From the NCBI GenBank assembly GCA_022567055.1, contig JADFHU010000001.1, forward strand, positions 1-35,143: a stretch of 35,143 bases of DNA. Direction: 5' to 3'. This DNA is from Planctomycetota bacterium. GTDB taxonomy: Bacteria > Planctomycetota > Phycisphaerae > Sedimentisphaerales > Anaerobacaceae. The position numbers and the translations under genes were made by a program. Below the pieces are notes generated by a model. That model did no database searches and had not been told where the DNA came from. It saw nothing but the letters and a program-made list of their open reading frames with translations. Numbering within the stretch: position 1 is the first letter of the stretch; each line of letters starts with the position of its first letter. Below are positions 1 through 35,143 of this stretch, piece by piece.

Positions 1-128
1 AAACGAGCGTTTTTGTGTCTGGCAAGGAAGGCGAAGCAGGCTATCTGAAGATAGTCGATGCAGCCTGACGCCGTCCAGACACAAAACAAGCCGTTTGAAT
101 GCAGAGTCATTTCGATAGGTGCTCTAAG
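1..128 (+). repeat. Rod-repeat family, subfamily B copy (MITE-like imperfect palindrome); left arm cut by the window edge
   Basis: Plus strand reads the core GTCTGGCAAGGAAGGCGAAGCAGGCTATC-TGAA-GATAGTCGATGCAGCCT and ends ...TCATTTCGATAGGTGCTCTAAG. It is the reverse complement of most of 17718-17882. It lies 18 nt beyond the plsY stop. Confidence 0.85.
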
Positions 129-146
129 TCATTTCGTGCCGGTACC

Positions 147-809
147 TTAGGGTGTGCCAATCTTGTCCTCAGAACCCGTCAGGATGCGCTTCATGTTTTT
201 TCGATGGCGAATCACCACGACGGCCGGAATCGCGATGCCGATGATCAGCAGGGGCCATAGGGCGTCGAGCGTCCAGGAGGGGACAAGTGCGATGGAGCCC
301 AGCAGAAACAGTGGAAACGCGATGGCGGCGATCACGGAGGCCAGCGACACGTAGCGCGACTTCAGCGCCACGTAGGCCCAGAGGCCGATGGCGATCAGGG
401 CACTACAGGTAAAGTAGGGCCAGATGCCTAGCGCGACCCCGAAACTGGTGGCGACGCCTTTGCCGCCCCGAAACCCGATATAAATGGGAAAGACATGCCC
501 CAGGATGGCGGCGCACCCGGTGATGAGCCACAGCCAGTGAAACATCAGTTCGCTGTGTCCGGCCTCCATGAAGCGGGGCTGGACCAGTAACAGGGTCAAA
601 ACGCAGGGCAAGAGACCCTTGCAGGTGTCCAGGATGAAACAGACAACACCCAACTTCTTTCCCAAGATTCGAGTGACGTTGGTCGCGCCGATGTTGCCTG
701 AACCCCTCTGGCGGAGGTCTACACCCTGGGCCTTGGCGATCAGCAGCCCGAAGGGAATCGACCCCAGCAGGTAGGCTAGCGCGATGCTGATGCTGCTGAC
801 AACGAGCAT
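147..809 (-). CDS. plsY: Glycerol-3-phosphate acyltransferase PlsY
   Basis: 220 aa. N-terminus LAYLLGSIPFGLLIAK and SGNIGATNVxR motif, multi-pass membrane profile. Confidence 0.9.
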   Translation of the reverse strand: MLVVSSISIALAYLLGSIPFGLLIAKAQGVDLRQRGSGNIGATNVTRILGKKLGVVCFILDTCKGLLPCVLTLLLVQPRFMEAGHSELMFHWLWLITGCAAILGHVFPIYIGFRGGKGVATSFGVALGIWPYFTCSALIAIGLWAYVALKSRYVSLASVIAAIAFPLFLLGSIALVPSWTLDALWPLLIIGIAIPAVVVIRHRKNMKRILTGSEDKIGTP

Positions 810-1981
810 GCCTCGCGACCTTTCTGACGGAGTATCGTTTCGTACAGGCGTATCAGTTGGGCGGCCACGCGATTGATCGAGACCCTCTCGGTGATCCCGT
901 CCGCGGCAATGGCGGCCGACATTTTTCTAAGCCGTTCGGGGTCGGACATGGAGCGAATGGCATGCACCAAGGCCCCCACATCCTCGGGATCATGGATAAC
1001 GAAGCCATGGCGTTCATGGACAAATAGGTCGGTCGCACCGTTGTACTGGGTGGTAATCACGGGCTTGGCCAAGGAAAGCGCTTCGAGGACGAAGCGGCTG
1101 GCGGGATCGTAAAACGTAGGCAGGATGGCGACATCGGCCGCTGCCAGGAGGCCGTGAAGCCTGTCAACAGAGCCCGTGAAGTGAACGTGATTACTTATAT
1201 TGAGACGCTGCGCGGTTTCTTCGTAAGTTTCGGCGGAGTGACTCTTTCCGACGATACTCAGGCAACAGGGCTGCGTCTGCTTGATGAGCGCCAGGGCATG
1301 CAAGAGAGGTCCGAGGCCTTTCAGGCGAAAGTTGTACGCGGCAAAGAGCAGCAGCATGGCGTCGGGCGGGCGACACCGGAACTGGGCGAGCATGTCTCTG
1401 CGGGTCCGCTGTCGCTGTCTTGAATCTACGGGTTCGCCCGGTTTGACACCATTTGCGATCAGGACAATGCGGGCCGGGTCGGTGTCGTAGTGGGTGCGAA
1501 ACTGATTGACGACATATTGGGAGATCGCCACGATCTTAGGGCCTTGGGCGTTCTTGCTGAGAGACCGCTCGGCCATCATGAACTGTTGCCGCCGGTGATT
1601 GACGAAAGCACCCAACCGTTTGAGCCAGGCGATGCTCCTGTTTTCATAGCTGAGGGCACTCCGCAGGACGGTCTCTCTATAGGTGCCGCCGCGAGGTTGA
1701 TACACATCGGCGAATGAGAAGGGTAAGACGCTGTGGACGATGTCGTAGTCATGCTGAGCGAGGTGCCCTTTCAACAGGGTTTCGAATTCCGTGAAGGTGG
1801 CGCGCTTGCCGCCCGAGTCCGGGCAGAGGATCTGCGTGTTGGCGCTGTCGGGCTCTCCCTTGGCTGCCAGGATGGTGACATCGAGTCCTTTCAGGGCCAG
1901 GGCCTCGGACAGCTCCGCAATGGACCTTTCGGCGCCGCCCAGGGTGATGTCAGTTCGTTCTATGATCAGTGCGACTCTCAT
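776..1981 (-). CDS. Glycosyltransferase family 4 (GT1-fold, LPS/cell-envelope type)
   Basis: 401 aa. MRVALIIE...GGAERS N-terminus and a typical GT4 C-terminal half. The 3' end overlaps the plsY start, and the start overlaps the upstream kinase gene by 4 nt, which looks like an operon. Confidence 0.75.
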   Translation of the reverse strand: MRVALIIERTDITLGGAERSIAELSEALALKGLDVTILAAKGEPDSANTQILCPDSGGKRATFTEFETLLKGHLAQHDYDIVHSVLPFSFADVYQPRGGTYRETVLRSALSYENRSIAWLKRLGAFVNHRRQQFMMAERSLSKNAQGPKIVAISQYVVNQFRTHYDTDPARIVLIANGVKPGEPVDSRQRQRTRRDMLAQFRCRPPDAMLLLFAAYNFRLKGLGPLLHALALIKQTQPCCLSIVGKSHSAETYEETAQRLNISNHVHFTGSVDRLHGLLAAADVAILPTFYDPASRFVLEALSLAKPVITTQYNGATDLFVHERHGFVIHDPEDVGALVHAIRSMSDPERLRKMSAAIAADGITERVSINRVAAQLIRLYETILRQKGREACSLSAASASR

Positions 1982-2862
1982 GTGGCTTGACTAGGAGACA
2001 ACGACTGATTGATCTGCAAAAAGGGCACTTTTCCGCCATGTTTGACGTTGTGTCGGGCCATTCGATTGGCCTTGGCAACGATCTTGCGAATCAATGCCTT
2101 GTCTCTTTTTCTTAACGTTCGAAGATCCAGATAGCGAAAGTAAAAGCGGAGTCGATCGGACCTTGAAAAATGGTCCGCCGACATGGAATAGTAGATCTGC
2201 GCCAAATCCTTGATCAAAAACCGCTTCTTGAGGATCCAGGGGTGAAAGGCTCGGGCCAGATCAATGAGAAAGAGCCGGTCCGCCGTGTCTTGGAATATGT
2301 GGGCGAGATAGAGGTCCCGGTGGCGGAAACCCAGTCCATGAAAACGTTTCACAAACTCTGCCAGCCTTCGAATGAAGCGACGGCGCTGGTGTCGGCTGTG
2401 TGATGAGTCCTCCAGATAGAAGCAATTGGGCAGCCGATCTCCGAGCGACTGCGCATCAGGGATCTTTTCGGTGACCAGGAAGCTTCGCTTTTCGAAGAGT
2501 CCCGCCCAACTCTGGCCATGGGCGACGACCCGCGGCGCCCCAATGCCATTTCGTTGCAGTTCTTCGATGGGATTCCACTCCATCATGCCGCAGCTCTGCC
2601 GTCTGCGGCCATTGAGCCAGTTAATGAGCTGAGTCTTGACGGGGGGTTGATCGTAGCGTTTGAGGAAAAGAACGCGGTTCGGGTTGCCTACCTCAAATCG
2701 GAGTCTCGTGCGGTAGCTGGCGATGTTTTTCTTGACGAGATCGTGCCCACCCTCGTACGCAAAAACCGCGTCAATGTCGGTGAGCGTCAAGTCGGCAAAT
2801 GCCTGCTTGAAATCCTCTGCGATAAAAAACGACTCTGTCGATTTTGGATGGTTAACGCTCAT
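1978..2862 (-). CDS. Lipopolysaccharide kinase family protein (Kdo/WaaP/InaA-like)
   Basis: 294 aa. GFRHRDLYLAHIF catalytic-loop-like motif followed by LIDLARA. Sits between two LPS glycosyltransferase genes. Confidence 0.7.
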   Translation of the reverse strand: MSVNHPKSTESFFIAEDFKQAFADLTLTDIDAVFAYEGGHDLVKKNIASYRTRLRFEVGNPNRVLFLKRYDQPPVKTQLINWLNGRRRQSCGMMEWNPIEELQRNGIGAPRVVAHGQSWAGLFEKRSFLVTEKIPDAQSLGDRLPNCFYLEDSSHSRHQRRRFIRRLAEFVKRFHGLGFRHRDLYLAHIFQDTADRLFLIDLARAFHPWILKKRFLIKDLAQIYYSMSADHFSRSDRLRFYFRYLDLRTLRKRDKALIRKIVAKANRMARHNVKHGGKVPFLQINQSLSPSQAT

Positions 2863-2879
2863 ATCCGGCTACAAAGAAA

Positions 2880-3896
2880 TTAACATAGCATGTTGCGGGC
2901 AGCTTGACAAACTCTATCGACGCTAATGGTTTCCATACAGGCCACCTCGGGGTGGGCGCAGGTGGGCCGTTGGCAGGGGACACAGGGGCCCGTTCCCACC
3001 AACTGAATCTCCCGATCGTAACCAGTCTGTGTCCAGGCCGGGTCATTGGGACCAAAGAGGGTAATCACCTGCCGTTGCAGGGCGATGGCGATGTGGCGAG
3101 GCCCGGTATCATTGGTAATGACTAGGTCCGCATGAGAGAACAGCGCCTTGAGTTGTCCTAGGGACAGAGGCCTATCTGCTAAGTTGGTGACAGGGTAGCG
3201 ACACGCTGCGACGATGGTTTGGGCAATTCGTCTTTCCTGCGCATGGGGTGAAACGGAGAGGACGATGTGGGCCCGGCAGTCGCGGATAAGCGTTTCCGCC
3301 GTTCGCGCAAAATGACCCGGGGGCCAACACTTGCTGGGGCCGAAGGCACTGCCCGGCACCAGGATGACGAGCGGGCCCTCGACATCGCTCAACTGAGGAT
3401 AGAGTTTTTCAAAGGATGCCTGATCCCTCTCCGCTACCAGCAAGCGAGGCAAGCCCGGCGCCACGGCACGACCCAGGGACTTCACGATGTTCAGATAGTA
3501 GTCCACCATGGAGGTGGGGGCGAACCTACGGTTGGGCAGACGGGGCGGGTGCAGCCGCTTGGTGAGGAAGAGTCCGCGGCCATCGCGTGCGTATCCCACA
3601 CGCTGAGGGATGCCCGCCAGCAAGAAGGTGGCTGCCGATCCCCAAGAGCCTTTAAATAGGATGCCCAGGGAGAATCCTTGCCCGCGCAGGCGCCGGACGG
3701 CCTGCAGGGTCGAACACTGAGTCAGCCACTCGTCTGCCAGGGCACTAGAGTCCAGCATGGCCCGGGCGACGTCATTGCCATAAAAGGTAAGCGTCGCGTC
3801 GCGGAAACATTGACGGAGGGCATGCAAGGCCGGTGTGCACATGATGATGTCACCCATGGGGGAGGGCAACCAGACTAGAATCCTCGGGTGTTCCAT
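2880..3896 (-). CDS. Glycosyltransferase family 9 (ADP-heptose:LPS heptosyltransferase-like)
   Basis: MEHPRILVWLPSPMGDIIMCTPALHALRQ is a typical GT9 N-terminus. I start it at ATG 3896. The ORF-track start at 4133 reads through the repeat at 3953-4118 and looks like an artefact. Confidence 0.8.
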   Translation of the reverse strand: MEHPRILVWLPSPMGDIIMCTPALHALRQCFRDATLTFYGNDVARAMLDSSALADEWLTQCSTLQAVRRLRGQGFSLGILFKGSWGSAATFLLAGIPQRVGYARDGRGLFLTKRLHPPRLPNRRFAPTSMVDYYLNIVKSLGRAVAPGLPRLLVAERDQASFEKLYPQLSDVEGPLVILVPGSAFGPSKCWPPGHFARTAETLIRDCRAHIVLSVSPHAQERRIAQTIVAACRYPVTNLADRPLSLGQLKALFSHADLVITNDTGPRHIAIALQRQVITLFGPNDPAWTQTGYDREIQLVGTGPCVPCQRPTCAHPEVACMETISVDRVCQAARNMLC

Positions 3897-3952
3897 GGAG
3901 TTCCGATCCGCTGGAAGCGAGATTTCCCTTCTATAGTTCCTCTGACACAGCC

Positions 3953-4118
3953 CTAGGCTTTGTCGGAAAACTCCGTCGTCGGCCCGAGAGCGAGCGGTTT
4001 TTTCGCCTGGCAAAGACGGCGAAGCAGGCGATGTTGGTTTTATCGTCGATACAGCCGGATGCAGCCAGGCGGAAAAAGAGCCGCTCGAAGCCAGACCGAG
4101 TTTTCCGACAGAGCCTAG
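3953..4118 (+). repeat. Rod-repeat family, subfamily A copy (166 bp, MITE-like imperfect palindrome)
   Basis: Termini CTAGGCTTTGTCGGAAAACTC ... GAGTTTTCCGACAGAGCCTAG pair 20 of 21. Core is CGCCTGGCAAAGACGGCGAAGCAGGCGAT-loop-ATCGTCGATACAGCCGGATGCAGCCAGGCG. It lies between the stop at 4137 and the start at 3896 of two minus-strand genes. Confidence 0.92.
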
Positions 4119-4136
4119 CAACTCGTCCGGCAACGA

Positions 4137-5573
4137 TCAATAGAAATAAGAGAGTTGGATGGGCACCGATTGGGCATCATGTCTTGGCCCGATGGTGAGG
4201 GACGACGAGGACTCGGTCGCTCGCTCGGTCTGGGGTAGAATGGGGAGCTGCGCGGCATCGGGCCTTGCGGTCGGCCGGCTCAGTCTGAAACAGAGAGGTT
4301 CTTCTCCCGCTCGAACGTCAGCGGCGATGTGAGCTGGGACATCATCGGGTAGGAAGACAACCGTGTAACTGACCGCGTCGGCGTCCCGATCCGCGGTGGC
4401 GTAGATTTGCCAGGAACACTTCTCCAGATCAATGGCAAAACGTCCAAACTCGTCCGTAATCGCGTCCCACTGAATCAGGTGATTCTCAAGGCAGGAAGTC
4501 GGCAGGGTTCCATCGGCAGATCGACCCGGGTGGACCTTAACGGGAATATTGGCGAGGGGCCGCTGGTTGGCATCGACCAGGACGCCACGAATAACCCAGA
4601 TGGCCGTATCGGTGATGTCTTCATAGCTCCGCGCCGGGGTTCGGGAGCGATATCTGATGGGCGTATCCAAGCCGCAGGTATAGTTCTTGATGGGCATACC
4701 GAGTGGAAAGGATAACGTCGGGCTGATGGGCCCTTCATTGAGTCGAAATAGGGTCGTGGCCGCCAACAGTTTCAACTGGTTGAAGCGTTTGACGTAACTC
4801 CGCGCCGGATAGTGGAATCCCGAGCGTGTGTGTCGATAGGAGATAGCGTGCTCATAGACGGGCAGAGGGAACTCGGCCTCCGCCGATATCTGCTGAAAAC
4901 GCACCACCATATAGTCCTGGTCTGGATCGACTCGGTAATGATAGATCCATGAACCCTCCTGGTGAAGGACTTGGATCAGGCCCGTGTCGGTCTTAGCAAT
5001 GGTGTGAACACAGGGATCGTCGAGTGCCGCTTCCAAACGCCGATCGAAGAGGGCGTGCATGAGTATCCTCGGTGTAAACTGATTGTCCATCGGATGATCG
5101 TTGGCGGGATAGACCTGTGCCTGGCCACTTCGACTCAGTGTTCGGTAGACGCGGCGGTTAAGGCTCGATCCGTAGGGCGCGGAACAGGGTGTGTCCAGGT
5201 AGCGGCTGGCAGGCTCGTTCGACTGGCGCTTCAAGCGGAAAGCCTGAACCTGGTGGCTATAGCGCCCCGGCGCGTCGATCTGGAAGTCTTGCCGGAAGGC
5301 CACATTGCCGGCCGCGACCTCCAGGAGGTTGAGGCTCATCGGTACCGCATGTTCCGCATCCAGAGACGCTTCGGGTTTCACATAGACCGTTTCAACATGC
5401 AGGCTCTGGAAGAGAGATCTCTGTCTTTCATTGGATTGACGGATGAGCCGTGCCAGTGCGATGGCCTCTGCCCTGTGGCCGCCGGCGGCGGTGTCGAGGA
5501 CGGCACCCACCTGCGCCGGGCAGCCGAGCGCTAGAATCAGGTGGGCGAACGTCAATCGCTGTGTCCCAGTCAT
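4137..5573 (-). CDS. Hypothetical exported protein or lipoprotein candidate
   Basis: ATG at 5573 is preceded by GGAGGA with a 7-nt spacer. N-terminus MTGTQRLTFAHLILALGCPAQ looks like a signal peptide with Cys. No family recognised. The C-terminal part resembles a small beta-sandwich (VIRGVLVDANQRPLANIPVKV). Confidence 0.6.
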   Translation of the reverse strand: MTGTQRLTFAHLILALGCPAQVGAVLDTAAGGHRAEAIALARLIRQSNERQRSLFQSLHVETVYVKPEASLDAEHAVPMSLNLLEVAAGNVAFRQDFQIDAPGRYSHQVQAFRLKRQSNEPASRYLDTPCSAPYGSSLNRRVYRTLSRSGQAQVYPANDHPMDNQFTPRILMHALFDRRLEAALDDPCVHTIAKTDTGLIQVLHQEGSWIYHYRVDPDQDYMVVRFQQISAEAEFPLPVYEHAISYRHTRSGFHYPARSYVKRFNQLKLLAATTLFRLNEGPISPTLSFPLGMPIKNYTCGLDTPIRYRSRTPARSYEDITDTAIWVIRGVLVDANQRPLANIPVKVHPGRSADGTLPTSCLENHLIQWDAITDEFGRFAIDLEKCSWQIYATADRDADAVSYTVVFLPDDVPAHIAADVRAGEEPLCFRLSRPTARPDAAQLPILPQTERATESSSSLTIGPRHDAQSVPIQLSYFY

Positions 5574-5942
5574 TGTCTTGTCCTCCAGATAAGCCAATAA
5601 ACCCGTTGTTAAACCGGGGCAGCTTCCCAGATCCCGCTAGAAAAGGGTGTCTTGGGTCGACTTCTTCCTTGAGCGAAAGAGATGCTGGGCCCAAAAACAA
5701 CGATTCCAGCTGAACCGCGAACCCAATCATCCGAGTGGCTGCCTTGGTTGCACCTATAGAGACTGGTTTATAGGACCCTGCGCAACAGAGGAATTAAAGA
5801 TTTGATGAAAATACCTCGGCCCACCGAGAGATTTGCGCAGAACGCACGTGCCCAAGACCTGCGTGCGTGCCGCCTACTACAGGCCGTCGCCTGACTCGGC
5901 CATCGGTTCCTGCCCTTACGCTGGGGCTGAGCTTAGAAGAGC

Positions 5943-7976
5943 TTAGTGCTGCTCGGCCTTCTCCTTGGTGTACTGGGAGATCACCTGCTGCTGTACATTG
6001 CCGGGGACCTGCTCGTAGTGGCTTAGCTCCATCGAGTAGCTGCCTTGCCCTCCGGTCACACTCTTGAGTTGACTGTTGTACTGCGTGACTTCGGAGAGCG
6101 GCACTTGGGCCTTGATGACAATGAAGCCGCCCGCCAGCATATCCTGGCCCTGCACGCGGCCTCGCTTCGAGGCCAGGTCGCCGGTGATGTCGCCCATGTT
6201 GTCGGTCGGCACGGTGACTTCCATGTGAACGATGGGCTCCAAGAGGACCGGTCTGGCCTTTTGCAGGGCATCGACAAACGCGCCCTTGCCGGCCGCTCGG
6301 AACGCAACCTCTTTCGAATCGACCGGGTGATGCTTGCCGTCGTAGATGGACACCTTCACATCCTGCAAGGGGAAGCCCGCGACGACGCCCGACGCCATGA
6401 CGTCCTTCACACCTTTCAGGACGGCTATTTCGTATTGCCCCGGAATAGAGGCACCGAAGATGTCCCAACTGAAATCAAGGGAGGGATCGCTGTCGCGGTC
6501 CGCCGGTTCGACCCGCAGATACACTTCACCGAACTGTCCGGCGCCCCCTGATTGTTTCTTATGACGGTAGTGACCTTCGCTCTTGGCGGAGATGGTCTCC
6601 TTGTAGGGTATCTTCGGTTCTTTGGTGTTGACCTTGAGTTTGAAACGCTTCTCCAGTTTTTCAAGCATCACCCGCAGGTGGAGTTCGCCCAAGCCGTAGA
6701 TGACCAGCTCTTTGGTCTGCTGATCCCTATCCACTCTAAAACAGAGGTCCTCTTCACACAGCTTTTCCAAGGCACCGCCTATCTTCTGTTCGTCGCCCCG
6801 GGCGGCGGGTTCGAGGGCCAACGAGAACATGGGCCGCGGTAGGGGAGGCATGTCCACCGTGCCCTGAAAGACCCCGTCGTGGACGATCGAGCCGGTTTTC
6901 AGCTCGTCGACCTTTGCCAGCGTGACGATGTCGCCGGCGATGCCCGCCGGGATCTCGGGGTTTTCGTTGCCCTGTGACTTCAGGATGTGACCGGGGCGCA
7001 CGCCCTTTTTCTCGTGGTCATAGTGCAGGTTCGTTTCCGAAGTGAGGGTGCCGCTGAAAATGCGAATCATCGAGTATTTCATGTTGGTCTTGGGGTCGAA
7101 GGCGACGCGAAAGACCTGCCCGAGCAAGGGACCCTGGGGATCTGCCGTCCATTCTCTGCCAGTGTCACCCTCTTTGACCGTCAGCGGTGCAACATTCGCG
7201 GGCGAGGGGGTGCTGTTGGCCAGGGCATCCAGCAATTCCGGGACACCGATCAGACTCCGGGAATTGGTGAAAAAGATGGGAATGACGGTGCCCGAGACCA
7301 GGGCCTTCCCGAAAACCGACTGGATCTTTTCGGCGGTGACCTCTTCACCGCCGAGATAGGCCTCCATGAGATCATCGTCCGCTTCTATGATGCTTTCAAC
7401 GAGGTCCGTGTGCGCCTGCGCCACATCCATGACCGGAGATTCACCGCTGTCTTGGCTGATGCAATCGATGACAGAGTTCCCATCTGCCGAGGGCAGGTTG
7501 GCACATCGGCACTGGGAACCGAAGGTCTCCTGAATCAAACCCACCAGCTCTCCAAAATCGACATTGTCCGCGTCCATCTTGTTAATGACGATGATCCGAG
7601 ATTTTCCGGCGGTCTCTGCCATTTGACAGAACTTGCGCGTGTTGGTCTCGATGCCGGCGGCCGCGCTGACCACGATGACAGCCGTTTCCGCTGCTGCCAG
7701 GGCCGCGATAGAGGGGCCGATGAAATCCGGGTAGCCTGGCGTGTCCAGGATGTTCAGCTGCTTGCCGGCGTGCTCAACATGGACCAGGGCGGAGCCGATC
7801 GAATGCTGGTGCTCCTTCTCTTCTTCGTAGTAGTCACACACGCTTGTTTTCTCATCGACACTGCCCAAGCGGCTCGTGGTGCCTGTTTTGAAGAGCATTG
7901 CCTCGGCCAGTGAGGTCTTGCCACTTCCTCCATGACCCAGAAGAACGATGTTGCGAATGTTGCCGGTGTCAGCCAC
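5943..7976 (-). CDS. Elongation factor G paralog (EF-G2-like translational GTPase)
   Basis: G-domain motifs GHGGSGKTSL, DTPGYPDF and NKMD, with EF-G domain II-V-like sequence through the C-terminus. I start it at GTG 7976, which has GGAGG 8 nt upstream. The ORF-track start at 8048 lies inside the repeat at 8004-8169. Confidence 0.85.
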   Translation of the reverse strand: MADTGNIRNIVLLGHGGSGKTSLAEAMLFKTGTTSRLGSVDEKTSVCDYYEEEKEHQHSIGSALVHVEHAGKQLNILDTPGYPDFIGPSIAALAAAETAVIVVSAAAGIETNTRKFCQMAETAGKSRIIVINKMDADNVDFGELVGLIQETFGSQCRCANLPSADGNSVIDCISQDSGESPVMDVAQAHTDLVESIIEADDDLMEAYLGGEEVTAEKIQSVFGKALVSGTVIPIFFTNSRSLIGVPELLDALANSTPSPANVAPLTVKEGDTGREWTADPQGPLLGQVFRVAFDPKTNMKYSMIRIFSGTLTSETNLHYDHEKKGVRPGHILKSQGNENPEIPAGIAGDIVTLAKVDELKTGSIVHDGVFQGTVDMPPLPRPMFSLALEPAARGDEQKIGGALEKLCEEDLCFRVDRDQQTKELVIYGLGELHLRVMLEKLEKRFKLKVNTKEPKIPYKETISAKSEGHYRHKKQSGGAGQFGEVYLRVEPADRDSDPSLDFSWDIFGASIPGQYEIAVLKGVKDVMASGVVAGFPLQDVKVSIYDGKHHPVDSKEVAFRAAGKGAFVDALQKARPVLLEPIVHMEVTVPTDNMGDITGDLASKRGRVQGQDMLAGGFIVIKAQVPLSEVTQYNSQLKSVTGGQGSYSMELSHYEQVPGNVQQQVISQYTKEKAEQH

Positions 7977-8003
7977 TCTTTGCGCCTCCCAATAGCCCTT
8001 GTC

Positions 8004-8169
8004 CAAGGCTCTGTCTGAAAACTCCGTCGTCGGCCAGAGAGCGAGCAATTTTTTCGCCTGGCAAAGACGGCGAAGCAGGCGATGTTTTTTCTATCGTCGA
8101 TGCAGCCGGATGCAGCCAGGCGGAAAAAGGGCCGCTCGAAGCCAGATCGAGTTTTCAGTCAGTGCCTAA
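8004..8169 (+). repeat. Rod-repeat family, subfamily A copy (166 bp)
   Basis: CAAGGCTCTGTCTGAAAACTCCGTCGTCGG...GGCGAAGCAGGCGAT...GAGTTTTCAGTCAGTGCCTAA. It lies 27 nt upstream of the EF-G-like start codon, just beyond its RBS. Confidence 0.92.
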
Positions 8170-8273
8170 TGTCAACTGCCTACGGAACTGCACGAAAAGG
8201 GCTGATGATACTCCAACGAAAGGGGCAACGACAAGTCTTTTTTGACCGCGGACCAGGGCAGTCGCAAGGCAGG

Positions 8274-8353
8274 AATCGGTGATCGGTAATCAGTAATCGG
8301 TGAGGCGGCAGAGACTGGCTACTGATTACGTGACCACTGATCACTGATTACCG
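8274..8353. repeat. Heptanucleotide tandem-repeat array in inverted arrangement (unit RATCRGT x4, 19-nt spacer, complementary unit ACYGATY x4-5)
   Basis: AATCGGT GATCGGT AATCAGT AATCGGT (8274-8301), then ACTGATT ACGTGAC c ACTGATC ACTGATT ACCG (8321-8353). The arms can pair into a long stem, which is followed by TTTT on the plus strand. Confidence 0.85.
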
Positions 8354-8409
8354 TTTTCCCGGCCGAGGCTGGGAGCTAGGCCCCGCGCAACTCCATGCAC
8401 GTCCTTCAT

Positions 8410-8886
8410 CTACCGTTTATTCTTGAAAAAGGTGCGTAGCTGCTCCGAGCAAGCCTCGGCGAGGACATCCGATGTGATCCGCACGCTGTGGTTCAGGCGG
8501 GAATCCTGCACGATGTTGTACAAACTGCCGCACGCACCCGTCTTGGGATCATGGCAGCCGAAGACCAATCGATCGATCCGAGCCAGGACCAAGGCCCCGG
8601 CGCACATGGCGCAGGGCTCCAGCGTGACGTACAGGGTACATCCCTGCAAACGCCAGCTCTCCAGGGCCGAAGAGGCCTGGGTCAGGGCGATGACTTCCGC
8701 GTGGGCCGTCGGATCTTGAAGCTGCTCTCGTTGATTGTAGGCCTTGCTGATGATTTGGTCTTCATGGACGATCACACAACCAATGGGCACGTCCCCGTTG
8801 GTCTCGGCGATGTCCGCTTGAACAATAGCCATGCGCATGTAGCGGTCATCATCGCTGTTGATCAATGGAAGATCGCTATAGTCCAT
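8410..8886 (-). CDS. tadA: tRNA-specific adenosine deaminase TadA
   Basis: 158 aa. CDA-fold zinc motifs HAEVIAL and PCAMCAGAL, with size and layout typical of TadA. Confidence 0.9.
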   Translation of the reverse strand: MDYSDLPLINSDDDRYMRMAIVQADIAETNGDVPIGCVIVHEDQIISKAYNQREQLQDPTAHAEVIALTQASSALESWRLQGCTLYVTLEPCAMCAGALVLARIDRLVFGCHDPKTGACGSLYNIVQDSRLNHSVRITSDVLAEACSEQLRTFFKNKR

Positions 8887-8944
8887 GCATGAAAAGAGGA
8901 ATGATCCAAGGTTTGGGGACGGATCCTGACAAAGAATAAAAAAG

Positions 8945-9017
8945 TATCCCCAGGGGGAGTCGAACCCCCGTCTCCAGGATGAGAACCTGATATCCTAGGC
9001 CACTAGACGATGGGGAC
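8945..9017 (-). tRNA. tRNA-Glu (anticodon CUC)
   Basis: Minus strand is GTCCCCATCGTCTAGTGGCCTAGGATATCAGGTTCTCATCCTGGAGACGGGGGTTCGACTCCCCCTGGGGATA. It folds as a cloverleaf closely parallel to the E. coli tRNA-Glu layout. Anticodon loop is TTCTCAT. No encoded CCA. Confidence 0.9.
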
Positions 9018-9021
9018 ACTA

Positions 9022-9186
9022 TAAGGCTTTGTCAGAAAACTCCGTCGTCGGCCCGAGAGCGAGCGTTTTTTCGCCTGGCAAAGACGGCGAAGCAGGCGAT
9101 GTTGGTTTTATCGTCGATACAGCCGGATGCAGCCAGGCGGAAAACAAGCCGCTCGAAGCCAGATCGAGTTTTCTGACACAGCCTAG
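9022..9186 (+). repeat. Rod-repeat family, subfamily A copy (165 bp) filling the tRNA-Met/tRNA-Glu spacer
   Basis: TAAGGCTTTGTCAGAAAACTC ... GAGTTTTCTGACACAGCCTAG. It starts 4 nt from the tRNA-Glu 5' end and ends 7 nt from the tRNA-Met 3' end. Confidence 0.92.
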
Positions 9187-9193
9187 CACGTAG

Positions 9194-9267
9194 TAGCGAC
9201 GGGTGGACTCGAACCACCGACCTTAGGCTTATGAATCCCACGCTCTAACCGACTGAGCTACGTCGCC
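9194..9267 (-). tRNA. tRNA with CAU anticodon (elongator Met, or Ile2 if lysidine-modified)
   Basis: Minus strand is GGCGACGTAGCTCAGTCGGTTAGAGCGTGGGATTCATAAGCCTAAGGTCGGTGGTTCGAGTCCACCCGTCGCTA. Anticodon loop is TTCATAA. It is not initiator-like, with no C1xA72 and no GGG/CCC anticodon stem. There is one A31/G39 mismatch. Confidence 0.8.
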
Positions 9268-9286
9268 GAGTATAGCAAAGGTGCCA

Positions 9287-9316
9287 ACTATAGCAACCGC
9301 TCAGTCACGCTGTCAA
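9287..9316 (-). promoter_or_regulatory. Candidate sigma-70-type promoter for the tRNA-Met / repeat / tRNA-Glu unit
   Basis: Minus strand reads TTGACA-N18-TATAGT. The -10 box ends about 19 nt upstream of the tRNA-Met 5' end and overlaps the stop codon of the PEP-CTERM gene. Confidence 0.5.
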
Positions 9317-9917
9317 ATACTTTGCCCAAGCGTCTTCTACGGGAAAGTGTGAGTGTCCCGAGGCCCAGCAGCAGGAAGGTCGCCGGTTCGGGAACCGGAC
9401 TGGTAGGGACGACATGGATAAAGGGTTCGGGTTGAGGCCGCGACCCGCCCGGCGCTGAGAAGCTGTTGCTGAAGAAGGTGGCCGCCGTGGGCAGGAGTTG
9501 ACTCGAGCCGCCGCCGCCACCGCGGACCAGGGCCTCCTCTTCATAATCATCCTCTGCATCGATCGGGTCATACACGGCAACCACGACCTTGGAGCTGTCC
9601 AGGTGGACCTGCGTCGTACTGGACTGAGGATCGCTCACATCGCCCAACCAATAGGCGAAGCGATACCCCTCCTGCGCTACGGCCGTCAGAGAAATCTGTG
9701 AATGGGTCGCATAGGTGTGAATGCCGGAACCGGGTTTCATCGTCCCACCCCGGGCGGGGCTCTGCTCCAGCAACAGTTCCACTTGGGTCTGGCAGCGGGC
9801 ACTGTTCAAGCCAACCGACAGGGCAAGCAGCAGCATAGACAGAACCTGCCTTGTCCGGAATACTCCGTGCCACGTCATTGGATCGCCCCCGCTCGACATC
9901 AATTGCCCCCAGTTCAA
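9288..9917 (-). CDS. PEP-CTERM sorting-domain protein
   Basis: C-terminus PVPEPATFLLLGLGTLTLSRRRR is the PEP motif plus TM plus basic tail. N-terminal signal peptide LSMLLLALSVGL. The true start is probably an internal ATG (M7 or M14). Confidence 0.8.
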   Translation of the reverse strand: MNWGQLMSSGGDPMTWHGVFRTRQVLSMLLLALSVGLNSARCQTQVELLLEQSPARGGTMKPGSGIHTYATHSQISLTAVAQEGYRFAYWLGDVSDPQSSTTQVHLDSSKVVVAVYDPIDAEDDYEEEALVRGGGGGSSQLLPTAATFFSNSFSAPGGSRPQPEPFIHVVPTSPVPEPATFLLLGLGTLTLSRRRRLGKVFDSVTERLL

Positions 9918-10131
9918 CCGATGGCCCTAGTCTACCGCATTTGGACATCAGATTCAATGCGGAAAGGATCTGAATCCGGTGCAACTTGTGACAAAAAGCA
10001 ATAGGGCCTGTCCGGCGTTCTGGCCGACGTGATTTTGGGACCCGAAGGGAAAATAGAGGGGATGGGGGCACATTTTTTTTCCCCCAAACAAGACCCGCGC
10101 GGGGATGTTCGGGACCGATAACGCCGATCGG

Positions 10132-11322
10132 TCATTGCACCTCTAAGGGCGCGAGTCTCTCGGCCGGTATCGTCTCGACGCGCAGGTTTCCATAGACCAC
10201 CTTGTACACGCCGCCAGAGACTTTCCAGCGCAGGAGCACCTGCTCTTTGTCACCCGGCGCCACCTTCCCACCGAAGTAGGCTGGATCCCTGTCCTCTGCG
10301 TGGAGGCGCCGGTAGAATTCGCTCAGCCCTTGGATGGGCATCATGATTTCAATCATGCGTTTCATCCGGTCTTCTTGGGTCATATTCCTCTTTTGCGCGC
10401 GCAGCTCTTTGGCGGCGGGCGTGTCACTTTTTTCGTAGCGCCCCACCTCCTTCATCATGGACATGAGGTCCAGATGCTCGGGAAAGGTCCCTCCCAGGTT
10501 GGCGAGAAGCTTTAGCCCCTGCAGGGCCGTTCGTTCATCTGCTCGAGGCATCGCCATGGGCCCACCGCCGACCGACTTGTAGTCCGGGGGGATGACGGGC
10601 TCGAATGCCCCGGCCTCCGCGACGACATCCCACTCGATGTGGGAGACGGTGCTGTGCAACTGCCTGTCGTTGGGCAGACTGACGGTTTTTTCAATTCGAA
10701 TGGGCAGCCATGTCTGCGTTTCCACCCACAGTCTAACCTTTACCGCGTCGCCTCTGCCCCCCTGCAAATAGGCGGGATCTATCGTCTGGAAGCCTTCAAC
10801 GGAGACCCCATCGATCGATGACGGACGCAGACGAGTGTACTCGCAGGCCAGCAGTTGTCGGACGATAGTGGTGGGGTCATCATGTTCTCGCCGCATACGG
10901 TCCACATAATCCGCCTCACAGATCAACTCTATGTACTGTTTGTTCCCGGGCAGAAGGGTCGTCATGCGCCGTTGGCCGGCGGGTAGATACTTTACGTTGA
11001 CGATCGCGCTGTCTGAATTGGGATCCTCGATTCTGCTGCTTATCTTTACCCCCAGGGCGGGTGAAATCAACGCGCGAAATTCGACGGTCTGTCCTTCCTT
11101 CTGCGGATCATTCCCGCTTGCGGCGTTGGTCAGGGTCATTTGATATGAATAGGCCTCGACCTGCTCGATGCGAGTCAGGACCTCGTTCAGCGTCACCCCG
11201 GAACTGCCCCTAAGAAAAACGACTCCCAGGAAACCGGCGACTCCCACCAGAGCGGCAATGCCAAGTGCGACGGATTGTTTTGTCATCATCGGATCTCCCA
11301 TGCCAAGACGACCGCCCGGCAC
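10132..11322 (-). CDS. Hypothetical membrane-anchored periplasmic protein
   Basis: GTG start with AGGAG 6 nt upstream. N-terminal TM ALGIAALVGVAGFLGVVFL. No family recognised; a LolA/RseB-like fold is only a guess. Confidence 0.6.
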   Translation of the reverse strand: MPGGRLGMGDPMMTKQSVALGIAALVGVAGFLGVVFLRGSSGVTLNEVLTRIEQVEAYSYQMTLTNAASGNDPQKEGQTVEFRALISPALGVKISSRIEDPNSDSAIVNVKYLPAGQRRMTTLLPGNKQYIELICEADYVDRMRREHDDPTTIVRQLLACEYTRLRPSSIDGVSVEGFQTIDPAYLQGGRGDAVKVRLWVETQTWLPIRIEKTVSLPNDRQLHSTVSHIEWDVVAEAGAFEPVIPPDYKSVGGGPMAMPRADERTALQGLKLLANLGGTFPEHLDLMSMMKEVGRYEKSDTPAAKELRAQKRNMTQEDRMKRMIEIMMPIQGLSEFYRRLHAEDRDPAYFGGKVAPGDKEQVLLRWKVSGGVYKVVYGNLRVETIPAERLAPLEVQ

Positions 11323-11339
11323 TGTCGGCTCCTGCTACG

Positions 11340-11564
11340 CTAGGCTCTTTCTGAAAACTCCGTCGTCGGCCCGAGAGCGAGCAATTTTTTCTTTGGCTGT
11401 ATTAGGCTGCTGGCGCAGCCGCGTTTCGGACAAAGGAAGCCGCTGTTTTCGCCTGGCAAAGACGGCGAAGCAGGCGATGTTGGTTGCATCGTCGATGGAG
11501 CCGGATACAGCCAGGCGAAAAAAGGGCCGTTCGAAGCCAGATCGAGTGTTCAGACAGAGCCTTA
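11340..11564 (+). repeat. Rod-repeat family, subfamily A copy carrying a roughly 58-bp internal insertion (225 bp)
   Basis: Same termini and core as the other A copies. Extra segment CTTTGGCTGTATTAGGCTGCTGGCGCAGCCGCGTTTCGGACAAAGGAAGCCGCTGTTT sits in the left arm. The copy ends 2 nt from the tRNA-Arg 3' end and starts 18 nt upstream of the 11322 start codon. Confidence 0.9.
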
Positions 11565-11566
11565 CA

Positions 11567-11640
<74 letters not shown>

Positions 11641-11662
11641 GGCGTTAATTGACAAACGAACT

Positions 11663-11691
11663 ATGTAAGCATGCGAGCAAGAATCTGTCAA
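11663..11691 (-). promoter_or_regulatory. Candidate promoter for tRNA-Arg
   Basis: Minus strand reads TTGACA-N17-TTACAT, about 22 nt upstream of the tRNA 5' end. The geometry matches the tRNA-Met candidate, but the -10 box is weak. Confidence 0.3.
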
Positions 11692-12004
11692 TGGCGTCGC
11701 ATCCTTCCACCCAAGATAACTGTTGCCACCGGCCTGTGTGCCCGGGATGCGCCCGAGCTTGATTTTGTCCCCGACCGTGGCTGTTTTGGCTTGATTTGTC
11801 GGCCTGACGATGGTTAGATGACGACGGTAGGCATGAGCGGTGTTGCGCTCAGACACTTCGATTACTGTGGTAAGCACGTATGAAAAAACGATGTGCCGTT
11901 AGCAAATCAGCCGGAAATGGCGTTGCGCGCACAACCCGCCTTGGCACTATGTTCTCAAGTGGTGGTCATACTCCGTAGACCAAAAAGGGTGACGATAACC
12001 CTGT

Positions 12005-13864
12005 ATGAGCGAGCAGCAAGACTTCATGGAATTGGCCCAGCGTGCTCAGAAAGGCGACAAAGTCGCTTTGGACCGTCTGGCTGAGCTGTCGGTATCGCGG
12101 TTACATGTGTACGTGTACCGATTAACGCTGCAAGAAGACTTGGCTCAGGATATTGTGCAGGAGACGATGTTGGAAATGGTAAAGATTCTAGGCAAACTCA
12201 AGAGGACAGACCGATTTCTCCCCTGGTTGTATGGCATCGCGACCAACAAGCTGCGCCACTACTATCGATCTGAAGCCACTATGAGGCGGGCAACCTCGTC
12301 CAAATTAGATCAAGAGCAGGACCGTGAATCACGCGAGGAGGGCTTGCATAGCCTTCTCAATCAAGAACTCAGAGAGATCATCACCGGCGCCATTCAAGGA
12401 CTCAAGACCCGGCACCGGGCCGTCCTTATCATGAGGTGCTATGACGGCATGTCCTATGCGGAGATCGCCGAATCGATGGGCTCCACAGAGTTCGGCACAC
12501 GCATGCTCTTTATCAGGGCGAAGAAGTCGCTGGAAAAGCAGCTGTCGCGCAATGGCCTTGGTAAGGGGGCGCTGCTGAGCGCGTTGGCCCTGTTCGGGAA
12601 GATGACGGCGCCCAGTAAGGTCGCCGCGGCTGAAATCACAGTCACGGCTGCCACGACGAAGGCCGGTCTGGCTGCGACGGCTTTGGGAGCAGCGACCGGC
12701 AAGGCAGGGCTTCTTGTGTCGGCGACCGCTGCCGGGGTATTGGCCGTGGGGGTGGCGACCGGCACCCTGGAGGGCCTCATTGGAACGGGCGCGGATCAGC
12801 AGACGATTCGCCCATCGAGTCAGTTCGTGCAAGATCTGGCACGCTCCGAGGCGAGTATCGAGAAGAGCTACTATATCCTGCCGAGCGGAGGGTCCGGGAC
12901 GCTCATGTTCAGTGCCCGAGGACAGTCCGGCGGTACAGGCGCGATGGATTGGATGATCCTGCAGGATCGTTCGGACAACTACTTCTACGATGGGAAAGTG
13001 GTCCACCGAAACAACTTCCGTGCCTGGACACGGAGGGTCATGCGGGTGCCCACGGACAGTCAAGAAATGACACAGTTCCTGACAGAGGTGGAAGGCATCT
13101 CCAGCAGAATGCGTCATGTCGGCACTGGCGGGAATTGGCTGCTCGTGTCGGTCATGGATGACCTGAACCAAGATCAGCCCTTACAACAGGTTGATCGTCA
13201 CCAGCCCGCTGTCATGGATGAAGATTTCCTCCAGGCCGATTGGCCGACGGATACGCCTATCGTGGACAACCGGGATGACATGCACAGGCGCGGCTGGACT
13301 TATTTCAGTGTGACGGGATACCTTCAGGGAGAGTCCATATCCGGAACCGGGCGAGTGCCCTTCGTGTATACGGTCCGTGCACAATACAGTCCTTGGCTCA
13401 GGTTGAGAATGGGAGACTTGAGCATTGTTGACTCCGCCCAGGGGGCCAGAGCTTTTGATGAGTCGACGGGTAAATCGACTCGCTATCCTGCCGGCACCTT
13501 TTTCAGCGGGATGCTCAGGCCCTGGACGGGTTTCCACACCATTGATGTGATTCGACGCGCTGCGGCCGAGCGAGAGATTGCGTTTGAAACGCGCTTCATT
13601 GACGACCCCAAAACAGCCTACGTGACACTCAGTTGTCTAGAGGGGCTGACTCTCGACTACGAGGTAGATCTGCTCAGAGATGTCCTCGTCAGAGTGGATA
13701 TCAAAGAGCCGAACGGCGGCGCCGGTTGGCTGAGCTTCGACTACCAGCAGACTCTAAACACCCATTTTACCGCACCAAGTGTCACAGCCTCGCGATCAGG
13801 CCAAGCAGCCAGAATGGGAGGCCTGTGGCTTGAGAAGCTGGTTGCCGGTCAGTTGGTCGACTAG
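12005..13864 (+). CDS. ECF (sigma-70 family) sigma factor fused to an Ala/Gly-rich transmembrane segment and a roughly 360-aa C-terminal extracytoplasmic domain
   Basis: Residues about 1-185 carry region 2 (DIVQETMLEM...FLPWLYGIATNKLRHYYR) and region 4 (RHRAVLIMRCYDGMSYAEIAESMG). LLVSATAAGVLAVGVATGTL follows as a TM segment. The large C-terminal domain matches no family I recognise. Confidence 0.8.
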   Translation: MSEQQDFMELAQRAQKGDKVALDRLAELSVSRLHVYVYRLTLQEDLAQDIVQETMLEMVKILGKLKRTDRFLPWLYGIATNKLRHYYRSEATMRRATSSKLDQEQDRESREEGLHSLLNQELREIITGAIQGLKTRHRAVLIMRCYDGMSYAEIAESMGSTEFGTRMLFIRAKKSLEKQLSRNGLGKGALLSALALFGKMTAPSKVAAAEITVTAATTKAGLAATALGAATGKAGLLVSATAAGVLAVGVATGTLEGLIGTGADQQTIRPSSQFVQDLARSEASIEKSYYILPSGGSGTLMFSARGQSGGTGAMDWMILQDRSDNYFYDGKVVHRNNFRAWTRRVMRVPTDSQEMTQFLTEVEGISSRMRHVGTGGNWLLVSVMDDLNQDQPLQQVDRHQPAVMDEDFLQADWPTDTPIVDNRDDMHRRGWTYFSVTGYLQGESISGTGRVPFVYTVRAQYSPWLRLRMGDLSIVDSAQGARAFDESTGKSTRYPAGTFFSGMLRPWTGFHTIDVIRRAAAEREIAFETRFIDDPKTAYVTLSCLEGLTLDYEVDLLRDVLVRVDIKEPNGGAGWLSFDYQQTLNTHFTAPSVTASRSGQAARMGGLWLEKLVAGQLVD

Positions 13865-14047
13865 CTTTATCACCACACCTGCATTTCTACCGCAAGAGGC
13901 GGGACGTCCAGGGACTAAATGCGCGCCGGCAGAGACCAAGCGAGAGAAAAAAACGGTGGTCTAAGTTCTTCAGAATCCTGGTCTTAACGTCGATAGGGCT
14001 AAAGGGACTGCGTTGACTGTGTCACCTTAACGTATAATAGAGGAACC

Positions 14048-16564
14048 ATGCGCAAAACGGGCTTAACACTCTTGGCAATGTCGCTGCTGATCACGGAATG
14101 GTCTGTGAGGCATGCCGAGGCCCAATTCTCCCGGCCATCGACTGTGACCGTCTACAACGACGATTTTTCATCAAACCGAGTCCGTTACGACAGTTGGACG
14201 CACTCGGTCATTTGGGTGGAAGGGGCCTTCCCTCCCCCCAAGCCCTACCTGGTCTACAGCAGCCAGGGCAACTTTGACAGGGAGTTGGTCTTCAGGTCTT
14301 CGGGCGGGATTCCCGCCAAACTGGGCTATTGTTTTCCCATCCAGCCGGACCAGGTCATGAGGGCCATTCCGCTCGAACTCACCCTTGATGTGGACGTCCG
14401 CCTGCTGGCCCAGAGCCCACCTCGCCACAGCGGCTCGAGCTATCTTCAGTACCAAGTGTCCGCTGACGGTGTGAGTTGGTCCGCTCCGACCTTTATGTTC
14501 TCTGGACGGCATAGCCTGTCGTTGGGGGGGCTGCGAGACAACCGGTATGTGCTGTTTTCGGGCGCCAGTGTGGCGATTGACAATCTAAGGGCAACCACTG
14601 TCTATCGTCCTGCCTCTGCCGGAGATCTGCGGGTGCCGGGTGTGTGGCCTACGATTCAGGATGCCGTTAATGCGGCCGGTCCCGGCCAGCGGGTAGTTGT
14701 CGCCGATGGGGTGTACCCGGGACCGATCAATTTTCGCGGCAAGAACATCGTCGTCATGAGTGAGAACGGGCCCGACGATTGTACCATCAATTGCCAGGGA
14801 CGGACCACGGGTGTTCTCTTCGTGCAGGGCGAGACACGATCGGCGGTCCTGGATGGCTTCACCATCGTGGATGGCAGGGAAGAGCAGGGCGGCGCTATCT
14901 TCTGCCATGGGAGTCAGCCCACGATATCCAATTGTATTATTCAGGGCTGTCGGAGTCTGTACCCCTTCGGTCTCGGCCAGGGCGGCGCGATCTACTGTGC
15001 CCAGGCGATGCCGCTAATACGGGACTGCCTCTTTCTCGACAACCAGGCCGGCGGACGAGACGGTGGGCAGGGGGGCGCCGTCTACATTGCGCAGGATGCC
15101 GCCGCGGACATAGTACGCTGTCGATTCGAGAATAATCGTACGCTGGAAGGCCCATCACCCAGGAACTCCGGCGGTGGGGTCTTCGTCAATACCTCGAGAG
15201 TCACTGCCCAGACGCTCGGCCAGAGTGTCCTGCGTAACTGTGTCTTCTACAACAACTATGCCGCCGATGACGGCGGTGCCGTCTATCTCCGGGATTGCAC
15301 CTCGCTCATCGCCAATTGCACCATCGCCGGGAACAGAGCGGACAACAACGGCGGAGGCATATTCGCCTACCTAAGCTCGTCGATGTCCGCCATGAACTTG
15401 GTCAAGAACTCGATCGTCTGGGACAACTCGCCCGACAACATCACCAGGTCAGGCTCCTACTCGGCATGGAATCTGGTGGTGGAGTTCAGTAACGTCGGTC
15501 AGGGTTGGGACGGACAGAGCAACATGAATTCAGACCCACTCTTTGCGGATCCCGGGCAAGGGGATTTTCACTTGCGATCCTACGCGGGAAGATGGGATCC
15601 CAATCAAAAGCAATGGGTACATGATCTTCAGATCAGCCTCTGTCTGGACGGCGGAGGTGTGCAGGATCCTGGCGGGGCCGAGAGGATTCCCCACGGCGAT
15701 CTGATCAACCTGGGGGCGTATGGCGGAACCGCCCAGGCAAGTAGGGGCAACGGTCCACTCGTGCTGCATGTGGCCAAGGGGGGAGATGACCAAAACGTAG
15801 GACTGTCGAGATCGGAGCCCTTCGCCACCATACAGGCGGCGGTTGAATGGTCCCTCGACGGGTATGTCGTCATGGTTTGGCCGGGAACCTACGAGGAGCA
15901 AGTTGCCTTTAAAACGAAGGCGATCACCATTCAGAGTGCAGCCGATGCGGCTGTTGTCCGCCCCGCCCGTGGATATGCCTTTTCCTTGCACTCGGGAGAG
16001 GGGTCCGACAGTGTGTTGCGGAACATGATCCTGGCCGATTGTCCGGCCGGCGGCGTTTTCTGCACGTCTTCCTCTCCCAGGCTTCATAACCTCACCATCG
16101 TTAATTGCGGGATCGGCATCAACGCCGAAGAGAATGCCTCCCAGACGGCGGTGGCCAACTGCGTCTTCTTCCGCAATTCCGTTGCGGATCTGCTGGGTTG
16201 CACGGCGACCTACAGTTGCTCTCCCAGCCCCCTGGAGGGCCAGAGCAACATCCAGGCCGATCCCCTGCTGATGGATATAGAGAGGGGAGATTATCACCTG
16301 CAGTCCAGGTTCGGCACATTCTCGCCCGGTCAAAACGTCTGGATCAGTCGGTTCGGCCTGAGTCCCTGCATCGATGCTGGGGATCCGGAGATCGACCCCG
16401 GCGCTGAGCCGCCGGCCAATGGCGCACTGCTCAATATGGGGGCGCACGGGGGCACGGGCCAGGCGAGTTTGAGTCCGACCTTTGTGGTAGGGGATTACAA
16501 CGGGGACGGTGTCATCGATCTTGAGGATCATATCCTCTTTGCTCGACAGTGGCAGTCCCCCTGA
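14048..16564 (+). CDS. Secreted right-handed parallel beta-helix repeat protein (two modules) with a dockerin/EF-hand-like C-terminus
   Basis: Signal peptide MRKTGLTLLAMSLLI...AEA. Two runs of beta-helix-type repeats each end in DPLFADPGQGDFHLRS / DPLLMDIERGDYHLQS ... SPCIDAGD. C-terminus is GDYNGDGVIDLEDHILFARQW. Confidence 0.75.
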   Translation: MRKTGLTLLAMSLLITEWSVRHAEAQFSRPSTVTVYNDDFSSNRVRYDSWTHSVIWVEGAFPPPKPYLVYSSQGNFDRELVFRSSGGIPAKLGYCFPIQPDQVMRAIPLELTLDVDVRLLAQSPPRHSGSSYLQYQVSADGVSWSAPTFMFSGRHSLSLGGLRDNRYVLFSGASVAIDNLRATTVYRPASAGDLRVPGVWPTIQDAVNAAGPGQRVVVADGVYPGPINFRGKNIVVMSENGPDDCTINCQGRTTGVLFVQGETRSAVLDGFTIVDGREEQGGAIFCHGSQPTISNCIIQGCRSLYPFGLGQGGAIYCAQAMPLIRDCLFLDNQAGGRDGGQGGAVYIAQDAAADIVRCRFENNRTLEGPSPRNSGGGVFVNTSRVTAQTLGQSVLRNCVFYNNYAADDGGAVYLRDCTSLIANCTIAGNRADNNGGGIFAYLSSSMSAMNLVKNSIVWDNSPDNITRSGSYSAWNLVVEFSNVGQGWDGQSNMNSDPLFADPGQGDFHLRSYAGRWDPNQKQWVHDLQISLCLDGGGVQDPGGAERIPHGDLINLGAYGGTAQASRGNGPLVLHVAKGGDDQNVGLSRSEPFATIQAAVEWSLDGYVVMVWPGTYEEQVAFKTKAITIQSAADAAVVRPARGYAFSLHSGEGSDSVLRNMILADCPAGGVFCTSSSPRLHNLTIVNCGIGINAEENASQTAVANCVFFRNSVADLLGCTATYSCSPSPLEGQSNIQADPLLMDIERGDYHLQSRFGTFSPGQNVWISRFGLSPCIDAGDPEIDPGAEPPANGALLNMGAHGGTGQASLSPTFVVGDYNGDGVIDLEDHILFARQWQSP

Positions 16565-16671
16565 CCTGACCAGCATCCTCCAGAATTCCCTGAAACGGCC
16601 ATCTCACCACTGATCCAAGCGCTTTATCCGGAATAAGTTCCCCAAACGTCCGAAAAAAGCAGCCAATCTGC

Positions 16672-16700
16672 TTGCACAGCTTCCGAAAAATCCATACAAT
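16672..16700 (+). promoter_or_regulatory. Candidate sigma-70-type promoter (TTGCAC-N17-TACAAT)
   Basis: It is a good hexamer and spacing match. It overlaps the only in-frame ATG (16699) of the downstream ORF, which bears on start-codon choice (see findings). Confidence 0.4.
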
Positions 16701-16764
16701 GAAGCGATCTCGGCAGGGATGCGCGCGAATAGACACCGATAGGGATTCGTTCGGAGGCGAGCTG

Positions 16765-17685
16765 ATTCGTCCTGTTGCCAGACATTCCGTAGGGGGGCGC
16801 AAAGGCCAGACGGCGTTTACGCTGGTGGAGCTGCTAGTCGTGATTTCCATCATCTCGCTGATGACGGCCATCATCGTTCCGGCGTTGAGCATTGTCATGC
16901 GCAAGGCGGAGAGTCTCCGCGGAATGAACAACCTCAAGCAGGTGGGCATGCAGCTCCAACTCTTCGCCAATGATCACCAGGACCGTTATCCTGCGTCGGT
17001 TGCCACCATCGGTTCAAGCACAGGCTGGAACTGGTATGACCCCAGGCGAATGGTCGGCTCTGCCCAGCAAACGCCGACCGTCCATCGGTCCATGAGCGCC
17101 TATTTGAAGGGTTACATCGAGGACCCCTCCCTGCTTGCGTGCCCCTCGGCACCCCAAGAGTATCCCTACCTCGAGGCCATGTGGGCCGCGGGCGATGCCT
17201 GGGGCAACCCCGACACGCCCCCATTGTTGGATCCCATGAAGGGCTCCTACTGCTTTTATTGGAACTACGAGGGTATGATCACACAGGGCAGTGAGGATCG
17301 GACTCGGTTTCGTGGGCCCGTCGGACCGGGCAGCAGCAGGAAATATAGCAAACTCCTGGTGACCGATTACTATGGCAAGGGCACCGGACACGATGGTCCG
17401 CCGCCCCTCACCTTCACCAGTTGCGAAATGTTCGCGGGTGCCGCGGTCAACAGCAAAGAGAATGTGACGGCCTACTGGACCCGTCCTGTGGGTCTTGCCG
17501 AGGCGGTGCCGGTACTGTCGCTGAAGGCCGTGTACACCGACGGCCACGTCGGGACCTATGGGTCCGATGAGGTGGTTGAAATGTCCGTCATCAAGGCGCG
17601 AAGTCGCACCGCACCCGAGGTGTACGGGATTGGCGACGATCGCAGCCCGGGCCTTTTCTTCCTTCCTGCCGACGCGATGCATTGA
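16765..17685 (+). CDS. Prepilin-type N-terminal cleavage/methylation-domain protein (DUF1559 / H-X9-DG-like pseudopilin paralog 1)
   Basis: FTLVELLVVISIISLMTAII ... NNLKQVG, with C-terminal YTDGHV. The ORF track opens at 16672. I favour the ATT at 16765, which has GGAGG 7 nt upstream and gives a 17-aa leader identical in length to the paralog. The start is uncertain; the stop is firm. Confidence 0.75.
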   Translation: MRPVARHSVGGRKGQTAFTLVELLVVISIISLMTAIIVPALSIVMRKAESLRGMNNLKQVGMQLQLFANDHQDRYPASVATIGSSTGWNWYDPRRMVGSAQQTPTVHRSMSAYLKGYIEDPSLLACPSAPQEYPYLEAMWAAGDAWGNPDTPPLLDPMKGSYCFYWNYEGMITQGSEDRTRFRGPVGPGSSRKYSKLLVTDYYGKGTGHDGPPPLTFTSCEMFAGAAVNSKENVTAYWTRPVGLAEAVPVLSLKAVYTDGHVGTYGSDEVVEMSVIKARSRTAPEVYGIGDDRSPGLFFLPADAMH

Positions 17686-17717
17686 GCGGCATCCTGTCTG
17701 AAAAAGCCCCTGAATCC

Positions 17718-17882
17718 CTAAAGAGCCCCTACGCAAAATGACTCTGCATTCAAACGGCTTATTCTGCGTCTGGACGGCGTCAGGCTCCATCGACCGTCCT
17801 CGGACGGCCTGCTTCGCCTTCCTTGCCAGTCGCAGAAACGCTCGTTTTCGGTGCGACGATTCATTTTGATAGGCACTCTAAG
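17718..17882 (-). repeat. Rod-repeat family, subfamily B complete copy (165 bp)
   Basis: CTAAAGAGCCCCTACGCAAAATGACTC ... GATTCATTTTGATAGGCACTCTAAG. The minus strand carries the core CTGGCAAGGAAGGCGAAGCAGGCCGTC-CGAG-GACGGTCGATGGAGCCT. It lies between two tandem plus-strand pseudopilin paralogs. Confidence 0.9.
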
Positions 17883-17965
17883 TTTAATGCTTGTGTCGCG
17901 CCTCTGATCCGCTTACAGTACCTCCGCAAGACCCGTAGCGCTAATCTTGGTGAGGGAAAACGAAG

Positions 17966-18874
17966 ATGCGATCTGATCGGGCAAAGTCAGGTGGAAAGGA
18001 AAAGCACGGGGCGGGGTTTACCCTGGTCGAGCTGCTCGTCTCCATCTCGATCTTGTCCCTTCTCATGGCCATTTCAGTTCCGGGTTTTTCGGCTCTCCAA
18101 CGCAAGGCGCTCCAATTGCGGGGCATGAGCAACCTCAAGCAGATCCACCATTCCGTGAGCCTCTTCGCCAATGACCATGGGGACCGGTATCCACCCTCGG
18201 TGTCCTGGATTGGAGGCCCTTTACCACAGGCCCTTTACCATCCCCGGCGACTGGTCAGCTCGACGAAGCCGAGGGGAGCAGTCCATCGGTCGATGAGTGG
18301 TTACCTCCATGGGTACCTGTCGGATGTGTCCATATGGACCTGTCCTTCGGCGCCGGAAAAAGTCCCGGACATGCAGGAGATGTGGGATGCCGGCGACGAC
18401 TATGTGTCTCGTTCCGGCAGCGCTGCCTTCAGTGGACACTACTGTTTCTTCTGGGGGTGGACCGGCCTGATTGAAGGCGAGACCACGAATGGCCCGCGTC
18501 CGGTCTTCAGAGGTCCCAGGGGCCCAGGAGCAGACCGCAAGTCGAGCAGCCTGCTGGTTGCGGATTGTTTCGGCAAGGATATCAACACGGACCTGCCAGG
18601 CTATGCCAGCTGTGAGTGGTTTGAGGGCGCATCGGAATCCATCAGCAAGGACATTTCTGCCGTCTATTGGCTTGAAGAGAAGAATCTAGGTTTCCTTCGC
18701 TCGCCTCCGTTGCCGGAGGTGACTTTGAAGGCTGCGTACGTGGATGGACACGTGGCCCTCTATGACGTGTCGAAAAGTCTGGCCCGTGTCAGGGTTGATA
18801 GGGGAGACGGACACCCCAACAACAAAGACGGCTACTACTACATCCCCGAGGACGGCCTGCCACTAAAACGCTGA
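17966..18874 (+). CDS. Prepilin-type N-terminal cleavage/methylation-domain protein (pseudopilin paralog 2)
   Basis: MRSDRAKSGGKEKHGAG-FTLVELLVSISILSLLMAI ... SNLKQIH, with C-terminal YVDGHV. Clearly paralogous to 16765-17685. Confidence 0.8.
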   Translation: MRSDRAKSGGKEKHGAGFTLVELLVSISILSLLMAISVPGFSALQRKALQLRGMSNLKQIHHSVSLFANDHGDRYPPSVSWIGGPLPQALYHPRRLVSSTKPRGAVHRSMSGYLHGYLSDVSIWTCPSAPEKVPDMQEMWDAGDDYVSRSGSAAFSGHYCFFWGWTGLIEGETTNGPRPVFRGPRGPGADRKSSSLLVADCFGKDINTDLPGYASCEWFEGASESISKDISAVYWLEEKNLGFLRSPPLPEVTLKAAYVDGHVALYDVSKSLARVRVDRGDGHPNNKDGYYYIPEDGLPLKR

Positions 18875-18879
18875 CAGCG

Positions 18880-19590
18880 TCATTCTGTGTCCAGCACTTT
18901 AATGCGGGCATTGCGGATCTGGACCTGGCTGTTTCCCCAACTGAGTTCCTGAAAACCGATGTGCCCTTTCCGGGGACGCGATTTGACGGGAGGTGCGGAG
19001 GATCCATCGTGTCGTTTGACGGCTTGAGACTGTTCGTCTAGGTTCAACGCGTGGATGAGCTGGCCGTTGAGTGTCACACGCAAGCGCGGCCCCATGAGCC
19101 GCACCTCAACGCTGTTCCATTGGGTGGGTCGGTAGACCTGCATTTTGGGCGGGATGGCGCGGTAGATGCCCCCGGTTAACTCCGAAGGCTTGGCTCGAGG
19201 GTTGTAGCGAAGATCTGCCATCTGTAGTTCCATGCCATCGAATGCCGGATCGCCGGACAGAGGGGCGCGCAAGGCGCAACCACTGTTGCCACGCGTGCCG
19301 AGCCGAAAGTCATACCGCAAGACGAAGTTGGCATACTCTTTTTCGCTCATGAGCCAGGTGCCGCGCGGGTCGCTGCCCCTGAGAATGCCATTCTGGACGC
19401 GCCACTGTACACCGGTGGCGGCTGGGAGGCTGACATCGTTCCAGCGGCGCACGGTCCAGCCCTGGGGCACGCCATCTTCCGGAAAAAGCAGGGTGAACGC
19501 TTCGTCGTTTTCTGTCTGGGCGCCTCCTAATGAAGCGGCAGCCAGCAGCGCGCACAGTAAGATGAATCTATGGAGCGTATGTATTCTCAT
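18880..19590 (-). CDS. DUF1080 (3-keto-disaccharide hydrolase-like) domain protein, secreted
   Basis: Signal peptide followed by GWTVRRWN...WRVQNGILRG...YANFVLRYDFRL...GNSGCALR...GHIGFQ, the typical DUF1080 pattern. Confidence 0.75.
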   Translation of the reverse strand: MRIHTLHRFILLCALLAAASLGGAQTENDEAFTLLFPEDGVPQGWTVRRWNDVSLPAATGVQWRVQNGILRGSDPRGTWLMSEKEYANFVLRYDFRLGTRGNSGCALRAPLSGDPAFDGMELQMADLRYNPRAKPSELTGGIYRAIPPKMQVYRPTQWNSVEVRLMGPRLRVTLNGQLIHALNLDEQSQAVKRHDGSSAPPVKSRPRKGHIGFQELSWGNSQVQIRNARIKVLDTE

Positions 19591-19700
19591 GTTCTGAGTC
19601 CTCGGGTAGCATCGTCTCTTGGCGTAAGACTAGCGGAGGTTTCTGGAAAGTCAAGGATGGGAGGGACTGCTCACGCGCGCAGGTACCCTCGCCGGACTGG

Positions 19701-19964
19701 TTAGAGAACGACTTCCGTGGCGCTGGGGACCGGATCGGGAATCTTGGTCCCCTCCGGGATGGTGTCTTGCTGTGATCGAGCAGGCCGCTGTGCCTCCGGA
19801 GCCGGGCTTTTTGGCGCTGGCTCAAACGCGGACCATCGGCCCTTGGCTTTGTCTGCGATGGCCATCAGGCGGAGCAGCACATTGTTGGGCGTGTCCTCAA
19901 AAGGATCTGCCACGAAGGCCTTCAGTTTCTGGTAGACTTCATCCGAGATCTGTAGCATTTTCAT
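19701..19964 (-). CDS. Small hypothetical protein with a SeqA-N-terminal-like / ribbon-helix-helix-like N-terminus and a Pro-rich tail
   Basis: MKMLQISDEVYQKLKAFVADPFEDTPNNVLLRLM resembles, from memory, the SeqA N-terminal pattern MKTIEVDDELYSYI...SASDILRRML. Start taken at ATG 19964. Confidence 0.45.
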   Translation of the reverse strand: MKMLQISDEVYQKLKAFVADPFEDTPNNVLLRLMAIADKAKGRWSAFEPAPKSPAPEAQRPARSQQDTIPEGTKIPDPVPSATEVVL

Positions 19965-19979
19965 AGCGCTGTCCCCCGC

Positions 19980-20159
19980 GGGACCGGCAAGAAATAAATT
20001 GGACAATTTGGGGTCCAAGTGTGCCCCATATTGGGTCGCGCCCGATTGAGCGAAACCACAGGCGTAGCAGTTCTACGTCGCGGATTTCGCGATTGAGAAG
20101 CGATCAAAGATGGGGTGCAATTGGGCATTCAAAAGTCCAAGTTATTTCTTGCCGGTCCC
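19980..20159. repeat. 180-bp element bounded by 25-bp inverted repeats (MITE-like or operator/looping site)
   Basis: GGGACCGGCAAGAAATAAATTGGAC (19980-20004) against GTCCAAGTTATTTCTTGCCGGTCCC (20135-20159) matches 24 of 25. There are small internal hairpins. Only one copy is in the window. Confidence 0.75.
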
Positions 20160-20199
20160 TAAGACACACTAACAGTATACAAATCGATCTCGTTTGCCG

Positions 20200-20240
20200 C
20201 AAAAGGGGGACGCGCTCTCGTTATCTTCATCCGACGAGCG
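20200..20240 (-). terminator. Candidate intrinsic terminator downstream of the 20258-20530 ORF
   Basis: Minus strand reads CGCTCGTCGG...ACGAGAGCG, an imperfect hairpin, followed by CCCCCTTTTG. Confidence 0.35.
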
Positions 20241-20257
20241 TTACTGGGAGAATGCCC

Positions 20258-20530
20258 TCAGCCGCCTTGAGACAGATGGACCGTGACAGCAATGGCGCCG
20301 GCAGCCGCGAGGATCGCCAACACTAGCAGGGTGATCTTGATCCAACTCCAGGGCCGCTCACCCTGGACCTCACCGGTGCGAGCATTGACGAGGAAGCGGT
20401 ACGGGGTGTTCTTGAAGCGATACGCACTGATCCAGATCGGCAGGAGGATGTGCTTAAAGGTGATCGTGTCATGTCGAGTCTTGACCGAACGGATGCGCTG
20501 TTCGTCTCCGCCGATGTCTCTGCGCAACAT
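20258..20530 (-). CDS. C-terminal fragment of a conserved membrane protein (probable remnant, possibly not expressed)
   Basis: HILLPIWISAYRFKNTPYRFLVNARTGEVQGERPWSWIKI plus a TM is a C-terminal module I recall from longer zinc-ribbon-type hypothetical proteins. ATG 20530 has no SD. The open frame continues upstream to the LysM stop codon in the same frame. Confidence 0.4.
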   Translation of the reverse strand: MLRRDIGGDEQRIRSVKTRHDTITFKHILLPIWISAYRFKNTPYRFLVNARTGEVQGERPWSWIKITLLVLAILAAAGAIAVTVHLSQGG

Positions 20531-20638
20531 GCTGCGGATCTCGTCATCGATGACCTGCTGGATGAGCTTGCTCCGCGGGGGGTGGAGGCCGACGGCAACT
20601 GTGCCCGAAAACCTACCTTGGGAGGGGAAAATCGGCCC

Positions 20639-21430
20639 TCAGCGGCCCGGCAGCCTGAGCAGGATGCCCGGTCTGAGATCGTCTGCGTCCTCCAATAGGT
20701 CCCTGTTGAGACGCAGGATGTCTAGATAGCGACGACCATCGCCGAGTTTGGCCGCGGCGATCTTCCAGAGGCTATCTCCATCGCGCACCGCGTAGGGTGG
20801 CGCTATGGCCCGCCCGGTTCGAATCTTTCCTAGATCTCTGCCCTGACCGGTCGAGCCTGCGAAATCTGAGCCAGAGGCTGCCTGCGGCAGGCGGGGAATG
20901 ACCAATGTTTGGCCGATTCTCAACTCGTCAGCAGTCTTCAGAGAATGGCGATTGGCAGAGAACAGCGCCTTGACCACCCTCATTCTGTTTCCCTGAGTGA
21001 GCCCATAGAGTCGCTTGGCGATCAGGGCGAGATTGTCGCCCGGCCGAACTGTATAGGTGACCGTTTGGGGTGACAGCGCCTCTGCCGGCCGGCCCCCGGC
21101 GGGGCCTTGCCGAGCAGACGGGTCAGGACGGCTGGACGCTATCTTGGCTGGATTTGTATCGGCTTGCCTGCTTTCCCTGGAGGTCTGTCGGCTCGGTGAG
21201 GTCGGCCTGGGATTGATGGAGAGGGGAAGATCGGCAATCCTGCGGGCGCTTGGCTTCAGGCTGCGGTGGTCTTGGATCTCGTGCGTTGCGAACCGTTGCG
21301 TGGAGCTGCTCAAGCCGCGCAGGGCAAAGGCGAGCACGAAGATGGCCAGAAGTCCAACGAGCACCCCTATTTTCGTATTCGCATTCATACGCTGTCTTGC
21401 TCCTGTTCGAGTCAGAGGTCGATGCCTCAT
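20639..21430 (-). CDS. LysM peptidoglycan-binding domain protein (two LysM repeats, N-terminal TM)
   Basis: YTVRPGDNLALIAKRLYG...IGQTLVIP and YAVRDGDSLWKIAAAKLGDGRRY...LRPGILLRLP. TM is IGVLVGLLAIFVLAFAL. Confidence 0.85.
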   Translation of the reverse strand: MRHRPLTRTGARQRMNANTKIGVLVGLLAIFVLAFALRGLSSSTQRFATHEIQDHRSLKPSARRIADLPLSINPRPTSPSRQTSRESRQADTNPAKIASSRPDPSARQGPAGGRPAEALSPQTVTYTVRPGDNLALIAKRLYGLTQGNRMRVVKALFSANRHSLKTADELRIGQTLVIPRLPQAASGSDFAGSTGQGRDLGKIRTGRAIAPPYAVRDGDSLWKIAAAKLGDGRRYLDILRLNRDLLEDADDLRPGILLRLPGR

Positions 21431-21775
21431 CGCGACAGAGAATAGCGGCGAGTCGGCAGGCCCATATCATTGACACCACCAGATCTATAACAGTTGGCTA
21501 TGTCGACACATTCGACCGGGGGACTTTGACGGAAACTCTTTGCCGGCCGGGCAATCGGACCAGCCGTCCTCTGTTCGGGACACCGTCAGAATAGGCTTGC
21601 CAACCGCCTCCCCGGCCTGTACCCCAATACCCAATCCCACAGTACTTTAGGCCCCTGCGCTTATCTCACTTTTCCTCTCCCTCCGCACCGCAGGAGTCAT
21701 TTTTTGCCCGAGGCTCCCAAGACGATTTTGGGGCCGCGACTTGCCGCCCAAGGCCGGTTGTGTTTATATGGGACC

Positions 21776-21941
21776 CTAGGCTCTGTCTGAAAACTCGATC
21801 TGGCTTCGAGCGGCCCTTTTTCCGCCTGGCTGCATCCGGCTCCATCGACGATGAAACCAACATCGCCTGCTTCGCCGTCTTTGCCAGGCGAAAAAATTGC
21901 TCGCTCTCGGGCCAACGACCGAGTCTTCAGACAGAGCCCGA
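21776..21941 (-). repeat. Rod-repeat family, subfamily A copy (166 bp), reverse orientation
   Basis: Plus strand reads CTAGGCTCTGTCTGAAAACTCGATCTGGCTTCGAGCGG...CATCGCCTGCTTCGCCGTCTTTGCCAGGCG...GAGTCTTCAGACAGAGCCCGA. It ends 18 nt before the moaB ORF. Confidence 0.92.
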
Positions 21942-21958
21942 TGGTTTGATCGCTGCAC

Positions 21959-22546
21959 GTGGGCATAGACGAATGGAGGTCCAGCTTGGCAGAGAAAAGC
22001 GAACGAGAATTCCTTCCCCTAGGGGTTGCCGTCCTGACGATCTCCGACACGCGAACGGAAGCAACAGACAAATCGGGCAGACTCCTGGTGAACAGATTGG
22101 AAGGGGCGGGACATCACAGGGTAGACAAACAGATCGTGCCCGACGATTTGTATCAGATTCGGGCGGTTGTCGCGCGTTGGATCGCGCAGGCGGATTGCCA
22201 AGTCATTCTCACGACGGGCGGCACCGGCGTGACCGGTAGGGACGGCACGCCCGAGGCCGTTGCGCCTCTGCTGGACAAGGTCATTGACGGTTTCGGGGAG
22301 ATGTTTCGCATGCTGTCCTATGACGACATCGGCACCGCGACCATGCAGTCCCGCACGCTGGCCGGTGTCGCCAATGGCACCTATGTCTTCTGCCTACCCG
22401 GCTCGGGTGGGGCCTGTGCCTTGGGGTGGGACAAGTTGATCAGCCACCAGTTGGATTACCGCACTCGCCCCTGCAATCTCGTAGAACTCATGCCGCGTTT
22501 GCTGGAAACGCTCGGCGATCGCCATCCGACCGGACATCATCACTGA
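21959..22546 (+). CDS. moaB: Molybdenum cofactor biosynthesis protein B (MoaB/MogA family)
   Basis: Collinear with E. coli MoaB as I recall it: LTISDTR...[44 protein letters not shown]. The true start may be TTG 21986, which has GGAGG 6 nt upstream. Confidence 0.88.
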
Positions 22547-22551
22547 ACACA

Positions 22552-22600
22552 GATCACGGATCACGGATCACGGATTACAGATTACAGATTACTGATCACT
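22552..22600 (+). repeat. Heptanucleotide tandem array, 7 units of GAT(C/T)AC(G/A/T)
   Basis: GATCACG x3, GATTACA x2, GATTACT, GATCACT. It begins 6 nt after the moaB stop. The unit is the complement of the 8274-8301 unit (RATCNGT). Confidence 0.9.
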
Positions 22601-22628
22601 GCTCCCGCCTTCCCCTCTCCGATGGTTG

Positions 22629-22637
22629 TGGTACAAT
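22629..22637 (+). promoter_or_regulatory. Candidate extended -10 promoter element (TGgTACAAT) for the 22696 gene
   Basis: TGGTACAAT lies 59 nt upstream of the ATG and about 30 nt downstream of the heptad array. No good -35 box. Confidence 0.35.
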
Positions 22638-22695
22638 GGCGGCCCAGCGTCATGATAAGGTCTCTCTGAACGGTTGTTTTGACAGGAGCCAACTG

Positions 22696-23514
22696 ATGAT
22701 GAAACGGCCTGCCTTTACACTCATCGAACTGCTCGTGGTGATCGCCATCATCGCGATTTTGATGGCCGTCCTCATGCCGGCCCTGGGCTTGGCCCGTGAT
22801 CAGGGCCGCAAGATCGCCTGTGCCAACAACCTCCGCTCATTGGCCACAGCCAACAGTCTCTACGCGGCCAATCACGATGATTGGGGCGTACCGTGCAGAG
22901 ATTCTACTCGTCAGTCGGGCAGTGTTTGGACGGCCAACGCCGAATTCCGGCAGTCAATCGGCTATGAGGGCTCTGAAAAGGTTTCAGAAAGGTCGCAAGT
23001 CCAGACCCCCAAAAAATACAAGTGCCCCAGCGACACGCAAAAGGCCTGGGCGCATGCCTGGGACATCGAAAACGGTAACCAGTTGGGGACCCTGGTCAGC
23101 TACGGCTTTAATATCGAAGATTGGTATCCTTCCCGCGTGCAAGGTTCCTGGGTCGCAACGATGGCATTGGAGTTGTTGGGCCACAAGCTGTCGACCGTGA
23201 AACAGCCGGGCATTAAACTTCACTTCAATGAGGCTCACGACTGGTGGAGCAAGTGGCAGGGCGCCAATTACATAAACGGCTGGGATGTCTTGGGACAAGA
23301 CGGCACCGTCAATGAGTACAAGGCAGCAGGAACCGGGGGCCCCACCATGTATCGGCACAATGGACGCGCCAATCTTGCCCTCTATGATGGTCATGTCGAG
23401 AGCTGGCGGAAAGATGCCCTCTGGATCCCGGAGCATTATAATCAAAGGCCCTACGATCCGGGCATTTGGGTCGCCAAAATGGAGGTCTGGAGAGCCAATG
23501 GCGGCATGCGATAG
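22696..23514 (+). CDS. Prepilin-type N-terminal cleavage/methylation-domain protein with canonical H-X9-DG motif (pseudopilin paralog 3)
   Basis: AGGAG, 7 nt, then [39 protein letters not shown], and C-terminal [14 protein letters not shown] (H-X9-DG). The ORF-track 5' extension to 22426 crosses the heptad array and is rejected. Confidence 0.85.
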
Positions 23515-23629
23515 GTAGTGCCGGAGGACTCCATCCTGCTGCGCCTGGGCCGGCTCCTGAGCCTCTCTTCTCGTGTGCGAGTGGTGAATTCTCAACGACA
23601 ACGAATCCTCGATGGAAAGGACAAGCCAA

Positions 23630-24532
23630 ATGTCAGAGCTAATGAATCGTCGACGGTTTATCAAGACTGCCGGATGGGGTGCCGTGGGATTGGCGTTCGC
23701 CGCCAAGACCTTGCCGGCTGCAGGCAAGGGAAACCTCTTCGAAATATCGCTGGGCGAGTATTCACTGCACCGGACCCTCGCGGCGGGAAAGTTGGACCAC
23801 CTTGACTTCGCTAAGGTCACTAAAGAGGTGTATGGTATTGATGCCGTAGAGTTCTGGAGCGGCCCCTTCAACGGCAGAGTAGAAGACATCAGCTATGTCG
23901 CCGACCTGAAGGCTCGGTCCGCCGATCTGGGCGTCAAGAATCTGTTGATCCTGGTGGACGGCGAAGGCAACCTGGGAGACCCGGATGAAGCCAAGCGGCA
24001 AAAGGCCGTTGACAACCACAAAAAGTGGCTGGAAGCCGCCAAGACGTTGGGATGCGATTCCATTCGCGTGAACGCTCGGTCACGGGGCGAATATGACGAG
24101 CAGTTAAAACTGGCTGCGGATGGCCTGAGACGTCTCTCTGAATTGGGTGCGAGTTACAGACTCAACGTGATCGTCGAGAATCACGGCGGCCTCTCGTCCA
24201 ACGGGAAATGGCTGGCGTCGGTGATGAAGGCCGTAAACCTGCCCAACTGTGGCACACTTCCGGATTTCGGAAATTTCCATGAGTACGACCGTTATCTCGG
24301 AGTCGAAGAGACGATGCCCTTCGCCAAAGCCGTCAGTGCCAAGAGCCATGAGTTCGACGAGGATGGCAATGAGGTTCGAACCGATTACCGCAAGATGATG
24401 AAAATCGTCTTGGCTGCGAACTACCACGGCTATGTGGGCATCGAATACGAGGGCCGCAAACACAGCGAGGACGAGGGCATCAAGCTGACCAAGAAACTTC
24501 TTGAGACCGTCCGCGCCGAGCTGAGTGCCTGA
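23630..24532 (+). CDS. Tat-signal sugar phosphate isomerase/epimerase (xylose isomerase-like TIM barrel)
   Basis: MSELMNRRRFIKTAGWGAVGLAFAA is a twin-arginine signal. IVENHGG motif present. An alternative ATG at 23612 is in frame. Confidence 0.75.
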   Translation: MSELMNRRRFIKTAGWGAVGLAFAAKTLPAAGKGNLFEISLGEYSLHRTLAAGKLDHLDFAKVTKEVYGIDAVEFWSGPFNGRVEDISYVADLKARSADLGVKNLLILVDGEGNLGDPDEAKRQKAVDNHKKWLEAAKTLGCDSIRVNARSRGEYDEQLKLAADGLRRLSELGASYRLNVIVENHGGLSSNGKWLASVMKAVNLPNCGTLPDFGNFHEYDRYLGVEETMPFAKAVSAKSHEFDEDGNEVRTDYRKMMKIVLAANYHGYVGIEYEGRKHSEDEGIKLTKKLLETVRAELSA

Positions 24533-24558
24533 TCCTCTCCTGCCGCTATCACTCTTGG

Positions 24559-24583
24559 CCGGCCATCCGCAAGGGATGGCCGG
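24559..24583. terminator. GC-rich hairpin between convergent genes (possible bidirectional terminator, no strong U-tract)
   Basis: CCGGCCATCC-GCAAG-GGATGGCCGG is a 10-bp perfect stem. It lies between the stops at 24532 (+) and 24625 (-). Confidence 0.45.
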
Positions 24584-24624
24584 AAATCAAGGTATGACCT
24601 CGGTTCTCTCGTTTGGCGGCAAGC

Positions 24625-25920
24625 CTAACCGGCTTTCTCCAGACAGTAGAGGAACCGGTCCGATCGCAGGAAGAGGCGTCCATCGCTGATGGCAGGTGAG
24701 GCGTTGAATTCGCTGTCGTCGGACGCAAAGGTGTTGTGGGCCAGGACTTTGAATCTCGGCTCGGCCGCTAGCACGAAGGTGCCGCTGGTCCGAGTCACGG
24801 CGTAGAGTTTCTGATCGGCTGCCACCACGGAGGCGTAAGCCGCGAATCGCCCCGACACCGGCAATTGTTCGCTGTAACGCAGTTCACCCGTCTTGGCATC
24901 CATGCAGTAGGCTTTTCCGGATCCATCAACCCAGTAGAGCAGGCCTTTCAGGAGGACGGGAGAGGGAGGACCTGTCGTCTCGCTTCGGGTCCATTCGACA
25001 TGCGTGTCAGTGACATCCCCCTTGCCGCCGGCTCGGACCGCCAATGAACCTGAGCCCTGCGGTCCGCCTCCATAGACATAGGCTGTACCCTTATTTGCTA
25101 CCGGGCTGGCCGTTATGACGGTACTGTGCGTCGTCCTGACCGACCAGAGCTTCTTGCCCGTCTCCGGATTCAGGCCCCACACCTGCCCCGGCATCGGCAC
25201 GACCAGTTCCATCTGTCCATTGCCGGGGTCCACCAACACGGGTGTGCTGAAGGAGAGGCCCGCTTCAGAGAGATCGGCCTGCCAGATCAGTTTACCGGTT
25301 CCCTTGCTCAAGCCAACGAGGGTCTTGCTCTCGTCCCAGGCATTGACCAGGAGCAAGTCCTTGTACAGGATCGGACTTGCCGCGGACCCCCAGTGCATTT
25401 TGTCGCTGCCCGTGCCGACTGAGGTCTGCCATGCTCGATTTCCCTCCAAATCGAAGGCGATGACCCCTGTCTTTCCAAACAGCACGTACACCAGCCGACC
25501 GTCGGTCACCGGCGTTTGACTGGCGTATCCATTTTCTCGCATCATCCCCTTGTAGGGCTCTTCCGGCAGCACGGCCCCGACGGTCTTGTTCCATAGCATT
25601 TTCCCGTCGGAGGCCCGGGCACAGATGAGATGACGTTGCAGTTGGCTCTGATCGCCCGGGTCGTCTCGATCCAGGCCGTATCCCGAGTAGCAGGTCAGGA
25701 AGATCCGACCGCCCCAGAGGATGGGACTGGAAGCGCCCGCTCCGGGTAGAGGCGTTTTCCACGCCAGGTTCTCGGTCTCGCTCCAGGTGGCGGGCAGGCC
25801 CGTCTCGTCGCTGACGCCGGTACCATTCGGGCCGCGAAATCTTGTCCATTCGCCTGCCCAGGCATTGGCGAGTAACACGCCTGCCAGCACTACGCTCTGC
25901 AAGACCCTTCTGTAATCCAT
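24625..25920 (-). CDS. PQQ-like beta-propeller repeat protein (BamB-like fold), secreted
   Basis: Start ATG 25920 has GGAGG 7 nt upstream. Signal peptide MDYRRVLQSVVLAGVLLANAWA. The WTRFRGPNGTGVS...LAWKTPLPGAGASSPI pattern repeats. Confidence 0.75.
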   Translation of the reverse strand: MDYRRVLQSVVLAGVLLANAWAGEWTRFRGPNGTGVSDETGLPATWSETENLAWKTPLPGAGASSPILWGGRIFLTCYSGYGLDRDDPGDQSQLQRHLICARASDGKMLWNKTVGAVLPEEPYKGMMRENGYASQTPVTDGRLVYVLFGKTGVIAFDLEGNRAWQTSVGTGSDKMHWGSAASPILYKDLLLVNAWDESKTLVGLSKGTGKLIWQADLSEAGLSFSTPVLVDPGNGQMELVVPMPGQVWGLNPETGKKLWSVRTTHSTVITASPVANKGTAYVYGGGPQGSGSLAVRAGGKGDVTDTHVEWTRSETTGPPSPVLLKGLLYWVDGSGKAYCMDAKTGELRYSEQLPVSGRFAAYASVVAADQKLYAVTRTSGTFVLAAEPRFKVLAHNTFASDDSEFNASPAISDGRLFLRSDRFLYCLEKAG

Positions 25921-26194
25921 GTTGTTGCCTCCGTTTGCGTTTGAGCCTCGAGCCTTTCGGGACTCAAACATGCCAAAATAGGGATTGTTCGACCAAGTGG
26001 CCTGTCCTGAATGACCGGGCCACCTGCCGTCAGAGACTATCTACTTCTCCTTCATCCTCTTGGTTCCCCAGAAAACACCGCGGACCCCAAAGGAAATAGG
26101 TAGTATGATGCCGTGCAATGGCGTAGAATCTTAGACAAGTCAGTCGTCTGAATGACAACCGAACCTTTCCTTAAATCTCTTGGGAGGCGTCATC

Positions 26195-27232
26195 ATGTCC
26201 AGGCCACAGGATGCCAAGCCGTTTTCGCACAAAGACCCCTCATCGCTCGATCGACGCGACTTTCTGCAAATATCGCTGGGATCGGTGGCGGTCGCCTCGG
26301 TGGGCGCCCTGCCCACTTGGGCGGATTCCCCTGTTTCGACTCCGACCTCGGAAACGCTGGTCGCCACCCTCTACCGATCGCTGACCGAGAAGCAACGGGA
26401 ACACATCACCTTTGCCTTCGATCATCCACTCCGCCAGAAGGTCGACAACAACTGGCACATCACCAAGTACCACAACAAGGATCTGTTCACCCCTGATCAG
26501 CAAGCCATGGTTCGTGAGATCTTCCTGGGGTTGCACAGCGAGCAATACGCGCAGAGCGTGCTTGGACAGGTCAGCCACGACTCGGGTGGGCAGGGTCTGG
26601 ACGACTGCGCGGTCGCCTTCTTCGGCACACCGGGAAAAGGCGAGGGCCGCTTCGAATTCGTTCTCACCGGGCGCCATGTCACGCGACGCTGTGATGGGGA
26701 TTCGGTCGAGGGGGTGGCGTTTGGCGGCCCAATATTTTACGGCCATGCCGCCGCAAGCTTCACTGAAAAACCAGATCATCCCGGCAACATCTATTGGTAT
26801 CAGGCCGTCCGAGCCAATGAAGTCTTTCAGATGCTCGACGGCAAGCAGAGGAAGCAAGCACTGATCAAGAAGGCATCGCCTAAGGAACGTGGCACTGCCA
26901 CCGTCAAACTGTCGGGTCGCACCGAAGGTCTCGCGGGGATTCCCGTTGGCGAGCTGAGCCCAGACCAGAAGGCCGAGACGCGTAAGGTGATCGCGGATGT
27001 GTTGGCGCCCTACCGGCAGCGTGATGTCGACGAAACCCTCAAATTGATCGACCGAGCGGGCTTTGATGAGCTTCACATGGCTTTCTACCAGAAGGACGAC
27101 CTTGGCGATGATGGCGTTTGGGATATCTGGCGAATTGAGGGGCCCACTGCCATCATGTACTTCCGCGGCGCACCCCATGTCCATGCCTGGATACATGTGA
27201 AGGATAGACCGACAGACAAAGTCACTACTTAG
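26195..27232 (+). CDS. Tat-signal DUF3500-like protein
   Basis: GGGAGG, 7 nt, then ATG. RRDFLQISLGSVAVASVGALPTWA signal, then LTEKQREHITFAFDHPLRQKVDNNWH, as I recall DUF3500 N-terminal regions. Confidence 0.55.
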   Translation: MSRPQDAKPFSHKDPSSLDRRDFLQISLGSVAVASVGALPTWADSPVSTPTSETLVATLYRSLTEKQREHITFAFDHPLRQKVDNNWHITKYHNKDLFTPDQQAMVREIFLGLHSEQYAQSVLGQVSHDSGGQGLDDCAVAFFGTPGKGEGRFEFVLTGRHVTRRCDGDSVEGVAFGGPIFYGHAAASFTEKPDHPGNIYWYQAVRANEVFQMLDGKQRKQALIKKASPKERGTATVKLSGRTEGLAGIPVGELSPDQKAETRKVIADVLAPYRQRDVDETLKLIDRAGFDELHMAFYQKDDLGDDGVWDIWRIEGPTAIMYFRGAPHVHAWIHVKDRPTDKVTT

Positions 27233-27301
27233 AGATCTGATGAATTCGAGAGAAACGGTATCCCACCGTCGACCGCAATGGTTTTTGAAAGGAGACAACT
27301 C

Positions 27302-28405
27302 ATGATGAGAAAAACGTTCCTACTGCTGGCTGGTGTTGGCTGTCTGGGTCTGTTGGCATGTTCGGCAACGGCCGGCGACTTCAAGGCCAGCATGAAGGCT
27401 GGTACGCCGGACCTCCAATCCATCGGCCCCATCGCCTTCGGTCCCGATGGGGTCCTGTTCCTGAGTGACCCCAAGGGCGCCGCCATCTTCGCCATTGACT
27501 CGGGTGATGACGAGGCCGTGACCCACGCCAAGGGTCTCGACTTGGCCGATGTCGACGGGAAAGTGGCCGCCCTATTGGGCACCACCGCGGACAAAATCCT
27601 CATCAACGACATGGCCGTTAACCCCCTTTCCGGCAAGGTGTACTTCTCGGTCTCCCGAGGTCTCGGTCCCGACGCCACTCCGGTCGTGATGCGGGTGCTG
27701 CGATCCGGAAAGGTCGAGCAGGTCAGCCTGGAGGGGATTCATTTCTCCAAGGCCGAATTGCCCAATCCGCCCAAGTCAGAGATGACCCGACGGGGGGACA
27801 AGAGACTCGAGTCCATCACGGACATCGCCTATCTGCACGGCCGCGTGTTCATCGCCGGACTCTCCAATGAAGAGTTTGCCTCGAAACTCCGATCGATTCA
27901 GTTTCCCTTCGCCGGCGTCGGCGGCGGCACGAGCATCGAGATCTTCCACTCCGCGCACGGACGGTACGAGACCCGTTCGCCGGTAAGAACCTTTGCAGAC
28001 TACCAGATTGGCGACGAGGCCTATCTGCTGGCGGCCTACACCTGCACGCCGCTGGTCAAGATCCCCATCGACAAGCTCGAGTCCGGCGAGAAAATCATCG
28101 GCACTACGGTCGCTGAATTGGGCAATCGAAATCGACCCCTTGACATGTTCGTCTACAGCAAAGGGGGCAAGGACTATATCCTGATGGCCAACTCGAGTCG
28201 CGGCATGATGAAGATCACCACCGAGAATCTTGGCACGATAGCGGGGCTCACCGAGAGAGTTTCCGGAACAGCCGGTCTGACCTATGAGACGCTGGCTGGG
28301 CGGGATTCCGTGATGCAACTGGATCGCCTGGATGAGAAGAGGGCCTTGATTCTGGTGAAGGCAGATGAGGGTCCATTGAATCTCGAGACCATGGCTCTGC
28401 CCTGA
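27302..28405 (+). CDS. Hypothetical secreted protein (beta-propeller-like guess)
   Basis: GGAG, 7 nt, then ATG. Signal peptide MMRKTFLLLAGVGCLGLLACSATA. Coding-like composition. No family recognised. Confidence 0.6.
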   Translation: MMRKTFLLLAGVGCLGLLACSATAGDFKASMKAGTPDLQSIGPIAFGPDGVLFLSDPKGAAIFAIDSGDDEAVTHAKGLDLADVDGKVAALLGTTADKILINDMAVNPLSGKVYFSVSRGLGPDATPVVMRVLRSGKVEQVSLEGIHFSKAELPNPPKSEMTRRGDKRLESITDIAYLHGRVFIAGLSNEEFASKLRSIQFPFAGVGGGTSIEIFHSAHGRYETRSPVRTFADYQIGDEAYLLAAYTCTPLVKIPIDKLESGEKIIGTTVAELGNRNRPLDMFVYSKGGKDYILMANSSRGMMKITTENLGTIAGLTERVSGTAGLTYETLAGRDSVMQLDRLDEKRALILVKADEGPLNLETMALP

Positions 28406-29688
28406 TGCATATGTCTCGGCGATGTCCGTGGGCGTCGCGTTGCGCTGCATGTGCATGCGGTATCCCCGGGCTCTGGCTGTTAGGATGCTGCGCGCTCGCC
28501 TGGTGCCCACGCTGGGCGCTGGCGGGCCAGGTATCTCAATCCGAACTGTCGCCAGAGTCGCCTGGAATAGTTTGGCGCGAGACGACCGGGCGAGAGGCGC
28601 CCCGCGTCTTTGAGGTCGTCGGATTGGGTGGCCCGGTTTTGGAGGCCCTGGGCCGCGCCAGCCTCTCGAGTGCGGAGTGGACCCGGCTCTTTGCTGTCTA
28701 TGCCGGTGTTTCTCCCGCCGAGGCACCGAGCGACACTCCGGCTATGCTGGGACGTCACCTCATCGTCGGTGATCGTCTCCGCTTCCAACCGCGATTTGCG
28801 GTCGACGTCGGTGTTCCCTATATGGCAATCCTGGCGTTGCGCTACCTGCCGGCGCGCGTGGTCTCGTCCTTACCTGATACATTCGCCCGCCTGCAGGGCA
28901 CCGACAGCATCGCCGCCGAGTTTGCTCTCAGCCCCGACAGACAGCAGGTTGGCACCCGCCTCACGCAGATCTATCCCAGTGGCGATGTACTGCCGGAGAA
29001 CTTGCTCAAGATATACCTACACTTCTCGGCCCCGATGAGTCGAGGAGAGTCATACCGCCACATTCGCCTGGTGCATGAGAGTGGTCGGCTAGTGGATCTG
29101 CCTTTTTTAGAACTTGACGAGGAGCTTTGGGATCGACGGCAGCAGCGCTTGACCCTGCTGCTCGATCCGGGACGCATCAAAGTCGGCCTGACGCCCCGCG
29201 AAGAGGTAGGGGCCATTCTTGAACCGGGCCAGCGCTATACCCTGCACGTTGATGGCGCCTGGCTGGACGCCCAGGGACATTCCCTGGTACGTTCTGTCGA
29301 GAAGGCCTTCCGTGTCACGGCTCGCGATGCGCGATCCCCGGATCCCCGGCATTGGCGGCTGAGCCCGCCGCCGGCCGGCGGTCGGGAGCCCTTGTCAGTG
29401 ACCTTTGCGGAATCCCTCGATCATGCCCTGCTGTCACGACTTCTCACCATACGCGATGGGGCCGACCGATTGGTACCGGGGGAGGGCAGGGTGACCGACC
29501 TGGAGAGGGGCTGGCAGTTCACTCCCGCACAGCCCTGGAGACCGGGTCACTATTCGCTAGAGGCAGATCCCGTCCTGGAGGATTTGGCGGGAAACTCCAT
29601 CGGTCGTCCCTTCGAGGTGGACTTAAAGGCGGTGGAAACTCGGCCTGGCCCGGTGTCCGCGTCAGCCATCCCATTCGTCATTCATTGA
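28405..29688 (+). CDS. Hypothetical exported protein, translationally coupled to the upstream gene
   Basis: TGATG stop/start overlap at 28403-28407. 427 aa. No family recognised. Confidence 0.55.
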   Translation: MHMSRRCPWASRCAACACGIPGLWLLGCCALAWCPRWALAGQVSQSELSPESPGIVWRETTGREAPRVFEVVGLGGPVLEALGRASLSSAEWTRLFAVYAGVSPAEAPSDTPAMLGRHLIVGDRLRFQPRFAVDVGVPYMAILALRYLPARVVSSLPDTFARLQGTDSIAAEFALSPDRQQVGTRLTQIYPSGDVLPENLLKIYLHFSAPMSRGESYRHIRLVHESGRLVDLPFLELDEELWDRRQQRLTLLLDPGRIKVGLTPREEVGAILEPGQRYTLHVDGAWLDAQGHSLVRSVEKAFRVTARDARSPDPRHWRLSPPPAGGREPLSVTFAESLDHALLSRLLTIRDGADRLVPGEGRVTDLERGWQFTPAQPWRPGHYSLEADPVLEDLAGNSIGRPFEVDLKAVETRPGPVSASAIPFVIH

Positions 29689-29713
29689 ATGACTGCCGAT
29701 GAAGGGGCTTTAT

Positions 29714-29837
29714 AAAGGCTCTGTCTGGAAACTCGATCTGGCTTCCCTTCGGATCTGCCCTGGGCCATGAGTTCGGGCCGAATGGGGCCTCGGGGTCGAA
29801 GACGAGCCGACCGACGGAGGTTTCAGACAGAGCCTAG
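29714..29837 (-). repeat. Rod-repeat chimeric variant (124 bp): subfamily A arms with an unrelated core
   Basis: AAAGGCTCTGTCTGGAAACTCGATCTGGCTTC ... CCGACCGACGGAGGTTTCAGACAGAGCCTAG. The interior lacks the GGCGAAGCAGG block. Its terminal CTA supplies the stop codon of the adjacent pseudogene. Confidence 0.8.
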
Positions 29838-31177
29838 TCAAACAGCCCTGGATTGTCGGTGATGGCGACCAGATCGATGTGCATGGGTTTCCGCGGCGTG
29901 AGCTTCAAGACATGTGCGCCTGCAGTGAGTTCGAATGCCTGGAGACAGATCAGCGACATCTTGCTGTTGTGAGCGGCCATGGACCAGGCCCACGACGCAG
30001 CGCTTCGCAAATGCGCCCTGTCGAGCGGTCCGTCGTCCATACCGAAGTACACGGAATCGTGAGTACCCATCGCTTCGTCCGACTTGACGCCTTTGCCCTG
30101 GCCCAGATTCGTATGGTCCCAGGCAATGTCCCTATGCCGAATCTTTACCCGGCGTGGGTACGCCACTTCCGTGATCCAGTCACCGCATATCTTGAAGTGA
30201 ATGGCGTCATCCATGGTGGCCTCGATGGTGCAGTTCTGAATCGCCGGTTGCGATTCATTGCATTTGACGTGAATACCATCGCTTCAACCAGCCACGAGTC
30301 GATCGTCGCGTCGCCGAATCTCCAGACCTCGTATCACGAGGTCGTAGCAGCCGCGCGCATTCACGGTCAACCCAGGGGACGCGTAGGAGCGGATATTCTC
30401 CAAAACCACATCGTTCGAATGAACAATCGCAATACTTGGGTCTGCCGTGGTGATGTACTCGTTCTTGCGCTCGAGGTCCCGCGTATCGGTGTTTCTCAGT
30501 CCTGTGCGCGACCCCCCAGTGACTCTTCATGGCGAAGTAGTCACCGACGCTGGCTTCGCTGAATCGGTGTCCGCGATACGACACGCGAAAACGGCCATTC
30601 CCCATGACCACTATCCCGCTGACACGAGAATGGGCGTGATAGAATTTACGGTTCTCATGATTGAACGTGACACTTTCTTCGTTTCGCCCATTCTTGTAGA
30701 GCGAGTCGTTGCCCTCGATGGGGTGCACGTGACCCGGATGGGGTTCAAACTCGAGGGTGCTTCGCTCGTTATCGATCTTGGTGATGGTCCCTTGCACGTA
30801 CGGCACGGGACGGTAATCGATCCGCAGGTCACGGAGCAGGACATCGCGGGACCGATAGACAACCAGGGCACGATTGGGTGGATGGACGACCAGCATGGCG
30901 TCTCGTCCGTCAACCGTGACATGCGCTGTTCATACAACATCAGGCGGCCATTGGCCTCGCCGTGCGGAGCAACGTAGTAAGTCTTCTCCGTCTCGAAGAC
31001 AATCGCGCATGGCTTGTCTGCTCTACTGGCTGCCGCAAAGACTTGCCGGAGGGCGGGCCCGTCGTCGTGAACGCCGTCTCCTATGGCACCGAAATCCTTG
31101 ACATGCAACTCATCGGCCGACACTCCTGTAGCCATCAGGAACGGGACGATGGCCAGGTGCCACGCACAAATCCTCAT
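29834..31177 (-). pseudogene. Disrupted gene for a secreted pectate-lyase-fold (right-handed beta-helix) hydrolase
   Basis: N-terminus MRICAWHLAIVPFLMATGVSADELHVKDFGAIGDGVHDDGPALRQ has AAGGAG upstream. The reading frame breaks near 30922-30933. It breaks again at a C6/G6 run (30512-30517). An in-frame TGA sits at 30284-30286 (LVAG*SDGIHVKCNES). Confidence 0.8.
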
Positions 31178-32057
31178 CGAGATTCTCCTTTCAATGTATT
31201 CGATGAGTATTTGGATGTGTATTGTAAGGTCTGTGGCCGTAGGTCTCAAATGTCATGCCGGTCTCTGAGACCAGTAACGGAAATCCGGCCGATATTCGCC
31301 GCACATTCCGCAGCTTGGGCACGGTCTGGAATTGACTCACTTGGGTACCTAGATCTCCGGACCCTGGACCTCGGTGGCTCCGGCAAAACGACCCGACTGA
31401 CCTTTTCAATGAGAATCCGGAGTTCAAGTGCACCCAGGGCGTGGGCGTGATCAGCGATGGCGGCAGGTCCATGGCGTTTCAGATCTCAAAGACCACGGAC
31501 ATGACGGGATTCGGCGATGGCACTTGGATCTGGCTGGCCACATGATCGTCCACGGAATCGAGTGAGGCATGCGGTATCGCTCGTCGTGACGGGCCTGCGG
31601 CCCTCTCCACCTGGGCGGAGACCTCAATCGCGGCCCCATTGGTACTCCGGACAAGTGTTCTGTTCACATCTTGCCTTGTATTGCTTGTCAGTCCGTATCT
31701 GATTTGGTAAAATGCCGCCTTCACCTGGACTGATGGGGTATTCCTCCTGAATTCGGGACTGTCCAATTGGCCATAATTTGAGATAGTATCCTTAGTTGGT
31801 ACGAGACAGAGGTCGTTATTCGAATCAGCGGGACGATGCACGAATTATCCACTGAAACCACGCTTCTCTCGGCGGAGCTAACAACGCCCGGTTCTGTCAT
31901 TGATTTCGATCAGTCGGCGCGTATTCTCTATTAAAGGCAAATATGTTTAATGGAACTTGTTTGCCATGCGTCTATAGCGACAGCGCCGATACCGGCCTAG
32001 CACTGGAACGACATGACGGATATTGGGATTCTATCAGTGGATTGATGGGAGACATGG

Positions 32058-33431
32058 ATGCTATTGAGTGAACATGAGATTCGTATACCTAAACTCTGCG
32101 GGCACACTGGATTACTGCAACACCTAGCCAAGGCAGTGCAAGACCAAATGGCCGAAGACTCGGTTCCTGTTCGCATTGCTGTCACAAAAGCCGACACAGA
32201 TGAATACGTGCTAGAGCTGGGCACGCTGTCCGGACTCGCCGAGAGTTCATTCTATCCGACCTGTTCCATTTTCGACTCTGCTAGGCGTCAGTACGAACAT
32301 ACCGACCAGTTCAATGCAGTACTGGTAATACCGACCGGAATTGGCGCTGAATTGGGCGGGCACTCCGGCGATGCCGGTCCGGTGGCTCGTCTCGTTGCCC
32401 AGGCCTGCGACACACTAATCACACATCCCAATGTCGTAAATGCATCGGATATCAACGAACTACCCAGGAACGGACTTTACGTCGAGGGTAGTGTGATCTC
32501 GCGTTTTCTCCTGGGAAATGTCGGGTTGGGGCGCGTACGCAGCAATCGCGTGCTCATGGTGATGGATGAGCACGAGTATGCCTTCTTCCATGAAGCGGCT
32601 ATAAACTCAGTGTCAGCAGCGCGAGCCGCTTTAGGCATGGATTGCCCTTTGGTTATCAAGATGAAAGATAAACTCTTGATGCGGTCGCTGTATTCTCGGT
32701 CGGGGAGAGCCGCCGGCAGCATTGAGTTTCTGGAGAGGCTGTGCGAGATCCTGTACCGCTATCGGGACCAATATGATGCCGTGGCCTTGTCGTCGGTCAT
32801 TCAATTGCCCTCTCATTTTCACAGCGACTATTTCCGTGATGATCGCTATGACATGGTCAACCCCTGGGGAGGCGTGGAAGCCATGTTGACCCACGCGGTG
32901 TCCATGCTATTCAACGTCCCGTCTGCTCATTCTCCCATGATATCGTCAAAAGAGGTCCTTGATCTCGATGTCGGTATTGTGGATCCTCGGAAATCTGCAG
33001 AGACGGTTTCCACAACTTACCTTCATTGCATTTTGAAAGGCCTTCACCGGAGCCCGCGTCTGATTCCGAATGCACCCATTCATAGCAGTCCCGGTCTGTT
33101 GACCGTCGCCGACGTCTCTTGTCTCATTATCCCGGATGGTTGTATTGGACTGCCTACATTGGCGGCGTTGGAACAGAATATTCCGGTCATTGCCGTTCGG
33201 AATAAGAACTGCATGGGCCACACGTTGGCTGATCTGCCCTTTGGGAGAGGTCGGCTTTACACGGTGGACAATTATCTCGAGGCCGTGGGCGTTATGACCG
33301 CTTTGCGCAGTGGGGTCGCACTGGAGTCTGTGAGGCGACCTATGCCATCGACCCGGGTGATCACACAAGCAATCAAGACATTACCCGGTATGCCTGCAAA
33401 TAGACCGTCAACGAGCACAATCCACGATTAG
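32058..33431 (+). CDS. DUF3326-like protein with an extra roughly 85-aa N-terminal domain
   Basis: IPTGIGAELGGHSGDAGPVARLVAQACDTLITHPNVVNAS...LYVEGS matches my recollection of the DUF3326 signature (PTGIGAxIGGxAGDAxPVA...LITHPNV.NA). GGGAGA SD is 5 nt upstream. Confidence 0.55.
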   Translation: MLLSEHEIRIPKLCGHTGLLQHLAKAVQDQMAEDSVPVRIAVTKADTDEYVLELGTLSGLAESSFYPTCSIFDSARRQYEHTDQFNAVLVIPTGIGAELGGHSGDAGPVARLVAQACDTLITHPNVVNASDINELPRNGLYVEGSVISRFLLGNVGLGRVRSNRVLMVMDEHEYAFFHEAAINSVSAARAALGMDCPLVIKMKDKLLMRSLYSRSGRAAGSIEFLERLCEILYRYRDQYDAVALSSVIQLPSHFHSDYFRDDRYDMVNPWGGVEAMLTHAVSMLFNVPSAHSPMISSKEVLDLDVGIVDPRKSAETVSTTYLHCILKGLHRSPRLIPNAPIHSSPGLLTVADVSCLIIPDGCIGLPTLAALEQNIPVIAVRNKNCMGHTLADLPFGRGRLYTVDNYLEAVGVMTALRSGVALESVRRPMPSTRVITQAIKTLPGMPANRPSTSTIHD

Positions 33432-33459
33432 TCAGAAGTTACCTTAGAAGGGAAAATAC

Positions 33460-34332
33460 ATGATGGATCTGATGTGGATCGCCTACAGTACCGGCTATCT
33501 GGTATTTGCCGTTCTCTTCTTGTTGGCTGGTAAAACCTTTTTTGATATGGTGACACCGTATTCGGTAAGTGTTCAACTCACCGGCAAAGACAATGTGGCC
33601 GTGGGCATCCTGGTGGTGGGTTTTCTCATGGGGCTCACCTGCATCGTCTGTGGTGTCTTGGTGGGAGACGCACCGGAAGAGCCGTCCCTCGCAGTTTTTT
33701 GGGATGAACTCTGGGAGACGGGGCTCTACGGCATGGTGGGAATGGTCCTACTCTTTCTATCAGGCATCATAAACGACAAGGTCGTTCTACACAAATTCTC
33801 CAATCAGAAGGAGATCGTGGATCGGGGCAACGTTGCGGTTGCCGTGGTGATGGCTGCCACCTACATGGGTTCCGCACTGATTATTGCCGGTGGCATTCGA
33901 GGCTGCCGGGGGATCCCATCCATGCTCATTGCCTTTGGTTTCGGACAAATCGCGCTGATCCTGTTCGCCGGGCTCTATCAATTCATCACGAGTTATGACG
34001 ATCAAAAGGAACTGGGCGAGCGTCAGAATGTGGCAGCGGCTCTGGCATGGGGAGGAAACCTGGTTGGTTACGGGCTGATTCTCATGAAGGGACTCAGCAT
34101 GGACCAACACCTCTTAGACGAGTGGACATGGCAAGATCGGATGCTCCATGCCGGCTACTATGCCATCGTGGGGGCGGTCCTGCTGCTCATCACCCGACTG
34201 ATCAATGATGTCCTCTTCCTTCCCAAGGCCAAACTCAGCAAGGAAATCGTCGAGGATCGAAATCTCAACGCAGGGTTCATGGCAGCAGGCCTGGCCGTGA
34301 GCACGGGGGCCGTCATGGTGTTTTGTCTGTAG
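33460..34332 (+). CDS. Integral membrane protein with four DUF350 (YjfL-like) repeats
   Basis: Four repeats each contain a (D/R)xN(V/L)(A/N) motif between TM pairs: GKDNVAVGILVVG, DRGNVAVAVVMAA, ERQNVAAALAWGG, EDRNLNAGFMAAG. It is about twice the length of E. coli YjfL. Confidence 0.7.
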   Translation: MMDLMWIAYSTGYLVFAVLFLLAGKTFFDMVTPYSVSVQLTGKDNVAVGILVVGFLMGLTCIVCGVLVGDAPEEPSLAVFWDELWETGLYGMVGMVLLFLSGIINDKVVLHKFSNQKEIVDRGNVAVAVVMAATYMGSALIIAGGIRGCRGIPSMLIAFGFGQIALILFAGLYQFITSYDDQKELGERQNVAAALAWGGNLVGYGLILMKGLSMDQHLLDEWTWQDRMLHAGYYAIVGAVLLLITRLINDVLFLPKAKLSKEIVEDRNLNAGFMAAGLAVSTGAVMVFCL

Positions 34333-34373
34333 GTCGGACGAGAAACGTACCACGCACGAATAAGGAGTACACG

Positions 34374-35143
34374 ATGGATAGACGAGACAGTTCACATGGT
34401 TATCTACTCGTAGCCGGTCTGACGGCAACATCGCTCATGTCTGGTTGTGACAAGAGCGCCGACCAATGGAGCAAGGCTCCGGGGACGAAAGGCTTGGTCA
34501 ATTTGGATGCGGTCAAGCAGGCCTTTATCAAGGACCCCAATGTGACGACTTTTGAGGACCGTGTGAACGAGATCTTCGAAGGAGACAGTTTAATCATCTG
34601 CACGTCCAATGCCATCGATGGCGGTTTTCTACTGACGGCGGCCGAGGATTTGGATTCCGATGGTAGGAGTACCGCAAAAGATGAAGTGCTCTTCACTCTC
34701 ACTGTGGCAAAAGGACGCGCCACCTTGCAGGGCCAAGGCGCCAATAGCTACTACAAAGAGTCGTGGCCCTACAACCCGCCCAAGAAGGAGGAATACACCC
34801 GTTCCTCCCCTGGCTATCGCTATAGGCCGCATTTCCATTACTGGTACTGGGGCCGCGGCTGGGGTCGGTACTACACGCCCAGGCCTCGCTACGATTCTAT
34901 GTTTTCACATCGCAACAGTTTTCGGGCAGGCTCCACCTATTCATCCCAAGTCTCTAACAATATGGATTTTGAGAACCGTATGGCCAGCAAATATGGCAGT
35001 GGGTTCCGCAAATCGGTGGTGGCCGTATCACCGATTCGCAGCAGCTATATCAATCGTCACATGAGTGATCCTCACTTCAAAGATTCACTCAAGGCCAACA
35101 AGAAGTCGTCGGCCGCGTCCATACGCTCCAAGTCTTCCAAAAC
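34374..35143 (+). CDS. Putative lipoprotein with an aromatic/Arg-rich segment, 3' end beyond the window (not in the ORF track)
   Basis: AAGGAG, 6 nt, then ATG. MDRRDSSHGYLLVAGLTATSLMSGCDKS has a lipobox-like SGC. The frame stays open for 256 codons to the window end. Contains GYRYRPHFHYWYWGRGWGRYYTPRPRY. Confidence 0.6.
   Translation, partial: MDRRDSSHGYLLVAGLTATSLMSGCDKSADQWSKAPGTKGLVNLDAVKQAFIKDPNVTTFEDRVNEIFEGDSLIICTSNAIDGGFLLTAAEDLDSDGRSTAKDEVLFTLTVAKGRATLQGQGANSYYKESWPYNPPKKEEYTRSSPGYRYRPHFHYWYWGRGWGRYYTPRPRYDSMFSHRNSFRAGSTYSSQVSNNMDFENRMASKYGSGFRKSVVAVSPIRSSYINRHMSDPHFKDSLKANKKSSAASIRSKSSK

Follow-up and report, generated by a model that had tools for sequence, protein, structure and literature searches.

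Eight copies of a hairpin-forming repeat lie in the 35,143-nt stretch of planctomycete DNA that was analyzed here in full (hereafter the window). Taken jointly, the evidence is best explained by a superfamily of non-autonomous DNA transposons (MITEs) that occurs in many genomes labelled Planctomycetota and would be served by a transposase acting in trans, a reading to which we assign a probability of roughly 65%. This superfamily of fold-back MITEs is apparently new and undescribed; our literature search found no description of a planctomycete MITE or of a relevant repeat, and Planctomycetes are not mentioned in a 2024 review of prokaryotic MITEs (PMC10969869).

Repeat copies in the window

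A repeat finder and alignment applied to the whole window recovered eight copies at the coordinates listed in an earlier note made from the sequence alone (Table 1). The three minus-strand copies are reverse complements of the five plus-strand copies. Alignment of all eight divided them into subfamily A (c2, c3, c4, c5, c7 and c8) and subfamily B (c1 and c6), which differ in their terminal stems and have the central block in common. The ends of subfamily A read AGGCTCTGTCTGAAAACTC ... GAGTTTTCAGACAGAGCCT in c2, c3, c4, c5 and c7, and those of subfamily B read AGAGTGCCTATCAAAATGA ... TCATTTTGCGTAGGGGCTCT. The earlier description of a single family with shared inverted termini therefore stands for subfamily A and fails for c1 and c6, which have the subfamily B termini (AGAGTGCCTATCAAAATGA...). 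The central block, composed of GGCGAAGCAGGC, a short hairpin and GTCGATnnAGCC, is present in seven copies, in agreement with what had been noticed before. Copies c1 and c6 were scored as 88% complementary by the repeat finder.

A covariance model was trained on 25 diverse family members and run on the window. Seven of the eight copies matched it with E-values from 1e-18 to 4e-36, and c8 was found with filters off only (33 bits, E 3e-6). The sole other window match at E < 0.1 was weak (19979-20160, E 0.034) and belongs to an unrelated rod repeat.

All eight copies are intergenic and lie close to stop codons, starts or tRNA ends, as originally observed, with measured distances of 2-32 nt. The distances to stop codons are 18 nt (stops at 147 and 4137), 32 nt (17685) and 25 nt (29688), and those to tRNA genes are 4 nt for tRNA-Glu, 6 nt for tRNA-Met and 2 nt for tRNA-Arg. 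The family accounts for ~3.7% of the window, which has an average G+C content of 58%. According to Pfam annotation of 28 of the larger ORFs, the window genes are ordinary chromosomal ones, including PlsY, glycosyltransferases, EF-G, a TadA-type deaminase, an ECF sigma factor and prepilin-type proteins; the closest named relatives of the EF-G are from Phycisphaerae. The two prepilin-type (N_methyl) genes around c6 stand in tandem (16672-17685 and 17966-18874) and contain stretches that are 80-88% identical and 1201 nt apart (16918-17000 and 18119-18201).

Table 1. Repeat copies in the window and the modules located within them
Feature	Position	Strand	Description	Evidence
c1	1-128	+	subfamily B; 5' part lost at window edge	model match 1-125, E 2.6e-20, model positions 33-160
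c2	3953-4118	+	subfamily A, complete (CTAG ... CTAG); copy named in the earlier note	model match 3955-4116, 158 bits, E 4e-36
c2 apical module	4018-4056	+	GGCGAAGCAGGC, variable hairpin, GTCGATACAGCC; position of the central block in c2	sequence, alignment, consensus fold
c3	8004-8169	+	subfamily A; 27 nt upstream of EF-G start (7976)	model match 8006-8167, E 1.4e-34
c4	9022-9186	+	subfamily A; between tRNA-Glu and tRNA-Met; strain-polymorphic	model match 9024-9184, E 5e-36
c5	11340-11564	+	subfamily A; nested insertion in left arm	alignment; model match 11404-11562, E 4e-22
nested mini-element in c5	11392-11445; second duplication copy TTTTC 11446-11450	+		alignment with uninterrupted copies
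c6	17718-17882	-	subfamily B, complete; between paralogous prepilin-type (N_methyl) genes	model match 17722-17879, E 5e-28
c7	21776-21941	-	subfamily A; divergent spacer between LysM gene and MoCF gene	model match 21778-21939, E 2e-34
c8	29714-29837	-	subfamily A termini (~35 nt per end), foreign 50-nt core, without apical module	alignment

Rod structure and apical tip

Each copy in the window folds into one end-to-end rod with a free energy of -48 to -106 kcal/mol, and z-scores of -4.4 to -12 against mononucleotide shuffles place the single long hairpin proposed for every copy far below its controls. The consensus fold, taken from a sequence-only MAFFT alignment with no structure fitting, has 37 pairs in 8 helices. 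In this fold 92.6% of the alignment cells are paired, compared with 32-43% after shifting the partners by 1-3 columns. Compensatory change on both sides was seen in 28 of the 37 pairs, and the covariation score of 0.65 (0.20 in shuffles) was reached by none of 500 shuffles. Across the family, element length ranges only from 157 to 172 nt and a terminal helix of 17-20 bp is present in every subfamily, so that all have terminal inverted repeats. Complementarity of the terminal helix alone is expected of any transposon ends, but here the inner helices also covary and the length is fixed. With covarying stems and no codon pattern, the elements are non-coding, and they stay under the ~300 bp that is customary for MITEs.

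Several internal loops are conserved besides the apical module. The tip itself is a pseudo-symmetric 6x6 internal loop with the strands GAAGCA and GAUNCA (GAUACA in c2), enclosed between a GGC/GCC helix and a GGC/GUC helix, the second of which carries a G-U pair. The two strands are near-identical (GAAGCA and GAUGCA), and the folded tip can be written as GGCGAAGCAGGC-loop-GUCGAUGCAGCC. The hairpin beyond the tip varies from 8 to 24 nt among relatives and the half-motifs are always juxtaposed in the fold; given this variable length, they are neighbours only in the folded form.

Two known structural classes were considered for the rod or its tip and rejected. A kink-turn would fit the GGC-GAA-G/A-GCC part of the tip, but on inspection of the sequence its second sheared pair would be C-C. 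Intrinsic terminators were dismissed as well: no T-run is found 3' of the rods, and copies occur in tandem, convergent and divergent spacers.

Strand preference

Folding favours the strand bearing the motif over its complement in 26 of the 27 representatives, by ~13 kcal/mol on average. For instance, the rod of c2 has -99.4 kcal/mol on the motif strand and -84.8 kcal/mol on the opposite one, the corresponding values for c7 are -104.7 and -82.3 kcal/mol, and the covariance model scores 150 bits on one strand versus 23-32 bits on the other. Outside the tip, G-U pairs number 77 and A-C single mismatches 9. Since every G-U pair on one strand corresponds to an A-C mismatch on its complement, strand-symmetric mutation should produce both in equal numbers; a mutation bias linked to replication or transcription cannot explain the excess either, because the genomic orientation of the elements is mixed. 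The G-U excess indicates that selection acts on a folded single strand with a fixed polarity. When DNA energy parameters are used, the strand gap of c7 becomes smaller and persists (-51.7 versus -45.4 kcal/mol), which makes RNA a more natural reading than single-stranded DNA; that the functional folded form is RNA is, in our estimate, possible at somewhat less than even odds.

In a survey of ~85 copies, orientation relative to the flanking genes was mixed (20 opposite/opposite, 14 same/same, 14 convergent and 12 divergent). An antisense orientation as a trait of the family fits all co-directional gene clusters of the window and fails across these ~85 copies; even within the window, two copies occupy mixed-orientation spacers in which the antisense call is ambiguous.

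Much of this structural evidence would equally suit structured non-coding RNA genes or cis-regulatory RNAs kept by the host as stabilisers, processing sites or decoys, with mobility being incidental. Covariation in all helices, tolerance of G-U with purging of A-C, conserved internal loops at a fixed length, and tip half-motifs that meet only on folding, irrespective of how long the intervening hairpin is, are all in line with such a role. It is the mixed orientation to flanking genes, together with the lack of a Rfam match and an element too small to accommodate a promoter ahead of its 5' end, that first speaks against it; the comparison of strains and relatives bears on it further below.

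Distribution of the family

An exact-pattern scan with the central block, over one genome per species, yielded at least 84 loci (L-numbers are the labels of retrieved loci or contigs), four of which are chance matches without a rod (L046, L062, L065 and L076). True rods were found in at least 35 assemblies, nearly all labelled Planctomycetota, and the alternative of a local duplication, raised in the earlier note, accordingly failed. The host labels include Phycisphaerae, Sedimentisphaerales, Pirellulales, Planctomycetaceae and a Kuenenia MAG, and two isolates, Kolteria novifilia Pan216 and Bremerella sp. JC770, carry rods. More than 12 subfamilies were distinguished, the stem sequences of which are entirely different with complementarity kept. 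The invariance of the central block among these relatives is partly by construction, as the pattern was the query, while the surrounding architecture is independent of it. The covariance model also detected related rods of ~178 nt that have the lower loops in common and a different tip (L014 153-330, L029 562-739, L007 7417-7593 and L013 5212-5390).

Known RNA families and extrachromosomal origins found no support. Rfam produced no gathering-score match in the window besides three tRNAs, and relaxed searches gave none for c2 at E up to 10 and none for c6 at E up to 1; a known RNA family was therefore rejected, and the earlier note, which placed the repeats in no Rfam family, is borne out. A phage or plasmid origin was rejected on the basis of PLSDB and IMG/VR searches. 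The element is absent from PLSDB plasmids and the central motif from IMG/VR viral contigs. The end pattern of subfamily A had 47 matches in IMG/VR, of which 39 represent a single conserved phage sequence; all 47 lack an inverted partner, and the subfamily B end pattern had no match there.

Evidence for mobility

Presence of c4 differs between strains. Contig L085 is 98.7% identical to window positions 7333-9243 on both sides and lacks c4, its spacer from tRNA-Met to tRNA-Glu measuring 6 nt, and strain contigs L086 and L169 contain the copy. All three contigs also have c3. The junction of the filled and empty c4 sites is not clean (TGTTAG when empty, A[element]AGCAC when filled), so that the comparison demonstrates gain or loss and not a target duplication. 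No copy was present in 80 metagenome loci orthologous to the EF-G locus (822 kb; protein identity of 44-78%). Empty orthologous sites, which the earlier note had recommended looking for, are represented both by L085 without c4 and by these 822 kb; exact look-ups of five other window proteins for further empty sites returned no record. Copies 98-100% identical to c6 and c1 reside at unrelated loci of another assembly (98% for c6, in L068).

Target duplications could be read in relatives whose ends are of the GAG type. Identical 3-nt flanks border 11 of 28 such copies (TTA in eight, TAA in two and TTT in one), in comparison with 4.9 expected by permutation (P = 0.0005), and the TTT-flanked copy is conserved between two genomes that are 91% identical (L006 and L012). 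In other subfamilies the element, G...C, is preceded by N-TA and followed by TA-N, consistent with a 2-nt duplication. The flanks of subfamily A are near-invariant, with CTA before GGCTC ... GAGCC and TAR after it, and a duplication is consequently indistinguishable from element sequence. The earlier note could read no consistent target duplication and called mobility unproven. The first part remains true of subfamily A, whereas the duplication is visible in the GAG-type relatives, and mobility is now evident from the c4 polymorphism. The elements often coincide with the TAA/TAG stop codon of an adjacent gene: where a gene 3' end faces an element, the two overlap at the element's terminal TAG/TAA in about 30% of cases, as expected for TA-containing targets in a genome of 58% G+C. 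Deletion derivatives (L032 3300-3353 and c8) and nested insertions exist as well. On these grounds the elements are quite probably non-autonomous mobile DNA.

The same comparisons weigh on the host-kept RNA explanation. Orthologous loci of relatives totalling 822 kb do without a copy, c4 is present or absent depending on the strain, and copies that have lost the tip persist (c8 and L032); with the points given above, we consider this explanation improbable. The suggestion that one copy per few kilobases marks a functional component of the genome did not hold up in view of those 822 kb without a copy and the mixed orientation, and a selfish mobile element explains the density better than host function does.

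Elements mobilized as folded single strands deserve separate consideration. If the repeats were hairpin elements of the REPIN/RAYT or IS200/IS605 type, their folded top strand would be the substrate of an HUH tyrosine transposase that acts on single-stranded DNA at the replication fork, which would account for a strongly strand-specific fold and for a full-length rod with conserved unpaired bases. The loop of the 5' arm contains a CGTC/GTAG-like motif of moderate conservation that is reminiscent of the REP tags GTAG and CGTC, although it is loose and located in an internal loop. To our knowledge, however, elements of these kinds have neither a duplication nor terminal inverted repeats, whereas the identical 3-nt flanks that vary by copy here (TTA, TAA, TTT) indicate a staggered double-strand cut. 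No Y1 transposase was seen near any copy, and in the window the orientation of the elements switches with gene direction while GC skew is constant. Some precedent for the idea comes from described RAYT-like genes that lie between long terminal inverted repeats and have repeat families to match, but REPs are 20-40 nt long (PMC3733652) and the present element, with terminal repeats and duplications, is ~160 nt. HUH enzymes would explain the strand bias and not the duplications, and we regard this origin as unlikely.

Search for the mobilizing enzyme

Under the preferred reading of MITEs mobilized in trans, a partner transposase should exist elsewhere. None was found by Pfam annotation of 28 of the larger ORFs in the window, in line with the earlier note. 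Neither was a transposase with matching ends detected in ~550 kb around other copies, an IS427/IS1031-type OrfA motif in 169 loci, or a multi-copy gene among the at least 84 loci of the pattern scan. Candidate autonomous partners were discarded in turn: solo ends in these loci could be put down to chance or to a deletion derivative, and an inverted pair of copies in L048 encloses a type II/IV secretion ATPase and no transposase. Inverted repeats flanking 0.5-3 kb were limited to one unrelated pair of ~170 nt around a sulfatase-like gene in L068. These two near-identical inverted repeats (2948-3120 and 5719-5878) surround an ORF of 501 aa that is sulfatase-like by translation, and probably represent yet another repeat family.

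The ends of the elements offer a lead. In all subfamilies they begin with GG or GA, being of the GG or GAG type, and 14 of 18 positions agree between the left end of c2 and the IS903 end, which bears out the likeness to IS903 repeats suggested in the earlier note; the sequence of the IS903 end was confirmed in over 5000 plasmid records that carry an IS903B/IS5 family annotation. Against this affinity, the duplications of IS903 itself are 9 bp long. Among bacterial groups, IS1031 (3-nt duplication, GAG ends) and IS427 and ISL2 (2-4 nt) would fit. The TTA/TAA/TTT duplications and the C-TA...TA-R flanks found here agree with the 2-4-nt TA/TNA/TWA targets of IS5/PIF-Harbinger elements. The duplication in the IS5-related PHIS superfamily varies from group to group, being TWA (3 nt), 2 nt long or absent, and GG is the usual start of the terminal repeats in its ISL2EU group (PMC4482050). 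Judged from ends and duplications only, an IS5-like partner transposase may be involved, with a likelihood just short of even.

A different source of TA-flanked MITEs is the IS630/Tc1-mariner group, which inserts at TA (CTAG for IS630 itself) and duplicates it. The pneumococcal RUP element, tied to IS630-Spn1 through its terminal repeats and TA target (PMC2229807), is the precedent, and C-TA ... TA-G/A flanks in subfamily A and several GAG-type subfamilies resemble this pattern. The clean 3-nt duplications TTA, TAA and TTT in homologous subfamilies are nevertheless at odds with a strict 2-nt TA, and both the GG/GAG ends and the 14/18 match to IS903 point to IS5. An enzyme of the IS630 type would explain TA and not TTA/TAA/TTT, and such an origin appears very improbable.

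Nested modules, derivatives and other repeats

The additional 59 nt of c5 consist of a 54-nt mini-element and a 5-nt duplication, inserted in the T-run of the left arm. The same mini-element, reverse-complemented, occupies the mirror site of the right arm in five copies from other assemblies (L001, L024, L029, L044 and L048). The MITE itself appears to be its target, and copies interrupted in this way have apparently propagated as a variant. The core of c8 (29746-29812) shares 21 nt (within GTCTTCGACCCCGAGGC...) with an extra right-arm insertion in L001 (2609-2629) and with L068 (3962-3982), a similarity of sequence that suggests a further small inserted module. In L032 a coreless 55-nt mini version of subfamily A (3300-3353) has its left end joined to the right arm and lies 170 nt from a complete subfamily B copy.

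A second, unrelated rod repeat of ~181 nt was noted at 19980-20159, with the ends GGGACCGGCAAGAAATAA ... TTATTTCTTGCCGGTCCC and folding energies of -105 (plus strand) and -91 kcal/mol (minus strand). It is also found in L068, L014, L029 and L008, assemblies which also have subfamilies A and B, and strain contigs L087 and L088 end inside it. Heptanucleotide tandem arrays were observed in two spacers, at 8274-8348 between tadA and c3 (four units of AATCGGT, then four of ACTGATC) and at 22539-22601 directly downstream of the MoCF gene (8.7 units of ATCACAG); the repeat finder scored 8272-8301 and 22584-22613 as 73% complementary.

Proposed mechanism and comparison with known systems

In the mechanism that we propose, a transposase encoded elsewhere in the genome would mobilize the elements in trans. 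This enzyme would most probably be a DDE transposase of the IS5/PIF-Harbinger kind, making a 2-3-nt staggered cut at TA/TWA. The conserved rod, the loops and the strand bias suggest that the working form is a folded single strand of fixed polarity, most probably a read-through transcript and less probably single-stranded DNA. The pseudo-symmetric tip is predicted to be bound by protein, likely by a dimer, and might help to process or stabilise transcripts reading through the element, or contribute to the propagation of the element itself.

DDE cut-and-paste transposition does not by itself explain one-strand folding. It is conceivable, though rather doubtful, that the rod, far from being incidental to a pair of transposon ends, is a mobile structured nucleic-acid module, a folded single strand of fixed polarity whose tip and loops are read by a dedicated protein and whose spread or survival depends on being read. 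Such a module would be either hairpin-dependent transposition with 2-3-nt duplications or a dispersed small RNA riding on a transposase. If true, either variant would be a kind of element new to description, conserved across many lineages of the phylum.

An established class of bacterial MITEs, with Correia, ERIC and RUP as examples, comprises elements of 100-200 bp that are transcribed into long stem-loops and in many cases have TA termini and no known transposase (PMC2229807; PMC10969869). By behaviour the present family belongs with this class, the likeness being one of kind. The closest parallels among its members can be described individually. ERIC/IRU elements of Enterobacteriaceae and Vibrionaceae are likewise imperfect palindromes of 100-200 bp in intergenic, transcribed DNA, with TA termini, a target duplication, no known transposase and copy numbers that are very variable between related genomes; their transcript folds into a single long stem-loop, which can alter how stable adjacent mRNA is (PMC2229807; PMC10969869). 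In contrast, ERIC has 127 nt and the present elements ~160 nt, their hosts are Planctomycetota, and they comprise many subfamilies with unlike stems, have 2- or 3-nt duplications and conserve a pseudo-symmetric apical loop.

The Correia/NEMIS elements of Neisseria are fold-back MITEs too, with TA ends, high copy number beside genes and a conserved internal module. Their termini differ from those found here, the Correia terminal repeat starting with TATAGTGGATTAA. Correia elements contain an internal IHF site and are co-transcribed and cut by RNase III (PMC10969869; PMC2229807). The internal module of the planctomycete elements is instead an unpaired loop of a folded strand and not a double-stranded IHF site, and the family extends over many lineages of a phylum rather than one genus.

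Tourist-type MITEs of the IS5/PIF-Harbinger (PHIS) group resemble the present family in their TWA 3-nt or 2-nt duplications, AT-rich targets and GG-starting repeats (PMC4482050), and also in the agreement of the IS903 end with that of c2 (14/18 bases). However, no cognate transposase was found here, and ordinary MITEs conserve their terminal repeats, whereas in this family the termini vary and the interior fold is kept. REPIN/RAYT populations are similar in being hairpin-forming, non-coding and long-lived, and are thought to act as folded single strands (PMC3733652). The planctomycete elements differ from them in being longer, in having terminal inverted repeats and target duplications, and in having no associated RAYT gene. 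As far as can be told, the distribution over lineages of a whole phylum, the turnover of stems under a fixed architecture, the conserved apical loop and a measurable strand bias go beyond the known examples.

Significance

The repeats break short-read assemblies and limit contiguity for this lineage: strain contigs L085-L088 and L169 start or end inside c3, c4, c5 or the repeat at 19980. Insertion on stop codons, beside tRNA genes and in translation-start regions probably shapes gene expression as well as assembly quality. The covariance model can be used now to annotate or mask the elements in planctomycete genomes and MAGs. More than 12 subfamilies, in which nearly all stem pairs have been exchanged while the rod, the loops and the strand preference are the same, form a rare natural experiment that can show what a fold-back transposon needs besides its ends, and the cultured hosts Kolteria novifilia Pan216 and Bremerella sp. 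JC770 make this question testable.

Follow-up and report, generated by a model that had tools for sequence, protein, structure and literature searches.

A probable MITE-like family of long hairpin repeats in Planctomycetota whose fold is preserved by paired base changes between subfamilies

Long stem-loops at the RNA level are known to be a classic feature of MITEs, and compensatory changes have been reported for the mobile bcr1 repeat and filled and empty sites for Nezha (PMC3184786). Several bacterial hairpin MITEs have been described, among them Correia/NEMIS in Neisseria, RUP in Streptococcus pneumoniae and ERIC/YPAL in Enterobacteria (PMC3733652, PMC3184786). The bacterial IS5 family is related to the PIF/Harbinger-ISL2EU (PHIS) group of transposons, in which duplications of 2 bp and of 3 bp are both known (PMC12730594). 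REPs, 20-40 bp in length, are tagged with GTAG or CGTC and do not duplicate their target (PMC3733652). Our results suggest, with a probability of about 0.78, that the repeat at 17718-17882 of the window (the whole stretch of 35,143 nucleotides of Planctomycetota DNA that was analysed) is one of eight copies there of a MITE-like mobile family, a non-coding hairpin of ~160 nt. An earlier note on this DNA had recognised the repeat, which is real; the copy itself, however, lies on the minus strand, and the element proper occupies 17723-17878 with 3-nt flanks. The seven family members counted in that note become eight with the addition of 29716-29835(-). The copies in the window, with their covariance-model hits, and one derivative from another contig are as follows.

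1..127, plus strand: type B copy, its 5' part cut by the window start; element ends at 124 (GGTGCTC), flank TAA at 125-127
3954..4117, plus strand: type A copy; element GGC...GCC at 3956-4115, TA on both sides; hit of 158.9 bits
8005..8168, plus strand: type A copy; element 8007-8166, flanks AA and TA; hit of 154 bits
9023..9185, plus strand: type A copy; element 9025-9183, flanks AA and TA; hit of 161.7 bits
11341..11563, plus strand: type A copy; element 11343-11561; hit at 11402-11562
17720..17881, minus strand: type B copy under study; element 17723-17878; hit at 17722-17880(-), 147 bits
21776..21940, minus strand: type A copy; hit at 21778-21939(-), 158 bits; inverted-repeat pairs
29716..29835, minus strand: short relative with type-A termini GGCTCTGTCTGAAACCTCCGTCGG ... 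GAAGCCAGATCGAGTTTCCAGACAGAGCC; hit of 25.3 bits
L075, 5371-5425: termini-only mini-element of 55 nt, from the fuzzy terminal-repeat search

The element is 156-165 bp long and folds from end to end as a single long imperfect hairpin; at eight copies in 35 kb, its density in the window is ~1 copy per 4.4 kb. The model hit in the truncated copy at the window start covers 1-125 (model positions 34-160, 114.5 bits), and this copy is identical to locus L041 of MAG JADFMM01. The copy at 11341..11563 contains a 56-nt internal insertion (~11392-11447) with no other copy in the loci. From the short relative at 29716..29835 the conserved core is missing, and a TCGTCTTCGACCC...CCGAAGGGAAGCC module stands in its place; the same module was also found inserted within full copies in L070, L073, L021 and L001. 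Another form without the core lies at 7631-7718 of L071.

Among the described systems, bcr1 of the Bacillus cereus group (~155 bp) resembles this hairpin family in size, in its dispersed, non-syntenic copies with short direct-repeat flanks, and in a predicted fold that is kept by compensatory changes while individual copies lose stability (PMC3184786). It differs in having 5-bp duplications, a two-stem cruciform-like fold and known transcription, whereas the hairpin family has 2-3 bp (TA/TWA) duplications and forms one long hairpin; the host phylum is another one, and the two have no sequence similarity. Correia/NEMIS, RUP and ERIC/YPAL insert at TA targets. These elements share with the hairpin family a length of 100-160 bp, a non-coding nature, TIRs, insertion in both orientations, an intergenic location and the prospect of long RNA hairpins if co-transcribed, but there is no sequence relationship, and the termini are their conserved part, whereas in the hairpin family the central core is most conserved and the termini have diverged. 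We know of no IHF-like site or RNase III processing in the hairpin family. Tourist-type MITEs and the PHIS group have in common with it direct flanks of 3 bp (TTA/TAA, type B) and 2 bp (TA, type A), and its termini, GGC/GAG followed by a CTGT-like motif, presumably resemble those of the IS5 family and Tourist; unlike for those systems, a cognate transposase was not found, and an IS630/Tc1-type element (TA duplication) fits type A equally well. REP/REPIN-RAYT systems are likewise abundant extragenic palindromes with strand-specific features, in which a single-strand hairpin is recognised; the hairpin family differs from them in being 160 bp long, palindromic to the tips and accompanied by duplications.

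A genome scan with a pattern of the core matched at least 84 genomic loci, of which at least 81 were confirmed with the covariance model; among the matches listed, the model gave 98 hits in 85 sources. The carriers among these matches are nearly all Planctomycetota MAGs (Phycisphaerae, Pirellulales, Planctomycetaceae, Kuenenia), with one MAG labelled Verrucomicrobia, and a single MAG, JADFMM01, contributes at least 23 of the listed loci; JADHXR01 and CAZLTY01 are further carriers. Three pattern matches in viral contigs were not confirmed by the model in any case. A relationship to rhizobial repeats (RIME, Sm-repeats) was considered and dropped, as 72,556 plasmids contained no match and the genome scan led to Planctomycetota. 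In an Rfam search of the window only three tRNAs passed the gathering thresholds, the segment 3900-4170 had no Rfam match even at E <= 10, and the literature, searched by topic and with the core sequence, yielded no description of this repeat. It is therefore likely that the hairpin family is undescribed. At 156-165 nt the copies stay well within the size of MITEs (less than ~400 bp), and they have no coding capacity; longer open reading frames that cross them, such as the one at 2880-4133 that begins with TTG, are artefacts of read-through by the program that listed them. A second, unrelated hairpin MITE-like family of 180 nt occurs in the same genomes, with an example in the window at 19980-20159.

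Evidence of mobility comes from the termini, the flanks and the empty sites. In most copies 13 or 14 of the 14 end positions are complementary, as in GGCTCTGTCTGAAAAC...GTTTTCAGACAGAGCC and GAGTGCCTAACAAAATGA...TCATTTTGTTAGGTGCTC, and the element ends considered as family termini are GGCTCTGTCTGAAAAC..., GAGTGCCTAACAAAATGA... and GAGCAGTTTGC.... Type A copies are flanked by TA on the left in 16 of 27 cases and on the right in 23 of 27, a pattern in which a TA duplication looks the same as an A...T-ended element inserted in the middle of a TA. In type B, 9 of 15 copies have identical 3-nt flanks (TTA/TTA or TAA/TAA), and the middle base agrees in 13 of 15; the copy under study has TTA and TTT in the minus-strand reading. 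As reverse-complementary flanks occur in none of the 15 type B copies, the matches reflect direct duplication rather than an inverted repeat that extends further; they may represent a 3-bp duplication, or else insertion into TTTA. Two pairs of orthologous sites, one filled and the other empty, show the discrete insertion of type A copies. Around both sites the related metagenome contig L087 matches the window at 84-95% identity, but it lacks the elements at 8007-8166 and 9025-9183: its positions 2-683 align to window 7323-8004 and its positions 682-1555 to 8165-9022, and a search of it with the covariance model gave no hit. At the first site the window is longer by 162 nt, that is, 160 + 2. 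At the second, the tRNA-Glu/tRNA-Met spacer is 176 nt long in the window and 15 nt long, and empty, in both L087 and L088, an excess of 161 nt, or 159 + 2. Subfamilies and composite derivatives have multiplied themselves as well: an 'A-long' form with a 63-nt module was found at 9 loci of 5 MAGs among the matches listed, terminal-stem variants are common to several MAGs, and the TCGTCTTCGACCC module recurs.

These data bear on the possibility that the repeat is a single-stranded DNA recombination substrate, whether REP/REPIN-like with a RAYT HUH transposase, an IS200/IS605-derived palindrome-associated element or a site resembling an integron attC, in which an enzyme recognises the hairpin of one strand. 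The strand asymmetry described below, the fixed G·T pairs and the conserved non-complementary loops are all compatible with such recognition; the internal loop, being two-fold symmetric, could accommodate a dimeric hairpin-binding protein; and GCCTAAC...GTTAGGT in some type B copies fits the attC R''/R' consensus. However, the TTA/TAA or TA flanks, and the excess of element + 2 nt over the empty sites, point to duplication by a staggered cut, which neither HUH transposition nor attC recombination produces. The inverted repeat also spans the whole length including the very tips, 160 nt far exceeds the length of a REP (20-40 bp), and there is no GTAG or CGTC end tag. Neither type A nor the type B copies of the window have the AAC/GTT boxes, and copies of the family are scattered singly among housekeeping genes, not arranged in cassette arrays. 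We rejected an integron attC site in particular on the grounds that the R''/R' boxes (RYYYAAC ... GTTRRRY) are missing in type A, that type B in the window has GCCTATC ... GCGTAGG and that single copies lie between housekeeping or tRNA genes. An orientation linked to replication was also rejected, the GC skew of the window being mostly positive throughout, with no flip where the element orientation flips, and no RAYT-like gene was noticed beside copies among the open reading frames scanned. Overall, we consider a single-stranded DNA substrate very unlikely.

For the MITE-like reading, the expected partner would be an autonomous element with matching termini or a transposase, and none was found in the window or in ~590 kb of loci. 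A fuzzy search with seven terminal-repeat variants outside known copies returned right ends of composite copies, the termini-only mini-element of L075 and two solo ends, while a scan for inverted-repeat pairs 0.5-3.5 kb apart gave nothing related; in the truncated copies of L046 and L074, ordinary genes come next. The transposase family is consequently deduced from duplication length and termini. On these features (2-3-bp TA/TWA duplications, GGC/GAG-type termini), a transposase of the IS5 / PIF-Harbinger (PHIS) kind appears most likely, with IS630/Tc1 as the alternative.

The earlier note had proposed that paired base changes preserve a multi-stem structure between and within subfamilies, and the stems are indeed as it gave them. 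The apical stem is GGCGAT(G)/(C)ATCGTC in type A, GGCTATC/GATAGTC at 1-128 and, in the minus-strand reading, GGCCGTC/GACGGTC at 17718; in the next stem, CGGC/GCCG of type A corresponds to AGGC/GCCT of type B; and in the basal stem, GCCTGG/CCAGGC of A corresponds to GTCTGG/CCAGAC of B. Both strands of the loop, GAAGCA and GAT(G/A)(C/G)A, are conserved. The identity between types A and B had been estimated by eye at 65-70%; as measured it is lower, at 58-61%. The terminal-stem variants GTCGG/CCGAC at 3955 and GTCAG/CTGAC at 9024 are also present; these had been read as independent changes, but they are subfamily markers common to several genomes (T-A 11, G-C 8, A-T 2, C-G 1). In an alignment of 42 diverse copies from many genomes and four subtypes, the fold is kept by compensatory changes, with both sides changed in 32 of the 41 predicted pairs. 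Paired cells amount to 92.0%, compared with 73.1% in shuffles, none of 500 of which reached the observed values; since this control ignores relatedness, the significance of the covariation is overstated. Sliding the partners by 1-3 columns left 31-43% paired against 92%. Even pairs inside the loops covary: 66-113 is C-G in 22 copies and A-U in 20 with zero exceptions, and 63-116 is G-C in 26 and A-U in 13. The core also holds non-canonical features, namely a tandem G·A motif between covarying pairs and a two-fold-symmetric GAAGCA/GAUGCA loop. A kink-turn was considered for the core and rejected on inspection, because a covarying pair and a 2x3 loop, not a 3-nt bulge, separate the G·A pairs from the outer stem. 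Between types the 3' core, although it lay outside the search pattern, is 76-95% identical, and the outer arms 27-45%. The core is thus better conserved than the termini; in MITEs the order is usually the opposite, and the MITE model leaves this feature unexplained.

One strand is favoured at the level of the family, as the conserved G opposite T had led the earlier note to suspect. Of 85 copies, 82 fold more stably on the GGCGAAGCAGGC strand (hereafter the forward strand) than on its complement when RNA parameters are used, and 76 do so under DNA parameters; minimum free energies on the forward and reverse strands are -96.9 and -83.0 kcal/mol for the copy at 3954..4117, -72.6 and -62.7 kcal/mol for that at 17720..17881 and -103.5 and -81.5 kcal/mol for that at 21776..21940. 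The second apical pair is G opposite T in all seven copies counted in the earlier note. It is kept as G·T in 81 copies, and its sole replacement is G-C (9 copies), a change compatible with the forward strand only. However, the excess of G·T is confined to five fixed columns, and elsewhere G·T and A·C are found in 92 and 90 cells. Rare or private substitutions in single copies are similarly balanced (25 G·T vs 28 A·C; type A, 15 vs 20; type B, 10 vs 8), which indicates that inserted copies decay without strand preference; by these counts, individual copies show no constraint on the fold of one strand. Variation in paired columns is half that in unpaired columns in type A (5.9% vs 12.3%) and almost the same as in unpaired columns in type B (10.4% vs 11.4%). 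The claim of a selected structure is thus sustained for the fold across subtypes and not for selection at each locus, the copies being mobile insertions with empty sites, terminal inverted repeats, target flanks and both orientations.

It is also conceivable that the covariation arose with no structural selection, through hairpin-templated 'quasipalindrome correction' during replication or through the rebirth of subfamilies as the fold-back of one end of a diverged insertion sequence. The lack of a strand-specific constraint in individual copies and the figures for paired and unpaired variation would fit such a process, and the occurrence of at least two unrelated full-length hairpin repeat families in the same genomes suggests a general mechanism that makes or tolerates palindromes. 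Yet the same non-complementary loops and the same G·T position are retained in all four subtypes despite the divergence of the arms, asymmetries that rebirth or correction would erase, and the isolated pairs 66-113 and 63-116 covary cleanly. We regard this explanation as improbable.

The copies might instead be structured noncoding RNA genes or cis-regulatory RNAs, transcribed from the GGCGAAGCAGGC strand antisense to their neighbours, with a fold selected at each locus. The strong covariation, the conserved non-canonical motifs and the greater stability of the forward strand are what such RNAs would show, and the hint in the earlier note that the structured molecule is antisense to neighbouring genes holds for most copies in the window. 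In the whole sample, however, the bias is only ~2:1: on crude longest-ORF gene calls the orientation classes are <E< 26, >E> 12, >E< 13 and <E> 6, so that all four occur, and the tandem excess of 26 vs 12 (p ~0.03) falls to 21 vs 12 once the window's own copies, 5 of the 26, are removed. The neighbours are ordinary housekeeping genes, unrelated and without synteny. In the window they are a heptosyltransferase gene (2880-3896, minus strand, by Pfam) and an ORF (4137-5573, minus) for the copy at 3954..4117; an EF-G-like gene (5943-7976, minus) and a tadA-like deaminase gene (8410-8886, minus) for that at 8005..8168; tRNA-Glu (8944-9017, minus) and tRNA-Met (9193-9267, minus), in whose spacer the copy at 9023..9185 sits; tRNA-Arg (11567-11640, minus), from whose 3' end the copy at 11341..11563 is 5 nt away; plus-strand genes for prepilin-type N-methyl proteins (16699-17685 and 17966-18874, by Pfam) for the copy under study; and a LysM-domain gene (20639-21430, minus) and a gene at 22426-23514 (plus), which enclose the divergent intergenic region of 21776..21940. 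An exact-protein search with the gene at 17966-18874 found only two contigs, L085 and L086, both of the same strain and with the site filled. Gene families that recur near copies include sulfatases, ECF sigma factors and similar genes, and no transposases. Neither the element nor the adjoining sequence yielded a sigma-70-like promoter, terminator-like sites amount to a single weak one, and these results, together with the lack of an Rfam match, the insertions missing from a close relative, the target-site flanks and the evenly split rare substitutions, argue against an RNA gene, which we judge highly unlikely. The paired base changes are real, and they probably mark subfamilies of a mobile element, not an RNA gene selected at each site.

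A MITE family would thus have colonised many Planctomycetota genomes, its copies presumably moved in trans by a DDE transposase. New subfamilies would arise only from source elements that keep the hairpin, and covariation would result because only such elements found subfamilies; paired changes would in this way become fixed in lineages of transposition-competent elements, while each copy, once inserted, would decay neutrally. The few fixed G·T pairs and the conserved non-complementary loops would make one strand the better folder, which suggests that some step of propagation, or a host factor, reads the hairpin in single-stranded form (DNA or RNA). A copy lying in a transcript would form a strong RNA hairpin, and this may explain the mild deficit of copies with the stabler strand in gene sense. 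A more speculative and, on balance, doubtful proposal is that the central core, CTGGCAAGGA(A/C)GGCGAAGCAGGC ... GTCGATGCAGCC(G/T)GA(C/T)GC, with its tandem G·A motif, two-fold-symmetric GAAGCA/GAUGCA internal loop and invariant G·U, is a functional, strand-specific folded module to which a transposase, recombinase or host protein binds when it is single-stranded DNA or RNA, and which propagation requires. If so, the essential cis-element of the family would be the central hairpin, not the termini, and it would be conserved across classes of Planctomycetota.

In summary, repeats of this kind matter for annotation, as both the hairpin family and the second repeat (19980-20159) interrupt assemblies, the window itself beginning within a copy, and give rise to spurious open reading frames. 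They will keep surfacing as 'structured RNA candidates' in Planctomycetota, which makes masking with a family model worthwhile. The family would be a clear example of textbook covariation that stems from selection in the lineage of a mobile element while inserted copies drift, and as such it is a caution for covariation-based RNA discovery. Insertions in the tRNA-Glu/tRNA-Met spacer and next to tRNA-Arg may affect the processing of tRNA precursors, and the conserved core, with its non-canonical loops on one strand, may be a sign that transposition includes a hairpin-dependent step or that a host factor is involved.

The repeat at 17718-17882 is one of eight copies within the 35-kb window, where the earlier note had recognised seven. 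Every copy is an imperfect palindrome which, folded end to end, forms a single long hairpin. With the forward strand defined as that reading ...CTGGCAA(A/G)GA(C/A)GGCGAAGCAGGC..., the named copy lies on the minus strand, a correction to the earlier note. The stem and loop sequences quoted in that note are all present; identity between types A and B, put there at 65-70%, is 58-61% as measured.

Copies of the repeat in the window (coordinates, strand, description)
17718-17882, placed at 17720-17881, minus: named copy, type B
1-127, plus: type B copy, cut by the window start
3954-4117, plus: type A copy
8005-8168, plus: type A copy, element proper 8007-8166
9023-9185, plus: type A copy, element proper 9025-9183
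11341-11563, plus: type A copy, element proper 11343-11561
21776-21940, minus: type A copy, between divergent genes
29716-29835, minus: short relative with type-A termini and a different interior, without the conserved core

The type A copy at 11343-11561 carries a 56-nt insertion (11392-11447) with a small hairpin (GGCTGC-TGGC-GCAGCC), of which no second copy was found in the window or any fetched locus. ORFs listed across copies (e.g., 2880-4133, 11335-11877, and 21760-22239) are artefacts.

The repeat is a mobile insertion and not a locus-specific gene. Metagenome contigs were scanned for both tRNA genes of the 9025-9183 site with a short spacer, and two were found (L087 and L088), in neither of which did a covariance model of the repeat detect a copy. 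L087 is 84-95% identical to window positions 7323-9327 and lacks the elements 8007-8166 and 9025-9183; L088 lacks the latter. Relative to these empty sites the window is longer by 162 and 161 nt, which is the element (160 and 159 nt) plus exactly 2. The tRNA site reads ACTAT-TA-TAGTTTAG in L087 and ACTAT-AA-[element]-TA-GCACGTAG in the window. A TA lies to the left of 16 out of 27 type A copies and to the right of 23. Among 15 type B copies, 9 have the same triplet on each side (TTA/TTA or TAA/TAA), 13 match in the middle base, and none has reverse-complementary triplets; the type B flanks are therefore direct duplications. The element ends are inverted repeats, and the genes beside copies are unrelated housekeeping genes (plsY, glycosyltransferases, EF-G-like, tadA, tRNAs, an ECF sigma factor, pseudopilin-like proteins, and sulfatases). 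Derivatives have also spread. In an 'A-long' subfamily, a module of ~63 nt (CAACNGCGGCTGCCTTTATCCGACAG...AGCTAAAGAAAA) occupies the same insertion point in the 3' arm at nine loci (L001, L010, L013, L018, L022, L028, L037, L040, and L042; e.g., L037 5847-5909) in five different MAGs, indicating that this composite itself multiplied. Another recurrent module is shared by five loci and the short relative in the window (29716-29835, minus strand), whose interior is a TCGTCTTCGACCC...CCGAAGGGAAGCC module inserted elsewhere within full copies (L070, L073, L021, and L001). Mini-forms comprise a 55-nt element with type-A termini only (L075 5371-5425) and an 88-nt type D element without the core (L071 7631-7718). 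Empty sites, flanks, inverted-repeat ends, multiplied derivatives, and unrelated neighbours are the defining features of MITEs. According to a review of bacterial repeats, long stem-loops at the RNA level are a classic MITE trait, and compensatory changes are on record for the mobile repeat bcr1, as are filled and empty sites for Nezha (PMC3184786).

A scan with the 21-nt core as query, covering one genome per species, gave at least 84 loci. The covariance model, built from 42 diverse copies, confirmed 81 of the 84 listed and detected further copies, at least 98 matches altogether; the three that it did not confirm (Phenylobacterium, Steroidobacteraceae, and Lentisphaerae) are chance matches. 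Among the matches listed, the carriers are MAGs labelled Phycisphaerae, Sedimentisphaerales, Pirellulales, Planctomycetaceae, Candidatus Kuenenia, and 'Planctomycetota', and one labelled Verrucomicrobia. The MAG JADFMM01 holds at least 23 of the listed loci, and a contig of this MAG ends in a sequence identical to the first copy in the window; JADFMM01 is therefore probably the genome from which the window comes or one very closely related to it. The subtypes, numbering at least four (A, B, C, and D), have a common core and outer arms that are 27-45% identical, while remoter relatives (L028 562-739 and L012 153-330) have the upper part replaced and keep only the lower loop (TGGCAAGG ... ACGCCGNCCAG). 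The repeat had no match among 72,556 plasmids, and Rfam gave none either, whether gathering thresholds or E <= 10 were applied. The copies make up a hairpin MITE family that has not been described before. The window starts inside a copy, and contigs of several MAGs end within copies (L003, L041, L049, and L058); the family evidently breaks short-read assemblies.

No autonomous partner was found in the window and fetched loci. Seven terminal-repeat variants gave no extra copies outside known elements, no inverted-repeat pairs 0.5-3.5 kb apart were related to the repeat, no transposase was present in the window or beside truncated copies, and no gene families were enriched near copies except sulfatases and the like. 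The termini of the repeat start with GGC or GAG, followed by a CTGT-like motif, as IS5-family and Tourist termini presumably do, which we take as a lead only. For type A, an IS630/Tc1-type enzyme is possible. The duplication lengths of types A and B, 2 bp (TA) and 3 bp (TTA/TAA) respectively, are both known from transposons of the PIF/Harbinger-ISL2EU (PHIS) group, which has the bacterial IS5 family as a relative (PMC12730594).

Other repeats are present in the same genomes. A second, unrelated hairpin repeat of ~180 nt (window 19980-20159; termini GGGACCGGCAAGAAATAA ... TTATTTCTTGCCGGTCCC; MFE -104 kcal/mol) has copies at non-orthologous sites in L056, L077, L012, L028, L075, L076, L008, L001, and L087 and is probably another MITE family. 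In L056, nearly perfect inverted repeats of ~170 nt (2949-3120 and 5740-5877), 2.6 kb apart around a sulfatase gene (4046-5530), are unrelated to the ~160-nt repeat.

The covarying structure proposed in the earlier note holds in an enlarged alignment. RNAalifold on a MAFFT alignment of 42 copies predicted 41 pairs in seven helices, with changes on both sides in 32 of them. Standard pairs fill 92.0% of cells, against 73.1 +/- 0.6% with the 3' partners shuffled (0/500 shuffles reach 92.0%), a control that ignores relatedness and so overstates significance, and 31-43% with partners slid by 1-3 columns. The covariation is real; convincing evidence comes from the slid controls and from how many pair types occur. 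Two isolated pairs in the internal-loop region, 66-113 (C-G in 22 copies, A-U in 20, with zero exceptions) and 63-116 (G-C in 26, A-U in 13), bracket an invariant tandem G·A/A·G. Above it lies a 6x6 internal loop whose strands, GAAGCA and GAUGCA, are near-identical read 5' to 3' and by inspection two-fold pseudo-symmetric, and then the apical stem carrying the G·U. Terminal-stem changes once described as independent are instead lineage markers common to several MAGs (T-A 11, G-C 8, A-T 2, C-G 1).

A hint that the structure is antisense to neighbouring genes fits most copies in the window and weakens over all loci. Near 12 kb, gene and element orientation both flip; GC skew does not, so replication direction, considered as an explanation for orientation in the window, was rejected. 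Across all loci, with crude longest-ORF gene calls and the window's tRNAs, tandem contexts are antisense in 26 cases and sense in 12 (p about 0.03), with 13 convergent and 6 divergent. Because copies from the window supply 5 of these 26 antisense cases, the bias is insecure and amounts to about 2:1 at most; mild selection against insertions that put the more stable hairpin into an mRNA would be consistent with it. Neither the repeat nor the sequence beside it contains a sigma-70-like promoter, and a weak candidate on the type A reverse strand is the sole terminator-like site. The copy at 9025-9183 is inserted between tRNA-Met and tRNA-Glu (8944-9267), in a spacer of 15 nt, and a gap of 5 nt separates the copy at 11341-11563 from the tRNA-Arg 3' end (region 11341-11640); were the tRNAs transcribed together, their precursor would contain a 160-nt hairpin. 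On either side of the named copy are paralogous genes for prepilin-type N-methyl proteins (16699-17685 and 17966-18874), inside which lies a 41-nt direct repeat of 80% identity (16960-17000 and 18161-18201).

In each window copy the forward fold is more stable than the reverse complement, by 6.6-22 kcal/mol, and the same is true of 82/85 full-length copies with RNA parameters and 76/85 with DNA parameters, in all four subtypes. The earlier note was partly right, about a real structure with one strand favoured, but missed the main point, the hairpin MITE family. At the second apical pair, 81 copies have G·U, 9 have G-C, and none has A-U, which fits forward-strand pairing. The 98-copy alignment has 270 G·U against 96 A·C cells; 178 of the 270 come from five columns in which entire subfamilies have the wobble fixed, and the remaining columns have 92 versus 90. 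Substitutions private to one or two copies are as often G·U as A·C (15 versus 20 in type A, 10 versus 8 in type B), indicating drift without strand preference once a copy is inserted. Constraint falls on the subfamily-founding lineages, and we infer that the hairpin serves the element's propagation, or the tolerance of new insertions, rather than a function at each site.

An odd feature is that the element is more conserved at its centre than at its ends. The 3' half of the core, although absent from the search pattern, is 76-95% identical between subtypes, against 27-45% for the outer arms, which keep their complementarity. The conserved loops are non-complementary between arms, which rules them out as double-strand sites to which a transposase could bind symmetrically. 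A simple model in which every subfamily arose anew from one IS end folded back on itself is ruled out, as the core is more conserved than the still-complementary arms and its loops are not complementary; the same pattern speaks against complementarity being due to hairpin-templated correction alone. The core might be a single-strand-specific module needed for propagation, which we consider unlikely.
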